A stretch of DNA of 54,406 nt, counting the filler, from Basidioascus undulatus (Eukaryota): the NCBI GenBank assembly GCA_000826855.1. It is 4 parts of 4 records of this genome, joined end to end, with 100 filler letters (N's around TTAATTAATTAA, not from the genome) between each part and the next. Parts side by side here need not be neighbours in the genome. Positions count along the whole stretch, not along the records: positions 13,634 to 27,165 come from JTLS01000807.1; 3 more parts are not named here. One strand, 5' to 3'. Under the pieces are notes generated by a model, which did not search any database, was not told the origin of the DNA, and saw only the letters and a list, made by a program, of their open reading frames with translations. Positions 1 to 54,406 of this stretch are shown in pieces (within the stretch, counting starts at the first letter, position 1; the number at the start of each line of letters is the position of its first letter). The position numbers and the translations under genes were made by a program.

Positions 1-403
1 TCGGTCCGCGCGCATCGGTCGCGACGGACCTCAACTTCGCGGGCGGGCCGGGAAGCCTCCACCCCGGCATGGGTATGGCTCGGCCAACGTCCACGTTCTC
101 CATCGCCACCACTGCCAACCCCTTCGCGACTTCCGCACCCAACCTCACCTCCGACCCGACCAGCGAGCAGCTCTTGTCCGCTTTGCGACAATACCTCGCG
201 ACGACCAGCTTGATGCAGGTTACCAAGCGGTGCGTACCCAGGCTTCTTTGATGACCCGTACGGGCGAACGCGATGTTCATATCCTTTTAACTTTCAGGAC
301 CGCTCGCGAGGCGGTTGCGGCGAAGTTCCCGAATGCCCAGCTGGACGACAAGAAGGACTTCCTGAACTCTTCCATCGATGCTATTCTTGAGAACCGCCTT
401 TAA
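1..403 (+). CDS. 3' end of a class V/VII-type chitin synthase (DEK C-terminal domain), partial
   Basis: Removing the GT-AG intron 230-297 gives ...DPTSEQLLSALRQYLATTSLMQVTKRTAREAVAAKFPNAQLDDKKDFLNSSIDAILENRL* (TAA 401-403). This is the DEK_C pattern that ends fungal class V/VII chitin synthases. The catalytic part is outside the window. Confidence 0.75.
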   Translation, partial: RSARIGRDGPQLRGRAGKPPPRHGYGSANVHVLHRHHCQPLRDFRTQPHLRPDQRAALVRFATIPRDDQLDAGYQAVRTQASLMTRTGERDVHILLTFRTAREAVAAKFPNAQLDDKKDFLNSSIDAILENRL

Positions 404-1328
404 CCGAACTTCTTCCTAGACTTTCTTCTCTTTCCCTTGCATTGCCATCCTCATATGGACATTTCGCATTGCTGCATCCCTTGGTTTACCCTTATCATAA
501 CGACTTTGTTCTCGGTTTCCTCTCGTTTTGGCGTCATATTTCAGCTGCGTATGCTCCGTTCGTTTCCGCCTCGCTCCTTTTGCGGACACTATTCCTGTCG
601 CTTGCATCTCACTCGCATCCCGCATCTCTCACTTTATCCCCTCGCACAATATGCACGTCCGTTCTGCTCCGTTTCGAACATGGTCACATCGTGCGATGCG
701 TGGTCTGGCAGTGAGAATGCGGCAGCATGCCGGCAAGCCGCTGCTCTGCAAGACATTGTTCCGTCTTTCAGACCATAGTCGACGTTATTGCGCACGCATC
801 CTCGATCAGGACATTAATAGAAGATGGTGGGACAGTGGCCACCTGCAGATCCAGATGAGAGTGGCCGCGCCCCTGCTCGCTTTCCTTGTAACGTAGTCCA
901 GTAGGATTCAATCGTACATAACTTTCTCAGGCCTTTATCAAATTTCGTCAAAGTTTCGAGAACTGCAGGCCAGTTGCACCCATCTGAAGGCGGCAGTCTG
1001 CGACTAAGGAGTGAGCAATTATGCTCCCCTCAACGACCTGATTCTACTTCAAACCATGCAGAATTTAATACGCACATGCATCTGTCATACATGCTTGCAT
1101 TCATTTTAGGGGAACTATCTGTTGGTCTGGGCACCGTTTTTTTACGGTTCTACTGAAGATTATGCCCCGAAGCGGGACTCACGCACCGCAGCATTCACGC
1201 CGAGCGTCCGTGGACATACTGCAGCTGCAAGCTGCACGCTCGACTGTTATCACGTTAATCTTCGTAGCCTCTGAAAGACAGACGGAAGCATTCCTGACAA
1301 GTTCCAGAAACAACCAGACACCATACGT

Positions 1329-2068
1329 TCAGGTCAACAATACACTCAGGTCAACAATCCTTGCATGTCCACAACGACTCCAAAGTTCCGAAGCTCCACA
1401 TGCACATGCATCCCCTACTGCAGGATCCCGATGGTTTTGCGGACAACTGGGGCGCCCTGTACGCATTGCAATTGAGTCAACTGAGTCCAGGGAAAGACGG
1501 AGCAAGAGCTCAGGACGCACCAGAGCAGATAGGTAGACCGCCACGAGCGCGCCCACCGCTGCACAGGAGATACCGGTGTCCCGCCACTCGATGTCTTTCT
1601 CGGGATGCTTGCGGGTGACCGAATAGATGATCCCCGAGAAGGCGCCGATGAAGGCGATGCCTTTGAACAGCTTTCAGCTTTAGGAGGGAACTCGACCCAT
1701 CTTGGAGCCAGACAACTGACCTAGGACACGTAGAAGCCAGGTCTCCCGCTCAGTGAAGTTCGGCGACCGCCGAGGCTCTTTCTTTAACATCCCCTTCTCA
1801 TGGAGACGCTTGAGCAGTCTCTCGAGCTGAGGGCCCGTCAGCTCAATGACCTGCTGCTGCTGGGCGAGTCCCGAGGGCGTCTGCGCGAACATTGCAAGGG
1901 TTTGCCATGGCACCAATCTAACAGAGTGCATGAGCCCATCAGATTCCATTCCCACGCAACCAAGAGTGTATATAATTCGCTCGACGCGACGTCCCCCAAA
2001 TTCGGAGTGGGTACCGCCATGTCCTCCACCGTAGCGCGGATCGTCGCGAGCTCCGTACCGGGCGTCAT
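1329..2068 (-). CDS. Hypothetical spliced membrane protein; boundaries uncertain
   Basis: Successive minus-strand segments (MTPGTELATIRATVEDM..., LVPWQTLAMFAQ...ETWLL, LFKGIAFIGAFSGIIYSVT...CAAVGALVAVYLSAL) are separated by intron-sized gaps. Two hydrophobic stretches; no family recognised. Confidence 0.3.
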
Positions 2069-2676
2069 GACTCGAGAGGCTCGGGAATTGGAAAGAAATA
2101 GGGGATATAAGGTAATGAGAAATGAGCTTGTATTGTGAGCTGAAAGAGGCATAAAATCAAGAGCGTATAGTTGACACAAGAGGTGGTCGTTCCTCGTTCA
2201 CAACCGAGACAGGAAGCCGGCACATACGTGTTTTAGGAAGGTCGACGATGCCCAGTCCAACATTATACCATAGCAAGTATGAAGAATTCTCAGGTACAGC
2301 TATCTAATACCTACTGAGAATTGCAGGATCTTTGTAACCGGTCGATGGTGGCCATCTGTGATGGCGTGGAGTGACAACCATGCGCCGGTCGACGGCCTCT
2401 TGCTTAAATGATCTGTGCTACTGTTGAGCTTGTGCGTTGATCTTTTCGCGGAAAAACTGTGCCGGACCCATATTAATGCTGGTCGCAGCATCACTCTCAG
2501 AATTTAGCAATTGCAGGCTGCGGAGCGCTACCTGCACCACTACCTACATCTTGTTCAGCATTGAAATCCTTACTTATCCCCTCTGACGAGGGACGACAGC
2601 CTTGAACCCGCACAAGCCTGATTTAAACTTTCATGATACATTGATGCGTCGCTAATCAGATCATAGTTGCAGTGAG

Positions 2677-4141
2677 CTACGCCCGCACCTCCGCCACAAC
2701 AAGCTTATGGTCGCTGAACCTGTAAGGCCACGACCCAGCAGCATAGTTCTCAAAGACAGCAAACCGCTCCACGCGCCAGCCAGAGCCCTCCTCGCCTGGG
2801 GACAGCGCGGCATTGCTGCCGAGAGCAACGACGTCGATGCGGCTCGATTCGCTCGTCTCGCTGAATCCGCTGAACGTGTCGTGCGTACCTTGACGGACGG
2901 CTTGTCGCGAGTCGGAGGAGAGCGGTACGTCGGAGCGAAGATGTACCGCGTAGTAGGAGTCGAGGAAGGACAGCGTGAGCTCGGCGTCGCTGCTCGTCGT
3001 GTTCGCTGCGGCAGTCCCGTTGTAGCGATAGTCGGTCAGGACCTGATAACCTGCTTCGGTCTCAGGAGAATCTGCAAGCCCATAAGTATTCATTCGGGAC
3101 TGCATTAGGGCAGAGGATTGAGCCGTGAACATACTGATGTCCGCCATGAACACGATCAGCGCCTTTCCAGGCTGTTGCACACCCAGCTGCTTCTCGGTCG
3201 CCTGTACGCGTGCTGCGACTTCCCGCCGAATGACCAGCGCCGACTCGGCGCGCGCCTTCTCACTCTTATGGTCCCAGTGAGAGGCCACGAAGTGGTGGTA
3301 TTCGCTCCGTGTGTCGGACGCCTTGATGTCGCGGTCTCGCAGCGTGACAAGAGTCGCAATCCGGGTGAGGTCCTGAAAGCACTTCAGTGAGTTTCATACC
3401 CAAGAACGAGGGGATACAAAGTAGCGGCTACTTACGGCTCCCCAGCCCACCGATCCCGGAACGTCTGGCGTTGGCGATAGCCAGAACGTCTGCTTGCTGA
3501 CAAGCTCGAAACGGTCCCTTCGAGCCGCGAGCATTGGCGACCAGGCCAAATGTCAGCGAGCTTTTTCAAGGGGAAAGTAATAATAATCCAGACGCACTTG
3601 CGATAGAAAACCGGAGAGAACTCGCCGCCAACGACGCCATCGTCTCGCCCGACACCATACCACTCCCAGCCTTCGCCGAGAAGCGTGGCAATGTCCTGAA
3701 GCTGTTGCGGGTGCGAAGGATCAGTTAGTTGATGTCAAAGGGTCGTTCGAGTCGCAAATACCTGGTTGTAGAGGGCTTCCTGCATTTCAAATAGGCGTCA
3801 GATTACTGTCGGGAAGAAAGACTGAAAGTGGTTCTGTACTCGCCTGAAGTCCAAAGACGTCGAGGTTCGCGGAGATGAGCTGGCTGACGAGGCGGTAGCG
3901 ACGCTCGCTCCAAGGCTGCTCGCCGTATTGCAGCGGAGTGGAAGGCGGCCAGGAGGCGTTGGCTCTCAGCTGAGGGTCATCGGTGCCGGGCGGAGCGAGA
4001 GGCACGGGCGCGTCCGCCAGGCCGTCGTAGCGACTGAAGGATGAACCGGTGAAACATAGTCCGAAGGGCAAATGGCTGCCTCGGCCGCACGCACATGTTG
4101 AAAGACCCCACTCGGAGACTGTTGATGGTCTTGGAGGACAT
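2677..4141 (-). CDS. Endonuclease/exonuclease/phosphatase (EEP) family protein
   Basis: The spliced product contains VGSFNIRYD, PWSERR, DVFGLQEALYNQ, YGVGRDDG..GEFSPVFYRK, TFWLSPTPDVPGSVGW, ASHWDH, MADIN, RIDVV and SDHKLV. Six introns, one GC-AG (3780-3843). Confidence 0.88.
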
Positions 4142-4769
4142 CGTATTGGCGCGAGGCTGAAGTCGAAGAGACGAGGTGGTGATGGCTAAGGCCAAGAGGC
4201 TCACGGCGACGGAACGGGTCACAAAACCCGGCGTCTGAAAGGAAGCTGCGGGCAAGTGAGGGTGTTTGTACCAGTCTTTGGTCTCTTTATGCTGTCCTGA
4301 CAAGACTACTGCTGCATCTCCATGCTGTCGACGATACTCGTCGTCCCGCTTTGTCGTCCACTTTCATTTCCGAATCATGGCACGTGCCAGCCCAATATAT
4401 GCATCTCATTCTGAGCGATGCTTGGCAGCCCGTCTGACTGTAGAGTTGTTAATGCGTATCCTATGATCTTCATGACGAGCACGTTCAAGACGATGCAAGC
4501 ACATTGCTGCGTTGAACATGAAATGCGGAAGTGAGCGATGTGCACACGGCGCAACGGATCCAAGAGCTAGCACATCAACACCTCCCCGACGGAAAGGAAG
4601 CTGTAGTCGGTACGCATGGGATCTAGTTAGTAGTCTTATTAAACGTCACGGGCAGCCAAGATTATGTAGTGGACCGACGACTCAACAGGACAGGTACGTC
4701 CACTGGACATCTCCTCCGGCCCTCACTCAGCGCACGCTGCGCTCATCCCGCCATCAATGCAGTGATATA

Positions 4770-6443
4770 TCATACCCCCCTCGCAGCCCGCCCCGTAACC
4801 GCCTCCCACGTCGCCTCCCCCAGCTCCACGCCCCCCGCATGGTCAAAAAACCACACGCCGGGGAGCTTCAACGCGTGCCCATCAAGCTCGTCGTATCTTG
4901 CCTCGCCCTCCTCGATGCTCAGCGGCTCGCCCGCGTCGTCCAAGCCCGCCCTGTTCGCGAGCCACACACGCGGAGCGACGCCCCCGAGGGGGAAGATCGC
5001 CGCGACGGCAACGATGTATGGGCAGACGCGGAAGATGAGGGACGCGATGGAGGATAGGAGCTGCGAGTCTCGGGGCGTGTCGATGTACGAGAGTGAGACT
5101 ATGCCGAGCGTTGGGATGCTGTGCAGCGCGAGAGCGAACCGGATCTACCGCCCAGGATAGATTGAATCAGGATGCCGGTTGCATGTGAAGAGAGCCCACG
5201 CACCTGCTTTCGCAGCAGCTCCTCCACAGATTCCTGCTCCTCCGGCGCTGCCCCCGCGCCCTCCTCAGGCGCAGGCGGCTGCAAGTCGTGCGGATTGCCG
5301 ATGGCGATGCGCTCGAGGTTCGGCAGGTTCTCGTGCAGCGCGGAGATGAAGTCCTCGCTGTCGCCGTGGAAGAAGAAGGGGTTCGCGTAGCTCTCGATCG
5401 GGCGGGCGGACAGCAGCGTGAGGAGCGCGATCGCTTCGTCCAGGGGCTGGCCCCCGTGAGGGGGGATGATGTTGACGCGGGAGAGGGAGGGCGCGATGGA
5501 GGGCTCGCCGAGGAGCTCGGCGAAGTCGTCGGCTGAGGAGATCGTCCTCGGCCGTGAGCAGGAAAACGGAGAGATTACGGTAAACAGACTCACGCTGTCC
5601 ACTGAAAAACTCCAGCTCCGGCAGGGCGCGCTCCTGCAGCCCTTCCAGCGCCGTGCTCTGCTCCACATCATACTGCGGCACCTCGAGCGTCCTAATCCCC
5701 AGCGAACCATTCAAGCACGTCGCGAGCGTCTCAGGCCCCAGCACGTCCACCGCAACCTTGAGCCGCCTGAGCTGCGGCCCGAATGCAGGCAGGACGATGT
5801 CGCTCGAGAGGGGATCGGTGGACGTGATTCGCAGGTCCTCGAGGAGCGGCAGGGCAGGGAGCGAGTCGAGGAGCTGCTGGAGCGCGCGGAGGTCGTGCAC
5901 CGGCCAGTGCGCCAGTCGATGGAGGGTGAGCACGACCGCGCGCAAGCCCGTGAGCTGGTGGATCGCGGGAACGTGCTCGGCGGGATGGGCGACCTCCTCC
6001 TCCGGCGCTTGCAGCGCCTTGAGCGGGCCGATCGTTGAGTCCTCCGTCACTTCTTCCGGCGCAACTTGTTCCCTCCCGCTCGTCTCTGCCGGGCCTACCC
6101 GCAGGAGGAGCGTACGCACGCTGCCTCCCATGCCCGGCTCCTCGTCAATGAACTCTTTGAAGAGCCCTGCCGAGCGCCCTGCGAGCCCGGGGAGGACGAG
6201 TGCGACGCGGTGCATGAGAAAGGGACGGCAGACAATGTGGAGGACGCGGCAGATGCAGGAGAAGCTGTAGAGGTCGTTGGGGGTCGGCTGGAGGAGGGTG
6301 CAGATGTGGTTGAGGATGTCGACGGGCAGGCACGTGAGCGTCGGCGGGCCTGAGGAAGGATTGGGCATCGCGGGGGGCATCGGCGCGGGGATGCGATGCA
6401 TGAAGGTTTGGGCAGAGGAGCCTAGGTCGTGAAATGTAGACAT
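4770..6443 (-). CDS. F-box domain protein with LRR-like C-terminal region
   Basis: F-box motif LTCLPVDILNHICTLL...LYSFSCICRVLHIVCRPFL, followed by LxxLxL repeats. Two GT-AG introns (near 5.55 and 5.17 kb) join the ORFs to the stop at 4770. An alternative in-frame ATG lies at 6620. Confidence 0.75.
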
Positions 6444-9400
6444 CGCTGAAGAACTCGTTAGACGAGAGAAGGCAAGCGGCGGAACAGTGGGAAGCGAGGG
6501 AAGCGAGAACGCAGCGTGGGAATCGAAGACGCAGCCTAGAGCTTTCTTGCTCTTCCGGACTGTTTTCACGACCGACAATGGTGGGGCTGCAGCCGACTTT
6601 GAAGACTTTAGAAAGGCCATAAGCAAAATATTAAGGAGCTTGTGTACGACACACAACCAGTAGACCTACCCGCTGAGAGCCACCCAAAATTCCGGTACAA
6701 CGCACACGCGTCGACGCAGCCCTGTCCGGCAGCGGAGTCCAAACGCACCTGTCAGGTTTGAAAAGGGACATCCTTGCCGTATCGAGTGCTCAGGAATGCC
6801 GCCACTGACGAGGCCATTATCGCGGCCTCTTGCGTGCCGGGTGGTTACGGTCAGGTCGGCAGCCTGCTTGCAACGCAGTCTCGGTTTCATACAAAGACAC
6901 AGCTTGACCATTTCTCTCTGCATCCTTCTGGCCCTGTTATAGAAATCAAGCCCACCCGATCTCATGGGAAATGCTCAACATTGAGAGCCTTGCTCATTGC
7001 TATCATCCCCAACCTCCAAAAGCGCCCATCGGTGTCGCCTGCACCGCGGCACCCTACGCACCACCACCGCAATGCCTGCCGCTTTTTCTGGTTCGCCCTG
7101 GGTGCCGGAATGACCGCATGGGTCTTACACTCACTCGAAACCAACAATACGGGGCTCATCGATTGTCAGGCTGGTGTGGAAACTGGCCTGAGGGGCGGTG
7201 GGATGCTGTGGAGCAGGAGGTTTGGAGGAGGAGAGGCGAGTGGATGAAAGCAAGTGGGAGATCAGGTGAGGAGAGAATCGACTGAAACATGTATTGCTGG
7301 GTCGAGGCTGCAGTGTTCCCCAGGGAAAGAACATGTGCTGAAAAATGGAATGTGGTTGCTGAACTGAACTGGCTGCAAGGCGAAGCGGTTAACATGTGTA
7401 AACTGCACACATTGTCTGGGTATTTTTTTAGCCTGTGTTCAAGGTAAATCCGACCGTTACTTTCAACCGTGGACAAGGAAAAGAAGACGACTGAAGCCTC
7501 CATACTATCACAAGCTTGCATCAAAGACCCACAATGTCACCTGTTCAACCCTTCAACCCCTTTATTCGGTAATCCCACCTTTCTTCCCTATTGGTGGATG
7601 TAACAGACCACTGCCGCGAGGCCTTCCAGCCCAGCAGTGTGGGAGCTGCAGGAATGAGGCAGTGCCTGATGTGCCAGGTGGCTCTTCTCGATGCATTTCA
7701 GAGAGGAAGAGTGTGAGCACTGCAGTGGTCTTTGATGATATGTCAAACTATATCTAATTTAGTATAACCGAGAAGGCTTTTGAGGTCTCATTGACTGAAA
7801 GATTGAATTCTGTATAGGCGCGCGGGAAGGGGGAGCTCGTGGTGAAAGCATACAACTGAGCACCCGTCGCGATAAAAGCGAGAAAGTAGAATATCCTTAT
7901 CTGGCCGGGATGACCCTTAAGATGGCCCGAGGTCTCCATAGGCAGATAAATCATCCGATAACCATATCATCAATAGAGCTTGGTTGAATGAAACCGCAGA
8001 CTGGATAGGCGAGCGGTTCAAAGGTGACTCGAGTCAATCAGCTCTGACACCACACCGAAAAATGGGAAGTAGAAAGGAGGTTACTCAGCCGATAGGGACC
8101 AATACGGCGAGGGTTTGGGAGCGCTTTCCAGGCTGCGCCGTATCGAGATGTGATTATGCTGCGTACAACCGCCAGTTGCGTTCAGCTGTTCCAATGTTGC
8201 TAGCTGGAGATCGAGAAGATCATGTCCAAGATCATCAATGCCTTTGTGGAGTCTTGGTTGTTTGGTGTCACGATCGCCTACCCAAAGTTGGGATAATTAG
8301 CGAGCAAGCGCACCCAGAACAGAGGGGGTTCGAGCAGTCGCTCTGACAGCGCGGATCATCAGAGGCTCCCTGAGCATGCAACACAACACCCGCTCCAGCT
8401 GACCGCGACTACAAATCAACCACGGCAGCTGTGTAAGGGAGCGAGCGCCTACCCATGTTCCCCCTGCCCTGATGGGGAGACAGGAGTCAGACGGGATTGC
8501 TGTGCCGTCTGCGCTCCTACTCGCGTGCCAGTAGCCGTCTCTAATCGCCTCTCTTCCAGAGCGCGCTGCTAGTATGGGATTGAAGACTTTCACTTTCAAA
8601 TTGAGGGCAGACGAGGGCAGATGATGGTGGTAGAGAACGAAGCTGTGCGCAAGCGGTGGGCAGGGGCAGCTGTCGAGGGGGACCGTGTGACCCGCGTTTC
8701 AGCGTTCGAAAAAGCTTCCGCTGGCCCTCCTCGGTGACCCTTTAACCAAGATGAAACAACATATTGATCAGTTAATTTTTACGGTGTTAGAAAGGGTATG
8801 AAGACTTTTATTCTCTCCAGGTGGCGAAACAAAGCACCGAATCGGGTAGATAGACCGTCTTGAACTTGCTAAGCTGCCTGAGCACCGCCATCCTAAAGAG
8901 GTTGTTGAAACTTATATGCATTCTTTATGCTGTAAAGCGGAGGCCCTATGCGCTCGCTCGGTTAACGGATAATGCACATGTAATAGTTTTCGACACTCGA
9001 AGTGCACGGGGGTTCGAGGCGTAACGCACTTGAAAATGTGTTTCAGGCTTGACCATAATGTGGGGGCTTTCGCCTGGGAAGAAATTTCGGACAACTTGTC
9101 CGCGTTCATAGTTCTCCTCATGCTCGAGCTGCAGATCAGGTCATCGGCAAGACGTTCGAAACAACTCCCTCACACTGCACAACAATAGGTAGGACCATAC
9201 TTCCCTGGTTGTACGGCCTGCAGTCGCTGTGAAGATATCTAGCTCAGTTATAGACACTGTTTTGTGAGCGGGGTCTTAATAACATGTAGTTTTGGGGACA
9301 AAGTCCTTCGGGCCTGGTGAGTATCACTACTGTCATCTCCGCTCGCATCCATGTCACGATCAAACTTCCACAGCAACAACGTATACAGGGTAACTGGTTC

Positions 9401-10336
9401 AGCCGGCAGCTGCACCCGGAGATGAAGGAGTGGCGGGCTTTCGCTCAGGAGAACGTTGAGTGCCTATTTGCGAGGACAGACGCTTCGTGATCCGTCGGAG
9501 TGTACTATTCCATGGATTCATTGGATGTATAGCGCCGACCTCTGCCAGGCGTTATGTTCGGTGACAGTTACGACCGTCAAAGCATCTCATCGGCGGTGTC
9601 TTCCCCGGGGAAGACACCGCCGAGATATGTGAGTGCTAGGAATGGCGGAAGTTCTGATGGACCTTGCTATGATAAAACACTTAAAAATTATGGATTTTTA
9701 TCTATTAATCCAACCTATATGTCAGGGAGAACATACAATGGACGCGTTCTGTCGTACGGTGTACAGGAGGCACAGTAAAAGGTGCAGTCGCATGTCGTCG
9801 TCCTCTCGTTCTTTCCTGGTTTCCCTCTGGTCGGACCTTCCTTATTAAGCCTCTTACAGTAGGTGGCATAATTAGAGGATTGCATAATTCACCAATCATG
9901 TCGGCCCAACGCAGCATGACGAAAACAGTGTCAAGCGAAATTCTTTGAGCGTAGAATGTCGTCTCAAGCGCGGGACAGGCTGTTGGCCCGTGACGCCCGT
10001 CAAGCGAGTCTCGGGCCCTGAGTTGATCGACCGAACACTCTCCCTCAGGTCTCGCAACTTGCCCCTTCACCACCGTCGTCTTCTCCATCGAGCTCGCCGT
10101 TTCTTCTACCCGACGCGTCGCCGGCGCGCTCTTTCTCATATTCCGCTGATTGAGCGCTTTGTGTCCTTTTGTCCCATAAGACTGTTGATATTCCCTAGCG
10201 TCTCACCATCAGCTGCGGCCCCCGCATCCTCAAATACCGCCCACCCTCTCTGCGCCTTCCGGCGACCCCTCCTCGCCCTCTCCATTTCCATCCAAAGCGC
10301 AACGCTTCCAAAACTACCACCATCACCTCTGCCATC

Positions 10337-12398
10337 ATGTCGCCCAATCCAGCCTCCGAGCCCGTCCCTCCAACACCTCCCACGCCCCTCGGCGTCCTCA
10401 CACCCACCGCATCGTCCACTTCTGCCCTCTCCTCCCTCGACAGCGAGTTCACAGCCGACGACGAGCACGCTGTCATGACCGACGAGTACACGGACGGCGA
10501 CGAGGATGAGACGTCCGCGCTTGTCGTCCCCATCCGCGGCCAGGACAGTCTGGACGAGGCGGATAGGGACGAGGTGCTCGGCACGCCCATGTTCAGGGAC
10601 GAGTTCCCGGACGAGGAGGAAGGGGGCACGGGCAGGGGAAGGAGGAGGAAAAGGAGACGCGATCCTTCGCTCAGGCAGGGGCTGCTTTCCGTCCCGCTCG
10701 CAGCAGCGAACGTAGCAAACTCGACCCTTGGTTTGGGTTTCCTGTGCGTCCACCTTTTATCCGTACATTATACGCTCTGCGAACTTATAATCTCCTACCC
10801 AGCGCCCTCCCTCACGCTCTCTCCCTCACGGGTCTCCCGCTCGGCATCGTCCTCATCTCCCTCACCGCGCTCCTCTCTGCCGGCGCGCATATCGTCCTCG
10901 TCAACACAGGCCGATATCTTGGCGTCCGCAAGTATGAGGATGTCGGGGGCGGCGCGCTCGCTGTCGGCGCGCGCGGCAAGGGCCTGACCAAGGCCGTCCT
11001 GCGCGTCATGATCGCGTTGAGCGGGTTGGCATTAATGGTTTCTTATCTACTTGGTTTGTTTCTTTCCGCTGTAACAACTCACAGCCATCACAGCCGCTCA
11101 TGAACTCTTGCATCAGAAATCTCCAACCTCCTTCACCCCGTCCTCTCGCACTACTCGCCCTCGCTGCCAACCCTCCACTCGCGTGCCTTCCTCACTCTCG
11201 TCCCCGCGCTGCTCATCATCCCATTCCTCTACCCACGCTCCTTCTCCTCGCGCCTCATCTCGCGCCTCTCTGTCGTCGCGCTCCTCACATACCCTGTCCT
11301 GCTCGGGCTCGTTGCCGCGCGTAGCACGCAGTACGGCGCCGGCGCTGCGTCTGTGTCTGCGTCTACGTCCGCGCTTTGGAGGCGCGCTGCGGGGGTGGAA
11401 GTGCTTAAGAAGCATGCCGAGACGAAGCGGGGCGTCTGGGGAGGAATCTGTGAGCGAGCTTCTGCCTTCTCATCCAATTGCTGCGTTACTGAGGAAAAGC
11501 AATGCTGATACGACTCGACGCTTCCAGCCCTCATGGCCTTCGCCTTCGCCTCCCAACAAACGACCTTTCCGCACCACCGCAGTCTGCGCAAGTCATCCCA
11601 GCGGACGTTCAACCTAACAGTCCTCATCGCGCTTTCTCTCACCTTCGCGCTCTCCCTCCCCTTCGCCATCGTCCCCTACCTCTCCCTCCATCCGCACCCA
11701 CTCCCGCAAGACATCTTCGCGCGCCTGCCCCTCCCGGGGACGGACGCAGGCGTCGACGCCGCGCACGTCCTCGCGGCCTTCGGGCTTTGGGCGGGCCTGC
11801 CCTTCGTCCTCGCCCCTGCGAGGGAGGCCGTGCTGCGCATGGGAAGGTGGGAGACCGAGCACGAGGAGGCCGGCACGGGCGCGCGCGTCGCTGTTTCGGC
11901 GGCGATGTGGCTCGTCGCCGTCCCGAGCGCTGTGCTGGGCGGCGTGCGCGCGAAGGACGTCTGGCAGAAGGTCGCGATGCTGCTGGGTCTGGCGTTGGGG
12001 TACCTGCTTCCCGGTGCGTAGCGTTGCCGTCTTTGTGCATAAGCGTCGCTCGGTGCTGACTTGACTTTGCGGCTTGCAGCGCTCTTCTTCATCATCCTCC
12101 ACCACGTCCGCCGTCCGCGCGCAATTGTCATCTCCGCCTCTGATGGGCTCGCCTCGGCCGACGCGCTCCTCGCGCACAAGGAGCGGCAGCTCCAGCGCCG
12201 CCGCACAGGCCGTCGGTTGTGGTTCGTCTCAACAATCTCCCTCCCCCCATCCCCTCTCTTCCCAGGTTAACAGAGATGCTAATGCCTGGTCGGGACCGGA
12301 CACGCAGGCAGGACCTCTTCATCTTCACGCTCATGCTCCCCGTCGGGCTCGTCACCGTCGTATGGCAGGTGTACGCGCTCTTCCGGCACGGGCGGTAG
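10337..12398 (+). CDS. Transmembrane amino-acid transporter (Aa_trans/AVT-like family)
   Basis: Acidic N-terminal tail, ANVANSTLGLGFLALPHAL..TGLPLG, YEDV, MAFAFASQ, multiple TM helices and LGYLLPALFFI. Five GT-AG introns splice in frame to TAG 12396-12398. Confidence 0.85.
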
Positions 12399-12709
12399 GG
12401 CTGGCTTCTTCGCTGGGTTTCTTGATTCTCTTCGCATTCCCGCATCATTTGGACTTTTTTTCTGACTGTATCGAACACTTTTCGCGGCTCGCTAAACTTA
12501 TTGTTCTGCGCTTCGATATTGAAGCTGTGCTGCTTGCTTGATTGCATGTCAATGAAGAAGCTCACGCAAGCACGAGCATGACTGGGCAAGTACATGTCCT
12601 CCTTGAGCATCACAGCCAGTGTGCGAGATGTCGATGCAGACATGGCCAGGTATGCACCCCAAATGCACAACGACAGCCAAGCACTTGCATGTTTCCCTCC
12701 GGTGCCCAT

Positions 12710-13477
12710 CTATTCCTCCTCATCCTCATCCTCGTCTTCCCATCGATCCCCAAGCTCGTCCGCCGCCAGCAGCCCATAGCAGTCCGTCAGATCAAGCCTC
12801 TTGAGCCTGGGGTACACTTTTGCCCTGTCTTCCTCCTTCCCCTCCTCGCGTCCCACCTCCCCCAGCGCGATCTCCTCGCCCTCCTTGGACTCAAGGACAA
12901 TCTTCCCGCCGACGTTCTCTGGGCTCCCCTCCAGCGCGCGCGCCATCAGCGGGACGCACGCGTCGCTCACGTCCTCGCACCCGGCGAGGCAGAGCTCCTC
13001 CAGCCCCGCCAGACACGGCGTGCACAGCAGCGCCGTCACGCCCGAGTCGTTGACGCTCGTGTGCCCCAGGTCCAGCACGCGGAGGGTAGAAACCGACCCG
13101 TCGAGAGGGAAGTTGTTCGGCGTCGACGTCATCTTGAGGTCTTCGGGCGAGAGGAATGAGAACTGGAAGAGCACGTCGAACGTGTTGGAGGTGATGTTGT
13201 TTGTGGAGACGATGAGCGTGTGGAGGGTCCGCGGGAGGGGCGTGTGCAGAAAGACGATCGCCATGTGCGTGTCGGTTATGGAGCAGAACTGCCGTATGCC
13301 GCATTCCAGCGCGGGGTAAGGAAGATGTTAGCTTTCAGGGCATGGGGAGAGACGGGGCGGATGCACGCACGTCGAGGTTCAGGTACGTGAGCGCTGAGCA
13401 GCGCTTCACAAACGCCATCACGTCGATAGCCCTCTGGTCCCACCGATGTGGTACAGCCGAAAAATCCAATTGCCTCA
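12710..13477 (-). CDS. LRR (RNI-like/FBXL-type) protein, 3' part only
   Basis: LTYLNLDFC, LRVLDLGHTSVNDSGV, LEELCLAGCEDVSDA, LKRLDLTDC and an acidic tail. The 5' exons are lost at the contig end (13533). Confidence 0.75.
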
Positions 13478-13533
13478 CTGTTGCCCATCCCACCACCATC
13501 TCATCTCATCAGCTTCTCCCTCCCCTCCCGCCC

Positions 13534-13633
13534 NNNNNNNNNNNNNNNNNNNNNNNNNNNNNNNNNNNNNNNNNNNNTTAATTAATTAANNNNNNNNNNN
13601 NNNNNNNNNNNNNNNNNNNNNNNNNNNNNNNNN
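13534..13633. other. Artificial contig spacer
   Basis: 44 N + TTAATTAATTAA (stops in all six frames) + 44 N. Confidence 0.98.
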
Positions 13634-13683
13634 CGAGTAAGATTCCTCCGTCTTGCCCTCCCCCCCCACCTCCCCTCCCGCCC

Positions 13684-14334
13684 TCACGCTCGGTGACCTC
13701 CTCCTCCCCTCCACGTCCCTCGTGCGGGCCGCGTTGGAGCACGTCGATGAGGAGCTGCCCCTCGAGGTGCTGAACCACTCGCTGAGGACTTGTAGGATTG
13801 GGTGGCGCTAGTAAAGACGCAGTTTCGGGAGTGGGAGTGGGAGTTCGATGAGGAAGGGTTTCTACTTGCTGCCCGTGAGTCTTCTATAATTGATCGTTCG
13901 AGATAAATAGAGTGAGCTGAACTGTCAGGGTTGTTCGGACAGTCTTTCACGATATCGGCTGCACGCCCAAGAACCTCACGGCGACGTACATGTCTTTCGA
14001 GGCACGTATTCCTTCACCGTACCTCCACGAGCTGTACGCCATATTTATGACCTTGACAGGCCCTACAGTACCAGGGCAGGATCCTAGCTCGCGAATGGCT
14101 CCTGAACGTCGGGAAGGCTAAACGGTCCCTCGGGGACGGGGTAGCGGAGATGATCTTCCGGTGCGTACCCTCCTCTTCCTCTTCCAGTCCCACGAACAAC
14201 GTTCTCCAGACTTCGTCTGTGCAGGCACACAGGTATGGCTTTCTTTCTGAAAGTCCCCGGTCGAAGGCCTGAAGCGCAAGGTGGTCGGGAACAGATTTCG
14301 TGGGCGGGAAGATCACGCTGCACGGACAAATCAT
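13684..14334 (-). CDS. Hypothetical protein, structure uncertain
   Basis: ORFs 14014-14334 and 13684-13950 can be joined by an intron and end in an RG-rich tail. No family recognised. Confidence 0.3.
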
Positions 14335-15633
14335 TCAGCTCGCTACGTTAATAGATGGGTCCCAATGCTCCATGATAAAACTTCCCACTTGTCACTGACC
14401 AGCCGGGGCGCTGATGCTGTTCAGACAACCTCGGCACCCGCTCGCAGTGGATCCACCCCAAGACGTACGAGGCCATTGTTGAAGCGCACCCTCGATCAGT
14501 CTCCTTACATTCAAAACCTTCTGTACGTTATCTTATGGGTGCTTTTTAAAGTCTCGGCTGGTCCTCATGCTTCGCCCACACAATGGACAATGAGCTGGAG
14601 CTGAAACCGTGGAGGTGCGTTACTGCCCCCTGTCCCCCTCAAACCTCCCCACTCTTCCTCTTCCACCTCTGCACTTTTCCCCACTCATCAACCCTCTGCA
14701 ACTTTTGCTGCTTCCCCCAGCCACACCACATTCCTCCCCGCCAGGTTCAGGGATGACAGCCGCAACAACGCCTTCGCGAAGCCGTTCGAGGAGAAAGAGA
14801 AGACGCGCGGGTTGGAACCGACTTGGGTGGACAGGGAGGACAGGCGGGTGAAGGAGAAGATTGAAGTTGAATGAGGGGAAGGGGGAGGATGGGTCTTGAG
14901 TTTGAACAAGAGTGGCGTAACGGATTGGTTCCTGTCGTATTTCATGAGTGTGTGTATCGGACCGCGGGTGCGGAACTGAGCAAGGGCTCGTATTCTGGTC
15001 GACTGTACAAAGAAGGTTTTAAAATTTCGACAGACCTCCTTCGTAACTGTTTGTACATCGTCCAGGAGCTCTACGAGAACTGCAAAGGTATGCAGTCCGC
15101 GCAGCGTGAGTTGGAGCCAGCGCGTCTTGTCGGCAACCTCGCCTTCAAGATGCATCTTTGTTCGTCCAAGGCCTGTGTTCATCAATGACGTGGAAGGACC
15201 CCTCTTACTCCTCTTTACTAAACGTGGAAAGAACTCTTACATCCCACTTCGAAGTACATCTACAGCAAGAAGTACAAGAGGAACAACTGCCGAATGGAAA
15301 TTACCTACACAGGGCGACTCACTTCTCAAATCTGTTCTCGGTAAAGCTCTTTATCGAGACCTCCCGAGCAGGCTCTCCTCTAATCCATACATTCACCCAG
15401 GTGGAGCTCCAGTTCATATGAACGGCGCGGAAAGGGAGACCAACGTTCTCAGCCAAGGCTTTGCAGTTTCGGCGGCCTGCGGGAACACGCCTTTCTCACG
15501 CCCAGCCAAAGAAAAGTTGCAATTTAAATAAGATTACATTCAGTGTGCAGGGGAGAGTAAGTGTGCGTGGGATTCAGTGAAGCAACAAAAGTCCCCTCTA
15601 GCTTAGTGTCCAAACGAGCCCCCTTCGATGCAT

Positions 15634-16763
15634 TTAGTGCTCCTTCTCCCCCTTGCCATTGCCGTGAGCCTGCTCCAACTTCTGCAGCTCCTTCCGCCGC
15701 TCTTCGTCGGGAAGCACCGCCATCCAAGAGTGTTCCGGGTTCTCGGCCTGCGACAGACATGTCCCTACAGCTATCAGCACGTAGCCGCTGCGGATACTGT
15801 GCACGGCAGGACTTGCCTCGCTGAGCTCGTCTTCGCCCTTGAAGTGAAGCGTCGTAAGCCCGGCGGTGGCGATAAGCATGGCAATTGTAGTGCCTGCAAA
15901 GTTGAGGTACCTGCATAAGCGAGCGAAGTGAGACGTGAAGGGAAGACTACGTACCCTGAGCCCACATACGAGCGTGCTGTCCCGGTCGCACATGTCAGTC
16001 AAAACGCTCAGTAACAGAATGGAAGATGTGAAAATGGCATATCTGGACGAGCTTCTGTGGGAATGACTGGTACCGGTCGCGGAAGATGGTCAAGCTCGAA
16101 ACCGCCATGGCAGCGACCCAGCTATGATAGACCGCAGTCAGCGTTCGCTCGCGGTAATCAAACAGACAAGGAGCGATAGAAGACTTGCCTTCCCGCAACA
16201 ATCTTGTATCGGTGCTCCTTCGCCCACTTGATAGCCTTGTCCTTCGTCCCCATCGCCTCCCACGCCTGCCGCTCCCGCTTGGCGATGGCCTCCATCGCCG
16301 CAGCCCCTTCGTCGCGCCATTGCGCCCTCTCAAAAGCCCGGCTGTATCCGAAGATGTATTCAGCTCCTAATCTGGCATTGGCGAAAAAGCTCGCCAGACC
16401 GAGTTACCCGCTATTCTCAGCATTCGTAATAGCACACGCTGCAGTCAGCATCGTGAGCCCGAAGGCCTTGGCGGGCGGCGTGAGCTGACGCCAACCAGAC
16501 CAGGTTCTGCTGAGGATGGCCGCCGTAGCCAACCCGCTGAGGGCCACAGATACTTCGATCAGTGCAAGGCCTTCGATGAAGATTATGCGACGACTCACCT
16601 GCCCAAGCCCACCGCCGCTCCCTTCAAACCCCCGCGAATAACCGCGTCCTGGTAGGCGTTCACCTCTTCCTGCTCAGACCCGAACGCAGCTGATGTCAGT
16701 GTGCTTCCGGATCGAAACCTCGCGTGTGAGTGTGCGTTGACTTACGGCGGAAACGATCTTCAT
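15634..16763 (-). CDS. RCF2: Respiratory supercomplex factor 2 (HIG1-domain mitochondrial protein)
   Basis: Eight exons splice to MKIVSAEEVNAYQDAVIRGGLKG...WAKEHRYKIVAGSWVAAMAVS...QSFPQKLVQARMWAQGTTIAMLIATAGL..., matching the Rcf2 N-terminus and the HIG1 motif. The model uses 2 GC-AG introns and 1 AT-AC intron. Confidence 0.9.
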
Positions 16764-19511
16764 TGCTGGGTCTTTCGGAGGGTGGTCGAGAATATGCGGA
16801 AGGTTGAGTTACTAAGATCAATTGCAGGAACGGATAGGAGATTGACAGAGGGGGAAAGATGGGAAGACGAGGAGGTGAGACGGAGCTGAGTGGGGCGAGG
16901 CAAACTCACGTGCGAGCGCTAAAGTGAGGTCATCTTCTGTTCTTTATCGCAGGTACCGCTTTCCCCCTCCTTTTCCACAACCGCATTTAGTAAAGAGTGA
17001 ACGGCTACCAAAGGCCAAGGAGAAAGTCAGCCGCTACACAGTGCGAGGTGCCGCAGTGACTGTAGCCGGCCGGGGATGAGGGAACGATGCGTGCCATGGG
17101 TGCTGGTCACTTCACGAAGCGCACTGGAGCGTCTTCCCTTAACATTGTCATCACGTCCTTTTTTTCCCGGGGAGAGCCAGTCACCGTTGTAGGTCATTTT
17201 GGCGCAGGCCGTGTTATCGCTGTATTAACTTGCTGGGTTCTCTGTGAGCGCATTGCGAGCTCGAAAGTGCTATGCAGTGGCTCCCATGGTCAGCTGAGGT
17301 AGTTTCGACACTTTCTGTGAACTTGTACCCGGTCATAGCGACGTATTTCGAGAAACACGTGTGTGTGTTTCGAGAGAAGCTGCGGAACAGCACATCATCG
17401 AGACGAGCACGCGCGACTGGACGGCGCTCGCGCTGGCGTTTACCTCATCCCACCAACCCGCGTTCCGACTGACGACTGACTCGCATATTTTAAGACGGTT
17501 ATGTTCTCAGACTTGTGCGTCTGTTCTGCAACCACTTCTTTGCGGTCCGCTCACTCGAAACGTTCCATACCACCGGCTCCCGGGCGGTCGTTCAACCTTC
17601 GTGCTCCCTTTGCTGATCCCGGCGGGACGCCGCCTCATGGCACGGCACGACCATACGTCAGAAACGGACAACCATTTCGGCTCCGTTCTGCTAGTTGGGT
17701 CCCTCCTGGTGGACAGCGCTGGCATGCTTATCATCGGCACCTGTCGGGCACGGCATATTTGGTGGTCGGTAAGTTCAGCGGTCTGGGTGTTCTGAAGCCC
17801 TTGTTACTGCGGTCTCACAGACGCGCCGCTTGTTCCTGCAGGTATCCTGGTCATGTCTCTGGCAAGCGGCTGGAGGCCGGCGCTGAATTCGCTGCTTCTT
17901 GCGTCAGTCAGCACTAACAAGCGCGGTAAGAGAGCCATTGGCGTTTTTCCTCTTTAGAAAGAAGGGGGATCTGACGGACCCTCTTTATTCTGCAGCTGAG
18001 ATTCTTGCCGCTGCAAACCTGTGCGACCAGTTCAGTGGCGCACATTCCCCGCTCATTGTAAGCTGTCAACATATGCGGTAACTCTCGTTCATATTCTCAC
18101 GACATGCCTGACCAACAGTTTGGTGCTCTCTATCCGGCGACCGTTGCGCGCATGCCCCGGCTCGTCTTCCTATGCCAATCAGTCTTGACACTCTTGGCTG
18201 TTATCCAGTGCTAGCTGCCGTGGGGTTATCGGCCAAGCGTGGCGTCAGGCTGATTTGAGGGGTTTCTGAGTGTATTGTGAAGCGTTGTAATATAATGTAC
18301 CTTGCTTGCTTCTTGATGTTCGCCGTATTTGGCGTTCTGGAGTGTCCGCATTCACCGACTGCAAGGCTACTTCCCGAGCGGGACGCCGCCATGAGCCGTG
18401 GCGCGGCTCTGCACGACGTCGTCGTCCTCTTCTGAGAGGGATCTCAAAACCGACAGCCTAAAGGAATGAAGGAGAGTCTGCGGCAGGGGAAGGGCAAACT
18501 TGCTTCAAGCCGGGCTCGCCTAGCAACTCGTCGACGTGAACAGTTTGGATTTGAGAGATAAGGTGAGTCTATTGATGCTCAGGAGAGGAAAGTTGTCGTA
18601 CACCTCTAAACTCTGTTACAAGAATACCAGCCCACGGAAAGGACTGCTTGCGCTGCAAGTTGCCACAGATGCGGGCAAAGGAGGTCTCGACAACCAGAAA
18701 AATGCCGGCGATCCATGAAGAGGTCCAAACCCCTTTCGTGGACGGTACTTTTCTCGAAAGTCACTTTCATGGGAGCAGAAAAAACCAATACATCAGACAC
18801 TGCTGCTGCCCTTCCTGAACCGGAACCGCAGACTCGCACGTCGGTGCTCTCGCCTCCTCGATCCCCCCTTCCTGTCGCAATTCGTGGCTTCTCCATATCG
18901 TTACCACACATCCGGGAAATGTTAAGAATTTCTAGGGGCGACGAGACCAGGAATGACACAGGGCATGGCACAGGCACCCGCACAAAGGTCTGCAAGAACT
19001 TCAACCGCAAGCTCGAAAAAGGAACGGGTATACAACAAACAGCCAACCAAGCGCAAAATACGAATAGCAGAAAACAAAACAACAACACATACGCAAAAAG
19101 ATATCAAACCGTCCGGGCAGCGCATAGCGCTCGAGGCGGGTAGCGACGTAAGAACCACAGCCGCGCCTCAACAGGTGTACGTCAAGAGGGTCCATAACGA
19201 GGGGAGTACATCAAGCGAGCGCAGGGTGGAGACGTGAGACGTAGCAGACAGGTCGCAGGACATGGGCGTGAAGTGATACGAGTTACGAGGGTACAAGACC
19301 GAGCGACCGACTGAACAGTCCAACAAGCAGGGGTACAGGAGACGAGAGTGTTCTCGAAAACAACAAAGAGAAACCGAGGGTGCAATGGGAATGAAAGAAA
19401 CGGTGCTCGGGGGGAAAGAGTTCGGATGTGGATTGAGAAGCGAGATGGGTTGAATGGAGCGAAGTGTACGGGATAATGCTTGAATGAGAAGTGTGGGGAT
19501 GCAAATGCGTA

Positions 19512-19531
19512 TGTGTGTGTGTGTGTGTGTG
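19512..19531. repeat. (TG)10 microsatellite
   Basis: Seen directly; probably in the 3' UTR of the ORF at 19724-20698. Confidence 0.9.
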
Positions 19532-19723
19532 ATTGAAAGAAAGGCGGGGTTGCTATGCGAGACAAAGACGAAATGGAAAGGAAGAAAGCGAAGAGGCAAA
19601 AGTCGAAGAATGGGGAAAAGTGTTCGTGCTGTCGGAAGGCAGGGTAAGCGATGGAGGCGGGGTTGAGAAGAAAGTAGGTACCTCAACGCATCCGGGCAAC
19701 AAAACCGACCCTCTTCCCAACTC

Positions 19724-20698
19724 TCAGCTCTCCTGCGGCCCCCCTCCAATCCTAAGCTTCGCCAGCGCCGGCTTCAGCCCCACTCTTGGCGACGCCGGCA
19801 CGGACACCGGGACGGGGGCGCGGGGGAAGTAGCTCCCCAACTCCGTGTCCCTCTCCTTTCCCAGCCTGCGGCGGGTCGGCGACGCCGGCGCGGACTCCGC
19901 GATAGCCGCGAGCGCGGGGGGGGTGGCCTTGGTCGGCGACGACGCGAGGGAGGGCGTGGCGGAGGCGGACCACCAGGCCTGGGTCTTCCCTGGCGAGGGG
20001 CTGGTAGGGGAGCGAAGGGACAGCGAGGGGGAGACGGCGCGCGGGTGCGGGGCGTGGGGGAAGTGGCCGGGGTGGAAGTCGAGCGAGTGGCGCGCGCGCG
20101 AAAAGACGGGGGTGGTTAGGGGGAAGTCGTCCGAGTCGGAATCCGAGCATGAGGTGGAGGAGGAGGAGGAGACGATCCCGTAGGAGGCGGAGATGGAGAC
20201 CGACGAGGGCGGGGAGGAGAAGCACGCGCCGCCCGAGGAGGACGTCCCGCTCACGCTCTCGTCCGGCTCCTCGGCGTCCCCATCACCCTCGTCGCTCCCG
20301 CTCCTGCTCCGCTTCTCCCTTGCGCCCAGCCAGCCGCGCACGATCCTGAGCGCGCCGGGGGAGCGCATGCCCGACGGAGGAGGGGGGGGAAGGCTCCCGA
20401 GCGTGGGCATGGAGCCGTTCGTCCATGTGGGTGCCTTGCGCGCGCGCGGCCTCGCTGTGGGCTGGTGAGGGGAAGGGACGCTGGGCTCCGAGACGCGGCG
20501 CGGGGGAGTGGGCGGCGTGCGTGTGGAGAAGCGGCGGGCGAGCTTGGTTGGCCAGCTGGCGGCGAGGGGCGGGGTAGTGGGTGCGGAAGAGGAGGAAGAG
20601 GAGGAAGGGTCGGAGAGGAAGATGGAGAGCTGCTCGGGGTGCGGGGCTATGTCGAGCTGCTCGGTGAAGAGCGAGGTGCGGCGGGCTGCGACTGCCAT
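19724..20698 (-). CDS. Ser/Pro-rich hypothetical protein, probably disordered (324 aa)
   Basis: Single ATG-initiated ORF with high GC3 and a pyrimidine-rich leader. No domain recognised. Confidence 0.6.
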   Translation of the reverse strand: MAVAARRTSLFTEQLDIAPHPEQLSIFLSDPSSSSSSSAPTTPPLAASWPTKLARRFSTRTPPTPPRRVSEPSVPSPHQPTARPRARKAPTWTNGSMPTLGSLPPPPPSGMRSPGALRIVRGWLGAREKRSRSGSDEGDGDAEEPDESVSGTSSSGGACFSSPPSSVSISASYGIVSSSSSTSCSDSDSDDFPLTTPVFSRARHSLDFHPGHFPHAPHPRAVSPSLSLRSPTSPSPGKTQAWWSASATPSLASSPTKATPPALAAIAESAPASPTRRRLGKERDTELGSYFPRAPVPVSVPASPRVGLKPALAKLRIGGGPQES

Positions 20699-23600
20699 GC
20701 TGGGTGGATGGGTGTTGTGAGATCGACAGGGGCGGGCGTTTACGACAGGTAATGAAGAGAGTGCGGAGTGCGTCGTCGAGAATGAAGAGGGGTGCGGGGG
20801 GGGACGAGGAGGGATAGGGGCCCCGTCGGTTCGCTCGTCGCTCGCTCGTGAAAGAGAGGACGACGAGAGCGCTGAAGCTCAAAAACGCCAGGTATGATCG
20901 GTAGCTGTGATCGGAGGAGGTCGTGTGCGCGATGGTGCGGCGGCGGATGAGGGGAAAGGGGAGGAGGATGTTGCTGAGGAGGAACGAGCGTTCGTGAAGC
21001 GGCGTTAGCGTTCGCTCGTGTGCTTGGCTCTGATTTGAACTGAAGAGTGTGCACAAGTCTAAACCGACACGAAACGAGACGAAACGAAACAGAAAAAAAA
21101 TGGTGGATGTTGCAGCTGCGCTGCGTGAGGACCGAGCGCGCAGCCACAAGGCTGAGAGTTGGTCGAGCGAGCAAGCGAGAAGACATGCCGGCGACCCTCG
21201 CGCGTAACCGGTCCAAGACAATAATGACCCGGCGCAGCCTTGCAGCCCGACAACATTTCCATCCCAACCAAGAATTTCCTAGCGTCCAAACAGTATCCAG
21301 TACCTCACTCTGCGCTGCGCACTCCCCTCCCCTCCCCGTCCGCAGCGCGAGCGAGCAGCATCATAAACGACTCACCGAAGACGCTCGGCAGGCTTGCACC
21401 TTTTAGGGGCTTGAAGTTGCCCACAAGTCAATCGGACTGCTTGAGCGCTTTGCCTTAGCGGGTCACGCGCAAGCGAGCGAGCAGGGGACCAAAGCACCGG
21501 ATCGGGATGGGCTGGAGGTTCGAAGAGGGATAAGGAGTGCGAGCCGAAGTCAAGTCGCGATTAGCTGCTCGCTCTTCGCTGCGAGCGCTATCGTCGTCGT
21601 CGGCGGCGATATGGGAGAGCGTAGTGGTTGGGGGAAGAGGGCAGCCCGGCACAAACAGACCCAAGACCTCGCCGTTAGAACTTGGACCAATTCAACGATG
21701 AGACGTTCATGTTCGAGGTCTGGTCGAGTGAGGATCAGCCGGAAATAAGATCGAGGGTGCCTATTGTTCGAGGGTCCGTCTCGGTTGACGCATGAAGTGC
21801 GAGCGCGCGCCGGGGCCCAAGGGCCAAGGGGCGAAAATCTGCCCTCGTTCCGATCTCCTGGGTTTTGAACCTTCTGAGGTGCGATGCACAACAGAACCCT
21901 TTTTCGCGAGAGCGCGAGTGCAGGGCGAAAGAAGTTTTGCAGCAGGACGCGTACGGATGGACGAAGAGCTCAAAAGAGCACGTAGCTGGTGAGTGGGATA
22001 AAGGGGGATTGTTTGGCCGACGAGGGCGACGACGGGAAAGGCAGCCACGCCTCGCGAGATCTCCTCAAAGGATCAGCGCGCGGCAGTCCGCAAGTCAGTC
22101 CGCAAGCGGCAAGATATTACAGGTCGAGGCCTCGCTGCGGAGGGCAAGCGGGATGAAAGGTGAAGCGGAAGGGAACACCAAGGGATGACGACGAGGTGTA
22201 GTGCATGTGAAAGGGCATGGTTGAAGGAGGTGGTCTTGAAGAGGGACCTGAGGGGAATGAGGCCCGCAGGCATGGCTAGGCTCGCGTACCGCGGTATTAT
22301 CAAAAGACTGCTGGGAAGAGAAGGGTGAGTCCAGAAGCGAAAGGATGACAAGCGAAGAGTAAAGGAGTGGGGAGGGGAAGGGGGGAGAAAAGGGGACGGA
22401 CGGCGCAAAGTGAAAACGTGGAACGGGGTACATGTCGTTTCTTTCAATGGGGCTTCTGTATTAAGAGGGGCACATTCTCGAATTCTTTTCTATGGGCACC
22501 CTTCCAACACCGGTGGCCTTGAACAGCCAGGCGGGGGCGATCTACGATGAGCGCTGCCAATGGGGACGCGGTAGCTCTCCTGCCTAGGCTTGTATCATGT
22601 GTCATTCAACTAGTCCGGTCATACACCAGGGGCGTGGAAAACTGGACCTTTGAGGGCTCGCTCATGAAGTGTCACTAGAGTGAAGTTGTTGCGAAAGCGT
22701 GCGAGAGACGACAGCGACGCGACTGTTCGTCTGGGCATGCCAGTGAGCTGAAAGCCGGCGCTCAAGTAACTCCGTGGCCAGACGATGTGAATGAAAAAAA
22801 CTGCTTCCATATTGGGCCAATTAACCCTTAAGGAAAGGCCTCCGCGTTGTGGGAACGATTCGCAGCCCGCTGGGACGATTCAATCAATTCGGATTGAAAG
22901 CACCGGCGCAGTCGAACGAGCCGAGGCTACACCCGGATCGCCTTAGATGAATGGTCAGAGATTTCGTAAATCACGGAACTAATATCATCCTCAAGTACCA
23001 GCAAACGAGAGCGCAAGTTTCGCGAGGAGACGAGGCGGTGTGCCGGTTGAAGCGTGAAAGAGAGGCTCGGGCTGGCGTTGATTCGTCGATATTAATGATG
23101 TCCGTCGCATGGACGCCGGACTCCAGAGACCACGTCGAGAATTTCAGAATTTGGTTTGAAAGCCCCAAGGTCGACATGCGTACAAAAGGCAGTCGTCCGC
23201 CAACTCCCTCTTCTCTTTCAAAGCTATTTTTCGAGGCCCCGGAGACAATCAGAATCAGCCCTTGAAGCTTGTATATTGAAAGGAGGTTCCGCTCACAATG
23301 CGCCTGTGTGTGATCAGCCTGTGTCCTTCGTAAGGGGCGTTCTTTGAAATCGACCGAGCCTCTTCAGAGCGCTCGCGCACTCGAAGATCTTGACCAAGAA
23401 GGAGATACCATCTGCCCTTCATATCTACATAACGGACTAAAAATTTCAATCGGGAATCCAACTACAGTCTGGAACAGGCCGTTGTACGCCGGCGACACGC
23501 TGGTGTCCACGTCTCCTTGGTCCAGACGTTGGGGGTGCGGCTCCCTTTGGCGAGGTGGACATGAGCACCGACGTCGGCTTGAGAGGTAAGTGCAGTTATC

Positions 23601-24299
23601 CACTCTCTCCGTGAGATGGTAGCGAGATATGTGAGGGGGGCGTTCGTACATATGTAGACGTTCGCGGGGCTCGTAATGGACGGTCCTGAGGATATCGCGG
23701 CGTAGCTCTCGAGGAGGCAAAGTCATCGAGGTGTCAACGACCGTTGGGCCACCTGATTGATCCCACATTGCACACCCAAGCTCACGCATTGCCTGCCTGG
23801 TATACATCCGCGGCGTGTTTATACACGCATCCGCACTGAGTTACCGTGACTGGTGGACCGGGTCACAACGCCACTTCTTCTCCCGTGGATCCCAAGGATT
23901 CCTTTAAAAAACCACGGTTAATAGTGATATGACTCAGCTCCATCCGGATCAACAAGAATTCCATGCGCATACTGACCTGTGACGAGCAGTCAACCGGAAC
24001 CGCTGCTCACTGTAACAGCTGTCGACCTGCCACCGAGGGCCATCCACTGCCATTGCCCCTCAACTTGCCTCAGCTTGACCATGAAAGCTGACTGAGTGTA
24101 ATCAGTGAAGCCCAAGTCAGCATCGCCGCTTTGCAGGACGTTTTGGGCCAGGCATTCTTTGAAGAGTTCCCGAATACAAGCCAGGTCAAAAATTGCAAAC
24201 TAGCATGATACACGAAAGCAAAGTACATTGTAGATTTAAGCATGGTTGACAGTGTAAACAACGTATGGACTGTTGTGGTCCCATTGAGTCTCGATCTCA

Positions 24300-25255
24300 C
24301 ACCTCGGAAATCGTTCCTCCAGCCAATCCTCCAGCTCCTTAGCTTATCCTCCATCACCTCATGAAGGAAAACCGCGATATCCAGCTCCTCTACGCATCCC
24401 CGAAGCGTTCCTTTTTTACGCTGTCTTGGTACAAGATTTGGCGGCCATTGTCGTTGCACAGCAGGACGCCTTCGTCGTCGGTGAGCAGCACCTTCACCAC
24501 AACTCTCGCAGGACGGGAAGCTCTGCGCCATCGAGAAGGTCGTTAAGGGTATCGACCAAGGCGGAAGTGGACCCGTATTCCTCCCCAGTGTAGTAAAGGT
24601 CCGTCGAGAGTCCCTCGAGCTGTTGCCCCTCTCCGTGAAGGAACTTGTTCCACGGCCGAGACAGTCGGATGCCCTACTCCCATGGCAGTATGTACGATGA
24701 CCAGTGATCAAAGTCGATGGTGTTTACGGGGTGGAAATCCAAGACAGTCCCCCAAGCGGAGGAGGGTTGGTGAGCAAAGTGCGGTAGGACTCTAGATAGG
24801 GAAGGGACGCGATAGCGGAAAGGAGCGTCCGGTCAAAGGAGATATCGCCGTAACATTGCAATTTGAGGGAGCGGACGTTGGGTATCAGGTGTTGAGCCGT
24901 CGCAGTAACGTCACTATGCTGGAGTTTCAGAAAATTAGCTACTCGTTCTCTCTCAGGTGCGGACTTCGTGAGAGCGCGTAATCGATATACCAGTTTGTAC
25001 TCGGTGCTGTCCGAAACCAGACCATACTGAAGGACTCGATCTTTGTGCCCAAAAAGGGTTGGCAATAAGAAATTTCAGGATGGCCTCTGGTATGAGTTCC
25101 GCGTCCTCCAAGGAATCGGCGAAGACAATATTGAGCGTGATCGGGAGGAAAGCCGTTTATGTAGACCTTTGGCTTCTTGTGGTCGTGAAAAGCGCGCGCC
25201 CAAGGTAGACTCGCGGCGGTGGAACAGACTCGATGAGCCGAAACTCAGAAAACAT
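24300..25255 (-). pseudogene. Degenerate LRR-like gene relic
   Basis: Fragments LIPNVRSLKLQCYG..LLSAIASLPYLES and AELPVLRELW lie in different frames with stops. Confidence 0.4.
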
Positions 25256-25759
25256 TGATCGTGTCGAGCGATGGGTGAAAGCAGCTGAGGGGTCCGCGTT
25301 TCTAGACGGACTTGAGCAACGCAAGAAGGGCGAGCAAAGCGAGAACGAGGGAGGATCCGACTGAAGGTGCGAGGGAGCACTTCGATGTGAGAGAGTGTGA
25401 GGGAGGAGGGTTATTTGAGGGCCACGAGGCTCGAGGGGATGGGAGTTGGTCAAGGTGAGCTTGAGCGAGCTTGAACGAGCGGTGATGAGGATGAAGGGGG
25501 CAGTGTCGCGGCTGCCCCTGCCGGCGGCAAGCTCGCACAGCAGCTGAACAAAGGAGGATACGAACTTCGCACGCCGACTGTCACCATATGGAGAAGAGCG
25601 CCCTTTCGGACCCGCACCTTTGATCAAATTGCGGCCTCGGTCGCCTGGGTTTGAATCGACCATGTCCTCTTTGGCGCTATGCTGCGACGGGCCACAAAGC
25701 CTCTCTTATCTCGCATGGCTCGTTTCCATAATCCATTGGCCTTGAAACGATTTCTTGCT

Positions 25760-26400
25760 AATTTTTAGATTGATTTGCTTCAAAAATGCAGCCCAATCGC
25801 GAGGAAGCAAGGAGCACTGAGGGCTAAAGGTGGCGTCTTCCAGCGTCGCGGAACAGCTCGCAGCGTTTCTCCACCTCGGTCCACCTCGGTCAAATCTCCA
25901 GATGGGAACTCGCTTTAGAAGGCTATGCAGGATCAATCTATACAAGCAAGCATTCCGGAACGTCCTCTGGAAGCACCAAGGTCAACTGTTGGAGGCAGCG
26001 TTCCCTTCTTGTTCCTGCACATCAGGAGTACTTTGCAGCAGTTAGCAGACATTCTGAGCCCATACGTTCTGAGCGCACAGAGAACGAGAGATCGAAGCGT
26101 TCTGTGTAAGGAATCGCATTTTGACCTGAGCTTCGACTGCGGAGGCGATGTAAGATCGGAAGCGAGAATGAACAGGATACTTGATCAATGGTGGTATTAT
26201 CATTTTGCGCGCATGTCGGCTTCAGAGGTGAGCTCCATGATATAGTCTTCTGGGGGTATGGACGCGATTGTTGAGAGGGGCGTGTTTGAGCAATTGTAGA
26301 CGTCCAAGGAACTGGCGATGGGCAAGTGGAGGACATGTGGCTGGGGTTCTCAAGGTGAGGGAAAGGTGATGGCTGGGACTAAGCCGTGTCTTTACGCTAT
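25760..26400 (-). pseudogene. Possible degenerate LRR-like relic
   Basis: Fragments such as HVLHLPIASSLDVYNC and RTLRSLVLCAL with multiple stops; weak evidence. Confidence 0.22.
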
Positions 26401-27165
26401 GGCGTGAGAAAATGTAGACGAGAACAATCTCACATTCCTGGTCGCATTCCCGCTAGACATGCTAAACATCCGCGGCAAGGGCGTCCACTGCCCCTGCAAT
26501 CGTCGTTCTCTTCTCGGTCGCGCTGCTTGGTTTGTATCTTTCTTGACAGCCAGGAGAACTTTTCGAACTTTTCGACTCGAGAAATGTTCCTTATTTCTAA
26601 GCCTTGGTTCCACAAAGCACCTCTGTTGGTGAACTGTACACAGTCTTGAGTTTAGCTTTAGCCATTCGATGCCGAACCGGCGACCGTTTCGCCCTTGGTG
26701 GGCATTACCCGAATATTGGTGCCTGATAGAAACGGCATAGGCCGTAATTACTGGTTATAGTACATCTGCGCTGTAGTCACCGAAAATGGCGGTTACAGGA
26801 CCTTTGTGTTTTCGCAGTCTTGCACTCAGGTCCGCCGACGCTGTGACGCTGCTCCTGAGATCATAGCCTAGAGCAAGAATTCAGGCTTCTACTCATGGAA
26901 GCACACATCAGCTTTCTCCAATTCTGTAGCAAAGACAAAACCAAGCTGCAGTCAAAAGCTGCAAGCCAGCAGCAGGCAGCGCTAGCGTCAGCCTTCCGCA
27001 AGCGCACGTAAGCCGATCAAACCAAGGCCCCATCCTTTCCGCTCAACGCAGCGCATCCAGCTCCTCCCACGCTTCCCTCCACCCTTCCTGCATCGGATCC
27101 AACAATCTCGCCCTGACGCCCAAGCCCTCCTCCTGCCCCTCCCCATCCTCCTCCAGCGCATACAC

Positions 27166-27265
27166 NNNNNNNNNNNNNNNNNNNNNNNNNNNNNNNNNNN
27201 NNNNNNNNNTTAATTAATTAANNNNNNNNNNNNNNNNNNNNNNNNNNNNNNNNNNNNNNNNNNNN
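27166..27265. other. Artificial contig spacer
   Basis: N44-TTAATTAATTAA-N44. Confidence 0.98.
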
Positions 27266-27378
27266 ACCGTCCACAGAACATTTTGCCCGCGCCCCCCACC
27301 GTTCTCCCGCCCTCAACAACCCAGAGCACCGTACCAACACCTCTCGTTTTTTGCCTCAACCCCGCCACTACCGAAGCA

Positions 27379-28500
27379 ATGCCGGGCCCCTCCCTTCCGG
27401 CGGAGATCTGGTCGCACATCTTCGAGCTCGCCACGGAGCACGGAGCATTCTACATCACCACCGACAGATACGAGGACGTGGGCGCGGATATTGCGCTGGT
27501 CTGCTGTTCTTGAATTTGGGTACGGATGCCGCTTCTGTCACTGGGTTGTCGTGTCAGAAAGCACGATTGGGACTGTTCTGCTGCAGCGCATGGTGGTCCC
27601 GTTGCGCTACCGCAAGATCCTCGTATCCGAGTTGCCTTCGACCGAGCCGATGTTCGCCTTCTTCCAGCGCCTTTATGCCGTCGTTACGCAGAAGAGCTTA
27701 TCGTCGAAGAGCTTGCATCGCACTGGCCGGCCTCGATGCGCACTGTGGACGAGACCGACCTTTCCCGCTTGCTGCCTCTCCCGTCCAATGTCTCGAGCAT
27801 AGTCAGCGTCAACGCTCCCCTTGGGCCTCCGTTTCGCGAGTAAATTTCCAGTATATGCGGGCTTCGCTCAGTTCAGCGGCGATGTCACTCTGCGAGATGC
27901 CGCCGGACTGAACGCCGTGGGCGCATTCAGGGAGCTTCGCAAGCTAAAAAGCTTGCTGATCATCTCCTCTACCTCTACTTGGGGATTCCTTCCAGCCATT
28001 CATTCTACCGCATCTGCGTGAAATTGACTTCTTCCTTCCGGAAAGCTGTGACGCCGACGCGCTCGCAGCTCTGGGGCAATCCCGCTTCCCTTGCCTGACG
28101 AAGCTTACACTTTTCGAGACAGCATTTCTTTTCGCGCCATGGCTGGTCCTTGACAGAGCTGAGGCTCGTTGCCTCACTCGGACACGAACCTCTCATCATC
28201 AGGCTTTGCCGCGGATTGACGTCCTTGTCCTCAACGTCTCCTATGAGTCTTCCTCCGGCATCATGGTCCAAGCACTTGACGCGCTGCCCATATTCCTACT
28301 GGAGGTAACGCTTGCGGAGTGGTAAAACACAACCGAGCTTGATCAGACGGCCATGCTGCAGTCCCTGTCCCTCGCCATTCTACCGTCGTTGCGCATGCTC
28401 AAGATTGCTCATCGTCGGAATGGTCCTCCCCTTCCCGACATTATTTCAGCTCTTGAGGTCTTCAAATACAGGGGGGTTGATGTGACTTATACTGACAAGC
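27379..28500 (+). pseudogene. F-box/LRR pseudogene, copy 1
   Basis: MPGPSLPAEIWSHIFELA F-box and IALVCCS* (TGA 27511-27513). Several frameshifts lie between LNAVGAF, FILPHLREIDF and LDQTAMLQSLSLAILPSLRMLKI. Confidence 0.75.
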
Positions 28501-29432
28501 TCGGTGGACTTCCATGTATAAAGCGTGACTGGCCGTCCCCTGCGCTCGTCAAAACCTCTCACCCGCTCATACCCATGTGCGGTCAAAAGGCCGCACATGC
28601 CACATCATGGTTATTTTTTTTGACAATGTGTGTGAGACTGAGTGGAATAAAAGGAGCAGCAGACGGAATACAGTCGGTTCAACGGTCAGTGCACAGCACG
28701 CACTTAGCGCACTTTTCTCATGTCCTCACGCGCCTGCACGTTTTCGGTAAATCTTGGGTCAGGTCCACCAAGACGTACTGATCATTATGGGCAAGATGCC
28801 CATGATACTGCCCGTTACAAGGAAGCGTTGTCAAAATGGCCAACGCGCACTGGCGGTGCTTGGTGACCGTTGCGAAACAAGCCAACGAGAAACCTCAGTC
28901 AGAAGGAGACATATCCAGTCAATTAGCTCTGTAAATGTGACGAAGGACAGGGTGCTATCGGTTCTGGTTGGGGTGCTTCCTGAAAGTCCTTGCAGCTCTT
29001 GGCTTCGGGGTGATTTGCAGCATAACAGAGTCTCCCTATAGATGCCATAAGAACCTGCATTTGAATTTTTCCTGGATCTCGTACCTTCCTTGCCTTGCGA
29101 CGACGTCTCAAGCTTTTCGGAGCAAGAGTAGCACGGCTACTTCTGAGAAGGTGAGACGTTGGTACGGCACTGGGCAGTGGGCAGCGGCATCGGATTTTTA
29201 TTATATCCTTATGCAAACATAACACATTCGAGTGTTAAAGTGCGTTCGTTTCCTTTGCACTGCGACTCTGGCACTTTGAAGCGATGCATCGTTGTCGGTC
29301 CCCTGCTCAGCCGTCCATCGAAGTTCTTCCGCTCGCGACCGCTTCTTCCCGCCACCGAGCTATCGAGAGCACCACATCCTCAATCGAGCAAACGCCTCCC
29401 GCTTTTGACTCATCGCCACTATCGCCGACGGA

Positions 29433-30322
29433 ATGCCAGCCCCATCCCTTCCTGAAGAGATCTGGTCGGACATCTTCGAGCTTGCTATGAGATACGAAGC
29501 ATTCAGCATCAAGGGCGAAACAACCGCTAAGAAGGACAGCGTATCTGCACAACTTGTGCTTGTATTCAGTTCTGGAACGTGAGTACTGAGAGTCCTTGCG
29601 GGAACGAGGTGTGTGATTGGACGGAATTGAGAGAACTGATTCAGGCTCTTGGGTTGCTGAAGCGTTTGGCCACTTCGCTCACGGAGCTATGCGGCGACTT
29701 TGCCCTGCCGGAGGTCGCCCGTTTGAACGCGGTGGGCGCCTACGTAGCGCTTCACAGACTTATGATCATATTTTCCAAATCGTCTGCATATAATTTGTCT
29801 TTCAGGCCGTTCACCCTGCCGCATCTGTGCCATCTTGACCTGTACCTTCGCGAGAGTTGCAGCGCCGACATACTTGCAACCCTGGCCAAATGCTATTTCC
29901 CTCGCCTCACAAAGCTCAAGGTCCAGGAGTATTCATCCACTCGAGGTCCCTGCATATTTTCTTTTCTCGACATGGTGCCGACCTGGAAGAGCTGAAACTC
30001 CATGTGCCGGGCGAGCACTTGCCGCTAGTCATCAAGCTGTCTCGTCATGACGTCCCTGGTCTTCTACGTCTGCGATGAATCTTCCTCTGAATACATGCAG
30101 GATATATTCTATGCACTCCCAAGCTCTCTCCGCGAGATAACGCTCCTCGGCTGGGGCAGCACACCTACCCTGGACCAGTCAGCCATCCTGCGCTCGCTTT
30201 CCTGCGCTGCGCTTCCCTCACTTCGCACACTCCGCATCGATAAACGCAGGAATTGTGATGCACCGGCAGAATGTGCTCTTAACGAGCTCGGGAGGAGGGG
30301 AGCAACGGTGGATGAGGTCTAG
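29433..30322 (+). pseudogene. F-box/LRR pseudogene, copy 2 (paralog of copy 1)
   Basis: MPAPSLPEEIWSDIFELA, LNAVGAY, FTLPHLCHLDL and LDQSAILRSLSCAALPSLRTLRI are collinear with copy 1. Frameshifted; the leader DNA is also homologous. Confidence 0.75.
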
Positions 30323-32226
30323 AAGGCCCAATTTGACTGGTAAATTGTCGCGCACCGCTGCTTGTTCCTCTCATATGTAACGTGATACCCATGAATGCCT
30401 TCATTGGACTGCACATATCTGCTCTTGCCTCATGCAAAATGTGACGCTTCTGAGCTTCGTTCAGCTGCGTGTGCCAGCGTCTGCCCCATGTAGTTGAAAG
30501 CAAAAAAGAAACACCCGTCGATTTGAGCTTCAGCAGGCCACTTGGTACAGGAGACTAAGCTTCTCACAGACAAGCAGGGTACCGTTCAAGGAATGACGAG
30601 CTTAGCTGAAAGGGAGAGAAAATCCACCCTGCTTAGCAACGCAATCTGCCTGTCGCAATCCTCCATTTGTGCAGACTGGGTTGAGATACTACCGCCAATC
30701 ACACCAAGCAGAAAACTTAATCGTAGACTGCTGTGAGGGGAACTTCATGGAAGTCCGGAGTCGTGCACAACAGTTCTCGGCAGCACGGATGTGATGTCGC
30801 ATAGCAACAGTGGCTCAGCTCCTACATTCGCTTAACCGCCGAGAGATTTGACCAGCTCACAGCACGCTGCCGTACTTCCCGTTTCCTTGCGACGGAACTG
30901 CAAGCACACCGGCTGCAGGCACCTGGACTTCAAGGCTCCAGACAGCGCTCGTCGTAAGCGCCGGTGGCTCGGAGCGCGCTGGCAGGGTCGATGCATGGTC
31001 TCTTCGGGCTCAGAGCAAGCAAGACTAATAAACATACCAGGCATGTGAGCACTGTGATGGGCACGCTGGTGTGCTGCAGTGGGCTTCACAGCGAAATGAA
31101 AGAGAGGGAACGATCAGCCGACTCGAGGTGGCCCGGTGTGCTTAGTACAACTTTCAGGGGAATTCTTCACAATCCGTCCATTCACTGAATAACCTTGAAA
31201 GCCACAGCATATCACCTGCATGTGCAGGAAAGAACACAAAGCCAGCATCATCAATTGCAGCGTCTGCCAGGAGCTGGAGGAGGAGGATGAGCCGTTGCCG
31301 CTCTCTCCGCCCAACCTGTCCACTCGTCTAACCCCGCACTCGGGCCCACAAATAGCCGGCGGGTGCGGGGCTCCCCCAATTAGACCGTCGGGGCTGGAGC
31401 AGTTGATGAAAGATGAAACGGAATGATGACGGAAAGCGCCTTTCCTGTTTGGCGCGCTCCCTCGCTCTCGAAGCTATCGGCGCAAAGGGACTCGAGGTGG
31501 CTTCGACAACGTCGGCTCCATCGCCCCGGTGAGGTCCGATGAGGGTCAGGTAGAGGGCTTCAATTAAAGAGAGAAGGATTGTGTGGTTGTTGGGAAGTGT
31601 GAGGTCCAAGAAGACTCGTCAATTTTCCCCTTATTAACGTGTCGAGTGCAGATTTCTAGAAGATCTGCGCGGCTATCGCGATTCCCATCCGATAGTGTAC
31701 GGCTTCCCGCATGCTGTCACACAGCAGCTGTCACTAGTGGAAATACTAGCCTCATTAATAAAAAGCCTATAAAGTTGAAACAAGTCATAGACTAGTGGCT
31801 GTGTTTGCACGATAGTGACGTAACGGGGTGGGGTGCGGCGTGCGTGCCGTTCGGTGTCTTCCCTCCTCGCTCAGAATCAGTCCGCCCATCGCAAGCCCAT
31901 CTCCGGCCAAACGACGCACTGACAGCAGCAATCTCCCTGGTCCAAACCACCACCACCACCCCCGCCGACGCCGCCGCAGACCCCGGCCTCGCCTTTGAGC
32001 CCCACGCCGCCGCTGTTTCAGATCGCAGCGCCGACGCCACCGCCCCGAGGTGCGTTGCGGACCTGAGCTTCTTGGGCCACTTCAAAACACTTGCTTGATC
32101 GCCACCGGTGCTCTCTCCCCTGCCCCTCTCCCTGTTTCCGAACCCGTCCAGCCTCTTCCTCTCCCTTATCCTCACCATCCCAACAACCCCCCTCCCCACT
32201 CTCCCCCACTCCCACGACCGCCCACG

Positions 32227-33072
32227 ATGTCCGATGCAGGCTCCGTCACCGGCGTGCGCATGGAGCGCCGCCCGTCCTGGCACGAGAATGTCCTCTCGCG
32301 CCGGCCCTCGCTCAACGCCCGCCCCTCGCTCGCAATGACCACCTCCGACATCTCCACCCCCGGCTCAAACGCCGACTCCGGCCCGCCCTCCCCCACTGAC
32401 GTCGAGCTCCTCACCATCGAGGGTGGGTCTTTCTTTCTGCACCCTCCGGTCTTCCTACCCTCCTTCTTTTGGCGGAGTGTGCGGCAGGAGAGGGAGACAC
32501 ACACCGCCCACGACCCGGACCCTGATCTGTGAGGGGTGGTCCAGAGGTGTTCACGTCCTGGCATGTGCGCGAGATCCACGGGGCCGCATTCGCATCCACA
32601 GGTGCGTCCCCCTTTCCCTTCCCTCACTTCCCTCCCTTACTCTTCCCTTCCTCTCTCCTCCTTCCTCCTTCCTCCTTCCTTCTTCCTCCGTGCCTCCGTG
32701 CCTCCATATCTTTGACCCCTCTTGCTCTCGTGTCCGCAGTGGAGGAGATCGAGCCCGACGTGCCCTCGCACGCAGATGCGCACACGAAGCGCGAGGCGAT
32801 CCGGATCAAGTCGCAGAAGTACCGCGAGCGCGCGCTTGACCGTCTGAAGGAAAAGGCGCGCGAGCGCGGCGGGAACGGCGTTATCGGCGTCAAGGTCGAG
32901 TACTCCCCCTCAGCCGTCGTCGGCGACCAACGCTACTTTGAGTGGGTCGCATCGGGCACGGTCGTCAGCCTCCAACGCCGTCCGGTGCGTCTCCCCTTCC
33001 CCCTTCTCTCTCTTTCGCCCGACTCAGCCCCGTCCCATTACACAGCAATTCTCCCGCCTCGACAGCCGATAA
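32227..33072 (+). CDS. YbjQ/UPF0145-like (putative heavy-metal-binding) domain protein
   Basis: Four exons (introns 32423-32544, 32602-32739, 32985-33045). Motif RERALDRLKEKARERGGNGVIGVKVEY...ASGTVVSL. Confidence 0.72.
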
Positions 33073-33506
33073 TCGCCGACCCCTTCCCATTCCCTCTCTT
33101 CCTCCCCTCCGCTCCTCACGCGTCCGGGCGCTAGTCGCACCATCACGCAGCCAATGTATAGAAAGAACCAGATCCAGGAGTAACACACGAGTCGTCGAAA
33201 GCAATATCCCCCTCCCCCTTCTCTCCTCTACTTCTCATCGCATATCGCATCCTCATCGTTCCCCTCCCCTTCCTCGTATCCTGTTTCGCATCACTACCCC
33301 ACTCTACCCGTATTATTACGCAGTAAAGAAGAAAGAAGACGCAGAAACGATACCATGTTTGGGCGCTGGCCCGGGATGTGTGCGACTATGCAGTCCGTGG
33401 GATGGGAGGGGAGGACGGTCGATTTCCCCCGTTCTGGGACGACTCGGCAAAAGTACCGGGCAAGTAGAATGCCTGGGTCGCAGACAGCCAGTGTCGCGCG
33501 GTAGTG

Positions 33507-33858
33507 TGTTACGTCGGGGGTAGGTCGACCTCCCTACCACCCCTTACTTTCCCTGCCTACCTAACCCCGGTAGGGGGGGTAGGACCTCTATTGCCTCTTG
33601 GGGCTGATCCTCTGTCGCAGTCGCCCCTTTGCACCATCTTCCTATACTGCAGAAATAATTAAGAATCTATCATGCAGTTATGGTATATGTTGGGTGGTCA
33701 AATGATGCAGAAAGAACGGAAGACATATCAAACAGACAAAAAAATAAGAATTCCGAAGGACAGTTTTTGTCAGCCTCTTGACAAACTGTCGAGTTCGTGC
33801 CCCACGAGCCTCCGCTGGGCGCGGCTGGACCTACCAGGACCTACCCCCTACATCAACA
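33507..33858. mobile_element. Decayed MITE-like element
   Basis: Exact inverted 11-mer GGGGGTAGGTC (33516-33526) / GACCTACCCCC (33838-33848) inside an imperfect repeat of about 20 bp. GGTAGG/CCTACC motifs cluster near both ends; the interior is AT-rich; no TSD seen. Confidence 0.4.
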
Positions 33859-34131
33859 TCCAAACACTCCAAGCGATCTTCCAACCGGCCTCAGACCCAA
33901 GGAAGGGCCTGCATTCTCTTCCCAAAGCGGGAGCATGAAGTGTGTGTCTGCCCTGCGCGCCACACCCCTTCCCCCTCCTTCCTCAACCAATGCCCGAGTC
34001 GCAACTGCCAGCGCACAAGCTTCACCTCATCCACCAGGCCTCTCAGTTCAATGCGCTGTGATGTTTGAGTTTTGTTGATTCTTTGCTGGGATCCGATCTG
34101 GCGGATGAAGATGCTGAAATAATACCGCAAA

Positions 34132-34209
34132 GCTTGGCTGGGGTAATGGCAACCTGGGTCGTTGCCATCTGATTTCGACCCGCCCCGTGTTCGATTCACG
34201 GGTCAAGCA
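34132..34209 (+). tRNA. tRNA-Gly(GCC) with 7-nt intron, copy 1
   Basis: Acceptor GCTTGGC/GTCAAGC, D-arm GGGT/ACCT, anticodon stem GGTCG/CGACC, loop TT-GCC-A[TCTGATT]T, T-arm CCGTG-TTCGATT-CACGG. A T7 run lies about 25 nt downstream. Confidence 0.88.
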
Positions 34210-34462
34210 GCTTTCTTCCCTCTCCAAAGAGACCTTTTTTTAGTGCAGGGGTCAGCGAGGGGCCGCTTGCGGTCTTTCCAGTGAACCATGGAGGCATGGG
34301 GGAGGTACCGTCGGTGGCAGTCTGGTGAACTTCTGCCTTTGCCACAAGACCTCAACGTTACAAATTTGGCCGATAATGATATAAGGCCCCGAGCACGGCG
34401 TCAAGCTCGACATTTATATCGAATCTGACTTCTCGGAATGTATCAAGTCCTCAGCCATCTCA

Positions 34463-35052
34463 TTGCTCTTCGCAGTCTGGCAATCAGCATGCGCGATGAC
34501 GCGACCCTCGGTTATACAGCCTGTCGAACTGCCGTGTTTGCGCGACCTAACTATTAACACTGCCGACGTTACTGATGCTTACAAGCTCCACCACCTGGTT
34601 TCTTTTCTGGCTCATTGCCCAATACCTTGTTTGGAAGCGCTCTGCCTCGACATCCCCGAGTCGCCGGCGCGCCCCATCGAGCTTTTCTGCATTTGTCACG
34701 GGTGCGCCACCTTGGCGGGCTCTCTATCGACGACGAGAGCACCATTTCGGGCATAGTGTTCCTCTGTCCCCGTCTGGAAAGCCTCAGATTTGTGCTACAG
34801 ACAGATGTCTTCGAATCGACTGTGGCGGCTTGTCCCAATTCGCTCGTTCACCTCGAACTCCCTTTCGACGAGTGGGAGGTCAGCATCAGGGCAGCGCTTG
34901 AAAGTTTCATCCACGGCTCCTTCCCTTCGATGAAGGGCATCGTGCTTGGCCCTTATGGAGGGGAGTGGAACGACGAGTCCGTGCGCGTGGTGGACAATCT
35001 CGCGAAGCGCCTCTCCATGCGAGGAATAGCGTTGACATATGATGAGCAATAA
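34463..35052 (+). pseudogene. Frameshifted LRR-like relic, probably related to the F-box/LRR family above
   Basis: VELPCLRDLTIN...CPIPCLEALCLD, then a frameshift to LCPRLESLRF...SLVHLEL...LSMRGIALTYD*, similar to the C-termini of copies 1 and 2 (YRGVDVTY, RRGATVDE). Confidence 0.55.
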
Positions 35053-35472
35053 CTGTACCTGCCTATCCAGTGTTTTGATGATATGGGGTTTTGTTTGAAG
35101 ATTGTGCATGCTGAACTCTTGCATGCATGCTGGGAGCTCCTCAGGGGCGTATGCTGAACTCCTGAACAACACAACAGATACAGGATGCCCGGTCCAACAT
35201 CGCACAGCTGCCGCAGGTTCAGATCTGAGACCTCAGTCCATTTACATTGCAAACGCCCTTGCACACTCTGTAAACGCTCCCTGGGACCTTTGAGTACTCC
35301 AGGCGACAAGCGTGAAAGACAGGACCTTGACCCCTCGCGCATTCCGAGGCCCCCATCACTCGCACCCAACCGTTCCTCAATTTCAGAAAACCTGGCAATA
35401 AAGTTAGGTTTTCGTTCTTTGTTCGATGACGGTCCGGTCTAGGACTGCAAGAGGCAGAGAGAGTGCTATATA

Positions 35473-35550
35473 GCTTGGCTGGGGTAGTGGTAACCTGGGT
35501 CGTTGCCATTCGATCTCGACCCGCCCCGTGTTCGATTCACGGGTCAAGCA
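35473..35550 (+). tRNA. tRNA-Gly(GCC) with 7-nt intron, copy 2
   Basis: Same cloverleaf as copy 1, D-loop AGTGGTA, intron TTCGATC, and a TTTTT Pol III terminator one base downstream. Confidence 0.92.
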
Positions 35551-35814
35551 CTTTTTGCCGCTCTGAATCTAACAGTTTTTTGCAGCACTGGATAAGGGCG
35601 ACGGTCCAGTGCAGGATAGCCACGGAAAGGCAAGCGAGCGTTCGGGAAGTCGTCGTTCAACTTCGTCCTCAGGTGCCTCGCATATCGCAGTGCATCGCAC
35701 TCCCAGTCTCACAATCCGAATTGCAGCTCTTTCTCCCCTTTCGCTATATAACCCCACCCACCTTTGCTCGATTCACCCCATCCAGTCAACCATCATCCCC
35801 CATCGTTTGGCACC

Positions 35815-38215
35815 ATGAAGCCCTCTTCATCGTCACTGCTCACGAGCAGGAAAGAATGGGTGGTCATCGTCCTGGCGGTGCGTCTGTTCACTCTTGTTCT
35901 GCTTCCACAATTCATGTGCTGAACAGACTCCGCCGGGCACTTGCTAGCGAGACAGGCCATCGAGGAACTCGACGCCGGCCCCATTTGGGCGTTCGCGACG
36001 TTCGAGGTGCCGCAGGACATCACCAAGTCCGAGCTCTACCGCGGCCCCCTCAGCAACGCGGCCGTCTCTGGCGTGCTCGCCGCGCTCGATCGCGTCAAGA
36101 CTGCCGCTATTGCCGCAGGACAGGTCCGTCGTTGACTCCAACGCTCCCACTGACGTTCCATGCCTGACGCATTGCTGTTCCTGACAGCCTATCGGCCCGT
36201 CGCTTCTCCCTCCTCTCGAGTCCACCCTCTCCACCACCACCCAACGTCCTTTCCTTACCGATACGACCCACACCCGGCCGCTCCTAGCCGCTTTGTCCCG
36301 CTCCCTCTCGCCCCTCACCCATACCGCTTCGCACCTAGCACGTCTCCTCCGCTCCGCCGACTCTCAGCCCGGCGTCCTCTCGCGTCTCCTCACGCCCGCC
36401 TCCAAGTCCATGAGCCTCTTCCTCTACGGCGGGATCGTCGAGCAGCGGCCTCTCCCGCCCGATCTCGTCTGCCCTGGCAAGATTGTCGCGCAGCGCAACG
36501 GCGCCGTGTTTTTGAGCACGAGCGACGGCCTATGCGTGTGGATCACGCACGTCCGGCAGCCGCGGGCCAAGGCGGACAAGATCAAGCTGCTCCACCCGAA
36601 GCTGCCCGCGGTAATGGCGCTCAAGATCCTTGAGTGGGCTAAGGAGCTCGGGCTCGAGGAGGTTTGCAGCAAAGGAGCGGAAGCTTGAAAGATGGGAGAA
36701 GCGGATGGCACGCTCCAGGAGGTGTGGGTCGAGGAGAAGGTCGCGACGTTCGCGTACGTCTACTTCGAGTTCTAGTGAGTCTCAGTTTTTCTTGTTTTTA
36801 TACTTCCCTGATCTTCACCCTGCTGAATGCGACCATCATTCAGCAAGGGCGCGTGCGACACGCAGCAGTGCGTGCGTCTTCGTCGCGCGATCGAGTACGC
36901 AACCCGCGTCCGCTCGCCGGCCCAAGAGGTGGAGATCGGGAAGCTCCGGGCTGTCGTCCTCATGGTACTCTCTCAATTGATCTCTCTAACCGGTGAAAAT
37001 TTTGCAGCTTACGAGTTTCTCTTACCAGGGCGGCAAGGGCTACTTCTCGAACGGCATTCACGTCGGCGTCATCGCAGGCTCGACGGACCCCGCGCTCGAA
37101 TCCTGGCACAATATCAACGCAACCGATGATGTGCGTGTTTCCACTCCTATTAATCCCGATGCTTTCGTCTCACGCTGTCTCGCGCCTTCCTACTGCTGCA
37201 GGTCGTAGAATTCATCATCTCCTTCCCGAACGCGATTCCCGCCCTTCTCGCCTCCTACCCTGGCTCGCCCTCGCCTCCGCATCCTCGCTTCGACAGTCTC
37301 TCGCCGCCCGCGGCGTCCTCACCGTGGCAGCGATCCGCGGCAACTGCGCTGCTGAGGGTTTGGCCATCGCAACAGCAGCGGACGTGGTGCTGTGCGCGGA
37401 GGGGGCGGTACTGAACCCGAGCTACCGCGCAATGGGGTCTTACGGATCTGTGAGTGCAGAGAATTTATTCTTCTTCTATTTGAAGAGGACAGCCGAAGCG
37501 GATTGTTTCTGTAGGAATACCACCGCTTCAGCTTGTTTGAGCGGTGCGGGCCTGCCACGGAGAAGCACATTCGGGGGATGCTGCCGATGGGAGCCGAGGT
37601 GGGTGTCTTCGATTTATTTATTTCTTAACACGCAGACACACAGCTGACTGGGCTCGATGTTCTACCAGGCCGCTAGGCAGGCTGGCAATGTCGATCACCT
37701 GCTCTCCGACACCACCCCGCCCAGACCGAGTCTTCAGCCAAGTCCTACATCCGCGCCCTCGTCAGCGCGTCCTACGCTTCGAAGTTGCCTTCGCCGCCGC
37801 GCCCTGTTGTCGCCGTACCGCTTCTTCCCATCCCGACCCTGCCAGCTCCCTCATATCCGTCTTTCTCCGCCAAGCTCTCCTATCTGGCCTCCCTCCGCCG
37901 ACCACTGCGCTCGTACCGCGCCTCGGAGCTCCACCAGATGCTCCTCGACTTCTACCACCCTGTGCGCTCGACGCGGTACCATTCGCGCCGGGCCGCCTTC
38001 GCCCGCAAGGTGGCTCCGACTGGCACGCCCCTGCGGTTTGCCAAGCCTCGTCGCGCCCACTCGGGCATGCTCGATGAGGAAGAGCGTGATGCGCTCGATC
38101 TTGCGGGAGGAGTGACGGTGGACGAGGTCTGGGGATGTGTCGGCATGCGCGTACCGGACGAGCTGCCGTGGGCGGAGCTGGAGGTGCGCGGGCGGACGAT
38201 CAAGTTCCAAGGAAA
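35815..38215 (+). pseudogene. hoxX: HoxX/HypX-like (formyltransferase plus crotonase-fold) pseudogene
   Basis: QAIEELDAGPIWAF..TKSELYRG, RSADSQPG, EFYKGACDTQQC, GYFSNGIH..DPALESWHNIN, AAIRGNCAA, VLNPSYRAMG.YGSEY and YHSRRAAFARK. Lesions: a frameshift after ATG AAG, a large N-terminal deletion, in-frame TGA 36686-36688, and frameshifts near 37.25 and 37.75 kb. TATATAA at 35745-35751. Confidence 0.82.
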
Positions 38216-38216
38216 G

Positions 38217-39945
38217 CTGTGGGAGATGCGCGGGCTTGGGGCGGTTAGCGAGGGAGGGAGCGGCGGGACGCACTTGTCTTGCGCTTGCACGAAGATGTGC
38301 AGATGCGGCTCGAAGGATGAGGACATGGTGGTGTTTGCGACGGAAGGGGCGAGCGGCGTGGAGGAAAGAGTGCGGACGAGGTCGGGAAACTGGCGGCGGG
38401 CCCTCGGTTTTCAATAAAGTAAACGCAAAGCTGGAACAAAAGGAAGGGACGCACCGAGACCCCGTACTTCCGCCCCATCTCGCGCTCAAACTCGACCGTC
38501 GCGCTCAGGCTCTCGAGCAGCAAGCTGACAGTCAAAGTTGGCGCCGCACGCTCGAGGACCGTGCGGAGGTCGTCGCTGTGTCCCCGACCAACACTTCCAG
38601 TTCCCAGCACGACAGAGAAGGAGGAAGAAGGCACATACCGCGTGATCCCTGCAAAGTGCACGACCAGCCGCTGCCCGACCGCCCATGACTCGGGCCACAC
38701 TTGTGCGGACGCCTGCTGGTCGTCGTGCGCCTTGAGGACGCGGCGGAACCATGCGAAGCGGCGGGGGAGGTTGTCGAGCTGGCCGGCCTGGGGAGGGGTG
38801 AGTGTGAGAGGGGGAAGGGGAGGAGGGACGAGGGAGGGGGATGCACGCACTTCGTCGGTTGGTCGGAAGATCCGGCGGTAGTCTCTTAGGAGGTGGGAGG
38901 TATACCAATCGACTACCTGTGTCCTGTTCTCTCCCCTCCCTCAGCTTCTTATTCCCCGCCTCTCCTCGCCAAGCCACGCACCTCGCGTCCTCCCCCAGCG
39001 CATCCACCACGCCCGCCGCGTCCCTGACCCTCCTCCTCTCGCGCTCCGCGCCCTCCTTCTCCGGCCCACCACCCACAAACGCCCTAAACTCCCCCAGGAC
39101 CTGCTCCCTCAGGCGGGCCTGCACGGCCTGGCACTCCCCCAAAACCTCTGCGATGCGCTCGACGCGCGCGAGGGGCTTAAAGTGCGCGCTCAGCTGGCGG
39201 ACGGCCTTGAGTGTTTCTGCGGCGGGGGCGTAGGACGCGGAGGCGGTCTCATGCGAGAGCTGGGTGGTCGCGTTCACTTCGGGGCGGGGCAGGGGGTGAG
39301 GGGGAGGGACAAGGAGGAGAGGAAGGGAGGAGGCAGGGGAACTGACCTAGCATCTGGAATCGCTTGAGCGCAAGCATGGATGTCCGCAGATTCGTCTTTG
39401 CGTTGTCGAGCGCCTTGATGTCCCGCGTCATCTCGCGCACGATCGCCTCGGACTCGGCGGCCTTTTCGCGGATGCGGGCGACTTGGGCGAGGAGCTCCTA
39501 CGATCCTCCGAGGACGCAGATCCCCCACGTCAGCATACGGGGTGGATTGGGGAAGATATTTAGAGAGGATTAGAGAGGATAAAGAGTGAATGGCCCACGC
39601 ACCGCAATCAACTCCTGCAAGACCTGCACTCGCTGCTCATCATGCTCCGCGGCGAGCTCGACCCTCAGCCGGCGCGTCTCGTCCTCGAGTTGGCGGAGGT
39701 GTGTGCGCAGCTTGGACTGCACAGCCTCGGCTTGGGATATGGATGATTCTGTTCCCAGTCCATCCCATCCCAACCGATAATTGGATCTGAATCAAACAGA
39801 GAAGGATGAGAGAATGTCGCTCACCGTCCGGGAGAAGCGCATTGATGACCTGCACCTGGTCGAACCCCGCGAGCGCATCGAGCGGGTCTGGCTGCAAGTC
39901 GAGTGCGCCCGTGATTTGCGATACAAGCTCCGGCGGCAGCGCCAT
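38217..39945 (-). CDS. VPS53: GARP complex subunit Vps53, N-terminal half only (3'-truncated)
   Basis: Clean splicing gives REKAAESEAIVREMTRDIKALDNAKTNL..SM.ALKRFQMLVNA, LRDYRRIFRPTDEAGQLDNLPRRFAWFRR and SSSFEPHLHIFVQAQD. After that the sequence becomes antisense HoxX. Confidence 0.85.
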
Positions 39946-40235
39946 CCTCTTCGATGTCGTCGTTGAGAACACCGTGTAGAGCGTTGGCAACGTCGCGGCG
40001 GCTTTCACGCGCTTATGCTGTCGACATACGCGTGAATCGCCAATCAATTATGTAATAACCAGGTTGACCCGGCTGGAAATACCCGGAAGCACCCGCCGAG
40101 AGCCGCACTCGAAACCCGTCCCTTGTCATCCGCCGTCTTCTTTGCGCACGACCATCATCACCTCGCTCTCCTAGTCTTATAAAAGCAGTCTACAAATCAC
40201 ACACTGGATTAAACGATACAGAATCAATAGTTGGC

Positions 40236-40793
40236 ATGTCTCTCGCGAGTGTGTTCGCAGGCCAGGGCAGCGCAGACTGCGGGCCCTCCTCCGCCCTCCA
40301 GCAGTTCTCCAAGCAAGTCGACCGCGACCGGGGCGCACAGCAGGATCGGTTCGTGCCACAGGCGGGGCCGTCCCAATGGGTGTGTATTCAAATCCCAGTA
40401 TCCTCCGTTTGGTCACATGCTCATCTCATTGTCCTCGAAGTCCTTCCGCACCACCACCCCCGCCGGACCAAGCACGCCCGACCCCACAGCCCAGCACTTC
40501 TTCTCGCCCTCTCTTCCCCATCCGCACGCTCTCCACCACCACCCACACCCCCACCACCCGCCACAGCCCTTCGACCTCTCCTCCCTCAGCCAGAGCCTCT
40601 CCCCGAGCCCGGCCCCAGACCTCGCCGCCGCCGCCGCCCCACCAGCAGCAGCTTGGGCGTCCGACTTTCTCTCCTCCCAGAAGCAGCACGCGGAGGGCCC
40701 CATCAGCAGGGACGAGGCGGCGCAGTTGGGGCGGATATTCGAGAGTGCGCAGGCCAGCGGGTTCAGGCAGGGTGAGTCGGAGATGCAAGGGAG
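40236..40793 (+). CDS. PEX5: Peroxisomal import receptor Pex5-type N-terminus, partial
   Basis: MSLASVFAGQGSADCGPSSALQQFSKQVDRDRGAQQDRF with the conserved N-terminal Cys, and a WASDF (WxxxF) motif. Divergent from VPS53; cut by the contig end. Confidence 0.78.
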
Positions 40794-40893
40794 NNNNNNN
40801 NNNNNNNNNNNNNNNNNNNNNNNNNNNNNNNNNNNNNTTAATTAATTAANNNNNNNNNNNNNNNNNNNNNNNNNNNNNNNNNNNNNNNNNNNN
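40794..40893. other. Artificial contig spacer
   Basis: N44-TTAATTAATTAA-N44. Confidence 0.98.
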
Positions 40894-41125
40894 CACCCCC
40901 ACCGCCCCTCCTAAACCCCGCCCTCCACGGGTGCCCAATTGGAATGACCGCCAGCGCCAGCACGACAACGAGCAGCACCAAGGCCGCGCGGAGCCCTGGG
41001 CCCGCGATCGTCCACCGGCGGACCTCGGGCTGGTCGGGATGCCCTAGCAGCGGCACGCGCGAGCGGGATGAGGAGCGATGGATAGTAGAGATTGCGGCGG
41101 AGGCGCGGGCGCCGGCGTTGGGCAT
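40894..41125 (-). CDS. 5' end of a probable type II membrane protein, partial
   Basis: MPNAGARAS...LRAALVLLVVVLALAVIPIG: a single TM segment running into the contig end. Confidence 0.4.
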
Positions 41126-41726
41126 ACTGGGTGCTGGGTGGGAGGAGGGGCTGCATCGTCCGTGTGACGAAGGATTAGGCAGACTGACTGGTGGAAGAGG
41201 AAGGGGCAACGCACGTGCACAGATCGGATCAGGAAGAGATCGGGGCCGTAGCAGGGGGTATGGATAGGTATTGAAGCGAGAGATGTGAGTGCGAAGGGAG
41301 AGAGTGAGATGGAAGAAAGAGAGAGCTGCAGTCTGCGTGAGGAGGTTGGTCATCCCCCTTAACTCTGTGTTGGCATCACCGAAGTACGGACGCCTTTTGG
41401 CCCCGTTAAACCCAGTCCGATTATCCTCCGTTGCTCGCGTATATGGCGTTTAACAAGATACAGAAATCAAAGCTTTGAATCGCAGGATACTCTGTGCTTG
41501 AACTCGGAACACAGAATTATCAAGTCCTGGCGCTGATAACGACGGCCTCCCCGCGTCAACGGCGTTCCCTTCGGCGCCGGCGGGCCGGGGCGCGACTGAA
41601 CGCGACACGACACGACACGACACGCTCCCCCTACCTCCAGCCCTCCAGCCCTCTAGCCTCCTTATCCCTTATCAACCTCAACCTCTCCCTCTCCTTTTCC
41701 CATTCCTCATACCCTCACAGAACGGA

Positions 41727-44243
41727 ATGGCGACCGCCAACGCCCCCACAACGCTGGACGAGCTCAAATCCCTTCTCCAGCATGATACCAAGGTCAAAGT
41801 GGCCGGTGCGTGCTCTGCCTTCTTCTTGCCCCTCAGTCGCTTATCGCGGGGGTGGGGCAGGTATCGACGGTATGCTGACTGCAGTCAAAGGAGGGAGAGA
41901 AAGCGAAAGAGGATGGTGCTGATGTGGTGAACGGGAGACGGCAGTCGATGGTGTCCTCCGCGGAAAGATCATGAGCAAGTCCAAGTTCCTGAGCGCTGTC
42001 AAGGGCGATGTGCGTCCCTCGTTGTTGGGATGGATGGGACAAGGTAGGGGACTGATTGGCGTGGGTGGGTGGAAAGGGCTTCGGCTTCTGCTCCGTCATT
42101 TTCGGGTGGGACGGCTTCAACGACGAGACGTACTATCGCGAGCTGCTCATGTCCGTCCCTGCCTTCCCTCCTCTCTTGCCACCCTTTCCCACCCTCTTCC
42201 CCTTCCCCCACTTCACCTTCTCCCCTCGCCCTCTTCCCCCTCTCAAATCGCTCACGCTCCCCCGCAGTTCTAACGCTGCCAACGGCTACCGCGACATCCT
42301 CGCGTCCATCGACCTCCAGACCTACCGACGGATCCCCTGGGAGGACAACCTCCCCTTCTTCCTCCTCTCCTTCCTCGACCCCGACACGCGCGAGCCCATC
42401 CCCGTCTGCCCGCGTGGGACGCTGAGCCGCGTGCTGCAGCGCGCCAGGGAACTGGGCGGGTGGGAGCCGATGGCGGGGGCGGAGTACGAGGTGGGTCCCC
42501 CTCTTCCCGCCTACCTTCCTTCCTCATACCTTGACACCCTTCCCCCTTCCCCTTTTACTTTCTCTCCTCTGCATCTCGTACTTTTCTCCTTCCGGGGAAA
42601 GAAGGTGGACTGACAGGTGGTGATGACGCCCAGTATTTCCAATTCCGCGAAACCGCCTCCTCCCTCGCGTCCAAGTCCTTCTCGCCCGCGGCGCTCGAGC
42701 CACTCACGCCGGGGATGCACGGCTACTCGCTCATCCGGCCGCACCTCAACCAGGCGTACTTCCACGCGCTGTTTGATCGTGCGCTCGAGTTTGGGATTGA
42801 TGTTGAGGGACACCGTGCGTCCTCCCTCACCCCTTCCCACCACACTTCCTGCCTTCTTCCTGCTCCCGCTTGCTTTCTCTCTACCTTTCTCTCCTCCTCT
42901 TCTCCCTGCTCCCTTCTCCCTGATCTCCTCAGGTGGCGGATCATGGAAGGCTGATTGAAGTCGCATGGGGGTTGGATCAGACACCGAGACCGGCCCGGGC
43001 GTCTTCGAGACCGCCCTGGCGTACACGTCCGCGCTGCGGATGGCGGACAACGCGATCCTGTTCAAGTACCTCGCCAAGTGTGTGGGCATGGAGCACGGCG
43101 TGCTCCCGAGCTTCATGGCGAAGCCGCATGAGGGGCTGCCGGGGTGCTCGGGGTGCGTTCTGCGTCTTCCTCAATCCCCCCTCCCTCTCTCTCTGTCACT
43201 TTGTCCTTTCGGAGTAGAGTAGTAGAGACGCAGCGCAGGGCAGACGCTAATGAAAGGAAGGGGACGGATCCAGACATATCCACGTCTCCCTCCGCGACCC
43301 ATCCACAGGGCGCAACATCTTCGCCCCGCGGGATGAGGACGTGAAGAGCGGGAAGGGCCGCGAGGGGGCGCAGTATGATGACGTTCGGTGTGTCTTTCTA
43401 CCTTCTCCTCCTCTCCTCTCCTCAGGCGAAGGTGGGATGGCAAAGCTGACTCGTGGACGGGGCCGAGTAAGGTTCATCTCCCAGGAGGCGGAATGGTTCT
43501 TGGCGGGACTGCTGGAGGGGCTGGCGGACGGTGCGTCGGATGAAGAAAGAAGCAAGAGGCAAGAAGGAAGAGGAACGTGCTGATTGTGGTGGAGGGGAGA
43601 TCAGTCGTGCCTTGCTTTGCACCGACTATCAACAGCTACAAGCGGCTTGTGGCGGGGGAGGTGCGTTGAGCGCGTTGGAGATGGTGTTGAAGAACGAATG
43701 GGCGATAGGACGCTGACGCATTCCGTCCTTCTCTTCTCTCTGCCCACCATCAGAGTATGTGGGCCCCCAACCGCTCGTCCTACGGGTATGATTCCCGGTC
43801 CGTCTCGATCCGGATCATCTCGCCTCCCTCGGTACCCCCCTCCGCCACGCGCTTCGAGGTCCGCGTCCCGGGTGCAGACGTACAACCCTATTTTGCGCTC
43901 TCCGCGATCTTCGCGCTCGGCCTAGACGGGATCGCCCGCAAACTACCCCTCCCGCACGCGCCGGGCCGGGAGCCGGCGAAGGGGCTCGCGACGAGCTTGG
44001 GGGAGGCGACGAGGGATATGGGACGCCAGGGGAGCGCTGCGAGGCGGGTACTGGGACAGGAGTGGACGGATCACTTTGTGGGGACGAGGGAACATGAGGT
44101 GCGGAAGTGGGAGAGCGCGGTTACGGATTGGGAGCGTACGTGCTTGTTCTTCATACCCCTCCACCCCTTAGCTCGGAAGGGACGCTGCGTTGACTGACTT
44201 GGAGGTTGGGCGAGCAGTGCGCAGGTATATGGAACTTGCGTGA
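41727..44243 (+). CDS. Glutamine synthetase-like protein (GSI/FluG-C-type catalytic domain)
   Basis: KVKVAGIDVDGVLRGK, GFGFCSVIFGWD, GAEYEYFQF, EGHHTETGPGVFE, FMAKPHEGLPGCSGHIHVSL, APTINSYKRL, FEVRVPGAD and VTDWELRRYMELA*. Eleven introns, with a 9-nt micro-exon. Confidence 0.92.
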
Positions 44244-46832
44244 AGGGTGGAGGCGCTGCGAGGGGAGGACGAGAACGATTTAAGGAGATGGGCGCGGCGA
44301 TAGGGGTGGGGGAGAGACGGTGCTTACTTTGCTTTGCGGTTAGAGGCGTGGGATGCTCGGGGGCTATTGAGCGATTGAATGGACACTTTGATGATGATGA
44401 TGAGATTAAGCGCAAGGTTGGGGGCTGGTTGCCTCATGAAAACTGGATGTCGACGGCGAGAGCGAGAGCGGCTAGGTAGCGACACAGCTGAGCTGTTGAC
44501 AACACGGGGAACTGGAGGATTCCACAGCAGTAGAGATAGTGGCTTTCTTATTCTTGGCCACTTGTGCTTCGAAGATCCAAGATCTGAACGTGAGGGGTAG
44601 CAGCCTTTGGCATGTAGCGGGTGTGTGTGAGTGTCAGGTGAACGTGGACAGCTTCTCGGCCGTGCCAGCTGAGCTCTGTAAGTGCAGCCTGAACACACAC
44701 GCTGTCGTTTTATCTCGTCTTATGCGAACGGGGCCCCTTAGTATAACGATGTGTAGATGATGGGCCGAGAACGGACGGGTTTCTGAAATTCATACCGTTG
44801 GAGGCACGAGAGGAGGGCAGTCTCGCCCCCATTCAAGGCGTTCCAGGGGGAAGGGCAGTTGAGACTCTTAAAATCGTTTGTCTGGTATACTCGGGCCCTC
44901 GTCTGGAGATGGATATCTGGCCCGGATGAAGTGTTGATTGAGAAAGAATAATGCCGTCTCGAAGTACGCAGATCGCAGGCAACTCAAGGCACAGTCCTTT
45001 CCGACCTGACTTCCACACCCACGATCATTGAGCTGCTTGCGTGTGCCCGCAGAGCACCATTACAAAAAATTCTCGGTCACCAGATACGCTGCAGTTTCTC
45101 TCGCCGGCGACCCCACGCCCTACGTCGTATTCGTCGGCGACCTTCTCGTCGACTTCGACAACACGGAGCGCGTCCGACGCTTGCGCCAAGTCCAATGGCA
45201 TCTTAGGGTGGCTCTTCCCAGGGAGTCGTAGTAGATCAAAGAAAGCGCACACACAAGAGCGTGGCGGGGAGTCTGGTGGAGAATGAAAGAACGCCTGTCG
45301 CAGCCGTTCGCGGTGTCTTGGTCAAGGCGGCGGAAGAGGACTTACCGGGGCCTCTTTTATCGACATTCCGTCTCTCCAAAGTGAGATTTATTCCCTTAGA
45401 GATATTCTCTGGTCATAAAAGGTTCTCAATGAATGGAACGATGTTGTCGTTGACAGTGAAACTCGGTACGAGTGACATTCCGGCGCGGTATCGGCGCCGA
45501 GATCGCACCGCATGGCCGCCACCAGTTTCTTCTTTTCCAGCTGCACTACGAGGGACCGCCATTCGTCCTCCCAACAACTCACGACGGAACCACTGGCCAC
45601 TGTACCGGCCAACATTATCCCGGAGATCCCCTGCTTCTCCGACACTCCTCCCTCTCCCGCTCGCCTTCTCTATACGCCCGACTCGCTCACGCCGCCCCGC
45701 CACCCCTCACCCTCAGCGGAAAGCGCTGGGACCAAGCGCGACCAAGAACATGTTCCTGAAGATTTGGCGTAGCATTTCCAAGCGATCTGATGTGGCAGAG
45801 AGCCCGTGATCTCAGTGTCACTTCGATCACGCTTTGAACGTCCAGTTTTCGGTTGATCTCTTGAATAAGTACGATCCGGAGCATTCGGAGTCTCTTCCGC
45901 CGGAGCTGCAGGACTTTAATCGGGATCATAGGAACTCGAATGGCCACCGTTGACGTTGGGGTACTTGGCTGAGGAGTGCAATGGTGTCTTACGACCGCTC
46001 GGTGCTGGTACTAGTGCCGTTAAGGACGCGGAAGGAATGTTAGTACAGAGTGACTAGCCACCGCGTTTGATGTCTTATGCTACGATGTGGTTTTGGATGA
46101 TTGAAGCCGTCCACAGGCAGCCGGCCCCAAGGTATCCCTCCAGGCGACAACCCACGGCTAGTTCCCGGTGTATAGCTTGGCACCGCGCCGTAAAGGAAGG
46201 ACTACCCCCAGTATCACTCACGAGTCTAGGGACAATCTTGGAATTTTGTTCTCAAAATTGGAATTAAAGTGGCCAGGTGAAGAAACGGTTCAGGAAACGG
46301 TCAACTTAGCCGTCCCCTTGGAAAGGCCACAATCGGCAGATCAATAGCACCGGCTGCACAATTTACTCCTTACCGCCCGCACCTCTTCAGCAAGTCCGAG
46401 TCCGCTAGTCTATCCCTGACGGCGGATGCGCTGGAAGATAAAGTATTTCTCATCTTGGCCCATCTACTCCGAAACGAAGCGGCAGGACCGAAAGGTGAGC
46501 GGTCGCCGCGCCTTATTCTCTGTCCCTACAAAGCCTGCTTACCTCCTTGACTGTTGCGGACACAGCGCGGAAATGGTGCCGCCGGAGCGAGCGCAGGAGC
46601 TGGGGGCAGTGGGCGAGGGGGTGGTGGTTGTTGATCGGACGTTAATTAAAAACGAAGGCACTGTCACGGAAGACGCGATGTGATAACAAATACCTACTGT
46701 ACAGCGAAGGTAGCGGCTTGTAGCAACCTTCCTGTCTGATGTTTCCATCGTGATCTGGATATGTACCCTCGGAACCGTGAGCGCCAGCAGTTCTCTCAGA
46801 GAGTCATTCCGGATTGCGAAACCATATAGCAT

Positions 46833-47882
46833 TTATTTCCCACCAGCTTGAATTAAAGATGCTAAGCGGGTATTCATCGCTCGCATCGACTGCAAGAGCT
46901 CGGTAGCTTTCTCATCGTCCCATCCCTCGCGAGCCTCGCATTGCGCCTCCTCTGAGCTCGGAGCGCTCGCCAATGTCGCCGACGTTTCCGAAGGCAAATA
47001 GGGCCGAGGTGAAGTTCCAGGATCGATGGATATGGGAGAAAACAGTCGTGGGCGTGGGCTTCGGGGCACGACTGGCGAGCTCGAATGAGATCCTTCGACG
47101 GGCGATGGGTCCTCCGAGGTTACGGGAGGATCCGAAGCTGGTTTGGGGCGGGATGTGCGAAACGCGAAAGCAACTGGAGAGCGCGACGAAGGCAATTCAT
47201 ATTGCATGGGAGGCGATGGCGGACGAGTAACCCGTCCCCGTTTCGAAGGTGGCGGTTCGATAGAGGCATGCGTACTCTCTAAGTTCGAAGATGCCGATGC
47301 ACGATGAGTCGGACGATCATTCGAATCTCGAGATTGGTCGGACGCGATAAGTTCCGGGCAGAGGGCATGATTTGATCGAAGCGTCCGCGCGTCCGCGGGT
47401 CAAGAACCGATCCATCTTCTCCCTGGACTGCGTGCGCTCCGCAACGCTCAGCTCCAGAAGGGGCGTGCGCGGGAAGAGCCTGCGCTTCGTATGCTGCAGG
47501 GCCCGTTGGGCGATGTCCAGCTCCACCTCGGCGTTCACTCGGTCGCCGTGCACAATACCGGTTATCGGAGAGGCAACGTTTACTCGCGTGATTTTGATGA
47601 TCCACGCAGCCCTCTGGCGCGGTCGAAGCTCTCGCATATGGTCGAGCGCGATCTGGGCGTCAAGGGGGGAAGCGAAGACGATGAGGACCTTGAAGCGATC
47701 GGGAAAGTGCGAACTCAGTGGGCAATCATTACAATAGAACGTACGCTGGAAGGTTCGTGTCTGAATACGCTTCGACAACGTCCGCAACACGGCATTGTAG
47801 GGGAATGTCGAGAATAATGAGTGCAGAGCCCCAAGACAGGCAGGCGGGATCGATGCGGTAAGGGTATGTGGAAGCGCTCATG
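46833..47882 (-). other. Hypothetical or degenerate gene with an RRM-like segment
   Basis: Segments IILDIPLQCRVADVVEAY and VLIVFASPLDAQIALDHM plus a Ser/Pro-rich ORF at 46833-47207. They could not be joined cleanly. Confidence 0.25.
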
Positions 47883-48287
47883 GCAGAGAATCTAGAGGCG
47901 AGTGGCGATAAATCGACTGTGTCAGCGTAGGAAGGTCAAGGAGACGATGTTGAGGAGGAGAGAAGGGTGGGATCGAAGCGACACCAACGTCCGCAGCTGG
48001 TCGGACGGTTGTAATCTAAATTAAATGGCGCAACTCAAACGACAGACGTAGCCTTCGCCCACTTTGCAAAGCGTTAGTTCACATATCCTCGGCCTTGTAA
48101 AGGGAAACAGGTTCATTCTGCCAGGCGAGAGCGCAGTTCACTTCCTCAGGATTAAGATCAAGCTCAATGTTTTACCATCAAACATATTCTCAAAAGCCCG
48201 GGCTGCAACCTTTGACTGACAAGCGATAAAAATTCAAGTTCGCATGCACCAGCGATCCAAGCAGTGTATTTCCTCCTCGCGAGCAAG

Positions 48288-51200
48288 CTACTGCGCCCCT
48301 CCTCCGCCAGTCGGGAAGACCGCAAAATCCGTATCCGTTTGCAGCTGCTGCAAGAATGTATTCCAATCTGCACTCTGTGTTCCGCAAATCCCATCAGCCA
48401 GTGCTCGACCACACCGCAGTCAAGAGAGCGACTCACATTCGCGTCCAAATTGGTCGCCTGCGCCCAGATCGGCTCGAGGTCGAGGAAGCCCAGGTCCATA
48501 GGCTCAGAGGACGCGAGCGCCTGCTCGAGCGCCGCCATAGGGGAATCGGCATCCACGCCTGCCGCGGCTACCGTCGTCGTGGGTGGCGCCGGGTACGCAG
48601 CGTTCGCGAGCGCCTGGATATCCGCGGGGACCTGCATCTGGGGCAGCTGTGCAGGGTGAGGCAGCTGTTGCTCGGACCGGTTGACAAGTCGCGTCGAAGC
48701 GCCTATCAGGCCGGACAGGTCCTCCTCCGTGTCCGCGACAGCGCCCCCGGCGGAGCGGAGGCGCTGCTCGGCGCGGGAGGCGAGCCCGCGGAGGATGCGC
48801 AGGCCTTGCTCGGCACGCTCGCCTTGCGCGTGCGCGAACAGCTCACATGCGGATTGGAGGTCCCGGTAGGCGAGCGGAGCGAGCGTGCAGGTTGGAGAGC
48901 GGATGATAAGGACGGCTTGGCACGCTGCGGCAGAGAAGGAGTGGAAGAGGAAGTGCCAGGTTCTGGTGGAATGGCGATCTCATCAATAAATGTGTCAGCG
49001 GTACAGGTGTAACGTTGTGTACCGGCTGGTGATGGCTGTATCGTCAAGTGGGTGGGTTAGCCATCTAGAGGAACTGAGTCTGGGGTCGACAAGACGACGC
49101 ACCGGGATGTTTCACGAAGATGCCGCGCGCGATATTGATCATCGCGCGAGATGCTTCAGTTGCGGCAATCACGCTGTGCGCGTACTTGTGCTGCAGCGGG
49201 TTATGCGGGTTATCGTTCAACGCGCGGGCGAAGGACCCGCGGTGCAGGTGGAGGAAAGTTTCGAAGCTGACCTCGCGCAGGTCGGGTCAGTGCCTGCGGT
49301 ATATAGACAGAGGTGAGGACGACATAGCGCACATCATATTTCCGATGGAGTGGACTGTTCCCCGGTCGAGTGGAGGTCAGTTCGGCGAGCAAGAGTAAGC
49401 AGGGGCTCGGCGAGCGCAAAAACGCACTCTGAATGTCCTGACAGAACTGCCACCCCCCACTCTGCACTTCATGGTCCGGCGGCGTCTTCGCAAAGTCCAG
49501 CGGGACCCCAACGCTCGTACAAAGCATCCACCTCGGCAGGCGCCGGTACCACTTGCGGATCTCGCTGTCGAGGCGGAGGATGGCTGCGTACGACGGCGGG
49601 GACGCGCTGAACGCGCCGTCGATGACCGCGCCGAGGAGGGGTACGAACGAGAACTTGTGGTGGTGGAATGCGAGGGGGTGGTATGTTTGGGAGGCGGTGG
49701 GTGGGTCGGGAAGCGGAGGGACGGCGAGGGTAAGTGGGGGCGCTGGGGACTGCGAGAAGGAGGGGAGGGCGCAGTCGTCTGCACGTGAAGTGTCAGCCGG
49801 CAGAAGTACAAGGGAAAGACGAGGGCGGGAACGGACAGTGGATGCCGGATACTGCGGATTAGGCGGACTGTCAGCAGGCTGCGAAGAAGACGCTCAGTCG
49901 GACAAACGCACATGCGTAAGGTCGGCCGAAGCAAAACGATTGCTGCGTCGACGCGAGTTTCCAATAAGATTTAAGCCCAAATATCCCGCTTCAGTAGCGC
50001 ATTTGACTCACCAATCGATCGTGCATATTCGTCTCCCAAAAGACTCTCCTCCGCTCCTCCAACTCCTCCTCATCCAATCCCCACCGACTCCCATCCCGAT
50101 GCAGCCCCATCTGTTCGCCCATTCCTCAGCCCAAATCAGCCATCTTCATCCTTCCCTCACCTCGTACCTCCTCCAACAGCAAAACTCACAGCCTGCATCG
50201 TCCTCATCGCATGGCCAAGCATAGCCCAGCACCTATCCCCTCCACCCTGTGCGTTCCAGTTGATTGCATAGTTCGCCATGAGCTGCAGCGCCTGGACGCC
50301 GGGGAGGGTGTCGACGTTCCACAGGCCCGCGGGCAGCGCCGCGAGCGCGTTCTGGTGGAACGACTCGGCGCGCGCCTTCGCCGCGGGGATGGGGAGGGAG
50401 AGGTCGAAGAGCGTGCCGAGCGCGAGGACCATGAAGACGAGGGCGAAGTGGTGCGGGTGTGGAGGGCGCGCGGTAGAGGTGGGGTGCCCGTAGACGGAGG
50501 GGAGGCGAGAGGCGAAGAAGGGCTGACTGTAGACGGTTTCGTACCTATTGCGTGCGAGGTCAGCGAACAGAGCGTTACAACGGGAACTGGTGTAACATGA
50601 ATGCACATGTAGGTCATCTTGTCAAAGTACATCTCGGCATAATGGTGCGCTTCGGTCTCGGGAGGGAGGAGCGAGCGGAGGTGGAGGACGAGCGCGGCGT
50701 GCTCGTCGGGCGCGGGGTTGGTCGCGGACGGGGACGGCTCGGACATGCCCATGAAGGAAGCGTAAGGATCGAAGACGCCCGGCGGGGATGGTGCCGAGCC
50801 ATTGGGGGATGCGGTATTCGCCTAAACGCCGCCCGAGTTTCAGCCCAGCTCGACGTCGTTGCCCAGCCAGGAAAGAAGACGCACCTCACCGCCATGCCAC
50901 TTCTCGTCTCCGTCCGCCTGCGCAAGGTACACGCTCCCCGCGCTCGCGCCGATGTACCGGCTCCTTCCCTGCTCGTCGATGACGAGCGTCCCGAACGCCC
51001 GCGTCAACTCCTCGTCCTCCACCTTGACCTGCTGGTGCCCTCCGGCGTCCTGCCCATCCGCCTGCCCCTCCCCCGGCGGCTGCCCCTCGTCCTGCCCGTG
51101 CTCCTGCGCTTGCGCCTGCGCCTGAGCAGTCGCAGCAGCAAGCGCTTCCTCAAGCTCCCGGATGCGCTTCCGCATCGACGCGTCCCGCTGGAGGAGCGCC

Positions 51201-51628
51201 GCGACTTCGCCGCGCGAGCCCTCGCCCTCGCCGGATGGGAGCGACTGGTTCAGGCGAGAGAGGAAACCGCGTGTGCCTTTCTCGAGCGTTCCATCCGGGC
51301 AGATCGAGCCGCAGCCGCGCCGGATGCAGGAAGAGCAGGGCCAGACTGCCGGTAAAGGACTACGTCAGGACGTTAGAGGTCTGGGAGAGCGAGCGCGGTG
51401 CGCACTTTTGTCGCACTTGAGCTTGAGACGCCGACATTCAGCGCACGAGCCCGCCACCCTCCGACGTCGCTTCTTGGAATCTGCATTGTCGTCGGGCGGG
51501 GTGTCCGTGGTGCTGGCGGAAGGTGCGAAAGGTGGGGCGGGGGCAGGGGCCGAGGAGCTGCTGCCCACGGGGAATGTGGATGGCCCCGCAGCCGCGTTAG
51601 AGTCGGGCGTGAAGGTGAAGTCCGACAT
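48288..51628 (-). CDS. Zn(II)2Cys6 fungal transcription factor with Fungal_trans domain
   Basis: SCAECRRLKLKCDKIWPCSSCIRRGCGSIC, FGTLVIDEQGRSRYIGASAG, MGLHRDG..WGL..EE.EERRRVFWE and FGRPY. The last exon ends ...FAVFPTGGGGAQ*. Confidence 0.92.
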
Positions 51629-51929
51629 GAAGGTTTGGACTGTCGTCGTCGCTGTTCACAATAGCGAGGAAAGAGTAGTTGATGAGGAGGAGCCACGTCA
51701 ACGTGAAGTCGAGCTGATGGCGCGAAAGCACCCTTCAGTTCGGTGCATGAGCGTATGCCTGAAGGTCGATCAGGCTCGGAGCATTCGGGCCGATCCGCTG
51801 GAAGACGGTCGTCTGTTTGTTTCGCCTCCCAGTCGGGGTTCTTCATTCTCATTCACACCAGTCACAGGCCAGGCATCTCATAAAGTATGTGTTTCTTGCA
51901 TCTTGCATGTCAGGCGTGCATCTTCCATA

Positions 51930-53048
51930 TCAAATGTGCAGACTCTCGTCGGCAGCCTTGTACAGCGCCGCCCGTGCCTCCTGCACGGGGATTTGAGCAG
52001 CCTTGTCTTTCCCAGCCCACAGCCCCCATTGCGTCTCAATCTGGTAGGCCTGAAGACAAAACCCTCGGTCGGACGAAGCTACGCAACAACTTCAGACGAC
52101 ACCCACGCACAATAATGTTCACGCCATCCACGTCCTTCCAGCCATGCTCCCGCGCGAGCTTGATATGCCGGCTAACGCGGGGCTTGTAGCACCTACAAGC
52201 GGCAAACATCCGGTCAAAATCCGCGTTGACAAGAATGAAGGAGGAGATAGGAGCGACACACATGTCCAGCAGCACGCCCTTCTCCGGCTTCTCCAAGAAC
52301 GCAATGAGCGCCTCCCGCGCCGCGAGCTCCTCCTCCGACTTGGGCTCAAAGTCCGGCACCGTCCCGCAGATGTAGAACGGCGTCTCGAGCGCGCGCGCCT
52401 GCTCCGCGCTCGTAACATGCACGATCTCCGGCACCGGTACGCCCGCGGCGGTATATCCCGCCTGCACGTCCGCAAGGAGGTCGCGCACCTCCTGCGCGTC
52501 GCGGTTGATCACGTACACGACGGGCGAGTCGAGGTGCCGCGCGAGCGCGTACACCGCCGCGCGGGCCGCGCCGCCCGCGCCCACGATCAGGCTCGGCTTG
52601 CCCCGCCCCGCTGTGGACGCCGCGACGAAGGAGCCGTGGATCCCGAGCCAGTCCGTGTTCGTGCCGCCCAGAGAGCCGTCAGGTCGCACGAAGATGTTGT
52701 TGCACGCGCCGAGCGTGCGAACGTGCTCGTCGGTGCAGTCGAGGAGGGGGATGACGGTACGCTGCGGTAAGACGCCGCGTTCAGTCACTTAGCTTACAAG
52801 CTTCGCGGCACTTGACGAATTGATGTGCGGCGTACCTTGTGCGGAAGTGTGACCACTGCGCCAGCGAAGTCAGGTTCCCGAGCGCGAGCGACGAACGTGG
52901 AGATCTCCGGCTCCTCCGCGAGGCCGAACTCCCACGGCAGAGAGATGGACTTGGCGATGAATTTGTGAATAGCGGGGGCGAGGGCGTGCGAGATGCCGGT
53001 GCCGACGATGTATAGGTTCTTCTCGGGAAAAGACGAGGGGACGGTCAT
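51930..53048 (-). CDS. Shikimate/quinate 5-dehydrogenase family protein (monofunctional)
   Basis: GISHALAPAIH, GAVVTLPHK, GACNN, NTDWLGI, GAGGAARAA, INRD, DMCYKP and AYQIETQWGLW; three GT-AG introns. Confidence 0.9.
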
Positions 53049-53182
53049 GTTGAAGCGAAGGTGAGTAGGCCGGATGGGGCAAGAGACGGATGAGACGATC
53101 GAGACTCGAAGTGAAGTTCAGATGTGTGAGTGTTGAGGAGGCTCAAGATGAGCAGCGCCATGACGTTAGCATCTCGAGCGAG

Positions 53183-53434
53183 TCCGATAAGGAGTCGGAG
53201 GTCTGAAGCATGCGATGAGATTGCGATGCCAGACCGGGCAGCGAGCGTTGCTGGCAAGACACGCTGGCCCGGCTGGTCGACGCGTCGAGTCTTGCTTCCC
53301 CGCGTCCTGATTGAACAATTGCCGGGGGAGGCGCCCGGAGAAAAGATGGAGGGAGATGGAGGCCCCCGGGCCTCATCGAACCTCATCAAGCCCAATTTTG
53401 GTGCACGTGACAGAGCCTCCGCTCGCAGTTCGGA
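53183..53434. promoter_or_regulatory. Two TCCG-N9-CGGA everted repeats in a divergent promoter (candidate Zn2Cys6 sites)
   Basis: TCCGataaggagtCGGA at 53183-53199 and TCCGctcgcagttCGGA at 53418-53434. Confidence 0.5.
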
Positions 53435-53569
53435 TGTGAGCGGTGGGATGCCGCCAGCAAAAGACTACATCTTGCCTTCCTCTCTTCAAGACAGTCGACA
53501 GCTCGACAAGCACCCTTCTCTAGCAGTCTTTACTTCTCCAACTCCCATCCGCACCTCTCCTTTGTCGCG

Positions 53570-54406
53570 ATGGCTGCCCCCCTTCACTCCCTCCCCGCCG
53601 GCTCTCGCCCCGACAACGCCATCCGCAACAACGGTCCGGAGGACCTCATGCTTGAGCGCTACAAGCTGCGCGAACTTGCGGAGGGATGGCCTTTGTGTGA
53701 GTCGGTGTAATGAACTGGTCCTTCCAAGTGTATAGCTGACAAGATGTTGTCGCATCACAGACCGGTACGCTTCCCTTTCTTTTACGGGCTCTCAAACCTC
53801 CTCCGTTCTCCACTCGGCTTACTGCGCTTCTCTCTGATACTACAGTGACTCTCGCGAGTGGCAAAACTTCCGCTCCATTTTCGCGAAGGAGGCGTTTGTC
53901 TACACCACGTGGTCCGGGCGTGTTGCGATCGACGACTTCATCGAGGGTTCCAAGAAGGGTAAGCAGCCTCCCGGTTATAACACGAGACACTGAGGCTGAG
54001 CTGCGGCTTGCAATCCGACCAGGCATGGACGCCGGCGCTTTGATCATGCACCGCATCCACGGCTCTTCGGTCGACATTACGCCCGACGGGAAACGGGCGG
54101 TCGTCAAGATGAAGGCTACCATCACGCAGCGGTTTGAGCTTGAGGGGTGCGTGCCTTGCTCTTGGTCTAGCCGCATCTTCTGATTTTTAATCTTTGGTTT
54201 CAGATGCGAGGCTGATGCTGAGTCCGACTGCCGGTTAGGCTTTCCGATAGCACGCATCTTTTCACTGCGCAGCCACTGAAGCCCTGCCACTAGATTCTGC
54301 ATGTTCTTCGAGAAGGCCGAGGGCCGCTGGGGTGCCCGCTTCGTACGTCGGAACACTTCCCCACACTCTGTTGGACCTATTCTGACCATCCACTCCCCCC
54401 CCCCCC
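53570..54406 (+). CDS. SnoaL-like/NTF2-fold protein (PEP2-like), partial
   Basis: [64 protein letters not shown] and [16 protein letters not shown]. Includes a 4-nt micro-exon; runs off the window end. Confidence 0.8.

Follow-up and report, generated by a model that had tools for sequence, protein, structure and literature searches.

A probable AT-AC intron with major-spliceosome signals in the RCF2 gene of Basidioascus undulatus

A 69-nt segment (16042-15974, minus strand) in the 54,406-nt stretch of Basidioascus undulatus DNA analyzed in this study (hereafter, the window) probably represents a genuine spliceosomal intron in a functional RCF2 gene, with AT...AC borders and removal by the major (U2-type) spliceosome. 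Its excision regenerates a sequence motif that is conserved among the homologous proteins, and at the same position a distant basidiomycete gene carries an intron with canonical GT-AG ends.

Results

Structure of the RCF2 gene

The RCF2/HIG1 gene is encoded on the minus strand, with the ATG at 16763 and the stop codon at 15636-15634, and the gene model consists of eight exons. The features discussed below are as follows, where a slash marks a splice junction.

15634..16763, minus strand: RCF2 / HIG1 type 2 coding region, product of 219 aa (gene model and homolog profile)
Exons 1-8, minus strand: lengths of 18, 71, 129, 153, 79, 19, 77, and 114 nt
16122..16188, minus strand: intron 4, GC-AG, 67 nt, AAG/GCAAGT...CTGAC...ATAG
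16043..16121, minus strand: exon 5, 79 nt, coding for (S)WVAAMAVSSLTIFRDRYQSFPQKLVQ, the first HIG1 helix
15974..16042, minus strand: intron 5, AT...AC, 69 nt, phase 0
15955..15973, minus strand: exon 6, 19-nt micro-exon coding for ARMWAQ(G)
15894..15954, minus strand: intron 6, GT-AG, 61 nt, GTACGT...TTGCAG
15748..15816, minus strand: intron 7, probable GC-AG, 69 nt, GAG/GCAAGT...CTGAT...CGCAG

The reading frame is open in each of the eight exons, and the product aligns collinearly with the homologs from its first residue through the HSW motif, scoring 270.9 bits over positions 3-218 of a profile (HMM) built from 159 homologs. Most homologs carry the precomputed PF04588 assignment, and some are called "Respiratory supercomplex factor 2"; the best pairwise identity of the product to any of them is 43-47% over about 200 residues. 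When exon 4 was used alone, the best PDB match was yeast Rcf2 (6t0b_m, E 0.05), and exon 5 alone matched Schizosaccharomyces pombe Rcf2 (8c8q_L, E 1.6), residues 136-142 of which align as ...PQKLIQA. Searching Pfam with four short single-exon or read-through pieces gave no HIG_1_N match at E values up to 10, the word-index search with exon 4 gave no relatives among longer proteins, and the PDB search with the C-terminal reading frame returned a chance match only. The micro-exon (exon 6) carries the R and Q residues that are fully conserved across HIG1 type 2 proteins. The GC content of the exons is 0.61, 0.49, and 0.78 at the three codon positions, i.e., a strong third-position bias is preserved, and that of the introns is 0.46-0.59.

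Three of the seven introns have non-GT donors (GC, AT, and GC). Introns 4 and 7 have GC donors that otherwise follow the consensus closely, which places them with GC-AG introns, the assignment of intron 7 being probable and less certain than that of intron 4. For intron 4, the sole in-frame GT-AG alternative inserts 7 extra residues between IVAG and SW, and its product falls 16.4 bits below that of the GC-AG excision on the 159-homolog profile. Intron 7 is in frame and free of stop codons, and keeping it loses 5.8 bits on the same profile; the second helix and the HSW motif are as far apart as in the homologs solely when it is removed. Further in-frame options for intron 7 exist in the poorly conserved tail.

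Splice signals of intron 5

Intron 5 starts with ATATGCCA and ends with GACAGCAC, and it is flanked by ...CTCGTCCAG upstream and GCTCGTATGTGG downstream. Its layout is CAG/ATATGC...CTGAC...CAC/GCT, and it is located between Q and A within a QRRQ-type motif (Q-x3-Q-x-R-x3-Q). The sites at its two ends are the following.

16037..16045, minus strand: 5' splice site CAG/ATATGC, read from the sequence
16043..16048, minus strand: rival donor CTC/GTCCAG, the only GT donor that preserves the frame and the first helix
15994..15998, minus strand: candidate branch site CTGAC, read from the sequence, with a putative branch point
15974..15979, minus strand: 3' end ACAG-CAC, with AG at 15978-15977 and AC at 15975-15974

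The exon side of the donor is the usual CAG, and positions +2 to +5 (TATG) are those of GTATGT-type fungal donors; the deviations are A at +1 and C at +6. GTATGT, GTACGT, GTGAGT, GTGCGT, and GTGCGC donors are present in the RCF2 gene or elsewhere in the window. The candidate branch A (15995) precedes the last intron base by 21 nt and the AG upstream of the AC by 18 nt, and the other six RCF2 introns contain CTGAC, CTGAT, CTGAA, or CTCAA within their last 30 nt. The length of 69 nt and the branch distance of 21 nt are in line with the other RCF2 introns (61-76 nt). If the intron is retained, the reading frame meets a TGA at 15997-15995, which overlaps the CTGAC at 15998-15994. An earlier reading made from the sequence alone had described a HIG1 motif split by this minus-strand segment, a TGA on retention, and the donor ATATGC and branch site CTGAC, and each of these is present in the sequence as described.

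The branch box of U12-type introns is TCCTTAAC; no box of this type or of the TCCTT type was found in the last 30 nt of intron 5 (TTTGACTGACATGTGCGACCGGGACAGCAC), in which the region 10-20 nt from the 3' end holds nothing similar and the U2-type CTGAC lies at 21 nt. The U12-type donor consensus, as quoted in PMC5029451, is /ATATCCTT, from which ATATGCCA departs at +5, +7, and +8. The donor and the branch site of intron 5 thus read as U2-like and not U12-like, as the sequence-only reading had proposed. By its ends, its donor apart from +1, and its candidate branch site, intron 5 would belong to the U2-type (type II) AT-AC introns.

The resemblance of these splice signals alone is at chance level in the window, and it is the reading frame and the homology that exceed chance. 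An AT+RNG[TC]...CTRAY...YAC layout with a length of 45-110 nt occurs 17 times on both strands of the window, and layouts with the other 15 starting dinucleotides occur 10-43 times. Censuses of the whole window did not separate GT-AG from the control dinucleotides: a scan by signals only gave 48 GT-AG candidates against 11-46 for control dinucleotides, and a scan joining open reading frames with a GC3 filter gave 122 against 73-171. Among the hexamers in the window, GTAAGT (8 occurrences) is not enriched over GCAAGT (33) or GGAAGT (35). A segment finder based on codon scores recovered 5 of the 8 RCF2 exons, and when its segments were chained, 35 of 52 neighboring pairs had a GT-AG solution, many of them spurious. 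The counts from the window census carry no evidential weight for intron 5.

Choice among the possible excisions

What this analysis shows directly is the sequence, the logic of the reading frame, the agreement with the homologs, and the shared intron position. Every in-frame, stop-free GT-AG, GC-AG, and AT-AC excision was enumerated, and AT-AG and GT-AC excisions were then added. Four excisions with plausible sites leave the ARMWAQ micro-exon as well as the first HIG1 helix intact; their products score as follows on the 159-homolog profile.

16042-15974, minus strand: AT-AC, product QKLVQARMW, 270.9 bits
16042-15977, minus strand: AT-AG, product QKLVQHARMW, 263.0 bits
16048-15977, minus strand: GT-AG, product QKLHARMW, 253.0 bits
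16048-15974, minus strand: GT-AC, product QKLARMW, 252.9 bits

The sequence-only reading had weighed the GT-AG excision, which is indeed in frame, and had overlooked the in-frame AT-AG and GT-AC excisions. The AT-AC excision has no slack in its position, since the exon base upstream of the donor is not the same as the base that ends the intron. It alone regenerates the 11-residue string QKLVQARMWAQ, which is identical in 18 homologs. The pattern QK-x4-R[MVIL]xAQ is matched by 161 of the 172 homologs, and in all 161 there are exactly four residues between QK and R, with VQ invariant. Two further homologs (P0096 and P0158) have the same spacing; of the remainder, seven stop before the site, one begins inside it, and one (P0055) has a 22-residue insert with V as its first and Q as its last residue, as would result if a GT...AG intron were retained in frame at this site. 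Homology therefore strongly favors the product predicted by the AT-AC excision. This product also contains Q-KLV-Q-A-R-MWA-Q, i.e., the QRRQ-type motif described in PMC9935853, where R143 and Q147 of S. pombe Rcf2 are reported to contact Asp254 of Cox3.

The AG at 15978-15977, the nearest one downstream of the putative branch A (18 nt), could compete with the AC located 3 nt further on. If the AT donor were joined to this AG, a 66-nt intron (16042-15977) would be removed in frame, and the product, QKLVQHARMWAQG, would contain one extra histidine, at a profile penalty of just 7.9 bits; moreover, the curated Ganoderma annotation lists more AT-AG than AT-AC introns (21 vs 13; PMC11590231). Such a junction is nevertheless improbable. 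The site can be read without interruption in 163 homologs, and five residues between QK and R occur in none of these; the C located precisely where the junction of the family-consensus protein falls, i.e., at the end of the AC at 15975-15974, would have to be a coincidence. In addition, A at +1 combined with a final G disrupts the end-to-end pair for exon ligation, which A-C repairs, according to PMC5029451 and PMC11585973.

There is also a slim chance that the canonical-looking pair is used, i.e., GT at 16048 and AG at 15977, which bound a 72-nt intron and give QKLHARMWAQG. This excision has GT-AG ends, is in frame, and is free of stop codons, and introns of this class account for about 97.6-99% of fungal introns (PMC7072748, PMC11590231). 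Its product retains, as H-x-R-x3-Q, both of the fully conserved motif residues; full conservation across HIG1 type 2 proteins is reported not to extend to the first two QRRQ positions (PMC9935853), and a variant product might therefore be tolerated. Against this, the donor CTC/GTCCAG agrees with the consensus at GT alone and lacks G at +5, the invariant V is lost and the invariant Q altered, and the product scores 17.9 bits below that of the AT-AC excision, so that the sequence-only reading was right to call this option poor on account of both its donor and its QKLHAR product. None of the 161 motif-bearing homologs is alike, the spacing of the QKLHAR type is found in none of the 172 homologs, and the orthologous intron described below begins after CAG and not after CTC.

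Orthologous intron and taxonomic placement

Metagenomes were scanned with the degenerate pattern "QK-x-VQ, 40-70 nt, AR-x-x-AQG," in which the first Q had to be encoded by CAG and the codon following the intron had to be GCN; given these fixed codons, the scan may have missed other orthologous introns. Four loci were obtained. Three of them (L001-L003) were rejected as chance matches in uninterrupted, unrelated reading frames, and the fourth (L004), which matches a Microbotryum protein best, is the only genuine RCF2 gene among the four. It reads ...SFAQKLVQ/GTGCGT..(64 nt)..TTCAG/ARMVAQG..., i.e., an intron with canonical ends at the site and phase of intron 5. It also has a GTGCGT intron at the position and phase of intron 4, and intron 7 lies near the position of a third GT-AG intron of L004. 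Since the ends are canonical in L004, intron 5 looks like an old GT-AG intron in which both end bases have changed, and its descent from a GT-AG intron is the most likely origin.

In the RCF2 tree, the product is placed within the basidiomycete part (SH-aLRT 83-84), apart from the Ascomycota and the Mucoromycota outgroup (96 and 99, respectively, both starred), and it probably groups with Basidiomycota, with moderate support. Its branch is fairly long (0.78), and the protein collections searched contained no relative above about 47% identity at RCF2. Ascomycota and Basidiomycota are reported in PMC10639083 to have no convincing minor introns and to be without most minor snRNAs, and from the tree and this report we infer that the host lacks the minor spliceosome. 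The sequence-only reading had assigned the organism to the Dikarya and concluded from this that it had no U12 spliceosome; the tree agrees with a basidiomycete placement (SH-aLRT 83-84), and the absence of that spliceosome from the host would follow by extension from PMC10639083. Rfam at the gathering threshold gave no match of any kind, snRNAs included, in the 54-kb window, and a window of this size says little of the genome.

Discussion

Proposed mechanism and origin

In the mechanism proposed here, in which splicing itself, its efficiency, the acting spliceosome, and the order of the two end changes are deduced, U1 and later U6 would take CAG/AUAUGC as an ordinary fungal 5' splice site save for position +1, and the CUGAC branch site would be bound by U2 through base pairing. 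The second catalytic step calls for a non-Watson-Crick pair between the two terminal bases of the intron, which is normally G-G and would here be A-C; according to PMC11585973, the G-G pair can be replaced by A-C. Because an A-C end pair would be required, the AC at 15975-15974 would be favored over the AG three bases upstream, with the result that ...QKLVQ is joined to ARMWAQG... and the conserved motif that would dock Rcf2 on Cox3 is remade. The most likely ancestor of the intron is a GT-AG intron at an old basidiomycete position, in which the G at +1 became A and the last base changed from G to C. The prior for an AT-AC intron is low: such introns make up approximately 0.014% of introns in Ganoderma (PMC11590231), and those of the U2 type make up 0.003% in five animal and plant genomes (PMC1557818).

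Other explanations of the segment

The segment might not be productively removed at all, with RCF2 being a decaying or redundant copy, or with a retained transcript truncated before the second HIG1 helix. A change to AT at +1 is a classical cause of defective splicing, the branch is fairly long (0.78) and has no close relative, and three of the seven introns have non-GT donors. This explanation is improbable, given that the reading frame stays open through the eight exons and matches the homologs collinearly up to the HSW motif (270.9 bits, positions 3-218), that the strong third-position GC bias is retained, and that the intron ends with precisely the C needed to compensate for A at +1, which is not expected of random decay. 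An assembly or base-calling error in a true GT...AG intron is very improbable; the window does contain 264 masked N, which hide parts of the record, but two independent errors, one turning G into A and the other G into C, would be needed at exactly the two end bases, 67 nt apart, they would have to produce precisely the known compensating pair, and the surrounding sequence has no frame problems. Finally, a U12-type AT-AC intron cut by the minor spliceosome, to which the AT-AC ends, the ATAT at +1 to +4, and the U12-type snRNA matches noted in one basidiomycete by one survey (PMC7072748, which drew no conclusion from them) would point, is a negligible prospect in view of the departures from /ATATCCTT and the branch box, the grouping of the protein with Basidiomycota, which are reported to lack minor introns along with most minor snRNAs (PMC10639083), and the lack of an snRNA of any kind in the 54-kb window, a small sample.

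An AT-AC intron cut by the major spliceosome is the preferred reading. A broader proposal is that this lineage has a major spliceosome that routinely accepts non-GT donors. The proposal is suggested by the three non-GT introns among the seven of RCF2 and by the GT-AG introns at the positions of introns 4 and 5 in L004, and we regard it as unlikely. If it were true, AT-AC and GC-AG introns would be expected genome-wide at frequencies far above the approximately 0.01% and 2%, respectively, of other basidiomycetes, and an AT-AC intron in the Cox3-docking motif of a gene of the hypoxia family could be a slow, regulated splicing step.

Significance

A gene predictor that allows only GT-AG and GC-AG introns would truncate this RCF2 or damage its Cox3-docking motif, and the curators of the Ganoderma annotation report the same problem (PMC11590231). 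Intron 5 would be a natural case, at a required position, of the replacement of the G-G end pair by A-C that is known from yeast genetics, in a host that should have the major spliceosome alone. The position holds a GT-AG intron in a distant basidiomycete, and the locus would therefore record how both intron ends changed in two steps; at the 3' end, the tandem ACAG-CAC suggests a way for an in-frame intermediate, as the AG at 15978-15977 adds one residue (H) and the AC at 15975-15974 yields the family-consensus product. Current understanding is unchanged by this intron, which adds one well-defined case.

Comparison with known AT-AC introns

Vertebrates, yeast, and Ganoderma already provide examples of AT-AC introns whose removal does not involve the minor spliceosome, and intron 5 would be of this rare but documented kind; the sequence-only reading thus overstated the novelty of such splicing by the major spliceosome, as indicated by the accounts in PMC11590231, PMC5029451, and PMC1557818. 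Our literature searches, which were broader than this exact question, yielded no description of an AT-AC intron in RCF2. PMC12230235 merely names AT-AC among accepted intron types, without numbers, and PMC3091305 and PMC10108026 were set aside as sources, since "AT-AC" denotes a string of polyketide-synthase domains there.

With U12-type AT-AC introns (/ATATCCTT...TCCTTAAC...AC), intron 5 shares the end dinucleotides and the ATAT at +1 to +4, whereas its donor differs at +5, +7, and +8, it has no U12 branch box, and its branch-like motif lies at 21 nt. The U2-type ("type II") AT-AC introns of animals, e.g., those of human SCN4A and SCN5A, number 24 among 610,067 introns of five species (PMC1557818). 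Like these, intron 5 has AT...AC ends with an otherwise major-type donor and branch site, and its removal without the minor spliceosome, as in the animal introns, is proposed here. The animal donor consensus is /ATAAGT (PMC5029451), from which the GTATGT-like fungal donor /ATATGC of intron 5 differs at +4 and +6. In contrast to the animal introns, intron 5 is short (69 nt), fungal, adjacent to a 19-nt micro-exon, and predicted from the sequence.

In Saccharomyces cerevisiae, an engineered /AT-AC/ intron splices (Parker and Siliciano 1993, as cited in PMC5029451 and PMC11585973), and an endogenous AT-AC intron is nested in RPL30 (PMC5029451). These cases resemble intron 5 in belonging to a member of the Dikarya without the minor spliceosome (as predicted for our host) and in having the A at +1 rescued by a final C. 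The yeast cases are, however, an artificial double mutant and a side product of 1-2% within another intron (RPL30), whereas the AT-AC excision of intron 5 would be the sole productive route to a conserved protein.

The curated annotation of Ganoderma lingzhi contains 13 AT-AC introns among about 92,000 (PMC11590231). PCR and Sanger sequencing confirmed one of the 13, and the gene concerned contains a GC-AG intron as well. As in G. lingzhi, the RCF2 intron is found in a conserved gene of a basidiomycete, where a rare AT-AC intron beside GC-AG introns would be overlooked by automatic prediction. On the other hand, the gene and the organism are different, and the position of intron 5 is also occupied by a GT-AG intron in a distant relative.

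Gene structure and identity

The RCF2 gene lies on the minus strand, and a coordinate-built model from a reading of 15300-16900 contains eight exons between the start ATG (16763-16761) and the stop TAA (15636-15634), giving a product of 219 residues.

Introns of RCF2 (window positions, strand, ends and length)
16745-16670, minus, intron 1, GTAAGT...CAG, 76 nt
16598-16537, minus, intron 2, GTGAGT...CAG, 62 nt
16407-16342, minus, intron 3, GTAACT...CAG, 66 nt
16188-16122, minus, intron 4, GCAAGT...TAG, 67 nt
16042-15974, minus, intron 5, ATATGC...CAC, 69 nt
15954-15894, minus, intron 6, GTACGT...CAG, 61 nt
15816-15748, minus, intron 7, GCAAGT...CAG, 69 nt

The exons, scanned one by one with Pfam, are too short to identify the gene; its assignment to RCF2 is drawn from PDB, HMMER, and profile matches. 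Yeast Rcf2 is the only family matched by exon 4 in the PDB (6t0b_m and 6lul_B; E about 0.05), and exon 5 matches Schizosaccharomyces pombe Rcf2 (8c8q_L, E 1.6) in an alignment ending ...PQKLIQA. Exon 4, used as the query of an exhaustive HMMER search, returned seven proteins at E up to 0.001, two of them full-length or nearly so, from which follow-on searches gave 49 and 449 significant proteins; among the matches listed (120 of the 449 in the second search), the majority are annotated with PF04588, and the names of some include Respiratory supercomplex factor 2 and HIG1 domain-containing protein. Against a profile HMM trained on 159 homologs of at least 170 aa, with two retained-intron proteins left out, the spliced window protein reaches 270.9 bits across positions 3-218 of the profile.

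Exon 6 is a 19-nt micro-exon (15955-15973, minus) flanked by the 69-nt AT-AC intron 5 and the 61-nt GT-AG intron 6. It encodes ARMWAQ plus one base and supplies both fully conserved residues (R and Q) of the QRRQ-type motif, inside which intron 5 falls, between the second position of the motif and A-R. Rcf2 is located on cytochrome c oxidase, and the R and Q of this motif in S. pombe are described as touching Asp254 of Cox3 (PMC9935853). The donor of intron 3 (16402-16407, minus), GTAACT, has C at +5, where G is usual; it is the sole GT donor ahead of an in-frame TAA, and its product matches the homolog spacing (AENSGRAFERAQW).

Borders of intron 5

The sequence and coordinates of intron 5 in the sequence-only reading were reproduced exactly when the minus strand was read again, and retention meets a TGA, as had been claimed, in frame at 15997-15995 (minus). 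Enumeration of every in-frame, stop-free GT-AG, GC-AG, AT-AC, AT-AG, and GT-AC option left four excisions with plausible sites that preserve the first helix and the micro-exon; the earlier reading had correctly named the AT-AC and GT-AG excisions and had missed the in-frame AT-AG and GT-AC ones.

Excisions at intron 5 (window positions, strand, type, length, product and profile score)
16042-15974, minus, AT-AC, 69 nt, QKLVQARMW, 270.9 bits
16042-15977, minus, AT-AG, 66 nt, QKLVQHARMW, 263.0 bits
16048-15977, minus, GT-AG, 72 nt, QKLHARMW, 253.0 bits
16048-15974, minus, GT-AC, 75 nt, QKLARMW, 252.9 bits

All four are in frame because the donors are spaced by 6 nt (16043-16048, minus) and the acceptors by 3 nt (15974-15979, minus). 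The pattern QK-x4-R[MVIL]xAQ occurs in 161 of 172 homologs, each with exactly four residues and a central VQ, and 18 of these 161 carry QKLVQARMWAQ itself. Within the 172, two have one flanking letter changed at unchanged spacing, seven are fragments stopping short of the site, one starts within it, and the database protein P0055 has a 22-residue insert there. None of the 172 homologs has the GT-AG product's spacing of three residues, and the donor of that product, CTC/GTCCAG, is as poor as first described, agreeing with the consensus at GT only. The AT-AC borders are, on this homology, quite probably those used, and there may be minor isoforms in which the Cox3-docking motif is one residue longer or is shorter by one or two.

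Splice signals and proposed removal

The AT donor is preceded by CAG and reads ATATGC, which can be regarded as a fungal donor of the GTATGT kind in which +1 is A and +6 is C. CTGAC at 15998-15994 (minus) supplies a candidate branch A, at a distance of 21 nt from the AC and of 18 nt from the AG that precedes it, and the intron length and branch distance resemble those of the other six introns. Across the window, 17 matches to a loose layout with AT...YAC were counted, a number inside the range of control dinucleotides. The signals alone carry little weight, and the case for AT-AC rests on frame and homology. The signals do not resemble those of a U12-type intron: positions +5, +7, and +8 depart from the consensus /ATATCCTT (PMC5029451) and the 3' end has no TCCTT-type box nearby.

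During exon ligation, the two terminal bases of an intron meet in a non-Watson-Crick pair, normally G-G, for which A-C is reported to substitute (PMC11585973); in yeast, an engineered /AT-AC/ intron is spliced, and RPL30 contains a nested endogenous AT-AC intron, described as confirmed by RT-PCR (PMC5029451). From this substitution and these precedents, we infer a major-spliceosome intron, together with its splicing, efficiency, and branch point. U1 and U6 would accept CAG/AUAUGC as the 5' splice site, U2 would bind CUGAC, and the A at +1 would direct ligation to AC in preference to the AG that lies three bases before it.

Intron positions in relatives

The collections searched yielded no close RCF2 relative, pairwise identity reaching 43-47% at best. 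Metagenome contigs were scanned with a degenerate pattern that places a gap of 40-70 nt precisely at the junction of QK-x-VQ with AR-x-x-AQG; the scan gave four loci, three of them chance matches in unrelated open frames. The other, L004 (1250-2250, minus), is an RCF2 gene with at least three introns in its coding region, immediately upstream of which lies one more segment resembling an intron; its top protein match is P0030 of Microbotryum lychnidis-dioicae. It reads ...SFAQKLVQ/GTGCGT...(64 nt)...TTCAG/ARMVAQGLT..., an intron identical in site and phase to intron 5 and canonical at its ends. Another GTGCGT intron coincides exactly with the GC-AG intron 4 in place and phase, and a third intron, with the donor GTGGGT, is found close to intron 7; each of the three is GT-AG. 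Intron 6 is not common to L004, since that gene has no intron after AQG.

The P0055 insert (V...Q) is what would be expected had a GT...AG intron at the same site been retained in frame. Comparison with L004 and P0055 therefore indicates that the intron 5 position is a long-standing one among basidiomycetes, or at least one that recurs there, and that its ends are normally GT-AG; relative to that form, both end bases are changed in the window. Speculatively, the tandem ACAG-CAC may derive from a former CAG-CAG tandem acceptor, which would have kept an intermediate in frame. The AT-AC observation is confirmed, and the interpretation first placed on it is supported by homology and the common intron position. 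P0055, P0018, P0056, and P0051, all homologous database proteins, have in-frame retained introns or frames starting inside an intron beside QKLVQ/ARM and look like mis-predicted genes; automatic annotation evidently goes wrong easily in this region.

GC-AG introns and donor types

Introns 4 (16122-16188, minus) and 7 (15748-15816, minus) are GC-AG with a full AG/GCAAGT donor, and with the AT-AC intron, non-GT donors make up three of seven. The only GT-AG alternative for intron 4 scores 16.4 bits lower on the homolog profile, by which a true GC-AG intron is well supported. Retention of intron 7, which sits in a poorly conserved tail, costs 5.8 bits; the profile supports its removal, less so than that of intron 4. 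At the 1.85% GC-AG rate of Ganoderma, a set of seven introns would seldom include two of this type (a chance of ~0.7% by hand binomial arithmetic), so the spliceosome of this lineage could conceivably be unusually tolerant.

A window-wide intron census by four approaches did not separate real introns from background. On both strands of the whole window, GTAAGT is scarce (8 copies) and GTGCGT is the most frequent GT-hexamer counted (57 copies), serving as donor in several plausible introns (e.g., 12014, 13370, 39602, and 52110) and in two L004 introns. The donors of this genome seem to be of the GC-rich GTGCGT or GTGAGT types, not GTAAGT.

Taxonomic placement and neighboring frames

A quick maximum-likelihood analysis of 48 RCF2 proteins, with four from Mucoromycota as the root, places the window protein within the basidiomycete part (SH-aLRT 83 and 84), separate from Ascomycota (96*) and with no starred close kin. 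An origin in Dikarya is likely on this one short protein. In a survey of >3000 eukaryotic genomes, neither Ascomycota nor Basidiomycota is reported to have convincing minor introns (PMC10639083).

Neighboring frames with Pfam matches (window positions, strand, match)
43709-44194, plus, Gln-synt_C, 87.8 bits
38489-39346, minus, Vps53_N, 30.8 bits
5268-6665, minus, F-box-like, weak
11509-12018, plus, Aa_trans, weak

The matches to F-box-like, LRR_6, Aa_trans, and Formyl_trans_C are weak and fall short of the Pfam cut-offs. These frames are ordinary fungal gene content, unconnected with the AT-AC intron. The window holds 264 N, and N runs appear as X in frames near about 27218-27265 and 40790-40850, being masked or unresolved stretches.

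Comparison with known AT-AC introns

U2-type AT-AC introns are already known: 24 of 610,067 introns are reported across five animal and plant genomes, and some fungal xylanase genes are hypothesised to carry them (PMC1557818). Fungal annotations include AT-AC as a rare class (PMC7072748); the hand-curated annotation of Ganoderma lingzhi lists 13 AT-AC, 21 AT-AG, 49 GT-AC, and 1706 GC-AG among ~92,000 introns (PMC11590231). Intron 5 of RCF2 adds a further case. Its distinctive points, as read from the gene and its homologs, are that it appears to be the sole productive route to a strongly conserved motif, that its position is GT-AG in a distant relative, and that two GC-AG introns lie in the same small gene. 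PCR with Sanger sequencing is reported to have verified one G. lingzhi AT-AC intron, whose gene likewise contains a GC-AG intron (PMC11590231).
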